Shown: positions 1 to 7,586 of the stretch, one piece after another
How positions within the stretch are numbered: the first letter of the stretch is position 1
Layout of the letters: every line of letters begins with the position of its first letter
Source of the DNA: a virus
Lineage: Duplodnaviria > Heunggongvirae > Uroviricota > Caudoviricetes
Reading direction: 5' to 3' (one strand)
Length of the DNA: 7,586 nucleotides
IMG/VR virus record: IMGVR_UViG_2778261594_000011
Location: 1-7,586 of that record
Translations under genes and position numbers: made by a program
The notes under the pieces: model-generated
What the model was told of the DNA's origin: nothing
The model's input: the letters and a program-made list of their open reading frames with translations, nothing else
Databases searched by the model: none

Positions 1-1158
1 ATGCCGAGAATAATCGAATTACGCCAGCAGAAAACCGCCATTAAAAATCAGATGCGCGACATGCTGGAGAACGCGGAAAAAGAAAACCGCAGCCTTAACG
101 ATGCTGAGGGCGCAAAATTTGACGAATTACGCGCTAAAGCTGAATCCCTCGATAAAGACATTTCCCGCCTTGAGGCCGTTGCAGACGAAGAGCGCAGCAA
201 GCCAGGTAAAAGCAGCCAGACCACTGACCCCGCCGAACTCCGCAACTACATTCTGACAGGTGAAACCCGCGCATTAAGTACAGGTGTCCCCGCTGATGGT
301 GGTTATACCGTTATCCCCGAACTGAACACCGAAATCATGCGAATGCTGGCGGACGAGTCCACGATGCGCCGCATCTGTACCGTGAAGAAAATCAGCAGCA
401 ACGAGTTTAAGCAGCTTGTTTCCGCTGGCGGTGCGACCGTTAACCACGGTGAAGAGGGTAAGGCACGCGAACAGACCAGCACCCCGCAGATTAACGAGGT
501 GAGCATCAAGCTGTATCCGGTATACGCCTATCCGCGCACCACACAGGAGATCGTTGATTTTTCCGATGTGGACATCCTTTCATGGCTGACGGGTGAGATT
601 GGCGACACCTTCACGGAAACCGAAGAAAGCGATCTGGTTGTGGGCGATGGTGACAAAAAAGCAAAAGGCTTTTTATCCGTACCCCGTGCAGAGAAGAACG
701 ACAAAGAGCGTGATTTTGGTACGTTGCAGGTAATTAAACCTTCCGAATCTCTGGCATGGACATCTGCGGACCCGCTGATCGACCTGAAATTTGCATTACG
801 TAAAAAATACCGCAAAAACGCGGTATGGGTGGTTAACTCCACGACGGCGGCAAAACTCCAGAAGGTGAAGAACGCGAACGGCGATTACATCTGGCGCGAC
901 CGTTTACAGGCGGGTGATCCTGATACGTTGCTGGGGCTTCCGGTGGAATATCTGGAATTTATGCCGGATAACGTTATCGCCCTGGGTGACTTCAAACGCG
1001 GTTATTACATCGTTGATCATGAAACGGGCGTGCGCACCAGACCGGACAACCTGACAGAGCCGGGCTTTATCAAAATTTTCACGCAGAAATATTTAGGCGG
1101 TGGCGTGGTGGATTCGAACGCGATCAAGATTCTGGAACTGCCGCAGGACGACGATTAA
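1..1158 (+). CDS. Major capsid protein, HK97 fold, with N-terminal coiled-coil delta (scaffold-like) domain
   Basis: 385-aa ORF. The N-terminal ~70 aa are charged and coiled-coil-like (ELRQQKTAIKNQMRDMLENAEKENRSLNDAEGAKFDELRAKAESLDKDISRLEA), typical of the HK97 gp5 delta domain; the rest has the HK97-family MCP pattern. A protease gene follows immediately. The ATG is at window position 1, so the true start and RBS cannot be checked. A strong terminator hairpin follows the stop. Confidence 0.85.
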   Translation: MPRIIELRQQKTAIKNQMRDMLENAEKENRSLNDAEGAKFDELRAKAESLDKDISRLEAVADEERSKPGKSSQTTDPAELRNYILTGETRALSTGVPADGGYTVIPELNTEIMRMLADESTMRRICTVKKISSNEFKQLVSAGGATVNHGEEGKAREQTSTPQINEVSIKLYPVYAYPRTTQEIVDFSDVDILSWLTGEIGDTFTETEESDLVVGDGDKKAKGFLSVPRAEKNDKERDFGTLQVIKPSESLAWTSADPLIDLKFALRKKYRKNAVWVVNSTTAAKLQKVKNANGDYIWRDRLQAGDPDTLLGLPVEYLEFMPDNVIALGDFKRGYYIVDHETGVRTRPDNLTEPGFIKIFTQKYLGGGVVDSNAIKILELPQDDD

Positions 1159-1164
1159 CAGCAC

Positions 1165-1197
1165 ACCGAAGGGGCTAAAAAGCCCCTTCTCTGTTTT
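1165..1197 (+). terminator. Rho-independent terminator-like hairpin after the capsid gene
   Basis: Stem GAAGGGGCT (1168-1176), loop AAAA, stem AGCCCCTTC (1181-1189), then the U-rich tract TCTGTTTT (1190-1197). It sits 7 nt after the capsid stop and before the protease RBS, so it is probably a partial terminator or attenuator. Confidence 0.6.
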
Positions 1198-1212
1198 ACA
1201 GGTGAAAAAATT

Positions 1213-1770
1213 ATGATGAGTATGGAAATCCGGTCATCGGAAATCACCACCAGCGGCAGCAACACGCTTACGGGCTACGTTGTTCGCTGGGATAACCTTT
1301 CAGAACTGTTATGGGGCGAATTTTACGAAAAATTCCAGCGAGGGGCGTTTACTGAATGGCTTGCGGCGGGTAATGACGTTCGCGGCCTGTATGAGCATGA
1401 CCACAGCATGTTACTGGGGCGTACCCGTTCCGGTACGCTGAAACTTGAGGAGGACGAAACAGGGTTACGCTTTGAACTGACCCCACCGGATACCAGCACA
1501 GGGCGGGATGTTATCGAACTGGTTAAACGTGGTGACATCTCGGGCATGAGTTTTGGCTTTCGTTCCCGTAAGGATGTATGGGATACAACAGTCGATCCAT
1601 GTGTGCGTACTGTACTGATAGCGGAACTGTACGAAATTACCGTCACATCCGTACCGGCTTACCCTGATTCCGGCGTGGAGCTGGCCCGACGTTCCCTGTA
1701 TGAACAGCACCCTGAAAAAATGCCTCGTGCGGATAATCGCCGCTGGTGGGCGGATTTAGCGGGGGTGTGA
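1213..1770 (+). CDS. Prohead maturation protease, HK97 family (peptidase S78)
   Basis: 185-aa ORF with the His motif LYEHDH and the Ser motif DISGMSFGF at the spacing expected for HK97 gp4-type proteases. RBS AGGTGA lies ~8 nt upstream. Three in-frame ATGs (1213, 1216, 1222) leave the exact start ambiguous. Confidence 0.85.
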   Translation: MMSMEIRSSEITTSGSNTLTGYVVRWDNLSELLWGEFYEKFQRGAFTEWLAAGNDVRGLYEHDHSMLLGRTRSGTLKLEEDETGLRFELTPPDTSTGRDVIELVKRGDISGMSFGFRSRKDVWDTTVDPCVRTVLIAELYEITVTSVPAYPDSGVELARRSLYEQHPEKMPRADNRRWWADLAGV

Positions 1771-1771
1771 T

Positions 1772-2983
1772 ATGTGGCCTTTCAGAAGAAAAAAAGAGCA
1801 TCGCAGCATAACGCTTGATGAATTTATGGCGCTGGCTGGCACGTCGAATACGGGGGCGGGTGAGTACGTATCATCGGGGACAGCAGAATCACTACCCGCC
1901 GTCATGAACGCCGTCGCGGTCATTTCTGAGGCGGTGGCTACTATGCCCTGTTACCTGTACCTGGTACGCAATGAGAAGGGGAAGGAGGCGCGGGAGTGGC
2001 TTGATTCTCATCCGGTCGATCACATTCTCAACGAGCGCCCGAACGCATGGCAGACCCCCTACCAGTTTAAGCGAATGATGATCCGCCACTGCCTGTTAAA
2101 CGGTAATGCTTATGCGGTGATTCAGTGGGGGCGTGATGGTTTTCCGGTGGCGCTGCATCCCTACCCGCCGCAGTCGGTGAACGTGGAGCAGACAGGGGAA
2201 CACAACTGGCGTTACTGCATCACTGACGCCTACACCGGAAACACCCGCAACTATCTCCCGTGGGAGGTTCTCCACCTTCGTTACTCCACGGATGACGGCT
2301 TTATGGGGCGCTCACCTGTAACCATCTGCCGCGAATCGCTGGGGCTTGGGCTGGCCCAACAACGCCACGGCGCGAGCGTGATGCGTGATGGCATGATGGC
2401 GGCAGGGGTTATCACGTCAGGCGAATGGCTGGACGGCGTGAAGGGCAAACAGGCATTAGCCGCACTGGAACGCTACAAAGGGGCCAGAAACGCCGGAAAA
2501 ACGCCCATTCTTGAAGGGGGTATGAGCTATCAGCAACTGGGCATGAGTAATCAGGATGCTGAATGGCTGGCCTCCCGTCGCTTCACCATTGAAGACATCG
2601 CCCGAATGTTCAACGTCTCGCCGATTTTTTTGCAGGAATACAGCAACAGCACCTACAGCAATTTCAGCGAGGCAAGCCGCGCATTTCTCACCATGACGAT
2701 GCGCCCGTGGCTGGCCAACTTTGAGCAGCAGATAAAAAACGCCTTACTGGTGGCCTCCCCTGTACCTGGTATCCGGTATCAGGTGGAGTTTGACAGCGCG
2801 GACCTGTTACGGGCCACACCTGGCGAACGCTTTGCCACCTATGAGCGCGGCATTAAATCCGGCGTTATGTGCCCGAACGAAGCCCGTGAACGTGAAGGAT
2901 TATCCCCGCGTGATGGTGGTGATGAGTTTAGCCAGGCCTGGAAACAGGAGGTCAAAATCAGCGAGGGAGACAAGCCGCAATGA
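1772..2983 (+). CDS. Portal protein, HK97 family
   Basis: 403-aa ORF with typical HK97-type portal sequence character (e.g. FTIEDIARMFNVSPIFL, acidic C-terminus). The start is 1 nt after the protease stop (GTGTGAtATG). Confidence 0.88.
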   Translation: MWPFRRKKEHRSITLDEFMALAGTSNTGAGEYVSSGTAESLPAVMNAVAVISEAVATMPCYLYLVRNEKGKEAREWLDSHPVDHILNERPNAWQTPYQFKRMMIRHCLLNGNAYAVIQWGRDGFPVALHPYPPQSVNVEQTGEHNWRYCITDAYTGNTRNYLPWEVLHLRYSTDDGFMGRSPVTICRESLGLGLAQQRHGASVMRDGMMAAGVITSGEWLDGVKGKQALAALERYKGARNAGKTPILEGGMSYQQLGMSNQDAEWLASRRFTIEDIARMFNVSPIFLQEYSNSTYSNFSEASRAFLTMTMRPWLANFEQQIKNALLVASPVPGIRYQVEFDSADLLRATPGERFATYERGIKSGVMCPNEAREREGLSPRDGGDEFSQAWKQEVKISEGDKPQ

Positions 2984-3318
2984 ATATAGGGCGACTTCGT
3001 GACAGGGTGACGGTTCAGACCCTGAAACAGTCCAGAGCCGTGACGGGGGAAATACTCCAGACGTGGGAGGACGGCCCCACACTCTGGGCGAGCGTGAACA
3101 TGGTGAGCAGCAAGGAGGCCATTTCATCGGGTGCAGAGCTGGCAATTGGTACCGTAAGGATCTGGATACGCTACCGGAAGGATATCAACGCCAGCAGCCG
3201 GATAAAGGTCAATACGGGGGCGATGGCGGGGCGCGTGCTGAATATCATCGGGCAGCCGCTGCCGGATGCAGCCATGACACGCCTTGAAATTCTTTGCCGT
3301 GAGGGCGCAGAAAAATGA
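2980..3318 (+). CDS. Head closure / head-tail joining protein (SPP1 gp16 / Phage_H_T_join-like)
   Basis: 112-aa ORF with the characteristic pattern RLRDRVTVQ ... W ... VNMVSSKEA ... VRIWIRYRKDI ... RI ... GR ... LEILCRE. The start overlaps the portal stop (ATGA). Confidence 0.75.
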   Translation: MNIGRLRDRVTVQTLKQSRAVTGEILQTWEDGPTLWASVNMVSSKEAISSGAELAIGTVRIWIRYRKDINASSRIKVNTGAMAGRVLNIIGQPLPDAAMTRLEILCREGAEK

Positions 3319-3608
3319 CAGAACTTATCACCCTGGAAGAAGTGAAACTCCATTGCCGCATCGATGGCGACGAGGAAGACCAGCTAATCAGCGGATACAT
3401 TGCCGCATCGCTTGAGGCGTGTCAGATACACATAGGCAGGCGCTTTGATGACGGGCTGGAGTTCACGCCAGCCATAAAGATTGGCTGCATGATGTTTATT
3501 GCTCACCTGTACGAGAATCGCCAGCTGGTCGCGGATAACACCAGAACACGCGTACCCCTGACGATAGGCGCACTCTGGACGGCTTACCGTGATGTGGGGG
3601 TGTACTGA
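3315..3608 (+). CDS. gp6-like head-tail connector protein
   Basis: 97-aa ORF with the N-terminal pattern LITLEEVKLHCRIDGDEEDQLISGYIAASLEACQ..GRRF typical of HK97 gp6-like connectors. ATGA overlap with the upstream gene. Confidence 0.75.
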   Translation: MTELITLEEVKLHCRIDGDEEDQLISGYIAASLEACQIHIGRRFDDGLEFTPAIKIGCMMFIAHLYENRQLVADNTRTRVPLTIGALWTAYRDVGVY

Positions 3609-4048
3609 TGCCGTGGCAACCGTTAAGGCGATGTACCGAACCAGGCTGCAACAGGCGCGTGAAGTCCGGCAAGTGTGAAGAGCACAGACGCAGCGCACGC
3701 CAGCAGCAGGACAGCCGGAGAGGCAGCAGCAGGGATCGAGGGTATACCAGGCAGTGGGAGAAATACCGCGCCATGTACCTTAATAAAAACCCGTTATGCG
3801 TGCGATGCCTTGAGAAGGGAATATATACGCCCGCCGTGGTGGTGGATCACATTATCCCCATCGATGGCGGTAATGATGTTCTGTTCTGGCCTGAATGGAA
3901 TCATCAGCCATTGTGTCAGGCGTGTCATAACCAGAAAACGAAATGGCTTGATCCGGCCACAAAAAACAAGCGTGCCGCTGGCGGATTCCGTGAGGAGGAA
4001 GAACGGGCAGCCAACCGCAATAACTGGATGTATGACGCTGATGAATGA
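3608..4048 (+). CDS. HNH endonuclease (terminase-associated, cos-packaging type)
   Basis: 146-aa ORF with a Cys-rich N-terminus (CTEPGCNRRVKSGKCEEH) and an HNH core (DHIIPIDGGNDV ... NHQPLCQACHNQKT). TGATG overlap with the upstream gene. It sits directly upstream of the terminase genes, as in HNH-dependent cos phages. Confidence 0.85.
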   Translation: MPWQPLRRCTEPGCNRRVKSGKCEEHRRSARQQQDSRRGSSRDRGYTRQWEKYRAMYLNKNPLCVRCLEKGIYTPAVVVDHIIPIDGGNDVLFWPEWNHQPLCQACHNQKTKWLDPATKNKRAAGGFREEEERAANRNNWMYDADE

Positions 4049-4214
4049 GCGGGAACAAAACCGTCTTATCCGTGGACTTATAAGGCAGCGTGACGCATGG
4101 AAGACACAGGAAACAGGGCATAAAAGCACAAAGGAAGCGCGAACAGGGCGCACCACAGCAACGCGATTAACTGACCGTGACCGCGAGGTGATGGAATGTT
4201 TCCGCAATCGCTGA

Positions 4215-4290
4215 TGATGCTGCCGGACGGGTGGGGGGGAGTTTTCAGGACAAACCCGCCCCCGTCCAGAACCGACCGCCTCCTCAAATT
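4215..4290. other. Candidate cos / terminase recognition region (GC-rich inverted repeat followed by an AT-rich tract)
   Basis: Inverted repeat GGACGGG (4226-4232) / CCCGTCC (4261-4267) flanking a G7 run and a C-rich run, followed by AT-rich sequence up to the terS start. It lies in the 289-bp HNH-terS intergenic gap, the position of cos in HK97-like genomes. Positional inference only. Confidence 0.25.
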
Positions 4291-4337
4291 TTTATGCACG
4301 GGAATTTTTTGAAAAATAATCTGGCGAAAAAATAAGC

Positions 4338-4694
4338 ATGGCAAGACCACCGAAAGCCCCCGCCTACCTGGATGATATCGCCGTGAAGCAGTGGCGGGAA
4401 AAATCGCGGCAGCTTGCGGAACGGGGAGACCTGACCCCCGCCGACTGGAGCAATCTGGAACTGTATTGTGTCAACTACTCCATTTACCGGAAAGCCGTTG
4501 CAGACCTTGCGGCGCGCGGGTTCAGCATTGTTAACAGTCAGGGCGGCGAGAGCAGAAACCCCGCATTAAGCGCAAAATCCGACGCTGAAAGAGTGATGAT
4601 AAAAATGGCCTCCTTGCTCGGTTTTGACCCGATAAGCCGCCGTAAAAATCCACCGGAAACAGAAGAAGAGGACGAGCTTGACCGCCTGGAATAA
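4338..4694 (+). CDS. terS: Terminase small subunit, P27 family
   Basis: 118-aa ORF with sequence character typical of P27-family TerS (KQWREKSRQLAERGDLTPADWSNLELYCVNYSIYRKA; acidic C-terminal tail EEEDELDRLE). It sits immediately upstream of, and overlaps, the large terminase gene. Confidence 0.8.
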   Translation: MARPPKAPAYLDDIAVKQWREKSRQLAERGDLTPADWSNLELYCVNYSIYRKAVADLAARGFSIVNSQGGESRNPALSAKSDAERVMIKMASLLGFDPISRRKNPPETEEEDELDRLE

Positions 4695-6339
4695 GTACGC
4701 AGAAGACGTAAAAACGGGCAAAATTCCGGCCTGTAAACGGCTGAAACAGGCCGTTAAACGGTACTTTTCGGACCTTGAAAGCCCCCTTTACACGTTCGAT
4801 CGTGAGGTTGTGGAGCGGTTTATTGCCTTTTCCAGGGTGTGCCCGCACGTAAAAGGGCCGATGCGTGGCAGACCCATTGAGCTGGAGCCGTGGCAGCAGT
4901 TCGCCTTTGCGTGCATCCTCGGCTTTAAGGTTAAGGCCACCGGACGGCGCAAATACACGAGCGCCTTTATCGAAGTGCCGCGCAAAAATGCGAAATCCAC
5001 GACCGCCGCGATTCTGGCTAACTGGTTTCTGATTATGGAGAACGGGCAGCAGGATATTTACACCGCAGCGGTGAGCCGTGACCAGGCGCGGATCGTTTTT
5101 GATGATGCGCGTCAGATGTGCCTTTTATCCCGACCGTTACGCAGGCGGGTGAATATTCAGGCCCACAAGGTGATGCACCCGAAAAGCAACAGCCTGTTAA
5201 AGCCGCTGGCAGCAAAAGCGGCAACCATCGAGGGAACAAACCCCAGCCTTTCCATCGTGGACGAATACCACCTACACCCCGATAACGGCGTTTATTCCGC
5301 GCTTGAGCTGGGGATGGGCGCACGTCCCGAAGGGCTGTTATTTGCCATTACCACATCGGGCAGTAACGTCGTTTCAACCTGTAAACAGCACTATGATTAT
5401 TGCTGCCAGATCCTGGACGGCGAAGAGGTCAACGATTCAATTTTTGTGCTGATTTACGAGCTGGACGACGAAAACGAGGTTGATGATCCGGCGATGTGGA
5501 TAAAGGCTAACCCTAACATCGATGTTTCCGTGGATCGTGAAAAACTGGCCTCAACCATCCAGAAAGCGCGGGGTATTCCGTCGCAATGGGTGGAGATGAT
5601 GACAAAGCGATTTAATATCTGGTGCCAGGGGGCTACCCCGTGGATGGGTAACGGCGCATGGGCTGAGTGTGCCGGAACGTTCACGGAGGAAGATTTACAC
5701 GGGCAGGAGTGTTACGCGGGGCTGGACTTATCATCAACCAGCGATATTTCCAGCGTGTGCTATGCCTTTCCGGTCGGTAAAAATATCATGCTGGTTTCCC
5801 GTCATTATCTGCCGGAGTTCCAGCTACAGAACCCCGCCAATAAAAACCGCGCTGTCTATCGCCAGTGGGCTAAAGCGGGCTGGATACGCACAACGCCAGG
5901 TGACTGCATTGATTACGACCGGATCAGAGATGACATCATGCAGGATGCGGAGAAATTTAATATCAGGCTGGTGGGCTTTGATACGTGGAACGCCACGCAT
6001 CTCAGGACGCAATTACAGGGGGCTGGTTTTGAGGTGGAGCCGTTCCCGCAAACCTACCTCAGATTCAGTCCGGCGGCGAAATCGTTCGAAGTTTTTGTTA
6101 ACCGCAGGGTGATTGTGCATCGTGGCGATCCGGTGTTGTCCTGGTCGATGAGTAACGTCGTGATGCAGAGTGACGCGAACGCCAATATCAAGCCGAACAA
6201 GAAAAAATCACCGAACAAGATAGACCCGAGCGTAGCGGCGCTGATGGCGTTTGGTACATTCCAGGCAGAGCATGAGGATTTTGCTTTTGATATAAGCGAC
6301 AGCCACCGCCAGAAACTGGAAGAATTTAGCGGGGTGTAA
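4678..6339 (+). CDS. terL: Terminase large subunit (ATPase + nuclease), Terminase_1 / HK97 gp2-like
   Basis: 553-aa ORF. Walker A-like IEVPRKNAKSTTAA and Walker B-like LSIVDEYH in the N-terminal ATPase domain, with an acidic-residue-rich C-terminal nuclease region. The ORF as drawn starts at a TTG (4678-4680), 17 nt inside the terS 3' end; the first in-frame ATG is ~61 codons downstream, after the conserved N-terminal W..Y..DV..GKI..C motif, so the non-ATG start is plausible but unproven. Confidence 0.88.
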   Translation: MTAWNKYAEDVKTGKIPACKRLKQAVKRYFSDLESPLYTFDREVVERFIAFSRVCPHVKGPMRGRPIELEPWQQFAFACILGFKVKATGRRKYTSAFIEVPRKNAKSTTAAILANWFLIMENGQQDIYTAAVSRDQARIVFDDARQMCLLSRPLRRRVNIQAHKVMHPKSNSLLKPLAAKAATIEGTNPSLSIVDEYHLHPDNGVYSALELGMGARPEGLLFAITTSGSNVVSTCKQHYDYCCQILDGEEVNDSIFVLIYELDDENEVDDPAMWIKANPNIDVSVDREKLASTIQKARGIPSQWVEMMTKRFNIWCQGATPWMGNGAWAECAGTFTEEDLHGQECYAGLDLSSTSDISSVCYAFPVGKNIMLVSRHYLPEFQLQNPANKNRAVYRQWAKAGWIRTTPGDCIDYDRIRDDIMQDAEKFNIRLVGFDTWNATHLRTQLQGAGFEVEPFPQTYLRFSPAAKSFEVFVNRRVIVHRGDPVLSWSMSNVVMQSDANANIKPNKKKSPNKIDPSVAALMAFGTFQAEHEDFAFDISDSHRQKLEEFSGV

Positions 6340-6352
6340 TGAGGTCAGCAGC

Positions 6353-6634
6353 ATGACAGAAGCCGAAATACTGCGATTAATCCGCCGCGTCTCTGGAATC
6401 AGCCAGCAGGCTGACGAACAGACCACGCAGCCGGACAGCGTGACAGCCGAAAATTATGCGCGTGTTGTTGCTGAGGTGATGCGCCGTGATGGTATCCAGC
6501 TTAATGATGCGGATATGCGCGACATACGGATCCGCGTTCTGGAAATGCTGGCCTACAATCGCCGCGTTGAACTGTATCGGGAGAAGGAGAAAATCACGTA
6601 TCACTGGAAGAAGCCGGAGCGGTTACGGCGGTAA
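6353..6634 (+). CDS. Hypothetical small protein (93 aa), last gene of the packaging operon
   Basis: ATG with a GAGGT RBS ~8 nt upstream, 13 nt after the terL stop. The protein is charged and Arg-rich with no motif I recognise. Coding status rests on ORF length, the RBS and operon context only. Confidence 0.5.
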   Translation: MTEAEILRLIRRVSGISQQADEQTTQPDSVTAENYARVVAEVMRRDGIQLNDADMRDIRIRVLEMLAYNRRVELYREKEKITYHWKKPERLRR

Positions 6635-6678
6635 CTTGTTGATTAAAAGGCGGCTCAATTCTGAGCTGGGTAGCTGAC

Positions 6679-6719
6679 GGCGGTAACTGTTTGATATTCC
6701 CGATAACGCAAAATTGCGC
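6679..6719. repeat. ~41-bp direct repeat, copy 1 (GGCGGTAACTGTTTGATATTCCCGATAACGCAAAATTGCGC)
   Basis: Direct sequence comparison with copy 2 at 6861-6904, which differs at a few positions. It contains the 17-bp motif gGTAACTnnTTGATATT and a short terminal palindrome (CGCAA-AA-TTGCG). Confidence 0.8.
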
Positions 6720-6774
6720 TGGCTACATCCCTCACATCTGAGGACTGTTAACCAGCAGGCCGGAATATATTCAC

Positions 6775-6797
6775 AAACTACGAAATTTTCGTAGTTT
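6775..6797. repeat. 23-bp near-perfect palindrome AAACTACGAAA-t-TTTCGTAGTTT (operator-like)
   Basis: 11-bp arms that are exact reverse complements around a single central base; located between the two ~41-bp direct repeats. Confidence 0.85.
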
Positions 6798-6860
6798 AAT
6801 TACTCGCCAGTTTATCGTTAACTAGTTGATATTTTCGGAAACCTCAATTTGAGGAAGTCG

Positions 6861-6904
6861 GCGCGGTAACTGTTTTATATTCCCGATAGCGCAAAAATGC
6901 GCGG
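6861..6904. repeat. ~41-bp direct repeat, copy 2 (GCGCGGTAACTGTTTTATATTCCCGATAGCGCAAAAATGCGCGG)
   Basis: Imperfect direct copy of 6679-6719. It is preceded by the palindrome CCTCAA-t-TTGAGG (6842-6854), which mirrors GCTCA-attc-TGAGC (6650-6663) ahead of copy 1. Related partial motifs occur at 6629-6645 (GGTAACTTGTTGATTAA) and 6820-6836 (GTTAACTAGTTGATATT). Confidence 0.8.
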
Positions 6905-6930
6905 TCGGGCAGAATGAGCACCACCTCAAT

Positions 6931-6966
6931 CGTGACGGAGAGTGACAACCAGTGACACACCGTGAC
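6931..6966. repeat. Four (C/A)GTGAC motifs at exact 10-bp spacing (helically phased iteron-like array)
   Basis: GTGAC at 6932, 6942, 6952 and 6962, followed by the palindrome ACGGTT-t-AACCGT (6973-6985). The reverse-complement motif GTCACT recurs at 7064-7069 and 7361-7366. Confidence 0.8.
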
Positions 6967-7019
6967 AAAAAGACGGTTTAACCGTTCATTAAAAATCGAC
7001 GTGATTTTGTGCTTTCCGG

Positions 7020-7038
7020 ATGACGTGGCCAACGTCAT
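7020..7038. repeat. Palindrome ATGACGT-ggcca-ACGTCAT
   Basis: 7-bp perfect inverted arms with a 5-bp spacer, followed by a T6 run; a related GACGTGAT lies at 7001-7010. Confidence 0.75.
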
Positions 7039-7354
7039 TTTTTAGCGAAAAATTCTGATTAAGGTCACTGGCTGAATGGTCATAATTACCACGCAGACCA
7101 TCGAGGCAACCATAGCGATCATCGTTACGGTTGGAGCTTTTCCGCCATTGGTGGAAAAGGTGCACATCTGGATCATCATTACGGTGATCAAGGGTATGTA
7201 AAACCCACCTGGCTGATTAAAGGTTAACCGGAAAAAAAATCCGGTAGCCCCGTTATGGGGATCCCCATATCGACAGCAACGCCTCCTTAAAATTACCCGC
7301 CTTTATATTTCTTGTGCCTATTTGTTCCACGTTGTTTCATACAGTGCACCGAAC

Positions 7355-7378
7355 GGTGTAGTCACTGGTGTAGTCATT
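7355..7378. repeat. Tandem 12-bp direct repeat GGTGTAGTCACT / GGTGTAGTCATT
   Basis: Two adjacent 12-mers differing at one base, ~75 bp from the putative element/host junction. Confidence 0.8.
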
Positions 7379-7421
7379 TTGCGAATTTTGGCACTTTCTC
7401 AGTGAAAATTGCTTAATTAAA

Positions 7422-7586
7422 TCAATGCACTATGCGGGATAAGTTATATATAACAGCAATAAATAATGCGAGAATAAACGGCACGATGATCTCGGCGGCA
7501 AAACGGATACCGCAGAGAATAATGACCAGCATTCCCAACATAATGACGATTTTTAGGCCATTGAGCGTGATGATCGGCTTTGCCAT
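7422..7586 (-). pseudogene. tqsA: 5' fragment of a tqsA (ydgG)-like AI-2 exporter gene, truncated after ~45 native codons
   Basis: The minus-strand ATG at 7584-7586 opens an ORF translating [45 protein letters not shown], which matches the TqsA N-terminus as I recall it, then continues IYNLSRIVH and stops at 7422-7424 (54 codons against ~344 aa for intact TqsA). The gene start is at the window edge, so the promoter and upstream region are not visible. Confidence 0.55.

Follow-up and report, generated by a model that had tools for sequence, protein, structure and literature searches.

A tqsA-integrated Escherichia coli element very probably carrying the capsid and packaging arm of a capsid-forming PICI of the EcCIEDL933 lineage

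The DNA analyzed here, a stretch of 7,586 nt referred to below as the window, is very probably (about 94% in our estimate) the capsid and packaging half, or right arm, of a capsid-forming PICI (cf-PICI) of the EcCIEDL933 lineage integrated in tqsA of E. coli. The whole window matched a segment of the E. coli contig ABUDUE010000005.1 at 100% identity (locus L007, positions 10001-17586), and the full element was read from this locus. The original prediction had proposed the right arm of such a satellite, which is backed by the gene content of the element in L007 and by the 88-100% identity of the proteins to those of EcCIEDL933; no counter-evidence was met in the window sequence. Judged by its sequence, the element represents a closely related allele of EcCIEDL933, the published and experimentally characterized prototype cf-PICI from E. 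coli O157:H7 EDL933 (Alqurainy et al., 10.1101/2022.09.08.507074; Cell Host Microbe 2023). This makes the cf-PICI call correct, but it also means that the element is already known, since the family was described in 2022/2023 and a structural study appeared in 2025.

In L007, the element measures 15,234 bp from one copy of ATAACAGCA to the other, and in NZ_CP146507 it measures 15,601 bp. Both lengths lie within the range of cf-PICIs (about 10-18 kb). To the left of the window, L007 encoded PerC, SSB, an AAA_25 RepA-like replicase, DUF4222, small ORFs, AlpA and a tyrosine integrase. The terminal integrase (L007 2400-3629, PF13356 + PF00589) and the AlpA regulator (L007 4004-4192, PF05930 Phage_AlpA) form the integration and regulation module, while the replication module consists of SSB and the 469-aa AAA_25 protein, which is labelled ‘helicase RepA family protein’ in NZ_CP146507 (L001). 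The gene tables of L007 and NZ_CP146507, covering the element and its flanks, contained no tail or lysis gene. An integrase, an AlpA-like regulator and a replicase without any tail gene were what the prediction had anticipated on leftward extension. The packaging genes were also present, in the order published for proteobacterial cf-PICIs (capsid-protease-portal-connectors, then hnh-terS-terL), and the element as a whole falls under the operational cf-PICI definition of He et al. (10.1101/2025.02.11.637232). The same architecture was found in NZ_CP146507 and in Shigella, Citrobacter, Erwinia, Gilliamella, and Klebsiella loci, and the module is carried by about 7% of complete E. coli genomes. 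A megablast search of the phage collection returned no phage with the module, the best matches reaching 26-27% coverage at 77-79% identity. One of these matches is itself most likely a cf-PICI record.

Within the window, nine genes had been listed on the + strand, namely capsid, protease, portal, head closure, gp6-like connector, HNH, TerS, TerL, and a 93-aa ORF. All nine and their order were confirmed, while a conserved 60-aa ORF between HNH and TerS had been left out. Strong Pfam matches were obtained for eight of the nine, the exception being the 93-aa ORF. The genes are tightly coupled as described, with overlaps of 4 nt between portal and closure, 4 nt between closure and connector, 1 nt between connector and HNH, and 17 nt between terS and terL. 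The major capsid protein (1..1158, +; Pfam Phage_capsid, 1.6e-61) has an HK97 fold with an N-terminal delta domain and a maturation motif SxGxxAD at S93-D99, and it falls in NCBIfam major_cap_HK97 (TIGR01554, 4e-88). It was identical at 382 of 385 residues to PDB 9GYI, a T=4 capsid structure identified by its depositors as that of EcCIEDL933. The S78 prohead serine protease of the HK97 family (1213..1770, +; Pfam Peptidase_S78, 2.7e-47) and the portal protein (1772..2983, +; Pfam Phage_portal, 2e-90) were each 98% identical to their EcCIEDL933 counterparts.

The portal gene is followed by those for the head closure protein Hc1 (2980..3318, +; Pfam Phage_HCP, 3.3e-20; phrog_25) and the gp6-like head-tail adaptor Ad1 (3315..3608, +; Pfam Phage_connect_1, 3.2e-11; phrog_40), which correspond, respectively, to the ‘head-tail adaptor’ and the ‘head-tail connector’ of He et al. 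and together set tail compatibility (10.1101/2025.02.11.637232). Ad1 was 96% identical to its EcCIEDL933 counterpart. Hc1 shared 88% identity with that of EcCIEDL933 and 37% with that of the Klebsiella element, the latter in agreement with the 35% reported for the adaptors (10.1101/2025.02.11.637232).

The HNH endonuclease (3608..4048, +; Pfam HNH, 1.6e-8; phrog_144, 3.4e-43) is an accessory to cos cleavage by TerS and TerL. The basic 60-aa ORF lies behind it (4032..4214, +; phrog_3173, 2e-29). Searches of Pfam and NCBIfam gave no family for this ORF, but it is annotated in RefSeq relatives, its frame is preserved through a divergent stretch, and it was found in Shigella relatives and weakly in those from Erwinia. 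The gap between hnh and terS contains two conserved non-coding blocks, GGGTGGGGGGGAGTTTTCAGGAC and GAACCGACCGCCTCCTCAAATTTTTATGCACGGGAATTTTTTG, which were kept in E. coli, Citrobacter, Erwinia, and Gilliamella elements. By comparison with HK97-type systems, the cos site may be placed in this gap (4225..4330, no strand assigned). The linear record LR881103.1 was assembled from DNA of a lysate, and its ends lie on either side of a stretch of about 70 nt of the same gap. Then follow the P27-family small terminase TerS (4338..4694, +; Pfam Terminase_4, 1.3e-23; sm_term_P27, TIGR01558) and the large terminase TerL (4678..6339, +; Pfam TerL_ATPase, 2.4e-25, and TerL_nuclease, 1.6e-50), which was 98% identical to its EcCIEDL933 counterpart. 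HNH, TerS, cos and the 93-aa ORF had been regarded as the parts most likely to be new. This did not hold, as TerS was identical to that of EcCIEDL933 at 118 of 118 residues, and HNH and the 93-aa ORF were 90 and 94% identical.

The window was then set against the EcCIEDL933 island, located at 1.680-1.696 Mb of EDL933 with its module proteins at L004 38124-44760. The DNA identity was 94.5% over positions 1-6643, and the module order was the same, with a capsid 99% identical and the other eight proteins 88-100% identical, so that the protein comparison with a known cf-PICI came out as proposed. The 60-aa ORF and the conserved gap between hnh and terS are present in EcCIEDL933 too, and toward its right end it carries arm-type repeats and a repeat array of the same kind. 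The two elements are alike in size (15.2 kb for the element of the window and 15.4-15.5 kb for EcCIEDL933) and share a backbone of AlpA, DUF4222, SSB, and PerC. They differ in the insertion site, which is tqsA here and the interval between roxA and phoQ for EcCIEDL933, and in the replicase, which is an AAA_25 RepA-like helicase here and a DUF927 protein in EcCIEDL933.

The other known systems share fewer features with the element. The cf-PICIs KpCIDSM30104 and EcCIGN02175 (He et al. 2025) belong to the same family and have the same module order, with identities to the window of 83% for TerS, 81% for TerL, 81% for the portal, 66% for the capsid and only 37% for the adaptor; they lack the 93-aa ORF and carry a 765-aa gene after terL instead. 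The GenBank record LR881103.1, ‘phage vB_KppS-Ant’, is most likely KpCIDSM30104, so that what a publication presented as a filamentous phage is in all likelihood a cf-PICI. Phages of the HK97/HK106 type share the HK97-fold capsid with delta domain, the S78 protease, the HK97-family portal, the gp6/gp7-type connectors, and cos packaging by a P27-type TerS, TerL, and a gp74-like HNH. Compared with HK97, however, the element has no tail, lysis, or lysogeny-switch modules, and its head genes are reversed (capsid-protease-portal) and apart from terS-terL. The EcCIEDL933 capsid is T=4, with no covalent cross-link detected, whereas that of HK97 is T=7. The identity of cf-PICI proteins to their phage homologues is low, below 40% (10.1101/2022.09.08.507074). 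Classical Gram-negative PICIs of the EcCICFT073 type and P4-like satellites share the integrase, the AlpA-type activator, the replication module, PerC, a size of about 10-15 kb, and helper-dependent spread. But these use the capsid and terminase of the helper (through Rpp, or Sid/Psu redirection), and P4 uses the helper’s cos site, while the element encodes its own HK97-type capsid and terminase, which sets it apart from P4-like satellites.

Small elements of this kind can also be read as decayed, immobile prophage remnants (‘cryptic prophages’) that retain a head and packaging module. Decay does occur: a copy in Shigella flexneri no longer has cos block 2, and its terS is missing the 5′ end. 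In the window, however, none of the ten ORFs is truncated, each having the length seen in the functional prototype, and the element has sharp boundaries with a 9-bp repeat. Its size and content are constant across many genomes and genera, and the near-identical EcCIEDL933 was mobile in experiments. We therefore regard a remnant as improbable. A rearranged complete HK97-like prophage, with tail and lysis genes just outside the window, could be entertained from the window alone, which begins exactly at the start codon of the capsid gene and leaves the upstream region invisible. But L007 contained no tail, tape-measure, or lysis genes within 10 kb on either side, and neither did NZ_CP146507 within 18 kb on each side. 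The examined region thus holds a 15.2-kb element with 10-18 kb of flank and not a prophage of about 40 kb, and this reading is already refuted for the sequenced contexts. A domesticated module resembling a gene transfer agent and packaging random host DNA is equally implausible, because although RcGTA capsids were the second-best solved-structure matches of the capsid (E about 8e-47), the element carries an integrase, att sites, and a replication module of its own, has no tail genes, and encodes a sequence-specific P27 TerS and an HNH typical of cos packaging, and the small capsids of the prototype contain island DNA as detected with an island-specific probe.

For the cf-PICI, a mode of action can be proposed from the published work on EcCIEDL933, in which all packaging-module genes were mutated and the mutants lost transfer, except that of gene 1792, for which transfer was only reduced (10.1101/2022.09.08.507074). 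In the same study, helper capsid mutants had no effect on transfer while helper tail mutants abolished it, and small capsids with island DNA inside were observed by EM and with the island-specific probe; EcCIEDL933 thus builds its own small capsids and borrows only the tails of the helper phage (10.1101/2022.09.08.507074). The cryo-EM structure of the T=4 capsid and ‘tail piracy’ were reported by He et al. (10.1101/2025.02.11.637232; PDB 9GYI). If the present element follows this prototype, to which it is about 95% identical, a helper phage would trigger alpA, and the island would excise and replicate. The capsid protein, protease, and portal would assemble T=4 HK97-fold procapsids (about 47 nm) from island proteins only, and the TerS, TerL, and HNH of the island would cut and package its DNA. 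The head-closure and gp6-like proteins would then complete the portal vertex and dock borrowed non-contractile siphovirus tails. We infer that the present element likewise makes its own small capsids filled with island DNA only and needs nothing but tails from the helper. Unit-length island DNA may be packaged from concatemers, the cos site may lie within the conserved hnh-terS gap, Int may recombine at the 9-bp core ATAACAGCA, and the 88%-identical adaptor may still take HK106-type tails. Since identity to the prototype is only 88-90% for the adaptor and HNH, the helper or tail range could differ.

The 93-aa ORF (6353..6634, +; phrog_1561, 1.5e-55) had no family in Pfam or NCBIfam. Its homologues comprised 965 clusters, every one named ‘hypothetical’, with just 37 representatives at 50% identity. 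It is restricted to the E. coli/Shigella lineage and was missing from the Klebsiella, Citrobacter, Erwinia, and Gilliamella elements. The AF2 model showed three helices at low confidence (pLDDT 68), and Foldseek against PDB gave no match below E=0.9. This ORF is a lineage-restricted accessory gene and not a core capsid gene. The ‘hypothetical gene 1792’ of EcCIEDL933, whose mutation merely reduced transfer, may correspond to the 60-aa ORF or to the 93-aa ORF.

Behind terL the window contains, in order, the 93-aa ORF, about 815 bp without a credible gene, the att core, and tqsA, with no tail, lysis, or tape-measure gene. In an array of four direct repeat units (6626..6912, +), each unit places the box CGGTAACTnnTTGATATTyyCG ahead of a short hairpin with a stem that varies from unit to unit. 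At this position EcCIEDL933 has five such units, and the units were absent from the rest of the element. Compared with EcCIEDL933, the window carries an extra insertion of about 150 bp with GTGAC x4, a cluster near the right end phased at 10 bp. A link of this cluster to the replicase type was considered, since it is absent from EcCIEDL933 (DUF927), but is not supported, because it is also missing from two AAA_25-type elements (L008 and L010). The right end further includes a conserved stretch in which signals resembling terminators and promoters occur along with short hydrophobic ORFs; two candidates for such ORFs near 7074-7200 gave no Pfam or NCBIfam family. An Rfam scan of the entire window (E<=1) matched nothing. 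That positions 6635-7449 (about 0.8 kb) hold a functional cis-acting or regulatory system peculiar to this lineage of cf-PICIs is a tentative idea that we consider unlikely; packaging or replication enhancement, a small RNA, or a toxin module would be possible roles.

The right boundary of the element is the attR copy of the 9-bp att core ATAACAGCA (7450..7458, no strand assigned), and the second copy lies at the int-side junction (L007 2216; L001 9853). The homology to EcCIEDL933, which uses another att site, ends at 7427. The 23-mer CGGTGTAGTCACTGGTGTAGTCA (7354..7376, +), with tandem GGTGTAGTCA, is directly repeated beside the int end, with identical copies at L007 2352 and 17354 and also in NZ_CP146507. 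It was rejected as the att core because, at either end, it sits some 75-135 bp within the element. The 9-bp ATAACAGCA at the tqsA break is the true core, and CGGTGTAGTCACTGGTGTAGTCA is probably an arm-type integrase site. The remainder of the window (7459..7586, −) is the chromosomal 5′ end of the AI-2 transporter gene tqsA, cut after codon 46 by the insertion, and is covered by a minus-strand ORF at 7422-7586. In L007, pntB and the 3′ part of tqsA lie upstream of the element, and the att core, the 5′ part of tqsA, and mdtJI lie downstream. Relatives annotate the tqsA fragment as a partial pheromone autoinducer 2 transporter. The geneless stretch followed by the att core and tqsA shows that the element was correctly predicted to end about 1.1 kb after terL.

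The discovery value of the element is small, as it differs little from the prototype of a family already described. As a check of method, a cf-PICI was recognized from raw sequence alone, and the checks that were run came out as predicted. In practical terms, the analysis yields the exact boundaries and the att core of the tqsA-integrated variant, together with a mappable candidate cos region conserved across genera. The same tqsA junction was found in 246 of 5426 complete E. coli genomes, so that the insertion would inactivate this AI-2 exporter gene in roughly 4.5% of the E. coli genomes sequenced, with possible effects on the handling of quorum signals.

The element represented by the window is of a kind already known, a capsid-forming phage-inducible chromosomal island (cf-PICI) close to the prototype EcCIEDL933 of Escherichia coli EDL933. 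Nine long + strand ORFs were found in the six-frame ORF list, in the places and order given by the original prediction from the sequence alone, and eight of them showed strong Pfam matches over their full length. These were Phage_capsid (1-1158), Peptidase_S78 (1213-1770), Phage_portal (1772-2983), Phage_HCP for head closure (2980-3318), the gp6-like Phage_connect_1 (3315-3608), HNH (3608-4048), Terminase_4 for TerS (4338-4694), and TerL_ATPase plus TerL_nuclease for TerL (4678-6339). The ninth, a 93-aa ORF (6353-6634), matched phrog_1561 over its full length. In NCBIfam, the capsid protein belonged to the HK97 major-capsid equivalog and TerS to the P27 family. Adjoining genes overlapped by 1-17 nt, so that "tightly coupled" was an accurate description. 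A conserved 60-aa ORF at 4032-4214 (+ strand; phrog_3173), annotated by RefSeq in relatives, was absent from the earlier gene list. No credible gene was listed 3' of the 93-aa ORF in the rest of the window, and the final 165 nt encode the N-terminus of TqsA on the minus strand. The gene order that had been noticed as permuted is the published order of proteobacterial cf-PICIs, in which capsid, protease, portal and head connectors are followed by hnh-terS-terL (Alqurainy et al., bioRxiv 10.1101/2022.09.08.507074).

The capsid protein was identical at 382 of 385 residues to PDB 9GYI, in which the EcCIEDL933 capsid is modelled from cryo-EM data (He et al., bioRxiv 10.1101/2025.02.11.637232). This capsid has T=4 symmetry and is 47.5 nm across, a covalent cross-link was not detected, and its maturation involves cleavage at an SxGxxAD motif (He et al.), which corresponds to S93-D99 in the window protein. 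EcCIEDL933 itself was found between roxA and phoQ in the EDL933 chromosome (locus L004, int at 30329 and packaging module at 38124-44760). Its DNA was 94.5% identical to window positions 1-6643, and the module showed ordinary mosaic variation over its length. The protein identities were 98% for the protease, 98% for the portal, 88% for head closure, 96% for the gp6-like connector, 90% for HNH, 100% for TerS, 98% for TerL and 94% for the 93-aa ORF.

At least 80% of the window was present by megablast in 385 of 5,426 complete E. coli genomes, which places the module in about 7% of them. The best match (NZ_CP146507, 96.7%) has tqsA interrupted by a 15.6-kb insertion, of which the module forms the right half and which also encodes an integrase, an HTH regulator, an Icd-like protein, a RepA-family helicase, SSB and PerC. 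A search for exact matches to the capsid protein led to contigs of draft E. coli assemblies, one of which (ABUDUE010000005.1 in GCA_041351855.1, hereafter L007) holds the entire window at 100% identity. The element in L007 measures 15,234 bp, from ATAACAGCA at 2216 to the next ATAACAGCA at 17450. Its genes are int (2400-3629), AlpA (4004-4192, PF05930), small ORFs, DUF4222, an AAA_25 RepA-like protein, SSB and PerC, and then come the window genes. The int, AlpA, RepA-like replicase and PerC genes to the left of the module support the predicted cf-PICI. Tail or lysis genes nearby, or an element well over 20 kb, would have refuted the satellite reading, and neither was seen: the 15.6-kb insertion contained no tail or lysis genes and was flanked on both sides by ordinary chromosomal genes.

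The 9-bp ATAACAGCA (window 7450-7458) corresponds to tqsA codons 44-46, and we infer that it is the att core. Homology of the window to elements at other att sites ends at 7427. The AI-2 transporter gene tqsA is split after codon 46, with eight foreign codons and a stop appended (7422-7586, minus strand). On the int side of the L007 element, an in-frame stop codon lies immediately upstream of the residual tqsA sequence, and the insertion therefore probably inactivates tqsA. The tqsA junction was present in 246 of the 5,426 genomes. An identical 23-mer, CGGTGTAGTCACTGGTGTAGTCA (a tandem GGTGTAGTCA), is found close to each end of the element in direct orientation (window 7354-7376 and L007 2352-2374), embedded in a longer similar stretch. 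These copies are probably arm-type integrase binding sites. A near-identical copy is also present at the right end of EcCIEDL933, despite the different att site of that island.

Further non-coding features lie between the module and the junction. Four direct repeat units lie at 6626-6912, all on the + strand and at no other place in the element, compared with five in EcCIEDL933 (L004 44752-45182). Each consists of a conserved box, CGGTAACTnnTTGATATTyyCG, and a short hairpin with a unit-specific stem (GCTC/GAGC, GCGC/GCGC, CCTC/GAGG or TTCGCC/GGCGAA); two units abut with a 48-nt period, and none had an Rfam match. GTGAC is repeated four times at 6932-6966 with exact 10-nt spacing, which would place all copies on one helix face. 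EcCIEDL933 lacks the segment of about 150 bp that contains this array. The array occurs in L007, NZ_CP146507 and three related loci (L006, L009 and L011); that it simply tracks replicase type was rejected, since it is absent from L008 and L010. The stretch at about 7074-7165 is conserved with EcCIEDL933 and lies, on the minus strand, between a promoter-like site (7202-7175) and a hairpin resembling a terminator (6985-6973). Short hydrophobic ORFs occur on both strands of 6973-7202 (e.g., MMIQMCTFSTNGGKAPTVTMIAMVASMVCVVIMTIQPVTLIRIFR, minus strand). At 7020-7043, inspection by eye picked out a + strand hairpin, ATGACGT-GGCCA-ACGTCAT with a T run behind it, that the scan had not flagged. The features of 6973-7202 had no Pfam, NCBIfam or Rfam match; they could represent a small protein or an sRNA, or have no function.

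The 93-aa ORF had been expected to be new, which its EcCIEDL933 counterpart contradicts. It had no Pfam or NCBIfam family match, and its 965 homologue clusters, all unnamed, form a narrow family (37 representatives at 50% identity). A three-helix structure was predicted with low confidence, and a fold search with this model gave no meaningful match. Since the ORF was not found in the elements of Klebsiella, Citrobacter, Erwinia and Gilliamella, it belongs to the accessory genes of the E. coli/Shigella lineage, outside the core capsid machinery. It may be the published "hypothetical gene 1792", whose mutation severely reduced EcCIEDL933 transfer, whereas mutation of any other packaging-module gene abolished it (Alqurainy et al.). 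In the elements between yejM and narP (L008, L009 and L010; 16633-20216), 3.5 kb past the 93-aa ORF contained no called gene; immune systems are expected in this variable accessory slot (He et al.).

The same gene order was found in relatives from Shigella flexneri, Citrobacter amalonaticus, Erwinia psidii, Gilliamella and Klebsiella. The phage collection held no record with the module except one, itself most likely a cf-PICI. This record (LR881103.1, "Escherichia phage vB_KppS-Ant", 16,548 bp) has all the genes of a cf-PICI, in the cf-PICI order. PMC8006926 describes it as a filamentous ssDNA prophage that matches a section of the genome of K. pneumoniae DSM 30104 at more than 99% identity; it most likely corresponds to KpCIDSM30104 (He et al., 2025). 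The 765-aa gene behind its terL carries a tape-measure annotation and is probably a misannotated accessory gene.

We suggest that cos would lie in the hnh-terS gap, where two non-coding blocks are conserved among elements from E. coli, Citrobacter, Erwinia and Gilliamella. The linear record LR881103.1, an assembly of DNA from a lysate, begins 22 nt ahead of terS, ends 37 nt past the small ORF behind hnh, and lacks about 70 nt of the gap relative to the other elements. Physical ends inside these 70 nt, under-covered in sequencing, would fit this pattern, which is suggestive but not proof. In the copy of Shigella flexneri SFBU1023 (CP182556.1, 99% capsid identity), a deletion at about 14214-14264 of the locus (L012) removed the second conserved block and the first ~16% of terS, and this copy is probably packaging-defective and immobilised.

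EcCIEDL933 is an island of 15.4 kb that carries int, alpA and rep; helpers HK106 and HK446 induce it in an alpA-dependent manner, and it builds its own small capsids. Its transfer was unaffected by helper capsid and terminase mutants and abolished by helper tail mutants (Alqurainy et al.). A cf-PICI is defined as an island of 10-18 kb with int, regulation and replication modules and eight packaging genes, without a lysis or tail module (He et al.). The element agreed with this definition on every point testable in sequence, and the published cf-PICI life cycle is therefore the best explanation of the window. By analogy with the prototype, in which these steps were shown, a helper would trigger alpA expression, and the island would excise and replicate. 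Its proteins would assemble T=4 HK97-fold procapsids, into which TerS, TerL and HNH would specifically package island DNA, in our proposal as unit lengths. Tail-less cf-PICI capsids are released and then dock to tails of different phages, the accepted tails being set by the "adaptor" and "connector" genes (He et al.), and the particles of this island would likewise be completed with borrowed siphovirus tails.

Follow-up and report, generated by a model that had tools for sequence, protein, structure and literature searches.

Where on its genome does a capsid-forming PICI (cf-PICI) have its own DNA cut and packaged? Such satellites fill small capsids of their own exclusively with their own DNA and then take tails from phages, which enables them to move between species, and in the literature searched we found neither a mapped cf-PICI cos site nor the physical ends of the cf-PICI EcCIEDL933. 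The stretch of viral DNA analysed here, 7,586 nucleotides long and referred to throughout as the window, brings the question down to a single locus. An earlier note, made from the letters of the window, had placed cos in the gap between the genes for the HNH endonuclease and the small terminase (terS), with a G/C-run inverted repeat and an AT-rich tract as its features.

The genes of the window form one module of capsid and packaging functions, all on the + strand (Table 1), and their order is that of proteobacterial cf-PICIs, for which the same arrangement has been given (bioRxiv 10.1101/2022.09.08.507074). Judged from this gene content, the window represents the part of an EcCIEDL933-type cf-PICI that encodes capsid and packaging functions, with the remaining cf-PICI criteria (integrase, alpA, replication module and a size of ~10-18 kb) falling outside its 7.6 kb. 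Up to ~6600 it is 93-99% identical to an element of Escherichia coli O157:H7 with the same genes (locus L001), and the TerS protein is 100% identical to that of the E. coli O157 element; past ~6650 the two diverge, which points to different integration sites. Tail genes are present neither in the window nor in the homologous E. coli O157 locus. Upstream of its capsid gene the E. coli O157 element carries a DUF927 primase-like gene, an SSB gene and PerC.

The enzymes encoded beside the gap are a cognate set of TerS, HK97-type large terminase (TerL) and HNH endonuclease. The HNH protein, probably a packaging accessory nuclease, is 37% identical to the HNH protein of SfV (orf53; E 4e-15), TerS is ~36% identical to the TerS proteins of SfV, SfI and ST64B, and TerL matches the HK97 TerL structure (PDB 6Z6D) with E 6.4e-42 across residues 46-540. 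For EcCIEDL933 itself, transfer has been reported to require all of its packaging genes, cf-PICI packaging to need no helper terminase genes, and packaging of the element and of its HK106 helper to be mutually exclusive (bioRxiv 10.1101/2022.09.08.507074).

Table 1. Genes and non-coding features of the window, in order of position; numbers with a sign are relative to +1 at 4283
Feature	Position	Strand	Details
Major capsid protein	1-1158	+	
Prohead protease	1213-1770	+	
Portal	1772-2983	+	
Head closure protein	2980-3318	+	
Head-tail connector	3315-3608	+	
HNH endonuclease	3608-4048	+	Pfam HNH PF01844, E 1.6e-8; phrog_144 HNH, E 3e-43
Conserved small protein gene, 57-60 aa	4032-4214 (start ATG 4032 or 4041)	+	phrog_3173
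Inverted repeat	arms 4225-4237 and 4255-4267		GGACGGGTGGGGG and CCCGCCCCCGTCC; 11/13 complementary, 17-nt loop
Block A, G-run + TTTYMRRGAC	4229-4251 (-54 to -32)	+	window GGGTGGGGGGGAGTTTTCAGGAC; family consensus GGGGTGGGGGAG(G)TTTYMRRGAC
Variable spacer, ~17 nt	4252-4268 (-31 to -15)	+	lowest information content of the region
Block B, C-rich	4269-4282	+	window GAACCGACCGCCTC; family consensus G(G/A)MACCRCCCGCCCC
Block C, A/T-tract, cosB-like	4283-4320	+	window CTCAAATTTTTATGCACGGGAATTTTTTGAAAAATAAT; family consensus CTCAAATTTTTAYGCACGGYRATTTTTTTGAAAATAA
terS, small terminase, P27 / Terminase_4 family	4338-4694	+	Pfam PF05119, E 1.3e-23
terL, HK97-type large terminase	4678-6339	+	Pfam TerL_ATPase + TerL_nuclease
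Conserved ORF, function not assigned	6353-6634	+	

The gap between HNH and terS had been described as 289 bp of intergenic DNA. It does hold the largest non-coding interval of the operon, but the part from 4032 or 4041 to 4214 is coding, and the true gap is 4215-4337, or 123 bp. The small open reading frame that occupies the rest aligns with phrog_3173 along the full length of the profile (positions 1-57 of 57, E 2e-29) and found no match in a Pfam search; in the E. coli O157 relative, RefSeq annotates it as a CDS (WP_001196871.1). Its C-terminal motif, R[DE]RE..E[CA]FRNR*, is kept in other genera despite synonymous changes and differing stop codons. Over the last 20 codons of 65 distinct sequences, summed heterozygosity at codon positions 1, 2 and 3 came to 5.0, 4.4 and 9.5, so that third positions are about twice as variable as the first two, a coding signature. 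In most Enterobacterales loci the stop codon sits at a constant 68 nt from the predicted cut described below. Loss of a gene called "1792" is reported to lower EcCIEDL933 transfer severely (bioRxiv 10.1101/2022.09.08.507074); candidates for that gene are this small reading frame and the one that follows terL.

Relatives with mapped genome ends provided the reference for the remaining 123 bp. A tblastn search with TerS recovered SfV, SfI, SfII, SfIV and ST64B at ~36% identity, with terS in the first few hundred bases of each record; the SfV and ST64B records close with the HNH gene, and HK97 likewise has HNH at its right end and terS at its left. Once the ends are joined, cos in HK97 and SfV therefore takes the same place as the site considered here, between HNH and terS, with junctions that read ...GGGGAGGGGCGGGTCAAATCTCTGTGACCTGACGTCTTCCGGACTGCCCGCCCC joined to ATCGTTTTTTTATACCCGCGAAAAATGAAATTT... 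in SfV and ...GGGGGGGGGATCAAATCTTCAAAACCTTTGCCCCAAATGACCGCCGCCAAA joined to GTTTGAATTTAACGCTAACCCGATTTTTTTAG... in HK97. The cohesive end of SfI was determined by run-off sequencing of virion DNA as a 10-nt gap, 5'-TGCCCGCCCC-3' (PMC3636060), and HK97, where the HNH protein gp74 stimulates cleavage, ends in 10-nt 3' overhangs (PMC9410871). HK97 TerS needs positions +15 to +29, where it makes a specific contact at 21 and where 24-29 form an A-tract (PMC11331095); our numbering of the HK97 record agrees with this, placing T16, a C:G pair at 21 and a T-run at 24-30.

Taking the C of CTCAAATTTTT (4283) as +1 of the window, we compared -60 to +40 with the phage junctions in ungapped alignments at all offsets from -40 to +40. 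Five of the six comparisons reached their highest identity at offset 0; the all-offset mean was ~26 (sd 6). Per 100 positions, the family consensus scored 47 with HK97, 42 with SfV and 44 with ST64B, and the window itself 40, 43 and 46, respectively. In the window-HK97 comparison, offsets +1 and +2 score slightly higher (42 and 41, against 40 at 0), which leaves an uncertainty of 1-2 nt in the cut position. The agreement is also visible element by element. The SfV, ST64B and HK97 junctions share a layout of G-run, ~30-nt spacer, C-rich 10-mer, A/T tracts and terS; the G-run starts at -54 in SfV, ST64B and the window and at -51 in HK97, and in the three phages it ends at -42/-44. In ST64B, CCCGCCCCCTCGAATTTTTATAC is identical to the family consensus CCCGCCCCCTCAAATTTTTACGC at 20 of 23 positions. 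The aligned 10-mers are CGCCGCCAAA at the HK97 right end, TGCCCGCCCC in SfI, CGCCCGCCCC in the consensus and CGACCGCCTC in the window, the last being identical to SfI at 7 of 10 positions and differing from the consensus at two. Further right, the family consensus agrees with HK97 in the ACGC at +12 to +15 and in the T-run; at +12 to +15 the window reads ATGC.

The comparison with cos sites of HK97-like phages that the earlier note had proposed thus yields a gapless, in-register match to sites mapped by experiment in HK97 and SfI, and its placement of cos between HNH and terS is supported. From this homology, the stretch 4229-4320 is probably the cos site of the cf-PICI, a homologue of those in HK97 and SfV/SfI/ST64B; we put the probability of this reading at roughly 0.8. 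The predicted product is a 10-nt 3' overhang, CGACCGCCTC (4273-4282), with the top strand cut at 4282/4283 and the bottom strand at 4272/4273. Both homology-predicted cuts fall inside 4215-4290, the interval in which the genome termini had been expected. As cut positions they are predictions carried over from phages whose TerS is either ~36% identical (SfV) or undetectably similar (HK97) to that of the element.

The same register suggests where TerS would bind. Its site is predicted at ~4297-4311 (+15 to +29), including the T-tract at 4305-4310 (+23 to +28), which together with a conserved GCACGG at +14 to +19 gives a layout like that of the HK97 TerS site; TerS is accordingly the presumed reader of block C. 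Neither Pfam nor a BLASTP comparison with the cf-PICI TerS gave a hit for HK97 TerS, and the cf-PICI protein had no significant hit among solved structures, so the HK97 TerS-DNA contacts are not transferable residue by residue. The cf-PICI site does not preserve the bases that HK97 TerS reads (T16 and the C:G pair at 21). These differences, as read from the alignment, would fit the reported exclusivity between helper and satellite packaging, and a link from cos sequence to packaging specificity is a reasonable candidate.

Given the position of the site, we examined how far its elements are conserved among cf-PICIs. Loci were gathered through the TerS protein, 43 from bacterial contigs representing one genome per species and 80 from IMG/VR, covering more than 40 species. 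Three blocks upstream of terS (Table 1) are common to loci of Enterobacterales (Klebsiella, Citrobacter, Enterobacter, Kosakonia, Pantoea, Erwinia, Serratia, Pectobacterium, Rahnella and others), Aeromonas and Pasteurellaceae. Among 37 distinct species-level loci, mean pairwise identity was 0.685 in block A, 0.445 in the spacer, 0.756 in block B and 0.804 in block C, the highest of the region, values that come from protein-found loci but were anchored by a relaxed form of a DNA motif, so that the anchoring bias is only partly removed. The coding DNA of terS reached 0.714 (31 loci): conservation of the non-coding blocks is close to that of the neighbouring gene and exceeds it in blocks B and C. 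Information content is high in block A at -54 to -44, in a profile anchored on the unrelaxed motif, which inflates conservation at +2 to +11 and in the T-tract.

The AT-rich tract that had been noted at 4280-4335 is real and lies mostly in block C, the segment with the strongest conservation. Block C and terS are held apart by extra DNA made of hairpin repeats in the Pasteurellaceae loci L120, L122 and L124, which indicates that the block is not merely a leader of terS; in several loci of this family the inserted, unrelated stretch measures ~90-200 nt. An IHF core, TCAANNNNTTR, occurs at 4284-4294 and is perfect (WATCAANNNNTTR) in Pasteurellaceae; we keep it only as a lead, since it is present in cf-PICIs and is not kept in HK97 or SfV.

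A record derived from particles bears indirectly on the same place. GenBank entry LR881103 (vB_KppS-Ant, 16.5 kb) is the cf-PICI of Klebsiella pneumoniae DSM 30104, deposited as a linear sequence that opens 22 nt upstream of terS and closes beyond the small reading frame. Over its last 120 and its first 200 bases it agrees at every position with the locus of K. pneumoniae ATCC 13883 (L088), which we take to be the same strain as DSM 30104, and relative to this integrated copy it lacks exactly 69 nt, from -31 to +38 around the predicted cut. The sequence was obtained from particle DNA with Nextera XT and is >99% identical to a region of the DSM 30104 genome (PMC8006926). Transposase libraries made on linear DNA would be expected to lose tens of bases at each physical end, and the 69-nt gap could also be an artefact of assembly or trimming. 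Concatemers formed through cohesive cos ends have been reported for the DNA of this cf-PICI, KpCIDSM30104 (bioRxiv 10.1101/2025.02.11.637232). In the record of Klebsiella phage P12620-1 (PQ569648), a satellite part joined to a 90-kb phage contig begins at the terS start and extends through the small reading frame, with the cos region missing; we give it little weight because the record looks chimeric. Nearly all IMG/VR loci found by TerS or by the block C motif come from prophages and carry the site internally, and a single metagenome scan with the terS start recovered 37 contigs, none of which ended at cos, an uninformative outcome.

Other readings of the same DNA have to be weighed against this one, the closest being that the inverted repeat singled out by the earlier note is itself functional, as a hairpin, a cruciform or a symmetric site at which terminase or HNH recognises and cuts the DNA. 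The repeat is present, its left arm overlaps the conserved G-run, and a run of 4-6 C stands in the spacer of many family members. The partial two-fold symmetry of lambda cosN is a precedent for a symmetric site. However, a repeat of this quality (11/13, loop of at most 40 nt) arises in 22 of 300 dinucleotide shuffles of 4049-4337 (7.3%), and the DNA fold of 4215-4280, at -12.9 kcal/mol against -11.9 +/- 2.0 for shuffles, has z = -0.5. Nor is the repeat conserved: its right arm falls in the variable spacer, the least conserved segment, and the spacer C-run is absent in the K. pneumoniae, Aeromonas and Rosenbergiella loci L088, L089 and L090. Among 144 distinct family members we saw no covariation of the right arm, and complementarity between G-run and spacer was 6.78/10 for cognate and 6.79/10 for non-cognate pairs, which gives no sign of selection for pairing. 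On the shuffles, the fold z-score and the cognate comparison we rejected the hairpin or cruciform form of the idea, and the overhang mapped in SfI corresponds to block B, downstream of the repeat. A reading of the repeat as an intrinsic terminator was likewise rejected on its 17-nt loop, the lack of a following T-run on either strand and the z of -0.5. The conserved C-rich element is 4269-4282, not the right arm, and the importance for cos that had been attached to the repeat is not borne out; we consider a functional repeat very unlikely, and the symmetry most plausibly results from C-rich DNA that happens to lie opposite the G-run.

Conserved non-coding DNA upstream of genes frequently has a regulatory role, and the blocks lie directly upstream of terS, with a TTGAAA hexamer within A/T-rich DNA; they might thus form a control region for terS-terL (late promoter, activator site, attenuator or leader), with cos elsewhere. 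Against this, 4215-4337 shows no sigma-70-like promoter on the + strand and no terminator-like site, and Rfam returned no family at threshold, only a sub-threshold miRNA chance hit. The unrelated DNA that parts block C from terS in Pasteurellaceae speaks against it as well, as do the occurrence of the same blocks at the physical genome ends of HK97 and SfI and the break of the virion-derived vB_KppS-Ant record exactly at the blocks. We regard this reading as at least as unlikely as a functional repeat, although the blocks may serve both as cos and in terS-terL control. Extremely unlikely, in our judgement, is packaging by headful (pac) or through the cos of a helper, with the region left as a degenerate relic. 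The combination of HNH and HK97-type TerL is a signature of HNH-dependent cos packaging (PMC9410871), and both the independence of cf-PICI packaging from helper terminase genes and the cohesive-end concatemers of the related cf-PICI argue against it. A relic would not be expected to show the strong purifying conservation that the blocks display across genera, and a helper cos is disfavoured by their differences from HK97 at TerS-site positions.

With cos at 4229-4320, packaging of the element might proceed as follows. Replication would yield concatemers, on which the element's own TerS would bind the A/T-tract block just upstream of terS (~4297-4311) and position the HK97-type TerL, with the HNH endonuclease assisting. 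The strands would then be cut 10 nt apart within the C-rich block, leaving the 3' overhang 5'-CGACCGCCTC-3' (4273-4282), and packaging would run rightwards, with the terS end leading, until the next cos. The G-run at its fixed distance (-54 to -44) would be the third conserved element, possibly one that acts in cutting or in termination. A G-run at a fixed distance is common to HK97, SfV/ST64B and the cf-PICIs of three bacterial orders, which suggests block A as a candidate cosQ-like or nuclease-positioning element; possible roles include a docking or measuring site for the HNH-TerL pair and a cosQ-like termination signal. More speculative, and in our view rather doubtful, is the extension in which the G-run is an undescribed, essential third element of HNH-dependent cos sites and the phrog_3173 protein an accessory factor for cos, specific to satellites, with a part in exclusive packaging.

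A position of cos between HNH and terS was expected, and the site is a clear homologue of HK97/SfV-type cos sites; current understanding of HNH-dependent cos packaging is unchanged by it. Of some interest are the three-block layout, with its fixed-distance G-run in phages and satellites alike, and the small conserved gene beside cos. At the nucleotide level, the site offers a handle on packaging exclusivity in the form of the bases likely read by TerS (~4297-4311), the cohesive end and the differences from an HK97-like helper. With it, cos plasmids for cf-PICI-based DNA delivery become designable, and the conservation of the motif in many genera makes cos-terminated satellite genomes recognisable in virome data.

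Among known systems, the cos sites of SfI, SfV and ST64B resemble the window in having HNH to the left and terS to the right, a G-run at -54 to -42, an aligned 10-mer and, after it, (C/A)TC(G/A) followed by T-rich DNA and then an A-tract before terS. Their enzymes are also alike, with TerS of the same Pfam family (~36%) and HNH at 37% identity. They differ in the stretch +12 to +30, which is ATACCCGCGAAAAATG in SfV and ATGCACGGGAATTTTTTG in the window, in the A-tract, which lies on the opposite strand, and in the spacer. The cf-PICI TerS has 118 aa against the 165 aa of SfV orf1 (record positions 68-562), the phages carry no small reading frame between HNH and cos, unlike the cf-PICI, and the host element is a 15-kb satellite, compared with 37-40 kb for SfI, SfV and ST64B. 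HK97 shares the three-part layout at similar distances, with nine G at -51 to -43, the overhang CGCCGCCAAA, ACGC at +12 to +15 and a T-run at +24 to +30, as well as a homologous TerL (6Z6D) and a cos between HNH and terS; its TerS is unlike the cf-PICI TerS in sequence, and the window does not keep T16 or the C:G pair at 21.

More distant systems offer parallels in working. The cos of lambda consists of a nicking site with a termination element upstream and, downstream beside the small-terminase gene, a TerS binding region with bent DNA; lambda has 12-nt 5' overhangs, needs no HNH and uses Nu1 R-sites together with IHF. The cosQ-cosN-cosB arrangement thus works in a way similar to the cf-PICI cos, with no sequence similarity, and a lambda-type cos was rejected for the window, where an HNH gene is present and TerL is of the HK97 type. 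Cos-type SaPIs and the phages phi12/phiSLT of Staphylococcus have HNH-dependent cos packaging, according to work cited in bioRxiv 10.1101/2022.09.08.507074. The SaPIs resemble the window as satellites packaged in this manner; by description they are set apart in using the cos and terminase of their helper, whereas the window encodes its own terminase and HNH next to a cognate cos.

The sequence predicted to form the 10-nt 3' cohesive end (4273-4282) is CGACCGCCTC in the window and CGAACGCCTC in the E. coli O157:H7 element (L001), a difference of 1 base. Two or three mismatches separate each of these from the consensus over cf-PICI cos loci, CGCCCGCCCC (2 for the window), so lineages differ in their overhang sequence.

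Between the HNH gene and cos lies a small gene whose start overlaps the HNH 3' end. Homologs of this phrog_3173 gene were found in most Enterobacterales cf-PICI loci and, among the cf-PICI loci compared, were missing from those of Citrobacter (L091), Aeromonas (L089) and the Pasteurellaceae. Its stop codon is fixed at 68 nt 5' of the predicted cut in most loci carrying it. When the packaging module (1-6600) is compared with the E. coli O157 element in 200-nt bins, the gene falls within the least similar one (86.5% identity). Loss of "hypothetical gene 1792" severely reduces transfer of EcCIEDL933 (bioRxiv 10.1101/2022.09.08.507074); the phrog_3173 gene may or may not correspond to it.

Features of the window and of the compared phage ends
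Feature	Position	Strand	Match or length
Small Arg-rich protein gene, conserved	4032-4214	+	phrog_3173
G-run, also in the right ends of HK97 (L255) and SfV (L251) and in ST64B (L253)	4229-4239		9-13 nt
ORF 3' of terL	6353-6634	+	phrog_1561, E 1.5e-55
Partial membrane-protein-like ORF, runs off window end	7422-7586	-	

At the 3' side of the window, the ORF following terL, which returned no Pfam match, is conserved in the E. coli O157 element, where its position is the same. Past about 6650, identity to that element collapses and GC falls to about 0.39-0.49 (6650-7586), which together suggest that the cf-PICI ends here and that its chromosomal integration site differs from that of the E. coli O157 element.

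Two Klebsiella database records lack sequence at cos. The cf-PICI of K. pneumoniae DSM 30104 stands in GenBank as a "phage", vB_KppS-Ant (LR881103.1), and its own paper describes it as a filamentous ssDNA phage (PMC8006926). Relative to the integrated copy in ATCC 13883 (L088, 2410-2478), its record lacks 69 nt (-31 to +38) spanning the predicted cos cut; it also carries, 3' of terL, a 2.3-kb gene annotated "tape measure" for which the window has no equivalent. Klebsiella phage P12620-1 (PQ569648.1; L004, L293), a 106.5-kb "complete genome", ends in a cf-PICI-like segment (90.6-106.5 kb) that opens with the start of terS and closes where the small ORF ends, so that the cos region is missing. 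This record is probably a chimeric assembly.

In the Pasteurellaceae, at least nine terS loci of the window's family (L112-L119, L128) occur in a single genome (Pasteurellaceae bacterium Macca), and in several Pasteurellaceae loci (L120, L122, L124) the cos blocks are separated from terS by inserted short hairpin repeats such as CCAATCCAATTTTGGTTCGG. The first part of block C, the A/T-tract beginning at the predicted cut, contains an IHF core, TCAANNNNTTR (4284-4294), and its Pasteurellaceae counterpart (L005, 3052-3064), AATCAAATTTTTA, is a perfect WATCAANNNNTTR. Because this core is not retained in HK97 or SfV, a role for IHF at the start of block C would be a lead only.

For the G-run upstream of the cut, no described function was found in the HK97 literature examined. 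Its distance to the cut, mapped or predicted, is nearly equal in the window, HK97, SfV and ST64B: in HK97 the run occupies -51 to -43, and in the cf-PICIs, SfV and ST64B it extends from -54 to about -42.

Follow-up and report, generated by a model that had tools for sequence, protein, structure and literature searches.

In work of 1996 by Clerget and Boccard, the Roi protein of phage HK022 is reported to bind within its own gene beside an IHF site, with IHF stabilising the binding; where precisely the two sites lie in HK022 roi is taken here as presumptive. The RIB/RIP (BIME-1) elements of E. coli consist of REP palindromes flanking an IHF site, and sopC of F is built of 12 repeats of 43 bp, each with an inverted repeat. 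In lambda, the IHF sites of attP (H1, H2 and H') and of cosB (I1) share the common consensus WATCARNNNNTTR, with an A/T-rich stretch within a footprint of about 35 bp. The origin of Gram-negative PICIs comprises two iteron sets around an AT-rich stretch immediately 3' of rep, as demonstrated for EcCICFT073. A doubled-motif arm geometry around att has been described for related PICIs (PMC10111431), and Roi has been described as a DNA-binding protein (PMC3430580, PMC4587872).

The locus analysed here lies in the right half of an E. coli cf-PICI (capsid-forming PICI, a phage satellite) inserted in tqsA; the window is the whole stretch of 7,586 nt that was analysed. PICIs and cf-PICIs are common in E. 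coli and are vehicles for virulence and defence genes, and no description of the non-coding right-hand tail of PICIs (0.5-1 kb) was found in the literature searched. In the window, the array and its surroundings comprise the following features:

6353-6634, + strand: orf93, last gene of the satellite's rightward operon, 93 aa (from the ORF list)
6632-6668, + strand: unit 0, with box TAACTTGTTGATT at 6632-6644 and palindrome GCTCA-attc-TGAGC at 6653-6666
6684-6718, + strand: unit 1, with box TAACTGTTTGATA at 6684-6696 and palindrome CGCAA-aa-TTGCG at 6707-6718
6775-6797, + strand: palindromic module AAACTACGAAA-t-TTTCGTAGTTT, matching a phage antirepressor (KilAC / Roi-like) gene segment that encodes LNYENFVV
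6819-6854, + strand: unit 2, with box TAACTAGTTGATA at 6819-6831 and palindrome CCTCAA-t-TTGAGG at 6842-6854
6867-6902, + strand: unit 3, with box TAACTGTTTTATA at 6867-6879 and palindrome GCGCA-aaaa-TGCGC at 6889-6902
6932-6966, + strand: four GTGAC direct repeats at 10-11 bp spacing, directly 3' of the array and kept in most unit-less elements
7021-7047, + strand: terminator-like hairpin ATGACGT-ggcca-ACGTCAT followed by T6, a predicted fold present in most variants

The array begins on the stop codon of orf93, whose TAA (6632-6634) doubles as the TAA of the first box. It had earlier been placed just beyond terL, and although it does lie in the non-coding tail, it does not follow terL directly, as the 93-aa ORF (6353-6634) stands between them. 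Provided that the terminator-like hairpin at 7021-7047 is used, the array is in the 3' untranslated tail of the operon. The whole of this tail is also rich in other short palindromes that lack boxes.

The first-pass annotation of this DNA had reported four same-strand copies of a 17-bp motif, GGTAACTNNTTGATATT, two of them within larger direct repeats. Scanning the whole window with up to three mismatches recovers all four on the + strand, at 6630-6646 (three mismatches), 6682-6698 (none), 6817-6833 (one) and 6865-6881 (one), against 0.12 copies expected by chance; none of 200 shuffles reaches four. Two of the positions originally given were exact, and the other two, which should read 6630-6646 and 6817-6833, were off by 1 and 3 nt. 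The larger direct repeat is likewise real (6680-6719 versus 6863-6902, 93% identity over 40 nt), and a third, weaker copy of it lies at 6815-6854 (65% identity). The palindromes that had been described exist, CCTCAA-t-TTGAGG at 6842-6854 as given, but GCTCA-attc-TGAGC at 6653-6666 rather than 6650-6663. They do not, however, precede the larger repeats as had been supposed. Instead, each box has its own palindrome downstream, and the better parse of the array is one of four like units, each formed by a box and a perfect palindrome of 5-7 bp.

A unit measures about 45 bp and consists of the box, a spacer of about 10 bp, and then the short palindrome, which varies between alleles. Within the window, the box reads TAACnnnYTGAT(A/T) and the palindrome centre falls 27.5-29 nt after the T of TAAC. 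Unit 3 is 93% identical to unit 1, yet the units differ from one another and their spacing runs from 43 to more than 300 bp, which bears out the view that the array is too irregular for CRISPR.

To set the units against chance, a detector requiring a box and, at fixed spacing, a palindrome of at least 5 bp was run on the window, on 80 related loci and on 781 kb of shuffled sequence. It returns four sites in the window and, on the + strand of the 80 loci, 117 sites downstream of orf93 versus only 3 upstream. The minus strand of the same loci holds a single host-flank site, recurring in 6 of them, and the shuffled sequence yields 7 sites on its two strands. Across about 190 related loci, units are found almost only in the orf93-linked tail and on the same strand, in 0 to 6 copies per element and with at least 12 different palindrome sequences, the box being far more constant than the palindrome. 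Because the palindrome register is not the same in all unit types but differs by half a base pair, the comparison was made by direct count, which puts the palindrome centre 28.5-30 nt from TAAC in 45 of 48 unique units.

The distance from a unit to its neighbour has a mode of 48 bp and ranges from 44 to 55 bp, a spread that rules out helical phasing of the units. Furthermore, 8 of the 49 elements with a full tail (16%) carry no unit at all, and this, together with the varying copy number and spacing, excludes a precise architectural role. The first-pass annotation had named two findings that would have undone its reading, namely absence of the motif from homologues and an origin as host intergenic DNA. 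Apart from the unit-less tails just mentioned, the unit family occurs in most homologous elements, and the segment is element DNA.

It had also been asked whether the repeat travels with particular integrase, Rep or TerS families. The array does travel with a gene, but that gene is orf93, which it accompanies in elements with any type of packaging module; its presence is likewise independent of the integrase and replication modules. The array-bearing elements are Escherichia PICIs of both the capsid-forming and the classical kind, and orf93 itself is found in cf-PICIs and in the classical PICI EcCICFT073, where the unit family is also present. Among viral contigs with a stringent unit pattern, 93 of 105 also encode orf93. 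The protein matches phrog_1561, a family without assigned function, and belongs to a small family of its own, with 37 representatives at 50% identity. Neither a Pfam domain nor a sequence relative in the PDB was found for it, and its AlphaFold2 model, a predicted three-helix bundle (pLDDT 72), gave no significant fold match when compared with the PDB. With no domain and no fold match, and with the array missing from some orf93-bearing elements, no support emerged for orf93 as the binding partner of the array.

The arrangement of the repeats had suggested three specific roles: arm-type sites near attR, an iteron-type origin, or a packaging locus. The att region of the window contains two relevant features:

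7355-7376, + strand: doubled GGTGTAGTCA motif, a likely integrase arm-type site
7450-7458, no strand: att identity block ATAACAGCA, in attR within the host gene tqsA

What speaks for integrase or excisionase arm-type sites of attP is that the array is made of direct repeats and lies in non-coding DNA between the last gene and att. [quoted passage not shown] Both arms are occupied instead, at the published geometry, by the different doubled motif GGTGTAGTCA, which flanks att at positions of about -90 and +142; these doublets are likely to be the integrase arm-type sites. Arm-type sites are moreover expected in fixed number and spacing for a given integrase and att site, whereas the units vary in copy number (0-6) and the array is common to elements at tqsA and at phoQ. 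We regard an arm-type role for the array as scarcely tenable.

The clustering of direct repeats near terS and terL could also point to an iteron-type origin or to a terminase (cos/pac) recognition site. Yet the iterons of these elements are AAAAGTGGGG repeats that are unlike the array motif and that flank an AT-rich stretch 3' of rep (7690-7895 in locus L001, outside the window), the arrangement demonstrated for EcCICFT073. With regard to packaging, the array is present in elements with terL, with rpp, or with neither, and the two lambda-type cosN sites of EcCICFT073 (L005, 7937 and 8676) flank rpp and not the array. It is very improbable that the array serves either purpose. No lambda-type cosN was found in L001, and a lambda-like cosN within the array was rejected, as the likeness of GGTTACGGCGGTAAC to the lambda cos junction is seen only in unit 0 and the cosN of EcCICFT073 is elsewhere. 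A better cos candidate than the array is a G-rich inverted repeat at 4215-4337, between an HNH/small ORF and terS; the virion-derived record of a Klebsiella cf-PICI begins and ends at that place.

While each specific candidate thus fails, the more general reading of a multi-site protein-binding array remains the best one, given that the boxes fit the IHF consensus and the units appear to reproduce a phage site for which binding of both IHF and Roi has been reported. In the 7.6-kb window, WATCARNNNNTTR has only three exact matches, and these are three of the four boxes; the box of unit 3 has one mismatch. More widely, 45 of 65 unique units carry the exact consensus (YAANNNNYTGATW), and the remaining 20 variants depart from it at GAT (TGAA, TGAG, TAAT). 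The centres of the palindromes are mostly A/T-only (CAAAATTG, CAATTTG and similar), though some are not; by our estimate, the A/T-rich centre is displaced outward by about 4 bp relative to the A-tract of lambda H'. From the consensus matches, which do not in themselves prove occupancy, we infer that the boxes bind host IHF, which would bend the DNA.

Unlike the IHF sites of lambda, the units do not lie beside the att core or cosN, and they are variable in number and spacing. A closer parallel in layout is offered by RIB/RIP, which likewise combines an IHF consensus with palindromes, occurs at the 3' ends of transcription units and varies in copy number. However, no REP consensus is visible in the units, and their palindromes span 5-7 bp rather than about 35 nt. 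Moreover, the array is confined to orf93-linked tails of one element family in one orientation, in contrast to the REP/BIME sequences, which are dispersed over the chromosome in hundreds of copies. Tandem units of about 45 bp with a short inverted repeat also resemble sopC of F and crr of P4, but partition genes are lacking here, and there is no co-variation with Rep type. In further contrast to sopC and crr, the palindromes differ within one array, which makes a single dimeric binder unlikely.

A new observation is that the units match a site within the roi/rha/ant genes of lambdoid and P1-like phages, which shares their box, spacing and palindrome. Of the units in the window, unit 2 most closely resembles the site inside lambdoid roi genes, matching roi of HK620, HK75, HK140, HK633, N7, PA28, Stx phages and Kapi1 at 33 of 36 nt (blastn, E = 2e-4); over the whole unit, 38 of 46 nt agree with L195 by manual count. 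It is nearly identical to the roi site of the N7/HK620/HK140 type, and the same site is also present in P1-like rha/ant and D6 ant genes. Other units, from a six-unit array, match other roi-class alleles at the homologous position, while for units 1 and 3 of the window (A-type, CGCAAaaTTGCG / GCGCAaaaaTGCGC) no phage counterpart was found by blastn. The link surfaced only through a plasmid search and relaxed E-values; at default stringency, blastn and tblastn of the tail and orf93 against phage genomes gave no match.

In the phages, the site lies in the 5' part of roi/rha/ant-type genes for DNA-binding proteins, antisense to the orientation of the units. The detector finds exactly one site, at the homologous place, in genes of HK022, mEpX1, HK542, N7-type, P1-like and Stx2a-type phages, and the only exact IHF consensus in the 6-kb P-Q region of HK022 is the box of this site, inside roi. 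The HK022/lambdoid roi site has the same composite architecture and spacing as the satellite units, but whereas the phage has a single antisense site in coding sequence, the satellite has 0-6 copies in non-coding DNA, with several allele types side by side. In some roi alleles (933W, APSE-1, Stx1a type) the palindrome is kept and the IHF box is absent. Within the roi family, the palindrome persists while the encoded residues differ (LPQIEV, LPPMEV, APMANF, PPALQH, FPQTVEI), which points to a constraint at the level of DNA or RNA. This phage cis-element would then be under constraint beyond protein coding, and attention is drawn to palindromes inside phage genes in which the palindromy is conserved and the sequence is not.

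Together, these comparisons lead us to favour, tentatively and at somewhat less than an even chance, a reading of the array as a dispensable, recombination-prone tandem array of IHF (and possibly Roi) site copies in the untranslated tail after orf93. Each unit of about 45 bp would have been copied from the composite site in the 5' part of lambdoid or P1-like roi/rha/ant genes. Host IHF would occupy and bend the boxes, and Roi-type proteins, from phages resident in the same cell or infecting it, may bind the palindromes next to them. The satellite would in this way display a battery of Roi-type sites, and the array might modulate or titrate such factors while being unnecessary for integration, replication or encapsidation. 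The tail does not belong to the att, ori or cos machinery and appears to be largely built of copies of a lambdoid roi/antirepressor intragenic cis-element. It thereby connects satellites, in a way open to test, with host IHF and with phage DNA-binding proteins of a little-understood class.

A stronger version, which we consider rather improbable, is that the array is a DNA decoy battery, in which collected phage roi/antirepressor sites, amplified as the satellite replicates, would titrate or sense phage DNA-binding proteins. If true, the decoy array would alter the timing of lysis by lambdoid phages, whether co-resident or invading, an undescribed form of site mimicry in satellite-phage conflict. 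The annotation of the element contains no roi-like gene. As a point against the favoured reading too, the nin region of the known helper HK106 shows no roi gene, and the 12 kb of this phage that were examined hold no unit-like site. Lambda is likewise not known to carry roi. Roi can therefore not be required for induction or mobilisation, and Roi as the inducing signal of the helper was rejected on the evidence of HK106.

The persistence of palindromy through sequence change raises the question of whether the units act in RNA rather than DNA. They could form stem-loops within the operon's long 3' untranslated tail and stabilise the 3' end of the mRNA; on the opposite strand, they could be weak terminators or insulators that block read-through of host transcription from tqsA or phoQ; and the box could be a processing or protein-binding motif. 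The array does lie between the orf93 stop codon and the terminator-like hairpin with its T6 tail (7021-7047), and all units share one orientation. The minus strand shows TTT or TTA after every hairpin, positions 21-23 being A-rich, and the host genes at both insertion sites studied, tqsA and phoQ, are transcribed toward the right end of the element. In a Klebsiella cf-PICI, moreover, a canonical terminator comes immediately after the short relative of orf93.

However, a terminator scan of both strands of 6629-6905 predicts none, the hairpins of single units, at -5 to -9 kcal/mol, are weak and do not surpass those of shuffles, and an Rfam scan of 3900-7586 at E <= 1 gave no match. The same unit also occurs antisense within phage coding sequences. 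The mismatches internal to true units, 5 G:T on the + strand versus 0 A:C, would favour RNA, but they are too few to decide, and flanking mismatches show no strand bias (7 G:T versus 7 A:C); a strand call from wobble pairs was therefore rejected. Finally, conservation is higher in the linear box than in the stems, a point in favour of a reader that recognises sequence. We consider the RNA-level readings, taken jointly, to be unlikely. A lambda nut-like boxA/boxB was rejected by eye, there being no boxA consensus and no conservation of the loops. An immunity-RNA target (P4 seqA-like) was also rejected, since the complementary box copy that it needs is absent elsewhere in the element.

The preferred reading, of IHF (and possibly Roi) site copies, has also to be weighed against the array having no sequence-specific function. 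It would then be the debris of repeated recombination with antirepressor/roi-type genes, with palindromes as breakpoints and unequal crossing-over amplifying or deleting units, and would be either tolerated or retained as filler that tunes genome length for cos packaging. The dispensability of the array, with its range of copy number and its absence from some full tails, is in keeping with this, as are the hybrid units and the clean deletion between the two 41-bp repeats seen in L008, L010 and L016. Similarly, the tail is a mosaic with many other short palindromes, degenerate boxes are present in it, and its second module (6775-6797) is a piece of a gene from another antirepressor family, matching Hafnia phage at 26/26, Klebsiella phages at 24/24 and Salmonella phages at about 31/34. 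Yet gene decay predicts collinear pieces of one gene, whereas up to six copies of the same segment of about 45 bp are seen, from different alleles, in one orientation and with fixed boundaries. In addition, the box is well conserved while the adjoining sequence turns over, and most members retain 500-1000 bp of non-coding DNA although the element is constrained in size. This explanation, filler included, is doubtful in our view.

Some part of the 391-bp segment is matched in 1418 of 5426 complete genomes, most of the matches being partial, and the hypervariable array may serve as a typing marker for PICIs.

Several E. coli chromosomes match the final 860 bp of the window at 99.9% identity. In E. 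coli O43 RM10042, the region forms the right-hand end of a roughly 15.5-kb element inserted in the host gene tqsA. This element carries, in order, an integrase, an AlpA-type regulator, a RepA-family helicase, SSB and PerC, followed by the head/terminase module, an organization that is that of a capsid-forming PICI (cf-PICI) as described for EcCIEDL933 (bioRxiv 10.1101/2022.09.08.507074). Window coordinates equal those of L001, the locus with the whole element, minus 9441. The features are as follows.

1-1158: major capsid protein, the first ORF, followed in order by prohead protease, portal protein, head-closure protein, connector and HNH endonuclease
4215-4337: G-rich inverted repeat (GGACGGGTGGGGGGG ... 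CCCGCCCCCCGTCC), then an A/T-rich stretch, between the small ORF after HNH and terS
4338-4694: P27-family small terminase (terS)
4678-6339: large terminase (terL)
6353-6634: orf93, 93-aa protein without assigned function
6632-6668, plus strand: unit 0, palindrome GCTCA-attc-TGAGC
6684-6718, plus strand: unit 1, palindrome CGCAA-aa-TTGCG
6819-6854, plus strand: unit 2, palindrome CCTCAA-t-TTGAGG
6867-6902, plus strand: unit 3, palindrome GCGCA-aaaa-TGCGC
6932-6966: four GTGAC direct repeats spaced 10-11 bp, immediately after the array of units
6970-7050: conserved block with two hairpins, a small one (ACGGTTTAACCGT) and one resembling a terminator, with T6 (7021-7047), present in nearly all variants
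7355-7376 (and L001 1497-1518): doubled GGTGTAGTCA flanking the att core within a direct repeat of about 70 bp, one copy just upstream of int

The four copies of a 17-bp motif described by the first-pass annotation are present on the plus strand, starting at 6630, 6682, 6817 and 6865, against a chance expectation of 0.12 and with no shuffle among 200 reaching four. The larger direct repeat was likewise recovered (6680-6719 and 6863-6902, 93% identity over 40 nt). The reported palindromes exist, but their assignment to the motifs had to be revised, as each box (TAACnnnYTGAT(A/T)) is followed by its own perfect palindrome, centred 27.5-29 nt beyond the T of TAAC. The orf93 stop codon falls within the first box.

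Three specific functions proposed for this locus in the same annotation did not hold. Arm-type integrase/excisionase sites are rejected: the motif is absent from the element's left end, 550-830 bp separate the array from the att identity block ATAACAGCA, and a different doubled motif, GGTGTAGTCAnnGGTGTAGTCA, occupies both arms, at distances from the core of about 90 bp on one arm and about 142 bp on the other, the latter upstream of int. This geometry reproduces the -81/+132 positions of the doubled motif in related PICIs (PMC10111431), and that of doubled GGTGTAGTCA fits the motif reported for helper-embedded PICIs. Nor is the array an iteron-type origin. The published origin of Gram-negative PICIs lies 3' of rep and has an AT-rich stretch flanked by two sets of iterons (PMC6092414), and such a structure, with iteron AAAAGTGGGG, is found at L001 7690-7895. 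A packaging role is similarly disfavoured, since in EcCICFT073 (L005) two lambda-type cosN sites flank rpp at 7937 and 8676, apart from the array, which is downstream of orf93. In the cf-PICI, 4215-4337 is a likely cos candidate; in the Klebsiella cf-PICI vB_KppS-Ant, whose linear record derives from virions, both termini of the record fall exactly at the homologous place.

The unit was followed through 80 viral-contig loci with orf93 relatives and 105 loci selected by a stringent pattern for the unit. In the former, the unit detector found 117 plus-strand units downstream of orf93 and 3 upstream, with only one recurring host-flank site on the opposite strand and 7 sites in shuffled sequence; orf93 is also encoded on 93 of the 105 contigs selected by the pattern. 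The array occurs alike behind terL in cf-PICIs, behind rpp in classical PICIs (EcCICFT073, for example) and after other modules, and copy number ranges from 0 to 6, with no units in 8 of 49 complete tails. Given this linkage, variable copy number and variety of modules, the array travels with orf93, is not essential, and is element DNA, not the host intergenic DNA that had been considered. Three related loci (L008, L010 and L016) correspond to the window minus 6690-6873, with the crossover inside GGTAACTGTTT of the two 41-bp repeats. In L013, the end of orf93 contains a duplication of 9 bp (GGTTACGGC).

Between units, the box (consensus TAACynGyTGATATTyyCGrAAA) is far steadier than the palindrome. 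A palindrome of at least 5 bp is centred 28.5-30 nt from TAAC in 45 of 48 unique units, and yet at least 12 unrelated sequences fill this position, among them TTCGCCagcGGCGAA, TCCCCCAtTGGGGGA, CAGCCaacGGCTG, TGCAAATTTGCA, GCCCAaaaaTGGGT and AATTTCCACtgactGTGGAAATT. On the opposite strand, the box reads WATCARNNNNTTR, which is the IHF consensus; exact matches to this consensus occur three times in the window, coinciding with three of the four boxes. The match is exact in 45 of 65 unique units and broken in 20. The TAA and TGA of the box correspond to the TTA and TCA of the consensus, their invariance in the unit set being built in, as both were detector requirements. From box to palindrome, the unit spans about 35 bp, comparable to a single IHF footprint.

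Searching plasmids and phages at relaxed stringency revealed that 6826-6861, in unit 2, shares 33 of 36 positions with a stretch inside "DNA-binding protein Roi / anti-repressor" genes of HK620, HK75, HK140, HK633, N7, PA28, Kapi1 and many Stx phages, and that the same stretch lies in P1-like and D6 ant/rha genes. By hand count, the whole of unit 2 matches the N7-type gene at 38 of 46 positions, with box, spacer and palindrome all shared. In a six-unit array, different units match different alleles of the roi gene class at the homologous position: the TTCGCC..GGCGAA unit matches a Stx2a-phage gene adjoining cro, and the AATTTCCACAG.CTGTGGAA unit a Stx1a-phage gene. Conversely, when run on the HK022, mEpX1, HK542, N7-type, P1-like and Stx2a-type genes, the detector returned a single site in each, always at the homologous place; that of HK022 is the only exact IHF consensus in the 6 kb between P and Q. 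HK022 Roi is said, in work by Clerget and Boccard in 1996, to bind inside its own gene beside an IHF site, with IHF stabilizing its binding. Roi has been described as a DNA-binding protein (PMC3430580, PMC4587872).

The phage site is antisense to the coding strand, in a segment encoding ...LPQIEVSERINNLG..., and the corresponding coordinates are about 1205-1229 in phage locus L198, 2512-2524 in both L195 (N7-type roi) and L194, and 3765-3831 in L196 (HK022). Lambdoid and P1-like phages, and even APSE phages, keep a palindrome at this one coding position of their roi/rha-family genes while its sequence changes, and it reaches a perfect 12 + 1 + 12 nt in one Stx1a-phage allele (CAATTTCCACAGtCTGTGGAAATTG). 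Because it persists while the encoded residues differ (LPQIEV, LPPMEV, APMANF, PPALQH, FPQTVEI), the comparison indicates that it is under constraint beyond protein coding. A second palindromic module, at 6775-6797 (AAACTACGAAATTTTCGTAGTTT), matches KilAC / Roi-like antirepressor genes of Hafnia, Klebsiella and Salmonella phages in a segment encoding LNYENFVV.

To judge from these matches, the satellite tail consists for the most part of copied cis-elements with palindromes, of kinds that lie within antirepressor-type genes of phages, the commonest being the IHF-box-plus-palindrome site of roi. In the mechanism we favour, the boxes would bind IHF, the adjacent palindromes may be recognized by Roi-type proteins, and the role of the array would be modulatory; here binding is inferred from sequence, and function in turn from binding. 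The IHF/Roi reading is limited by the off-consensus variants, the variable copy number, the unphased spacing and the elements without units. Furthermore, no phage counterpart was found for window units 1 and 3, and roi is missing from the lambda-like nin region of HK106, the published helper phage for the prototype cf-PICI, in which the 12 kb covered (L205, record 28000-40000) also contain no unit-like site.

The array was neither mapped nor mentioned in the literature searched. Its closest known relative is the roi-internal IHF/Roi site of phages, relative to which the array form, non-coding location, mixed allele types and absence of a roi gene from the element are new. RIB/RIP BIMEs, too, are found at operon ends and pair IHF sites with palindromes, but their sequence, size and distribution are different. 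The interest of the array would be considerably greater if it turned out to act on phage Roi-type proteins as a decoy or sensor.

Short perfect palindromes of many kinds form a mosaic across the whole 0.5-1 kb tail (6600-7450 and related tails): 74 tails hold 248 unique palindrome contexts, and the box accompanies only about 70 of these. This mosaic, together with the repeat-crossover deletion in L008, L010 and L016, would suit an array of functionless recombination debris or filler, an explanation we consider less likely than the IHF/Roi reading. Immediately beyond the array, the GTGAC repeats are kept in 7 of 8 elements without units and absent from many with them; they resemble a cooperative binding array, perhaps for an excisionase or AlpA-like protein, but are about 490-520 bp away from att. 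The block at 6970-7050 gave no Rfam match and could be an operon terminator or small RNA. Its terminator-like hairpin would place the array in a 3'UTR, where the units could act at the RNA level as stem-loops or weak terminators; a terminator scan predicts none within the array and the strand evidence is weak. Such a role, too, we consider less likely than the IHF/Roi reading.

In vB_KppS-Ant (L193), which has no unit array, the last gene (4598-4786) encodes a 62-aa protein ending in YQWRKPERPR, a short relative of orf93 (which ends in YHWKKPERLRR), and is directly followed by a canonical terminator and then by doubled TGTATAAACA on both sides of att. Finally, the window contains three Chi sequences (GCTGGTGG) against 0.25 expected, at 1247-1254 (minus strand), 1742-1749 (plus) and 5967-5974 (plus), and Chi also occurs directly 3' of unit palindromes in some other arrays (tails of the related loci L043, L048 and L070).

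Follow-up and report, generated by a model that had tools for sequence, protein, structure and literature searches.

Two phage-inducible chromosomal islands (PICIs), EcCICFT073 and EcCIEDL933, serve as experimental models for the elements considered here. EcCICFT073 is a classical PICI without a terminase, which is packaged by lambda-type helpers. When the genes following its ori were each expressed from pBAD, lambda was blocked by c1503 (rppA) only (PMC6739421), and the construct c1504-c1507::cat remains capable of excision, while its transfer and integration reach 1e6-1e7 per ml (PMC10460865). EcCIEDL933 is the prototype of the capsid-forming PICIs (cf-PICIs), and its capsid gene is 1786. 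According to the preprint's text on its module mutants, mutation of each packaging-module gene abolished transfer, with the exception of the hypothetical gene 1792, the mutant of which was severely affected (10.1101/2022.09.08.507074). According to a section heading of this preprint, the helper is not blocked by EcCIEDL933 (10.1101/2022.09.08.507074). Among the known small proteins to which a gene at the end of such an island may be compared are the PICI-specific Rpp (redirecting phage packaging) proteins and the recombination directionality factors (RDFs), such as lambda Xis and the P4 Vis/AlpA family, which are small basic proteins encoded next to int and att. At the DNA level, the BIME/RIP elements of E. 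coli combine palindromic units with an IHF site at operon 3' ends.

Here we analysed ORF93, a gene which is present in both experimental model islands (EcCICFT073 and EcCIEDL933 type). It is already listed both as a hypothetical protein and as a PHROG, while a role was assigned by nobody, and its protein accessions and its PHROG are mentioned in no paper found in our literature search. Since it is already catalogued and sits in well-studied model islands, ORF93 is not a new kind of system. Our results indicate that it is very probably a real, satellite-specific accessory gene of the right arm and not a part of the packaging machinery.

ORF93 and the island that carries it

The window, i.e. the whole stretch of 7,586 nt that was analysed, is the right half of a cf-PICI of the EcCIEDL933 type inserted in tqsA. 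Its + strand genes encode the major capsid protein (1-1158), an HK97-type prohead protease, a portal protein, a head-closure protein, a head-tail connector, an HNH endonuclease, a P27-family TerS (4338-4694) and TerL (4678-6339), and strong Pfam and PHROG matches support all head and packaging genes. E. coli O43 RM10042 harbours a stretch identical to the window within a 15.5-kb island in tqsA, in which a P4-type integrase, AlpA, RepA helicase, SSB and PerC are followed, in this order, by the head/packaging block, with no tail genes. The P4-type Int contains an Arm-DNA-bind_3 domain and AlpA corresponds to PF05930. This architecture equals that published for cf-PICIs in the preprint's text on EcCIEDL933 (10.1101/2022.09.08.507074). 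Thus, the original prediction that the DNA may come from a satellite was right. The interrupted tqsA gene (AI-2 transporter) is represented by a 5' fragment at 7422-7586 on the - strand, and its remainder was found beyond attL in locus L001. No Rfam family was detected anywhere in the window. The gene and its immediate surroundings comprise the following features:

4678-6339, + strand: terL, the upstream neighbour of ORF93 (context, not functional partner), with matches to Pfam TerL_ATPase and TerL_nuclease
6341-6344, + strand: Shine-Dalgarno-like GAGG, 8 nt 5' of the ORF93 ATG (sequence inspection)
6353-6634, + strand: ORF93, encoding a 93-aa orphan protein, last gene of the island (PHROG 1561; RefSeq WP_000133415.1; dN/dS 0.22)
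6434-6598, + strand: conserved core of ORF93, residues 28-82, a predicted helix-loop-helix hairpin (pLDDT 83-89 for residues 31-70)
6599-6631, + strand: C-terminal tail of ORF93, YHWKKPERLRR, near-invariant in the alignments down to 43% overall identity

ORF93 starts with the ATG at 6353, ends with the TAA at 6632-6634 and is co-oriented with terL, from the stop codon of which (6337-6339) it is separated by a gap of 13 nt. This agrees with the ribosome-binding site and the co-orientation with terL that had been pointed out before. The product, listed in RefSeq as a hypothetical protein, contains 15 Arg and 4 Lys versus 16 Asp and Glu residues and has a pI of 9.5; it is indeed basic and Arg-rich, as had been stated, although its net charge is only +3. 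The basic charge is concentrated in the last 23 residues (9 K/R versus 4 D/E).

For the analysis of the coding signal, 90 copies of ORF93 were taken from the fetched loci, and 52 distinct 93-codon alleles were used for the calculation of dN/dS. The median pairwise value was 0.22. By region, pN/pS was 0.60 in codons 1-30, 0.24 in codons 31-70, 0.20 in codons 71-84 and 0.04 in codons 85-93, and in these last nine codons pS was still 0.30, which shows that the protein and not the DNA alone is constrained. The final codons overlap the first IHF box described below and a repeat family, D2, reaches into the coding region, and one could assume that ORF93 encodes no functional protein and that the frame is open solely through DNA overlap with cis-acting repeats. 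Such an assumption is hardly credible in view of the low overall dN/dS, of the free synonymous change together with nearly fixed amino acids in the overlapping codons, and of the length and frame, which are held over the range of 43-100% identity. Thus, ORF93 is a genuine gene under purifying selection, and it is selected as a protein even where it overlaps the downstream DNA repeat. The check suggested along with the original prediction, namely whether the gene is conserved and has a dN/dS different from ~1, therefore came out in favour of ORF93, which is also kept at its position.

The orphan family represented by ORF93 (PHROG 1561), which also has a short form of 63 aa, is restricted to PICIs of enterobacteria. 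The profile of PHROG 1561 (function unknown) covers 93/93 positions (residues 1-93 on positions 1-93) with E=1.5e-55, and the 63-aa profile of PHROG 7271 aligns to residues 37-93 with E=1e-4. Both are prophage/satellite families without functional annotation. ORF93 differs in nothing from PHROG 1561, and the membership explains nothing about it, since this family is not annotated. Used as a single sequence, ORF93 matched no family in Pfam, NCBIfam or PADLOC (no defence model at E<=1 in the latter), and 18 members of the family gave nothing useful against Pfam at E<=10. Searches of the PDB by sequence and by profile detected no relative (best matches with E of 0.26-2, corresponding to chance), and the predicted structure yielded no informative fold match. 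In line with the earlier view that ORF93 lacks phage packaging and structural signatures, none emerged from the Pfam, PHROG, NCBIfam, PADLOC, PDB and fold searches; nor did these searches detect a family or fold typical of DNA binding, of RNA binding or of excisionases.

The family is narrow, with 37 representatives among 1.84 billion clustered proteins. Its members were found in E. coli and Shigella, in a Citrobacter branch with ~43% identity, and as one fragment in Salmonella. According to our tblastn analysis (E<=0.01), none of 50,697 phage genomes contains a homologue, and in the species-representative genomes there was a single locus, in Shigella. Among complete E. coli genomes, ORF93 is carried by 1567 of 5426 (~29%), at up to six places per genome.

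AlphaFold2, run with an 18-sequence alignment, predicted a helix-loop-long-helix hairpin with confidence; it is preceded by a weak helix at the N terminus and a disordered linker, and followed by the tail. Conserved in the core of the predicted hairpin are Arg59, 61, 70 and 71, the invariant hairpin positions in the alignments are Y35, N51, D54, I58, R61 and L66, and the family consensus of the tail is YxWKKPERLRR. A 63-aa short-form homologue found after terL in locus L117, which we regard as a protein of the PHROG 7271 type, retains just the hairpin and the tail.

Linkage of ORF93 to the attachment arm

In islands with late modules that are unrelated to each other, ORF93 consistently occupies the final gene position before attR; these modules comprise the cf-PICI terminase/capsid module, Rpp with lambda cos, protease-capsid fusions and the modules of Citrobacter. 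In EcCICFT073, the last gene encodes a protein 91% identical to ORF93 and is located downstream of rppA (c1503, with a product of 144 aa) and of a lambda cosN that is exact and inverted. E. coli islands with protease-capsid fusion modules and islands embedded in the late genes of lambdoid prophages also end in ORF93, and Citrobacter islands with unrelated late genes end in a homologue with 43% identity. The nearest upstream neighbour in the 90 loci was an EcCICFT073-hyp137-type module in 34 cases, the TerL of cf-PICIs in 24, RppA in 17 and another gene in 15.

A comparison of cf-PICIs with closely related TerL proteins was particularly informative. We evaluated 75 cf-PICI loci in which TerL is at least 92% identical to that of the window. 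ORF93 follows 5-13 nt after terL in 57 of them, with alleles down to 62% identity, and is wholly absent in the remaining 18. A short right arm with TGCGGGTTA repeats is present in 16/18 of the loci without ORF93, indicating that the integration module was swapped. In right arms with ORF93, GGTGTAGT tandem repeats were found in 29/46 and other types in the rest, and TGCGGGTTA was never found. Thus, ORF93 goes with the att-proximal right arm rather than with terL, and it is very probably placed after terL here only because the late module of cf-PICIs ends there. The cf-PICIs without ORF93 are L130, L133, L143 and 15 more loci (downstream of terL, from approximately position 4160), and the 16 short arms have a length of ~250 nt and three TGCGGGTTA repeats each.

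These data bear on the original prediction, in which ORF93 was the terminal gene of a packaging operon. This turned out to be true in the positional sense only, since ORF93 also ends terminase-less islands such as EcCICFT073 and is missing from cf-PICIs which have nearly the same terL and another att arm. The accessory character considered at the same time fits the behaviour of ORF93, which is that of an accessory gene and not of a core packaging gene. An accessory subunit of cf-PICI packaging, for example a cofactor of terminase or cos, could be deduced from the tight junction of 5-13 nt with terL in 57 loci and from the effect of the neighbouring small gene 1792 on transfer, as given in the preprint's text on EcCIEDL933. 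We consider such a function very unlikely: the 91% identical protein of EcCICFT073 ends an island that has no terminase and uses lambda cos and Rpp; ORF93 is not co-inherited with the packaging module, being missing in 18/75 loci with a near-same TerL and present in terminase-less islands; and no homologue from an HK97-like phage, or from any phage with an HK97-type terminase, was found among the 50,697 phage genomes.

The gene numbers point in the same direction. Counting from capsid = 1786 along the O157 island that encodes the same ORF93 protein, gene 1792 would be the 183-nt ORF between the HNH gene and terS (window 4035-4217) and ORF93 would be gene 1795; the possibility that ORF93 is gene 1792 was therefore rejected. 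In the preprint's text on the EcCIEDL933 module mutants, 1792 is the sole hypothetical gene named and 1795 is not mentioned. No Pfam family matched the ORF at 4035-4217 (+ strand), which overlaps the place at which a cos site of the HK97 type would be expected.

For EcCICFT073, the ORF93 homologue is the sole credible gene between c1503 and phoQ, and thus c1504-c1507::cat is very probably a construct without it. Transfer of this construct, together with the 18 natural cf-PICIs without the gene, points to a non-essential function. The homologue would also be among the EcCICFT073 genes that were cloned and expressed from pBAD. Taken together, the published work suggests that transfer does not require ORF93 and that phages are not subject to interference by it. 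The interference role that had been envisaged is accordingly disfavoured, by the finding that only c1503 blocked lambda (PMC6739421) as well as by the section heading on EcCIEDL933 and its helper.

In the EcCICFT073 locus (L006), two exact, inverted lambda cosN sequences flank rppA (15559-15570 on the + strand and 16298-16309 on the - strand), and the ORF93 homologue is located just past the second one. A lambda-type cos was also considered for the repeats downstream of ORF93, but in contrast to EcCICFT073 with its two exact sites, the window contains no cosN-like sequence, even if 2 mismatches are allowed.

The right arm downstream of ORF93

Between the stop codon of ORF93 and attR (~7420) there are 790 nt without a credible gene and dense in signals. 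The repeat-rich region that had been proposed to adjoin ORF93 was thus found. Its main features are:

6632-6912, + strand: four co-oriented units of ~46 nt (starts at 6632, 6684, 6819 and 6867), each consisting of an exact or near-exact IHF-consensus box (TAACNNNTTGATW) and a hairpin of variable sequence
6930-6966, + strand: four GTGAC iterons with a phasing of 10-12 nt (sequence inspection)
7020-7043, + strand: terminator-like hairpin ATGACGT-ggcca-ACGTCAT followed by T5 (7-bp stem, GGCCA loop)
7251-7272, no strand assigned: palindrome GTTATGGGGATCCCCATATC of 22 nt, once per island, ~100 nt inside the arm-type sites
7355-7376, + strand: tandem GGTGTAGTCA repeats, presumed integrase arm-type sites of attR, shared with attL

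The IHF consensus is WATCAANNNNTTR, and TAACNNNTTGATW is its reverse complement. Exact matches to this consensus occur three times in the window, all of them in the region 6632-6831 and on one strand, while 0.26 would be expected. The repeat boxes thus conform to the consensus and are predicted IHF sites. The first box uses the TAA stop codon of ORF93, and this is the case in most islands including those of Citrobacter. Behind each box, the sequence of the hairpin stem differs from unit to unit and the pairing is kept. Over a set of 28 distinct units, 84% pairing was observed for the inner helix, with changes on both sides in 4/5 pairs, and the covariation was 0.436 as compared to 0.18 in shuffled sequences (0/500) and <=0.18 in slid controls. 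The G.U pairs of the outer helix work solely as RNA of the + strand. From 0 to 6 copies of the unit are present per island; approximately one fifth of the ORF93-bearing arms have none, and in the O157 island the array is collapsed. A further, perfect hairpin (aaactacgaaa/tttcgtagttt) is located at 6775-6800 between the second and the third unit.

The units are reminiscent of BIME/RIP elements, with which they share palindromic arrays, the IHF consensus, the location at the end of a transcription unit and the variable copy number. They differ from them in that all units are co-oriented here and specific to these islands, and in that the hairpin is conserved in structure but not in sequence.

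GTGAC iterons were found in 22/62 distinct right arms, and in arms without the IHF units they directly follow the stop codon of ORF93. Such an array resembles an operator or iterons for a DNA-binding protein. The IHF units and the GTGAC iterons are shuffled independently of the ORF93 alleles, and this, together with the 0-6 copies, argues against a fixed pair of protein and site; a fixed pair of ORF93 and the iterons, which we had considered, was weakened for this reason.

The RNA fold of the region 6625-7060 has a z of -4.2. The hairpin at 7020-7043 is probably the 3' end of the late transcript, ~400 nt past the ORF93 stop codon; it was not flagged in a consensus terminator scan. Beyond it there are short, overlapping hydrophobic ORFs at 7076-7201 (+ strand, 41 aa) and 7042-7191 (- strand, 49 aa), and the 3' part of the former (...HIWIIITVIKGM) is conserved in EcCICFT073.

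The palindrome GTTATGGGGATCCCCATATC was detected in 46/52 ORF93-bearing right arms, including Citrobacter, and occurs once in the 32 kb of L001. Its distance from the att core is fixed, and it may be bound by a dimeric protein belonging to the recombination complex, for which it is a candidate site. As an operator for ORF93 the palindrome appears less convincing in view of this fixed distance and of its presence in 2/18 arms without ORF93. At attL, a second copy of the GGTGTAGTCA pair precedes int by 25-45 nt (L001 1756-1777). The pair is present in 29/46 right arms with ORF93 and in none of the ORF93-less arms. These repeats are probably arm-type sites of the integrase, and they overlap the promoter region of int. 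The distance between ORF93 and the att core ranges from ~250 to ~1000 nt.

Relation to known proteins and possible roles of ORF93

ORF93 resembles the RDFs in several respects. Like lambda Xis and the P4 Vis/AlpA family it is small (93 aa) and basic (pI 9.5) with a basic C-terminal tail, it is encoded next to attP-int in the circle, it adjoins phased direct repeats and IHF sites, and it segregates with the type of the att arm. In contrast to the RDFs, the predicted structure of ORF93 is an all-helical hairpin and not a winged helix, without similarity in sequence or fold; neither a winged-helix/HTH fold nor an RDF family profile was found. In addition, the island with ORF93 already encodes AlpA. 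With Rpp, ORF93 shares the small size, the restriction to PICIs and the distal location, and in EcCICFT073 it lies immediately downstream of Rpp. RppA and RppC have a TerS-like HTH domain, RppA gives weak HTH matches in Pfam and ORF93 gives none, and Rpp blocks lambda while none of the other genes cloned from this region of EcCICFT073 did (PMC6739421). We also rejected ORF93 as an Rpp homologue: BLASTP against RppA gave E=4, and there was no match in the PDB although structures of Rpp exist. Proteins of the Rop/Rom type, which bind RNA stem-loops as dimers, are comparable to ORF93 as modelled in the helix-loop-helix, in the conserved arginines of the long helix and in the presence of stem-loops nearby.

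Based on its location, we tentatively favour the possibility that ORF93 is a late-expressed adaptor which acts on the right arm or the integration module of its own island. ORF93 is the last gene before attR, and therefore it is located directly upstream of attP-int in the excised circle. Furthermore, the packaging strategy is not what ORF93 islands have in common; they share the attP-adjacent arm, with IHF boxes, iterons, P4-type Int and AlpA. Both facts argue for an adaptor acting on the arm or on the recombination complex. ORF93 would be transcribed as the distal gene of the late operon activated by AlpA, and its product would be a small helical-hairpin protein, probably a dimer. The arginine-lined long helix and the invariant basic tail (WKKPERLRR) may dock onto a partner common to the ORF93 islands, most plausibly the own right arm or the recombination complex consisting of P4-type Int with its arm-binding domain, AlpA and IHF. 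In this way ORF93 could tune the direction of recombination or the expression of int after induction, a role which would be helpful but non-essential.

The right arm itself, with IHF boxes, phased GTGAC iterons, a conserved palindrome and arm-type repeats shared with attL, is in agreement with an adaptor. Against it speak the lack of any DNA-binding, RNA-binding or excisionase family or fold detected in ORF93, the supply of an excisionase-type protein by AlpA, the shuffling of the downstream modules independently of the ORF93 alleles and the variable distance to the att core, as well as c1504-c1507::cat, from which the gene would be removed and which still excises, transfers and integrates (PMC10460865). 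Another possible, if somewhat more doubtful, explanation is a trans-acting accessory factor that targets a protein of the host or of the helper phage, for example in anti-defence, in host takeover or in mild interference; its tail would be a docking peptide. It would be compatible with a narrow orphan family that is satellite-specific and absent from phages, with the conservation of the tail at the protein level, with the apparent dispensability for transfer and with the location at a PICI 3' end, a known hotspot of accessory and immune genes (PMC11364771). However, no match to PADLOC was obtained, c1503 alone blocked lambda among the EcCICFT073 genes cloned after ori (PMC6739421), and a helper block by EcCIEDL933 is denied in the preprint's section heading. 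Moreover, the cargo of hotspots is normally variable, whereas ORF93 is constant across islands and varies by allele without being swapped.

The hairpins of the units raise the question of an RNA-binding function, in which ORF93, by a logic like that of Rop or ProQ, would act on the covarying hairpins in the 3' UTR of its own late transcript and control the stability of the 3' end or the read-through to attP-int. The compensatory changes and the G.U pairs, which fit + strand RNA only, support the hairpins, the 3' region is unusually structured (z = -4.2) with a terminator-like hairpin at its end, the first unit abuts the ORF93 stop codon also in Citrobacter, and the model of ORF93 is an Arg-rich helical hairpin. 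On the other hand, ~1/5 of the arms with ORF93 have no units, the box is a perfect IHF consensus at the DNA level, and ORF93 has no similarity to Rop, to FinO/ProQ or to arginine-rich antiterminators. This makes an RNA-binding protein an unlikely candidate.

Returning to the adaptor, it is tempting to speculate that ORF93 founds a satellite-specific class of cofactors of the integrase or recombination complex, or of regulators of the attP-int junction in the circular form, the invariant WKKPERLRR tail of which works with the IHF-box/hairpin units and the iterons of the right arm; we regard this as rather improbable. If true, such a class would explain why ORF93 is fixed at the right end irrespective of the packaging strategy. 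Either a new recombination cofactor or an RNA regulator would be an additional player in the life cycle of PICIs. The membership in the integration arm redirects functional tests from packaging to excision, integration, int expression and the RNA biology of the 3' end. In addition, ORF93 reliably marks where satellites of this class end on the right, which is useful for annotation.

The short form mentioned above deserves a further remark. In L117, the integrase and AlpA of a second island (4623-6404) are located ~270 nt beyond the short-form gene (4165-4356), and this locus is thus a tandem array of satellites at one site.

What the first reader, a model, noticed from the sequence alone, without database searches (positions are those of the whole stretch)
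6775..6797. Near-perfect 23-bp palindrome with 11-bp arms between the direct repeats (operator-like site)
Seen in sequence: AAACTACGAAA t TTTCGTAGTTT, with arms that are exact reverse complements. An 11-bp arm symmetric site is far longer than expected by chance in 7.6 kb and is the typical footprint of a dimeric helix-turn-helix repressor or activator. Its position between the repeated modules suggests a regulatory switch, for example control of a divergent or downstream promoter or of excision.
Basis: seen in the sequence. Interest (0 to 1): 0.45.

Follow-up and report, generated by a model that had tools for sequence, protein, structure and literature searches.

The report
Phage antirepressor-gene palindrome copied into satellite
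The 23-bp palindrome is real, but it is not the island's own repressor operator: it is a non-coding copy of a palindrome that phage antirepressor-type genes keep inside their coding sequence, and it sits in an array of similar copies with IHF sites at the end of a phage satellite, where it probably binds a helper-phage regulator.

Summary
**Observation:** confirmed. AAACTACGAAA-T-TTTCGTAGTTT lies at 6775-6797 and is the longest palindrome in the window.

**Context:** the window is the right half of a capsid-forming PICI satellite inserted in E. coli tqsA. The palindrome lies in the ~790-bp non-coding tail after the last gene.

**What it is not:**
- Not cos. A block conserved across genera sits between hnh and terS.
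- Not att. The Int arm repeats are more than 550 bp away.
- Not Rep-linked.
- Not a cI/Cro-type operator. There are no further half-sites and no promoter.

**What it is:** a ~35-nt patch shared with the 5' coding region of phage ANT/KilAC-type antirepressor genes.
- All 19 distinct phage alleles keep a perfect palindrome of 9-11-bp arms at the same codons.
- The outer arms covary, and synonymous variation is frozen inside the palindrome (third codon positions variable at 1/7 inside versus 22/23 outside).

**Neighbouring units:** they follow the grammar "palindrome, about 10 nt, IHF consensus". One is homologous to a segment inside phage roi genes.

**Related islands:** the array is hypervariable, and some islands with identical terminases lack the palindrome.

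**Most likely function (inferred):** a two-fold symmetric DNA site for a dimeric helper-phage Roi/Ant-type protein, working with IHF as a decoy or sensor.

**Rivals:** decaying recombination patches, or antisense/3'UTR RNA.

The parts
6775..6797 (.). The 23-bp palindrome P (AAACTACGAAA-T-TTTCGTAGTTT)
   Evidence: Read directly. Longest palindrome in the window; 1 of 300 shuffles reach it.
6770..6815 (-). Patch homologous to the 5' coding region of phage ANT/KilAC-type antirepressor genes. It has 24 contiguous identical nt (TTAAACTACGAAAATTTCGTAGTT, which encodes LNYENFVV in the phages). In the island it is non-coding and antisense to the late operon.
   Evidence: Alignment 35/46 to Salmonella phage ST65 and 34/46 to Hafnia phage Pocitis76.
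6819..6861 (-). Unit M2: palindrome CCTCAAaTTGAGG (6842-6854), a 10-nt A-rich spacer, and IHF consensus TATCAACTAGTTA (6819-6831). It is homologous to nt ~123-165 of phage roi genes (HK620, H-19B, Stx phages, Kapi1).
   Evidence: 37 identities, all within the 43 nt 6819-6861 of the 48-nt alignment, to HK620 roi, which has its own IHF consensus AATCAATAACTTA.
6684..6718 (-). Unit M1: palindrome CGCAAAATTGCG (6707-6718), a 10-nt spacer, and IHF consensus TATCAAACAGTTA (6684-6696).
6632..6666 (-). Unit M0: palindrome GCTCAattcTGAGC (6653-6666), an 8-nt spacer, and IHF consensus AATCAACAAGTTA (6632-6644). The consensus overlaps the stop codon of the 93-aa ORF.
6867..6902 (-). Unit M3: palindrome GCGCAaaaaTGCGC (6889-6902), a 9-nt spacer, and a near-IHF consensus TATAAAACAGTTA (6867-6879, one mismatch). 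It is the direct-repeat partner of M1.
6730..6743 (.). A further short palindrome CCTCAcatcTGAGG between M1 and P.
6626..6902 (.). The whole array of palindrome/IHF units in the non-coding tail of the island.
6353..6634 (+). 93-aa ORF (phrog_1561, function unknown, no Pfam hit). It is the last gene of the island, and it travels with the array in E. coli islands.

Best explanation
**Shown.**
- The palindrome is a ~35-nt non-coding copy of a palindrome that one family of phage antirepressor-type genes carries inside its own coding sequence. These genes have an unnamed N-terminal domain and an ANT/KilAC C-terminal domain. The palindrome sits at about nt 157-179 of the gene, on the codons for (L)NYENFVV.
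- In the phages the palindrome is selected at the DNA level.
- In the satellite it sits in a hypervariable array whose other units reproduce the 'palindrome, 10 nt, IHF site' segment found inside phage roi (Rha-family) genes.

**Inferred.**
- In the phage, the palindrome is the two-fold symmetric site to which the gene's own dimeric product binds, as an auto-operator. This is what was reported for HK022 Roi, which binds within roi next to an IHF site.
- In the satellite, the copied sites together with IHF-induced bends form a platform that binds Roi/Ant-type regulators of an induced or incoming helper phage.
- That binding would either titrate the regulators (interference) or report the helper's presence to the satellite.
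- The palindrome at 6775-6797 would be the unit specific for the NYE(N/I)FVV class of these proteins.
For: **The island.** It is a capsid-forming PICI with int, an alpA-like gene, RepA, an HK97-type head module, HNH, TerS and TerL.

**P matches phage ant-type genes.**
- 31/34 in Vi II-E1 and ST65, 26/26 in Pocitis76, 24/24 in Klebsiella phages and 19/19 in the Stx2a phage F451.
- There is one copy per phage genome.
- Homologues were retrieved through peptide anchors that lie upstream of the palindrome. All 19 distinct alleles carry a perfect palindrome of 9-11-bp arms.
- The core ACGAAAWTTTCGT is constant. The outer arms covary (AACTACG, ACCTACG, GGGTTACG, CATGACG), and this changes the protein.
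- Third codon positions are variable at 1/7 inside the palindrome and 22/23 outside it, p = 8e-5.

**The neighbouring unit and the array.**
- Unit M2 is homologous to roi and includes its IHF consensus.
- Five more array units from related islands match JLK-2012 roi, SSU5 Ant, HK620 KilA-N, a Klebsiella Rha-family gene and a Fels-1 ORF6N gene.
- The only three perfect IHF consensus matches in the 15.5-kb island are in the array, all on one strand. 0.26 are expected in the window, and 0 of 200 shuffles reach 3.
- Across 63 arrays there are 116 IHF-like cores on the minus strand and 20 on the plus strand. A palindrome ends 8-11 nt upstream in most units.
- One island unit differs from JLK roi by two compensatory double changes in the palindrome, while the spacer and IHF site are 26/27 identical.

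**Literature.**
- Rha is detrimental for phage growth without IHF, and IHF regulates rha (PMC4936722).
- The title of Clerget & Boccard 1996 is confirmed through PMC3430580. That Roi binds within its own gene next to an IHF site is from my memory of the abstract.
Against: - No binding data exist for any of these sites.
- In the islands P is less well kept than in the phages. Only 8 of 32 copies are perfect, and the common variants have 1-3 asymmetric mismatches.
- P is absent from islands with 99-100% identical TerS/TerL, and from one with a 99% identical Rep.
- P lacks an intact IHF core at the canonical 10-nt distance. The nearest core is 21 nt away and belongs to M2.
- The phage genes that carry P have no IHF consensus nearby.
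- M0, M1 and M3 have no counterpart in the phage collection.
- The experimentally shown helpers of the prototype island, HK106 and HK446, did not appear among the roi hits.
Confidence: 0.45

Rival explanations
1. Non-functional relics. The array is a graveyard of short patches picked up from phage roi/ant genes, by Red/RecA-type exchange or by template switching at palindromes while satellite and helper replicate together. The perfect symmetry at 6775-6797 is then simply inherited from the phage gene.
For: - P is imperfect in most island copies.
- Whole units are lost by recombination between repeated units in close relatives (L086, L093 and L103).
- Patches are only 28-47 nt long.
- The same tail is shared by islands with a different, lambda-cos packaging module.
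Against: - The units keep a strict grammar and strand: 116 versus 20 cores, with a palindrome 8-11 nt from the IHF core.
- Palindromes differ between units by compensatory changes while the coding sense is lost.
- P is conserved at 21/23 between E. coli and Proteus islands whose flanks are unalignable.
- All seven matched patches come from one superfamily of phage regulator genes.
Confidence: 0.25
2. RNA-level function. The array is transcribed as the 3' UTR of the island's late operon. Either its segments pair as antisense RNA with helper roi/ant mRNAs, or its hairpins stabilise or terminate the island's transcript.
For: - Six of seven matched patches are antisense to the phage gene when read on the island's + strand.
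- No terminator-like site lies between the 93-aa ORF and the array.
- P folds at -9.7 kcal/mol, and the 296-nt array has z = -4.5.
- From general knowledge, antisense control of ant genes is established (P22 sar, P1 c4).
Against: - An IHF consensus is a double-stranded DNA feature and is the most conserved part of the units.
- The phage alleles show perfect Watson-Crick palindromes with a 1-nt centre and no G.U pairs.
- The M1 and M2 hairpins are weak: -3.9 and -5.1 kcal/mol, z about -1.5.
- The KilA-N patch is in sense orientation.
- P has no U-tract after it.
- There is no Rfam match.
Confidence: 0.15
3. One reading: an operator for the island's own cI/Cro-like or AlpA-type regulator that controls a nearby promoter or excision.
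For: Exact two-fold symmetry. In Proteus islands the same palindrome lies about 75 bp from the right junction, between arm-like repeats and the core.
Against: - No extra half-sites and no promoter-like site nearby.
- More than 550 bp from the Int arm repeats at 7355-7376.
- Present in islands with unrelated Rep, and degenerate (8 of 11 pairs) in an island with a 100% identical alpA-like gene (L099).
Confidence: 0.05
4. A packaging (cos), replication (ori) or recombination (att) site of the island.
For: It is flanked by IHF sites and direct repeats, which superficially resembles lambda cosB, attP or iteron origins.
Against: - A block conserved from E. coli to Pasteurellaceae lies in the canonical place between hnh and terS (4222-4335).
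- P is absent from islands with identical terminase genes and present in islands that use lambda-type cos.
- It shows no correlation with Rep type.
- The att arm repeats and junction lie at 7355-7427.
Confidence: 0.03

Closest known systems
Intragenic Roi-binding site plus IHF site of phage HK022 roi (Rha/Roi family; Clerget & Boccard 1996, abstract recalled from memory, paper not held)
   Same: Unit M2, next to the palindrome, is sequence-homologous to the matching segment of roi genes. That segment comprises a palindrome, a 10-nt spacer and an IHF consensus. P itself is the equivalent intragenic palindrome of a sister family of antirepressor genes. Both are two-fold symmetric and lie in the N-terminal-domain codons.
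   Different: In the island the sites are non-coding, multiplied and shuffled into an array, and no roi/ant gene is present. P has no IHF core at the canonical distance. Binding has not been shown for any copy.
Helper-regulator sites on satellite P4 (P2 Cox and Ogr acting on P4 promoters; general knowledge)
   Same: A satellite carries cis sites recognised by regulators of its helper phage, so that the helper's state is read by the satellite.
   Different: The P4 sites sit at promoters and activate transcription. Here no promoter is evident, the sites copy intragenic phage sequences, and they form a variable array.
RIP/RIB-type BIMEs of enterobacterial chromosomes (an IHF site flanked by REP palindromes; general knowledge)
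   Same: Repeated mosaic of short palindromes alternating with IHF consensus sites in a non-coding stretch after an operon, with variable copy number.
   Different: No similarity to the REP consensus. The units are found only in satellites and inside phage regulator genes.
Lambdoid immunity operators (OL/OR type)
   Same: A symmetric site about 17-23 bp long, suited to a dimeric helix-turn-helix protein.
   Different: It is a single copy, with no overlapping promoters and no adjacent repressor gene.

Membership tests
cI/Cro-type immunity operator | Two or more related operator copies clustered at divergent promoters | tested here: not met
   No further half-sites beyond chance: 12 matches with up to 2 mismatches against 9.3 expected. 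No promoter-like site near 6775-6797.
cI/Cro-type immunity operator | Adjacent gene for the cognate repressor, with the site co-varying with that gene | tested here: not met
   The flanks are a 93-aa ORF of unknown function and non-coding DNA. The site is degenerate in an island with an identical alpA-like gene.
Roi/Rha-type intragenic auto-operator with IHF site | Sequence homology to the site inside the phage regulator gene | tested here: met
   P has 24 contiguous nt identical to ST65/Pocitis76 genes. M2 shows 37 identities within the 43 nt 6819-6861 to HK620 roi.
Roi/Rha-type intragenic auto-operator with IHF site | Two-fold symmetry maintained by selection at the DNA level | tested here: met
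   19 of 19 phage alleles are perfect palindromes with covarying arms. Third codon positions are variable at 1/7 inside versus 22/23 outside. Symmetry is kept less well in island copies.
Roi/Rha-type intragenic auto-operator with IHF site | IHF consensus about 10 nt from the palindrome | tested here: inconclusive
   Met for M0, M1, M2 and M3 and for most units in 63 arrays. Not met for P itself, where the nearest core is 21 nt away, nor for the phage genes that carry P.
Roi/Rha-type intragenic auto-operator with IHF site | Binding by the cognate protein, stabilised by IHF | not testable with these tools
   Needs EMSA, footprinting or ChIP.
HK97-type cos site | Located next to terS and conserved with the terminase/HNH genes | tested here: not met
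   The conserved block lies at 4222-4335 between hnh and terS. P is absent from islands with 99-100% identical TerS/TerL.
attP arm or core of the island's tyrosine integrase | Proximity to the junction and to arm-type repeats | tested here: not met
   Arm repeats GGTGTAGTCA x2 lie at 7355-7376 and next to int. The junction is at about 7427. In Proteus islands the palindrome is about 75 bp from the junction, so this is left open for that genus.
Iteron origin of the island's Rep | Co-occurrence with a given Rep type | tested here: not met
   P is present with unrelated Rep proteins and absent with a 99% identical Rep.
Intrinsic terminator | G+C-rich hairpin followed by a U-tract | tested here: not met
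   The hairpin is -9.7 kcal/mol but A+T-rich and is followed by AATTACTC. It was not called by the scan.
Described RNA families (Rfam 15) | Covariance-model match | tested here: not met
   No match at E <= 1 anywhere in the window.
CRISPR array | Near-identical repeats separating unique spacers | tested here: not met
   The units are 65-93% alike, their spacing is irregular (48-135 nt), and the phage matches span both 'repeat' and 'spacer' parts.

The most novel reading that the evidence does not exclude
Enterobacterial phage satellites carry, at their right end, a rapidly shuffling library of operator mimics. These are copied from inside the antirepressor-type genes (Roi/Rha, Ant/KilAC, KilA-N, ORF6N) of many potential helper phages, and each is paired with IHF sites. 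The library would bind those phage regulators, to disarm them or to detect them. The palindrome at 6775-6797 would be one specificity in this library. As a corollary, a whole superfamily of phage regulator genes hides its own operator in the codons of its DNA-binding domain.
Probability: 0.3. Interest if true: 0.8.

Novelty: new variant of a known kind. Interest (0 to 1): 0.6.

Why it matters
How Gram-negative PICIs perceive and manipulate their helper phages is only partly understood. The papers I could search say that the helper activates alpA, but they do not say how. A satellite-borne array of sites copied from inside helper antirepressor genes would give a concrete, testable point of contact between satellite and helper.

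The array could also explain how one island copes with many different helpers. The comparison further shows that several families of phage antirepressor-type genes keep perfect palindromes in their coding sequence at the cost of protein sequence. That points to widespread autogenous control of these often toxic genes.

The motif occurs in 655 of 5426 complete E. coli genomes, and no annotated feature lay under the match in any of the 30 listed hits.

Tried and rejected
**Explanations rejected**
- **Lambda-like cos.** The EcCICFT073 cos1/cos2 sequences (PMC6739421, supplementary Fig. S1) are GGGCGGCGACCT-type and unrelated to the repeats here. Such cos sites do occur in the sister islands L083 and L084, but upstream of the 93-aa ORF.
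- **HK97-type cos at the palindrome.** Rejected in favour of the hnh-terS block.
- **Origin of replication.** No link to Rep type.
- **Int/Xis arm.** The arm repeats lie elsewhere.
- **CRISPR-like array and integron attC.** The grammar does not fit.
- **Pseudogene of a roi-like gene on the minus strand.** Homology is limited to islands of 24-46 nt, broken by a stop codon and a frameshift, and the units come from non-homologous domains.

**Searches that found nothing useful**
- Known RNA or tRNA: no hits.
- Viral-contig termini as evidence for cos: the IMG/VR contigs are mostly prophage calls from isolate genomes, so they were uninformative.
- Full-text search for CGAAATTTTCG found nothing relevant.
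- A scan for diverse roi homologues returned only near-identical genes, so it could not test covariation.
- The Clerget & Boccard 1996 paper could not be read.

Full report
**1. Observation**

The sequence at 6775-6797 is AAACTACGAAA-T-TTTCGTAGTTT, with exact 11-bp arms.
- It is the longest palindrome in the window.
- Only 1 of 300 Markov shuffles reached 11-bp arms with a spacer of 0-6.

**2. Context**

The last 1.3 kb matches E. coli chromosomes. Seven of the listed genomes carry the same insertion in tqsA. The annotated record shows a ~15.4-kb island with these genes in order: int, an alpA-like HTH gene, an Icd-like gene, RepA-family helicase, SSB, PerC, major capsid protein, HK97-type protease, portal, head closure, connector, HNH, P27-family TerS, TerL and a 93-aa ORF. 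About 790 bp of non-coding DNA then runs up to the junction.

This is the gene content of the capsid-forming PICIs described for EcCIEDL933 (bioRxiv 10.1101/2022.09.08.507074). The palindrome lies in the non-coding tail. No tRNA gene and no Rfam family is found. No promoter-like site lies near it.

**3. Sites excluded**

- **cos.** The hnh-terS intergenic region holds a block at 4222-4335 (GGGTGGGGGG...CCGCCTCCTCAAATTTTTATGCACGG..TTTTTTGAAAAATAA). It is conserved in 20 islands from Escherichia to Pasteurellaceae and Gilliamella. This is the canonical position for an HK97-type cos (PMC11331095). Islands with 99-100% identical TerS and TerL lack the palindrome (L086, L090, L092), keep a single unit (L093), or have no array at all (L103).
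- **Packaging type.** The same tail, palindrome included, occurs in islands of another type. These have a lambda-like capsid and decoration genes and lambda-type cos1/cos2 (L083, L084).
- **att.** The Int arm-type repeats GGTGTAGTCA x2 lie at 7355-7376 and next to int. The junction is at about 7427.
- **ori.** The palindrome occurs with unrelated Rep proteins and is absent with a 99% identical one.
- **Multi-site operator.** The island has no further half-sites beyond chance.

**4. The tail is an array**

The alignment of related islands and the sequences downstream of the 93-aa ORF show a hypervariable mosaic of short units.
- Read on the minus strand, a typical unit is a short palindrome, then 8-11 nt of A-rich spacer, then WATCAANNNNTTR, the IHF core consensus.
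- The window has three perfect matches, at 6632-6644, 6684-6696 and 6819-6831, all on the minus strand. The expectation is 0.26, and 0 of 200 shuffles reach 3. A one-mismatch copy lies at 6867-6879.
- These are the only perfect matches in the whole island.
- In 63 arrays (39 kb) there are 116 such cores on the minus strand and 20 on the plus strand.
- 29 of 50 distinct units have a palindrome with arms of at least 5 bp, and in most of them it ends 8-11 nt upstream of the core. The shuffled control gives 14%.
- The palindromes differ between units: CCTCAAATTGAGG, CGCAATTTTGCG, TCCCCCAATGGGGGA, TTCGCCGCTGGCGAA, TTCCACAGTCTGTGGAA and others.
- Units are lost and fused by recombination between repeats.

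**5. The link to phages**

- **Unit M2.** A search of 50,697 phage records with the array matched 6826-6861 inside the roi or 'antirepressor' gene of about 50 lambdoid phages (HK620, H-19B, HK75, Stx phages, Kapi1). In HK620 roi the segment is in frame (IRLPQIEVSERINNLG). It contains the palindrome CCTCAAATTGAGG, 10 nt, and its own perfect IHF consensus AATCAATAACTTA. It shares 37 identities with the window, all within the 43 nt 6819-6861 of a 48-nt alignment.
- **The palindrome P.** With its right flank, P matches genes annotated as Roi-like, antirepressor or KilAC in Salmonella, Hafnia, Klebsiella and Stx2a phages. The matches are 31/34, 26/26, 24/24 and 19/19. There it encodes (L)NYENFVV, or YYEIFVV, at about nt 157-179 of the gene. 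It occurs once per genome.
- **Other units.** Five further units from related islands match JLK-2012 roi, SSU5 Ant, HK620 hkbK (KilA-N), a Klebsiella Rha-family gene and a Fels-1 ORF6N gene. Seven of the nine phage proteins scanned carry pRha, KilA-N, ORF6N, ANT or ORF11CD3 domains; SSU5 Ant and F451 Ant matched no Pfam family.
- **Orientation.** Six of the seven patches are antisense to the island's late operon.

**6. The palindrome is selected at the DNA level in phages**

Homologues of the P-bearing gene were retrieved through peptide anchors that lie upstream of the palindrome.
- All 19 distinct DNA sequences carry a perfect palindrome of 9-11-bp arms at the same codons.
- The core ACGAAAWTTTCGT is constant.
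- The outer arms covary: AACTACG/CGTAGTT, ACCTACG/CGTAGGT, GGGTTACG/CGTAACCC and CATGACG/CGTCATG. This changes the protein (NYENFVV, TYEIFVG, GYEIFVTP, HDEIFVM).
- Among 13 alleles of one type, third codon positions vary at 1 of 7 sites inside the palindrome and at 22 of 23 outside, Fisher p = 8e-5.
- No G.U-type pairs are seen, and most palindromes have a 1-nt centre. This fits two-fold symmetric double-stranded DNA better than an RNA hairpin.
- Other families show the same habit. SSU5 Ant has an 11+1+11 palindrome and hkbK a 9+6+9 one.
- One island unit differs from JLK roi by two compensatory double changes in the palindrome, while the spacer and IHF site are 26/27 identical.

**7. Conservation of P in islands**

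- Copies of P were found in 32 of 165 loci. Eight are perfect. Seven have one T>C change in the right arm. Seven have three asymmetric mismatches. Four have a both-arm change with 7-bp arms. More variants appear.
- Proteus islands keep AAACTACGAAAgTTTTGTAGTTT, a 21/23 match, in otherwise unalignable DNA about 75 bp from the right junction.
- The motif occurs in 655 of 5426 complete E. coli genomes, with no annotated feature under the match in any of the 30 listed hits.
- Constraint in the islands is therefore real but weaker than in the phages.

**8. Mechanism**

*Shown.* P and its neighbour M2 are non-coding copies of intragenic palindromes of phage antirepressor-type genes. They are embedded in an array rich in IHF consensus sites.

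*From the literature.*
- Rha-family proteins are detrimental to phage growth without IHF, and IHF regulates rha (PMC4936722).
- HK022 Roi belongs to this group (title confirmed via PMC3430580).
- By my recollection of the abstract, Roi binds within its own gene next to an IHF site. The paper is not held.

*Inferred.*
- The palindromes are auto-operators for dimeric products of these genes.
- The satellite's copies, bent by IHF, bind such regulators from a helper, as a decoy or a sensor.
- I put this at about 0.45.

*Rivals.*
- Decaying recombination patches (0.25).
- Antisense or 3'UTR RNA (0.15). This rival is weakened because IHF consensus sites are a DNA feature and the M1 and M2 hairpins are weak (-3.9 and -5.1 kcal/mol).
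- cos, ori or att (0.03).

**9. Novelty**

Searches of the paper library for PICI, cf-PICI, cos, IHF, Rha, Roi and antirepressor found no description of this array or of the phage link. Satellites that carry helper-regulator sites are known (P4 with P2 Cox and Ogr, from general knowledge), and so is the Roi/IHF intragenic site. I therefore rate this as a new variant of a known kind, with a more novel reading, a shuffling library of operator mimics, not excluded.

Noticed in passing
window 4222-4335: A non-coding block between hnh and terS (GGGTGGGGGG...CCGCCTCCTCAAATTTTTATGCACGG..TTTTTTGAAAAATAA) is conserved in islands from Escherichia to Pasteurellaceae and Gilliamella. It is the likely cos site of capsid-forming PICIs, and no mapping of it was found in the papers searched.
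   Followed up: partly
window 7042-7203 (- strand): A small hydrophobic ORF of about 49 aa (...MMIQMCTFSTNGGKAPTVTMIAMVASMVCVVIMTIQPVTLIRIFR). It has a promoter-like site at 7202-7175 and a terminator-like hairpin at 6985-6973. It has no PHROG hit and is conserved in sister islands. It could be a small membrane peptide or a type I toxin-like gene. A convergent hairpin followed by T6 lies at 7018-7043 on the + strand.
   Followed up: partly
window 7355-7376 and L001 1778-1799: Tandem GGTGTAGTCA repeats lie at both ends of the island: about 50-70 bp inside the right junction, and just upstream of int. They are the probable arm-type integrase sites.
   Followed up: partly
L084 1260-1320 and 2150-2210: A different PICI type at phoQ has lambda-like capsid and decoration genes and a Nu1-like TerS. 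It carries a lambda-type cos1 and an inverted cos2-like copy immediately upstream of the same 93-aa ORF and array. The right-end module is therefore exchanged between satellites with different packaging systems.
   Followed up: partly
phage loci L239 (SSU5 ant, nt 68-90), L240 (HK620 hkbK, nt 160-183), L218/L238 (roi, nt 128-144): Several unrelated N-terminal DNA-binding domains of phage regulators (pRha, KilA-N, ORF6N and others) carry strong palindromes, up to 11+1+11, inside their coding sequence. This may be a general and, as far as I could find, undescribed feature of this gene class.
   Followed up: partly
L067, L068, L071, L075, L078, L079, L081 (50-190 bp upstream of terS): Related islands in Pasteurellaceae and Gilliamella have CTCAA(N2-3)TTGAG palindromes between the cos-like block and terS. 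L075 also has ACGCAAAATTGCGT. These are the same palindromes as in the E. coli array. The cos block itself contains CCTCAAATTTTT.
   Followed up: no
L003, L005, L009, L010, L053, L054 (just after TerL): In other genera a lambda gpI-like tail-assembly gene lies between TerL and the homologue of the 93-aa ORF (C-terminus ...W(K/R)KPE(R/S)(L/V)RR).
   Followed up: no
L001 3241-3269: A palindrome with 12-bp arms (AAAGGCATAAAAcaagaTTTTATGCCTTT) lies between int and the alpA-like gene. It is probably a bidirectional terminator.
   Followed up: no
L098, L102, L120 arrays: A hairpin AAACTACGG-aaactac-CCGTAGTTT has the same outer stem as the palindrome studied here but a 7-nt loop. L216 carries a tandem duplication of the palindrome core.
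   Followed up: no

Follow-up and report, generated by a model that had tools for sequence, protein, structure and literature searches.

The repeats (iterons) of the phage lambda ori sit inside gene O. In-gene iterons of this lambdoid kind (lambda O; the YdaU/DnaT-type replisome organizer of Rac-like prophages) come in four to six helically phased copies. Extra iteron clusters outside plasmid origins (P1 incA, F incC, and RK2-type copy control) titrate the initiator, and the origins of PICIs and SaPIs have iterons flanking an A/T-rich region next to pri-rep genes. At their right end, PICIs have an accessory region that is reported to carry protein-based anti-phage systems. Phased origin repeats are textbook matter; one standing orphaned in a satellite's accessory arm, with no initiator in cis, is to our knowledge apparently undescribed, and our literature search returned no description of orphan origin repeats in the accessory arm of a phage satellite. 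We describe a phased GTGAC array in the non-coding right arm of an Escherichia coli capsid-forming PICI (cf-PICI) and compare it with these systems.

The window (the whole stretch of DNA analysed, 7,586 nucleotides) is 99.9% identical to E. coli chromosomes at its right end and makes up the right half of an island of about 15.5 kb in tqsA, an identical copy of which is present in NZ_CP028122. The island opens with genes for an integrase and a small HTH regulator, Icd-like and small genes, and DUF4222; next come a RepA-family helicase, SSB, and a PerC-family regulator. These are followed by head genes (capsid, protease, portal, head closure protein, and head-tail connector protein) and a packaging end (HNH, a 60-aa ORF, terS of the P27 family, terL, and a 93-aa gene), after which about 800 bp of non-coding DNA run to the other tqsA fragment. 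The annotation of NZ_CP028122 holds no tail genes in the island. Cf-PICIs are defined (bioRxiv 10.1101/2022.09.08.507074, 10.1101/2025.02.11.637232) by an integrase and AlpA-like regulator, their own replication module, capsid-protease-portal-connector genes, HNH-terS-terL, no tail genes, and a length of 10-18 kb. The gene order in NZ_CP028122 and the lack of tail genes match this definition, and on the annotation of that island and two relatives the element is a cf-PICI. The DUF4222 gene always lies directly upstream of the replication gene (L001, 7947-8246; L480, 6423-6722; L481, 6549-6863), which is of three types (RepA helicase, primase family, or DUF927). A further array with a 10-bp period, ACAACGTGAA ACAATGTGCA ACAACGTGAC ACAATCACGA, is found between the integrase and small HTH regulator genes (L001, 4781-4820). 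The 93-aa protein matched only two loci in a search of species-representative genomes.

The GTGAC array lies in the non-coding right arm after the packaging operon, 297 bp past the 93-aa gene and about 480 bp from the attR core. The features of this arm are as follows.

6353-6634, plus strand: last gene of the packaging operon, encoding the 93-aa protein (phrog_1561)
6931-6966, plus strand: GTGAC array, four (C/A)GTGAC units at exact 10-bp phasing
6967-6977, plus strand: conserved 3' flank AAAAAGACGGT, which accompanies the array in every island type
6967-7018, no strand: A/T-rich stretch directly 3' of the array (63.5% A+T versus 47% for the window)
6973-6985, no strand: palindrome ACGGTTtAACCGT, broken or absent in relatives
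7020-7043, plus strand: hairpin ATGACGT-GGCCA-ACGTCAT with TTTTT after it, also formed in the minimum-free-energy fold
7312-7338, plus strand: TTGTGCC / TTGTTCC / TTGTTTC at 10-bp phasing, adjoining the probable arm-type sites
7355-7378, plus strand: tandem GGTGTAGTCAyT, two copies (GGTGTAGTCA pairs), recurring by the integrase gene at the opposite end of the island (L001, 3456-3479)
About 7446-7454: att core, 9-bp repeat ATAACAGCA

The (C/A)GTGAC units start at 6931, 6941, 6951, and 6961, and GTGAC hence starts at 6932, 6942, 6952, and 6962. Read from 6931, the units are CGTGACGGAG AGTGACAACC AGTGACACAC CGTGACAAAA, then AAGACGGTTTAACCGT, with GGAGA, AACCA, and ACACC as spacers; Tandem Repeats Finder gave a period of 10. 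The null model comprised 2,000 dinucleotide-preserving shuffles of the whole window, scored for any 5-mer at a fixed spacing of 9-12 bp, and the longest run in a shuffle was two copies in 1,914, three in 86, and four in none. The array is real and non-random, and an earlier note on this DNA, which had described four GTGAC motifs at exact 10-bp phasing, had placed them correctly. Only two short minus-strand ORFs (48 and 64 aa) overlap the array, and neither resembles an initiator.

The motif is widespread. In IMG/VR, an exact search for four copies of GTGAC-N5 matched at least 120 contigs, spread over many sequence families that are not related to each other, and complete IMG/VR scans with two control 5-mers found 36 contigs (CAGTG) and 45 contigs (GAGTC), nearly all of them with plain tandem repeats. 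Arrays with divergent spacers (an average of at least two mismatches) accounted for 79 of 120 among the GTGAC matches listed, versus 2 of 36 for CAGTG and 5 of 45 for GAGTC. At about two-thirds of the 120 GTGAC loci listed, the array lies within an ORF of 230-400 aa on the opposite strand. Among the matches listed, 81 embedding ORFs were at least 190 aa long; at least 49 of these match PHROG "replication initiation protein" families, and 30 have a C-terminal DnaT domain. An HMM of the shared initiator N-domain matched 68 of the 120 array loci listed, and of ten embedding ORFs that it missed, eight encode an initiator, a primosomal protein, or a helicase loader. In E. coli phages such as Evi and Tritos, the most frequent family carries the annotation "DNA replication protein O" or "replisome organiser". 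The N-domain gives weak, sub-threshold winged-helix matches, with one member passing Pfam Phage_rep_org_N, and a PDB profile search with it returned nothing significant. Initiator genes with GTGAC repeats are present in 2,186 of 5,426 complete E. coli genomes (40%). Since a 10-bp period cannot stem from codon constraint, the in-gene repeats are DNA-level sites; by analogy with the lambda ori in gene O, we take them to be the iterons of these initiators.

Within these genes (IMG/VR loci L005-L124), the arrays are often preceded by a pyrimidine-rich repeat of 5-6 bp (TTCTCT, ATCTTT) and followed by inverted GTCACG copies. They mark the region coding for the linker, and sometimes the N-domain, in temperate phages ranging from AT-rich to GC-rich, and the E. 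coli initiator family has two arrays per gene (L005, 3045-3100 and 3330-3370). A literature search returned no report linking GTGAC with phage iterons, and published accounts of Rac oriJ give no sequence.

The window array shares with this class the GTGAC core, the exact 10-bp period, and spacers that are free to vary; it is non-coding, not antisense inside an initiator ORF. It resembles lambdoid in-gene iterons in having a similar number of helically phased copies and an A/T-rich stretch alongside, and many phage initiator genes, those of E. coli prophages included, hold arrays with the same core and period. Unlike lambdoid iterons, it stands away from any initiator gene in an island that encodes no such initiator, is not accompanied by pyrimidine-tract repeats, and is dispensable among close relatives. 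Like the clusters of P1 incA, F incC, and RK2, it consists of repeats of the initiator-binding type unattached to an initiator gene; on those plasmids the cluster and the initiator share a replicon, whereas the presumed initiator for the island would be on a phage, and titration here is a proposal. With PICI and SaPI origins it has the element type and short repeats in common, and it differs from them in its independence of replication gene type and in its place at the opposite end of the island from a separate AAAAGTGGGG repeat set. With lambda-like att arm and excisionase arrays it shares phased direct repeats near an island end; unlike those, it is far from the core, is independent of att site and integrase, and is matched by better candidates on both arms.

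A sensitive BLAST search of the 5,426 complete E. coli genomes matched 6860-7060 in 266 genomes, with many alignments starting exactly at 6931 and stopping at 7057-7060 and some spanning 6931-6977 only. The array was found with three replication genes and at three integration sites; strain ZH063 carries it in an island beside bioD with a primase-family replication gene, and strain 2014EL-1345-2 carries a five-copy version in a yifB island with a DUF927 replication gene. Among 54 IMG/VR loci with a relative of the 93-aa gene and enough downstream sequence, 19 have the array and 35 do not, and because it is missing from so many close relatives, it is dispensable. Its offset from the stop codon of the 93-aa gene ranges from 7 to 307 bp across islands. 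Judged from these sequence comparisons, the array is a mobile, dispensable module. Queried with the module, blastn against sequenced phages gave weak matches to the terminator part only.

The immediate surroundings divide into conserved and variable parts. The flank AAAAAGACGGT is the only one common to window-type and L003-type modules. The earlier note had joined the array to the palindrome that follows it; ACGGTT-t-AACCGT is indeed present at 6973-6985, but its second arm reads AACCAT in L002 and it is missing from the L003, L196, and L042 types, so on comparison of relatives it probably lies outside the functional unit. Nor could the array be tied to the GTCACT at 7064, where relatives read GTCAT. 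Should the array serve as an origin, the A/T-rich stretch at 6967-7018 might be where the DNA unwinds. Within about 100 bp of the array there is neither a DnaA box (up to one mismatch) nor an IHF consensus, the sole IHF match in 6800-7200 being at 6831 on the minus strand. The hairpin at 7020-7043, which makes up the 3' half of a conserved module running from 6931 to about 7057, is likely the intrinsic terminator of the packaging operon and is kept in relatives, including array-less ones (L165, L177). A consensus scan for promoters and terminators missed this hairpin; its only hits, both on the minus strand, were a weak hairpin at the palindrome and a single promoter-like site. As a separate candidate, matS (GTGACRNYGTCAC) was searched for, and 6800-7200 holds no full site.

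Upstream, 6612-6905 (and the sequence after locus position 2782 in L127-L206) contains a repeated box, GGTAAC-N4-TGATATTyyCG, followed by a hairpin. The stems differ between units and islands yet are palindromic (GCGCAAAATTGCGC, CCTCAATTTGAGG, CAGCCAACGGCTG, TTCGCCAGCGGCGAA, TCCCCCATTGGGGGA, and CTACGAAATTTTCGTAG), with one to more than six units per island, and from this pattern the units look like covarying stem-loops. They are presumably what had been noticed before as a 17-bp motif cluster.

Toward the att core, the GGTGTAGTCAyT pairs have the same orientation at both island ends, the attR pair lying about 70-90 bp from the core, and their counterpart in L002, at another att site, reads GGTGTAGTTAAT. 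This arrangement makes them probable arm-type integrase sites, unrelated to the GTGAC array. The GTCACT within them, once linked to the array, belongs to a separate element whose L002 counterpart lacks GTCAC. Beside them on both arms (L001, about 3417-3450; L002, 9580-9610) are three to four copies of TTGTnnC, with TTGTTCG / TGTTCG x3 as the counterpart in relatives; these repeats are a candidate cooperative binding array for excisionase/AlpA or integrase.

Direct repeats of a short motif in helical phase, as in iteron origins, are present in the window as four exact GTGAC copies; a cognate initiator in cis is not, the neighbour being the 93-aa protein. Across 82 cf-PICI loci, no homologue of the initiator N-domain was detectable (best E = 0.56). 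When 6600-7450 was compared with initiators by blastx, only translated repeats aligned, so the non-coding arm holds no initiator gene remnant.

Our tentative reading, which we place slightly below an even chance, is that the array is a cluster of orphan iterons to which the initiator of a lambdoid phage, co-resident or infecting, binds in trans. It would belong to a small mobile non-coding module (the array and AAAAAGACGGT, usually then an A/T-rich stretch and a terminator) seated in the mosaic accessory right arm of the cf-PICI. The four sites, on one face of the helix, would be bound cooperatively by the winged-helix N-terminal domain of a phage initiator, which a co-resident or superinfecting lambdoid (Rac-like) phage would supply. 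Phage initiator and helicase loader could then fire the island from the array as an auxiliary origin and unwind the A/T-rich stretch beside it; alternatively, the array of an amplified island could soak up the phage initiator. Because the island has no matching initiator, a phage protein in trans would be the probable binder, and the presence of GTGAC-repeat initiators in 2,186 E. coli genomes means that a partner is commonly available.

HK106 and HK446, the experimentally known helpers of the prototype cf-PICI, have no chain of three or more GTGAC/GTCAC, so any partner would be a different lambdoid phage. The O-like gene of HK106 (L366, 32294-33184) contains TTGTCCAACGG in two groups of three with an 11-bp period, and that of HK446 (L365, 29115-29936) contains CATTAGCyAA / AAGTCrGCTAA repeats; these in-gene repeats have the same design as the GTGAC class, with other motifs. 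Several findings count against binding in trans. Pyrimidine-tract repeats, which many in-gene arrays have ahead of them, are absent from its flanks; the array is dispensable; DnaA boxes are lacking nearby, and the sole IHF match in 6800-7200 stands about 100 bp upstream; some non-coding GTGAC arrays (L017 family, L008, L099) adjoin terminase genes; and the array shows a loose association, kinship ignored, with the RepA-type helicase. The motif may have a second, non-replicative use. The wider proposition, that satellites have as non-coding cargo orphan repeats taken from the origins of other temperate phages, so that initiator binding in trans leads either to replication of the island or to starvation of the phage origin, we regard as somewhat unlikely.

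The best-surviving alternative, improbable in our view, is that the array is a relic, a fragment of a phage origin recombined into the mosaic right arm and now drifting without function. The arm is indeed a patchwork (box-hairpin units, the array module, the terminator module, and further hairpin units) of short modules that come and go, 65% of close relatives lack the array, and no partner gene in cis was found. Against drift stands the pattern of substitution. An anchored pattern search (GTGACAAAA..GACGGT) returned mostly chance matches and 12 usable distinct array variants, anchored on the last copy and flank only; in these, the non-anchored in-register copies are exact GTGAC throughout, with six substitutions in spacers versus one in an outermost fifth copy. 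Copy number shifts by whole 10-bp units, relatives having four or five copies. The module has also spread to islands with differing replication genes, att sites, and upstream junctions, at its variable offset from the 93-aa gene, and no protein-coding initiator remnant flanks the array. Conservation of motif and phase, together with the spread of the module, argues for some selection. The conservation among homologous elements that the earlier note had proposed to check holds for motif and phase where the array is present, but not for the array itself, which 35 of the 54 relatives lack.

Three further explanations each have, in our estimate, a slim chance of being right. In the first, the array is the island's own second origin or a copy-control site for an island protein. 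Its phased direct repeats adjoin an A/T-rich stretch, and the array is enriched with the RepA-type helicase, the best association in a test of 45 islands covering 10 kb upstream of the array (14 of 19 array-bearing versus 6 of 26 array-less islands; p = 0.001, kinship ignored). That test found no gene strictly co-occurring with the array, and there are exceptions both ways, with five array-bearing islands lacking RepA and six RepA islands lacking the array. Farther out, in the left 4-5 kb, three annotated array-bearing islands contain only genes common to all such islands. The array occurs with a RepA helicase, a primase-family protein, or a DUF927 protein, and no island ORF resembles the initiator domain associated with GTGAC. 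Moreover, the RepA-family helicase gene is directly followed by AAAAGTGGGG/AAAAGTGGGT repeats, which face both ways about an A/T-rich stretch (L001, 9640-9860), and from this layout the AAAAGTGGGG set is itself a candidate for the island's own origin. The lack of such an initiator, the separate AAAAGTGGGG set, the three replication genes, and the absence from 35 of 54 relatives together indicate that the array is not the origin of its island. Of the suggestion of an iteron-type origin made in the earlier note, what endures is that GTGAC every 10 bp is a signature found inside phage initiator genes.

In the second, equally improbable, explanation, the array is a packaging signal made up of binding sites for the small terminase (P27 family) or forming part of cos. 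The array directly follows the terS-terL-93-aa operon, and other non-coding GTGAC arrays are known from a terL/portal gap in the L017 family and from sequence upstream of terL, in L099, or of HNH-terS-terL, in L008. A terminase site should be present wherever its cognate small terminase is, and here five array-less islands have a TerS 100% identical to that of the window, with array-less islands also having TerL at 98-99% and the 93-aa protein at 100% identity. The array is also missing from a virion-derived cf-PICI record, vB_KppS-Ant (LR881103), whose first base is 22 bp ahead of terS. As for the other arrays, that of the L017 family is inverted relative to terL, in an element with tail and lysis genes, and those of L008 and L099 are near-perfect tandem repeats, not motif-only arrays.

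HK97-type systems have their cos between the HNH gene and terS. The start of vB_KppS-Ant fits this arrangement, and by analogy the gap between the 60-aa ORF (after HNH) and terS, 4214-4338, is the likely cos of the island; neither description of cf-PICIs (bioRxiv 10.1101/2022.09.08.507074, 10.1101/2025.02.11.637232) maps cos. The L017 family (L006, L017, L038, L040, L074, L096, L100, L118, and L121) comprises GC-rich elements of 10-16 kb with the order HNH-like, terL, four to six GTCAC, portal, protease-capsid fusion, neck, tape measure, and holin. The array fills the short terL-portal gap, and no initiator homologue was detected in the available sequence of this family.

The third of these explanations, to which we give no better prospects, is that the array serves as a transcription-factor operator or, at the RNA level, as an element of the untranslated 3' end of the packaging operon. 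It is placed downstream of the last gene and upstream of the terminator hairpin, and the islands encode small HTH, PerC-family, or ProQ/FinO-family proteins. Against this explanation, 6300-7586 has no Rfam match, the fold of 6925-7048 is unremarkable (z = -1.55), no plus-strand promoter-like site adjoins the array, and no gene strictly co-occurs with it. The 10-bp helical phasing and the identity with origin repeats point to recognition of double-stranded DNA instead.

Arm-type integrase or excisionase sites, raised in the earlier note because phased short direct repeats are typical of them and favoured by the position on the attR side, are very unlikely, since the array stands some 480 bp away from the att core (460-650 bp in relatives) and not within the 150-200 bp or so of arm sites, does not co-vary with the integrase (three insertion sites and integrases), is present or absent on the same right-end sequence (the window versus L152 and L159), and is outdone on both arms by the two GGTGTAGTCAyT copies and the TTGTnnC repeats at 10-bp phasing.

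For many unrelated temperate phages, GTGAC every 10 bp offers a practical aid in annotating origins. If the array in this island is inert, it cleanly illustrates the mosaic make-up of the non-coding arms that such islands have. If it is bound in trans by a phage initiator, the right-end accessory region would also house a DNA-only means of exploiting or interfering with phages, and satellite-phage conflict would gain a new layer, at replication initiation, acting through 45 bp of non-coding DNA and not through a protein.

Follow-up and report, generated by a model that had tools for sequence, protein, structure and literature searches.

The stretch of DNA analysed here (the window, 7,586 nucleotides) ends in a minus-strand reading frame that begins like the AI-2 exporter TqsA of E. 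coli and then departs from it. This raises the questions of whether a mobile element is integrated in the tqsA coding sequence, what kind of element it is, and whether the gene is disrupted or provided with a new 5' end.

Junctions between the element and tqsA

A megablast search with 7200-7586 as the query gave a tqsA match in 5,423 of 5,426 complete E. coli genomes. In strains with an uninterrupted gene the match covered exactly 7450-7586 at 100% identity (E = 3e-64) and was annotated 'AI-2 transporter TqsA'. A base-by-base comparison with a K-12-type tqsA (L002; sequences compared with the window carry L numbers) showed 137 identical nucleotides from the ATG without a break, 7450 being the last identical base. 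The native gene goes on with GCT GTT ATT CTT AAC CCG, while the window reads GCT GTT ATA TAT AAC TTA TCC. At the protein level identity extended from M1 to I46 and residue 47 was changed from L to Y; the match at N48 (TAAC) was at chance level, and the sequences diverged thereafter. The initial annotation had recognised about 45 TqsA residues at the start of this frame, followed by the divergent 'IYNLSRIVH' and a stop at codon 55, and had placed the breakpoint near 7440-7455. All of these readings were borne out, and the identity to E. coli tqsA did not extend to the left of 7450. The features at this end of the window are as follows.

7450-7586, minus strand: native 5' fragment of tqsA (nt 1-137, residues 1-46), 100% identical to K-12-type tqsA, start codon at the window end
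7422-7586, minus strand: chimeric truncated reading frame of 54 aa, TqsA 1-46 plus the eight element-encoded residues YNLSRIVH; read from the ORF, and annotated by PGAP in relatives as a partial 'pheromone autoinducer 2 transporter' pseudogene
7450-7458, no strand assigned: 9-bp core or identity block, ATAACAGCA on the plus strand and TGCTGTTAT in the tqsA sense, shared by the two junctions and the empty site

The integrase gene, alpA and the far junction (attL) lie outside the window and were assigned through the public contig ABUDUE010000005.1 (GCA_041351855.1; L009). This contig was reached by looking up the exact capsid protein of the window, and its positions 10001-17586 are base-for-base identical to the window. 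The gene order in L009 is pntB, tqsA 3' fragment, core, doubled motif, int, alpA, small genes, replication gene, SSB and PerC, and onward the capsid through TerL genes, orf93, doubled motif, core, tqsA 5' fragment, mdtJ and mdtI. From one core to the other the element is 15,234 bp long, and the following features of L009 define its ends.

1318-2223 of L009, minus strand: tqsA 3' fragment, 906 nt, 301 codons; 300 of 301 residues equal to K-12 residues 44-344
2216-2224 and 17450-17458 of L009: the two cores, a 9-bp repeat
2400-3629 of L009: int, P4-type tyrosine integrase of 409 aa with Arm-DNA-bind_3 and Phage_integrase domains

The remaining codons of tqsA, which the initial annotation had estimated at about 300, were located at the far junction of L009 as a fragment of 301 codons with an open reading frame. 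The direct repeat expected at both element ends was found as the 9-bp core TGCTGTTAT, which corresponds to tqsA nt 129-137. The two junctions and the empty site align in the tqsA sense as follows.

attL: ctaattgataaaa TGCTGTTAT tcttaacccgctgg
attR: gcattatttat TGCTGTTAT atataacttatcccgc
attB (empty site): gcattatttat TGCTGTTAT tcttaacccgctgg

As the identity block is 9 bp long, the crossover lies somewhere within 7450-7458, at codons 43-46, in agreement with the proposed integration of a mobile element near codon 45. The short imperfect att-core overlap suggested earlier was resolved into a perfect 9-bp core plus the bases GTTA/TAAC three bases off. The TAAC on the element side of attR, three bases past the core, is the same as in attB.

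The empty site was compared with a 278-bp native-site probe. Among 5,423 genomes, tqsA was contiguous across the site in 5,169 and interrupted in 254. The attR junction (121-bp probe, 7390-7510) was contiguous in 233 complete genomes and the attL junction (131-bp probe) in 247 genomes. The same nucleotide position is occupied in 233-254 of about 5,423 complete E. coli genomes (about 4.5%), and the carriers include O43, O22:H8, O145:H28, O157:H7, O157:H16, O55:H7 and O26:H11 strains. These counts also bear on the suspicion that an error of sequencing or assembly, or a chimeric contig, produced the truncation. With its end exactly at the tqsA ATG, the window shows no upstream context; otherwise such an artefact is a general possibility only. 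Since the identical attR junction was present in 233 independently assembled complete genomes and the reciprocal attL junction in 247, and since both share the 9-bp core expected of site-specific recombination, an artefact was refuted, and its probability is practically nil.

The occupants of the tqsA site ranged from 11.5 to 15.6 kb and carried at least four cargo sets in diverse serotypes with one shared junction. [quoted passage not shown] In strain 20.1 the TerL gene was frameshifted, which indicates that some copies are decaying. Strain E105 carried an 11.5-kb PICI without the full packaging module. Several features of integration by a site-specific tyrosine recombinase were present: the core at attL, at attR and at the K-12 attB, an int gene adjoining one junction (its start is 175 bp from the attL core), and a reused position. 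The tqsA position is a standard, repeatedly used attachment site for one clade of PICI integrases. A scan for the integrase in one-genome-per-species contigs, meant to cover site usage beyond E. coli, gave a single locus, in Shigella flexneri, which was of the roxA-phoQ type.

Gene content and identity of the element

Up to about 7449 the window consists of the element, and from 7450 to its end it consists of host tqsA. The packaging genes and the gene following them were assigned as listed, all on the plus strand.

1-1158, plus strand: major capsid protein, HK97-type, first gene of the packaging module (Pfam Phage_capsid, E = 1.6e-61; PHROG 10, major head protein)
1213-1770, plus strand: prohead serine protease (Pfam Peptidase_S78, E = 2.7e-47)
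1772-2983, plus strand: portal protein (Pfam Phage_portal, E = 2e-90)
2980-3318, plus strand: head completion or head closure protein (Pfam Phage_HCP, E = 3.3e-20)
3315-3608, plus strand: gp6-like head-tail connector (Pfam Phage_connect_1, E = 3.2e-11)
3608-4048, plus strand: HNH endonuclease, packaging accessory (Pfam HNH, E = 1.6e-8)
4338-4694, plus strand: small terminase, P27 family (Pfam Terminase_4, E = 1.3e-23)
4678-6339, plus strand: large terminase (Pfam TerL_ATPase plus TerL_nuclease; PHROG 9)
6353-6634, plus strand: orf93, 93 aa, function unassigned in PHROG, last gene before the right end (PHROG 1561, E = 1.5e-55)

Proteobacterial cf-PICIs carry the morphogenesis genes first and then hnh-terS-terL (10.1101/2022.09.08.507074; definition restated in 10.1101/2025.02.11.637232). 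All eight packaging genes were present in order within 1-6339 of the window with strong Pfam hits. Between TerL and attR the window held only orf93 and non-coding DNA, and no tail or lysis genes were found there. orf93 also occurs in non-capsid-forming PICIs inserted at the tqsA site (homologues in L005 and L006). Downstream of orf93 follow about 800 bp without convincing genes. No non-coding RNA was found in the window (0 Rfam matches at E <= 1), and a scan of 6300-7586 for promoters and terminators gave nothing above the shuffled expectation. Hairpins are visible at 7228-7266 and were missing from the output of that scan.

Outside the window, L009 and L001 contained the integrase, alpA and replication modules, with Phage_AlpA, an AAA_25 (RepA-like) helicase, SSB and PerC. 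The AAA_25 domain is that of the L009 replication gene, whose counterpart in RM10042 is annotated as a RepA-family helicase. The complete assemblies of RM10042 and strain 10 showed the same arrangement in elements of 15,532 and 15,601 bp that are 96-97% identical to the window, and the elements of the relatives measured 15,059-15,601 bp from core to core. Neither lysis genes nor a complete tail module were found in the annotated elements of RM10042, strain 10 and L009. The att-bounded length of the L009 element falls in the cf-PICI size range of about 10-18 kb. Every cf-PICI criterion that can be applied to a sequence was seen to hold for this putative member of the family.

EcCIEDL933 of E. 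coli O157:H7 is the prototype cf-PICI and has been shown experimentally to be a satellite (Alqurainy et al., 10.1101/2022.09.08.507074). It was compared here through the element of O157:H7 strain F8952 (L003), which fits its published description. The capsid, protease, portal, two connector, HNH, TerS and TerL genes stand in the same order, and the nucleotide identity was 93.6% over 94% of the window. The left half, int-alpA-Icd-rep-SSB-PerC, is also alike, as are the length of about 15.4 kb and the lack of tail and lysis genes. The integrases are 90% identical, and the arm motifs and the layout of a repeated 14-mer are the same. Unlike the element in tqsA, the O157:H7 element sits in the roxA-phoQ intergenic region, has the core GGACATATTT and the arm half-site variant GGTGTAGTTAA, and carries a replication gene of the DUF927 type instead of the RepA-like helicase. 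It also has another 22-bp core-proximal segment, so that the homology to the window ends at 7427.

The complete HK97-like head and terminase module in the window could also come from an ordinary temperate prophage, intact or reduced by deletion to a remnant, and Bobay et al. counted the occupants of tqsA as prophages (PMC3603311). The whole 15.2-kb element, however, lacks tail, lysis and lambdoid immunity genes, and its layout of int, alpA, replication gene (RepA-like helicase or primase), SSB and PerC is that of Gram-negative PICIs. The O157:H7 element to which it is 94% identical matches an experimentally shown satellite, and hundreds of genomes share the same size and layout, which would not be so with random deletion remnants. 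No phage genome shared more than 26% of the window; as the best phage-database record covered at most this fraction, identity with a known phage was rejected. A prophage origin is highly unlikely on this evidence, and the segment 7380-7586 is very probably attR, the right junction of a cf-PICI phage satellite integrated in tqsA.

As a cf-PICI, the element would insert by means of its P4-type tyrosine integrase, encoded about 15 kb away, which is predicted to recombine attP with TGCTGTTAT at tqsA codons 43-46. Arm-type sites, a doubled GGTGTAGTCA motif in each arm, would be bound by the N-terminal arm-binding domain of the integrase and probably help insertion. The gene is split, and its 5' piece makes at most a 54-aa peptide. 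A helper phage would induce the satellite through AlpA, and the satellite would make its own small capsids and hijack helper tails. This dependence on a helper is suggested by family membership and by the 94% nucleotide identity to the EcCIEDL933-like element.

Consequences for tqsA

The initial annotation had left two alternatives for the gene, a plain disruption or a replacement of the 5' end by the element at the other junction. The first of these is favoured: the element supplies no replacement 5' end, and tqsA is disrupted. At attL the stop codons TGA TAA stand in frame directly before tqsA codon 44 in five of five genomes with four cargo sets, which means that no element-encoded N-terminus is fused to the gene. 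The 3' piece of 301 codons lacks a start codon and lies behind the two in-frame stops, so the element restores nothing.

Retention of TqsA function, either through an element-supplied 5' end or through an internal restart at V52 or M55, was weighed against this. According to a general statement of Mageeney et al. (PMC7192596), many integrative elements that enter coding sequences bring a replacement fragment in attP, and PGAP annotates a 60-aa 'hypothetical protein' at attL that lies in the tqsA frame. This reading frame ends at TGA TAA and is cut off by these stops from codon 44 in all five genomes, and it overlaps the int start and the arm motifs. A consensus scan found no promoter-like site facing the tqsA 3' fragment; the only site faces int, and its count was at chance level. 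A protein begun internally at V52 or M55 would be without H1 and the greater part of H2, the first two helices of the TqsA structure. In the domain test of the TIGER program, tqsA islands of 11, 15 and 16 kb in E. coli were scored 'disrupted without restoration' (PMC7192596). The replacement of the 5' end was rejected on account of the in-frame stops, and retained function by any of these routes deserves very little credence.

In the cryo-EM structure of TqsA (PDB 7NB6; PMC9475539), helix H1 (residues 7-29) forms the main pentamer contact at the cytoplasmic face, and helix H2 comprises residues 31-57. The AI-2E_transport domain (Pfam, residues 14-328) is cut at residue 46, and the insertion separates the remainder of TqsA from H1 and half of H2. 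TqsA is therefore expected to be inactive while the satellite is resident, and the tqsA of carriers would be a null allele, judging from the structure. This agrees with the TIGER score. The carriers, O157:H7, O26:H11, O145:H28 and O55:H7 strains among them, are accordingly predicted tqsA nulls. The phenotype of a tqsA deletion is documented, and comparisons of quorum sensing or biofilm formation between strains could therefore be affected unnoticed by carriage of the satellite. The partial 'pheromone autoinducer 2 transporter' pseudogenes annotated by PGAP in about 4.5% of the genomes are best read as halves of a tqsA split by a satellite and not as decayed genes, and the 15-kb block between the halves would be labelled a cf-PICI and not a defective prophage. 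In-silico excision at the core gave an intact tqsA of 344 codons with 0-1 amino acid differences from K-12 (computed).

Classical gene-disrupting integrations are those of the Stx/933W-type prophage in mlrA (yehV) and of phi10403S in Listeria comK; in the case of comK, excision is reversible and has a demonstrated physiological role. As in these cases, the insertion is made by a site-specific tyrosine integrase within conserved coding sequence, and the gene is whole again after in-silico excision. The occupants of mlrA and comK are full prophages, while the occupant of tqsA is a satellite.

The insertion could also be seen as an 'active lysogeny' switch, in which reversible excision and re-integration toggle AI-2 export to the benefit of the host or the element, and tqsA would then be more than a landing site that is tolerated. 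One integrase clade reuses a single internal position of tqsA in about 4.5% of genomes with several cargo types, both halves of the gene keep open frames, and excision in silico restores TqsA. PMC7192596 lists tqsA as a candidate for regulated gene integrity (RGI), and two marks of RGI were found here: the AI-2E_transport domain is cut and unrestored, and at least four cargo architectures occur at the same position in diverse serotypes. In tqsA deletion mutants, intracellular AI-2, motility and biofilm formation are changed (Herzberg 2006, cited after PMC9475539). PICI excision, however, is normally tied to helper-phage induction through AlpA (10.1101/2022.09.08.507074), i.e. to a cell about to lyse, and the restoration of tqsA in a dying cell has no obvious beneficiary. 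Open reading frames are expected anyway in recent insertions. Moreover, integrases 90% identical to that of the tqsA element use the intergenic roxA-phoQ site, where there is no gene to regulate, which suggests that the choice of site drifts regardless of the function of the target. A switch of this kind is therefore considered unlikely. It is equally unlikely that satellites of this integrase clade settled on an internal tqsA site on account of a benefit from silenced AI-2 export (more intracellular AI-2, biofilm and motility) to the carrier or to their encounter rate with helper phages, and that excision in a subpopulation restores export as in a genuine switch.

Attachment-site architecture and relation to known systems

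Three further features of the window lie on the element side of the core.

7428-7449, plus strand: core-proximal, site-specific att segment; the homology to the EcCIEDL933-like O157:H7 element, which uses another attB, ends at 7427
7355-7376, plus strand: doubled motif GGTGTAGTCAct-GGTGTAGTCA with a 12-bp period in the attR (P) arm, candidate arm-type sites, from over-representation and conservation
7322-7335, plus strand: 14-mer TTGTTCCACGTTGT (TTGTTYCACGTTGT), candidate protein-binding site, one of 4-5 copies, all of them within the element

The doubled motif in the window lies 73 bp from the core. A second pair, co-oriented with the first, was present at 2353-2374 of L009, on the int side of the core at a distance of 128 bp. 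Within 21-40 kb there were no half-sites other than these 4, where 0.05-0.16 were expected, and the motif was kept in the O157 element with a TTAA variant. The integrase has an N-terminal Arm-DNA-bind_3 domain, and the doubled motif is restricted to the two arms. From its position, its over-representation and the analogy to other systems, the doubled motif is a candidate for the arm-type integrase sites.

The nearest analogy is provided by the helper-embedded PICIs (HE-PICIs), whose attP contains a doubled motif 81 +/- 2 and 132 +/- 2 bp from the attP centre; its binding by the integrase's arm domains or by AlpA was suggested by the authors (Mageeney et al. 2023, PMC10111431). In both systems the motif has a 12-bp period, is present twice and is co-oriented, and the integrases are P4-like PICI integrases. 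The distances found here, taken between the centre of the core and the closer edge of the motif, were 78 and 133 bp, compared with about 81 and about 132 bp from the attP centre in the HE-PICIs. In contrast to GGTGTAGTCA here, the motif of the HE-PICIs is TGTATTGC, and it is stated not to have been found in other PICIs (PMC10111431). The HE-PICIs target prophage late genes, while a host gene is the target here.

Both parts of the finding had been described before. Bobay et al. 2013 (PMC3603311) name tqsA among the E. coli core genes disrupted by prophage integration, and Mageeney et al. 2020 (PMC7192596) name it among the target genes in which an integrative element breaks a domain and leaves it unrestored. 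The initial annotation had called integration into the 5' end of a coding sequence less common than tRNA or 3'-end integration, which agrees with the latter paper. The TIGER islands Eco282.16.tqsA, Eco33.11.tqsA and Eco557.15.tqsA listed in it come from the same species and the same target gene, and they and the 'prophages' of Bobay et al. likewise show disruption of the UPF0118/AI-2E domain without restoration. With 16, 11 and 15 kb these islands fit the elements of 15.2-15.6 kb and 11.5 kb found here, the likeness being one of size. Unlike in the present analysis, the accessible portions of the 2020 and 2013 papers do not name the occupants PICIs or cf-PICIs and do not describe the core and the arm sites. 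The cf-PICIs were described in 2022-23; those of E. coli integrate at six attB sites, of which four also serve classical PICIs, according to 10.1101/2022.09.08.507074. Among the papers searched, none links PICIs to tqsA or ydgG by name. As the link between PICIs and tqsA follows directly from published data, it was rated as already known, both the cf-PICI family and tqsA as a target having been described, and the current understanding of satellites and their integration is unchanged. The doubled arm motif with its HE-PICI-like geometry, the element-wide 14-mer and the integrase pair are small leads and not discoveries.

The integrase pair consists of the tqsA type and the roxA-phoQ type, which have 90% identity and a core of their own each. 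Outside the arm-binding domain they are separated by only about ten site-correlated substitutions, and the two types differ by the exchange of a 22-bp segment of attP. The pair could reveal how core specificity is re-programmed.

The 14-mer recurs in each of the att arms and in the spacer between int and alpA; in RM10042 and the O157 element it is also found upstream of the capsid gene. L009 contained 4 copies (0.01 expected) and L001 contained 5 (0.08 expected).

A capsid protein identical to that of the window was also encoded on elements with a 413-aa integrase adjoining tRNA-Pro(GGG). These elements are homologous to the window as far as 6643-6666 or 7272, which delimits an att-specific right-end module of at least 7273-7449. 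The exchange of the packaging module is thus independent of the integration module.

Integrase and core specificity

The integrases of the tqsA-type and roxA-phoQ-type satellites are a natural pair with switched specificity. The tqsA-type enzyme (L001, the RM10042 element, 4903-6132) and the roxA-phoQ-type enzyme (L003, the O157:H7 element, 3206-4435) showed 90% identity, while the core of the tqsA-type was TGCTGTTAT (tqsA sense) and that of the roxA-phoQ-type GGACATATTT (element plus strand). About 27 integrase substitutions correlated with the site: the arm-binding residues 1-60 hold 17 of them, and about ten lie in the rest of the protein. The 22 bp adjacent to the core (window 7428-7449) were also exchanged between the two types of element.

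A relative of the integrase with 84% nucleotide identity was present in E. coli ETEC4077, where it adjoins a gene for a 'magnesium chelatase domain-containing protein' (yifB/comM-like). The gene yifB is also on the TIGER list of disrupted targets (Mageeney et al. 2020). The integrase clade of the tqsA-type satellites may be the source of several reported gene-disrupting islands of E. coli.

Motifs on the att arms

Two motifs and one annotated ORF were located on the att arms; L009 is the public contig that contains the window and the opposite end of the element:

Window 7355-7376, +, doubled motif GGTGTAGTCAct-GGTGTAGTCA with a 12-bp period, 73 bp from the core
L009 2353-2374, partner copy of the doubled motif on the other att arm, 128 bp from the core
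Window 7322-7335, +, 14-mer TTGTTYCACGTTGT on the att arm
L009 2320-2333, +, 14-mer on the att arm
L009 3678-3691 (-) and 3698-3711 (-), two inverted copies of the 14-mer in the int-alpA spacer
L001 12568-12581, +, additional copy of the 14-mer
L001 4733-4915 (L009 about 2230-2412), -, 60-aa 'hypothetical protein' (PGAP) spanning the attL arm

The doubled-motif pairs of the two arms had the same orientation. Their distances from the core are close to the published geometry of the doubled motif in helper-embedded PICIs (81/132 bp; PMC10111431), but the half-site sequence is unlike that of the helper-embedded PICI motif, which was stated not to occur in other PICIs (PMC10111431).

Four to five copies of the 14-mer were present within an element, compared with 0.01-0.08 expected, and none in the flanks. 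In the RM10042 and O157 elements, a further copy precedes the capsid gene by about 220 bp. The 14-mer may serve as a site for a regulator of the satellite, AlpA or another. The 60-aa ORF, probably a spurious annotation, overlaps both arm motifs and the region of the int start codon; it lies in the tqsA frame and stops at TGA TAA.

Features near the right end

The following features precede the right junction:

Window 6612-6902, +, array of four to five imperfect direct repeats just 3' of orf93, the last gene before the right end
Window 7063-7227, +, histidine-rich open frame GHWLNGHNYHADHRGNHSDHRYGWSFSAIGGKGAHLDHHYGDQGYVKPTWLIKG* without an ATG, GTG or TTG start
Window 7228-7266, two hairpins, CCGG-A8-TCCGG and CCCC...GGGGATCCCC, after the histidine-rich frame

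The array consists of GCGGTAACTGTTTGATATTCCCGATAACGCAAAATTGCGC units and shorter CGGCGGTAACTnGTTGAT forms, and each of the long copies terminates in the small palindrome GCGCAAAATTGCGC. Portions of it were also found in non-capsid-forming PICIs with the same right end. An ATG at window 7076 opens a 41-aa ORF in a frame other than the histidine-rich one, and in strain E105 a 52-aa gene is annotated by PGAP at the position equivalent to window 7063-7227. This region may represent a frameshifted or variable small gene.

Packaging module and possible cos site

The elements of L008 and L010-L013 (10001-16640), compared with window 1-6643, encode an identical capsid protein and have a packaging module with 95-99% nucleotide identity. 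Their integrase (413 aa) is different, and their insertion site adjoins tRNA-Pro(GGG), between a sulfatase-domain gene and a response-regulator gene. The capsid/terminase and int/att modules therefore recombine freely.

Record LR881103.1 (16.5 kb; 'Escherichia phage vB_KppS-Ant'), deposited as an induced prophage, matched the window only in terS-terL (4326-6306, 77.5% identity); judging by its size, it is probably a cf-PICI deposited as a phage. The record begins 9 bp ahead of a terS homologue, a start that also suggests a cos site for this family in the HNH-terS spacer (window 4049-4337), immediately ahead of terS.
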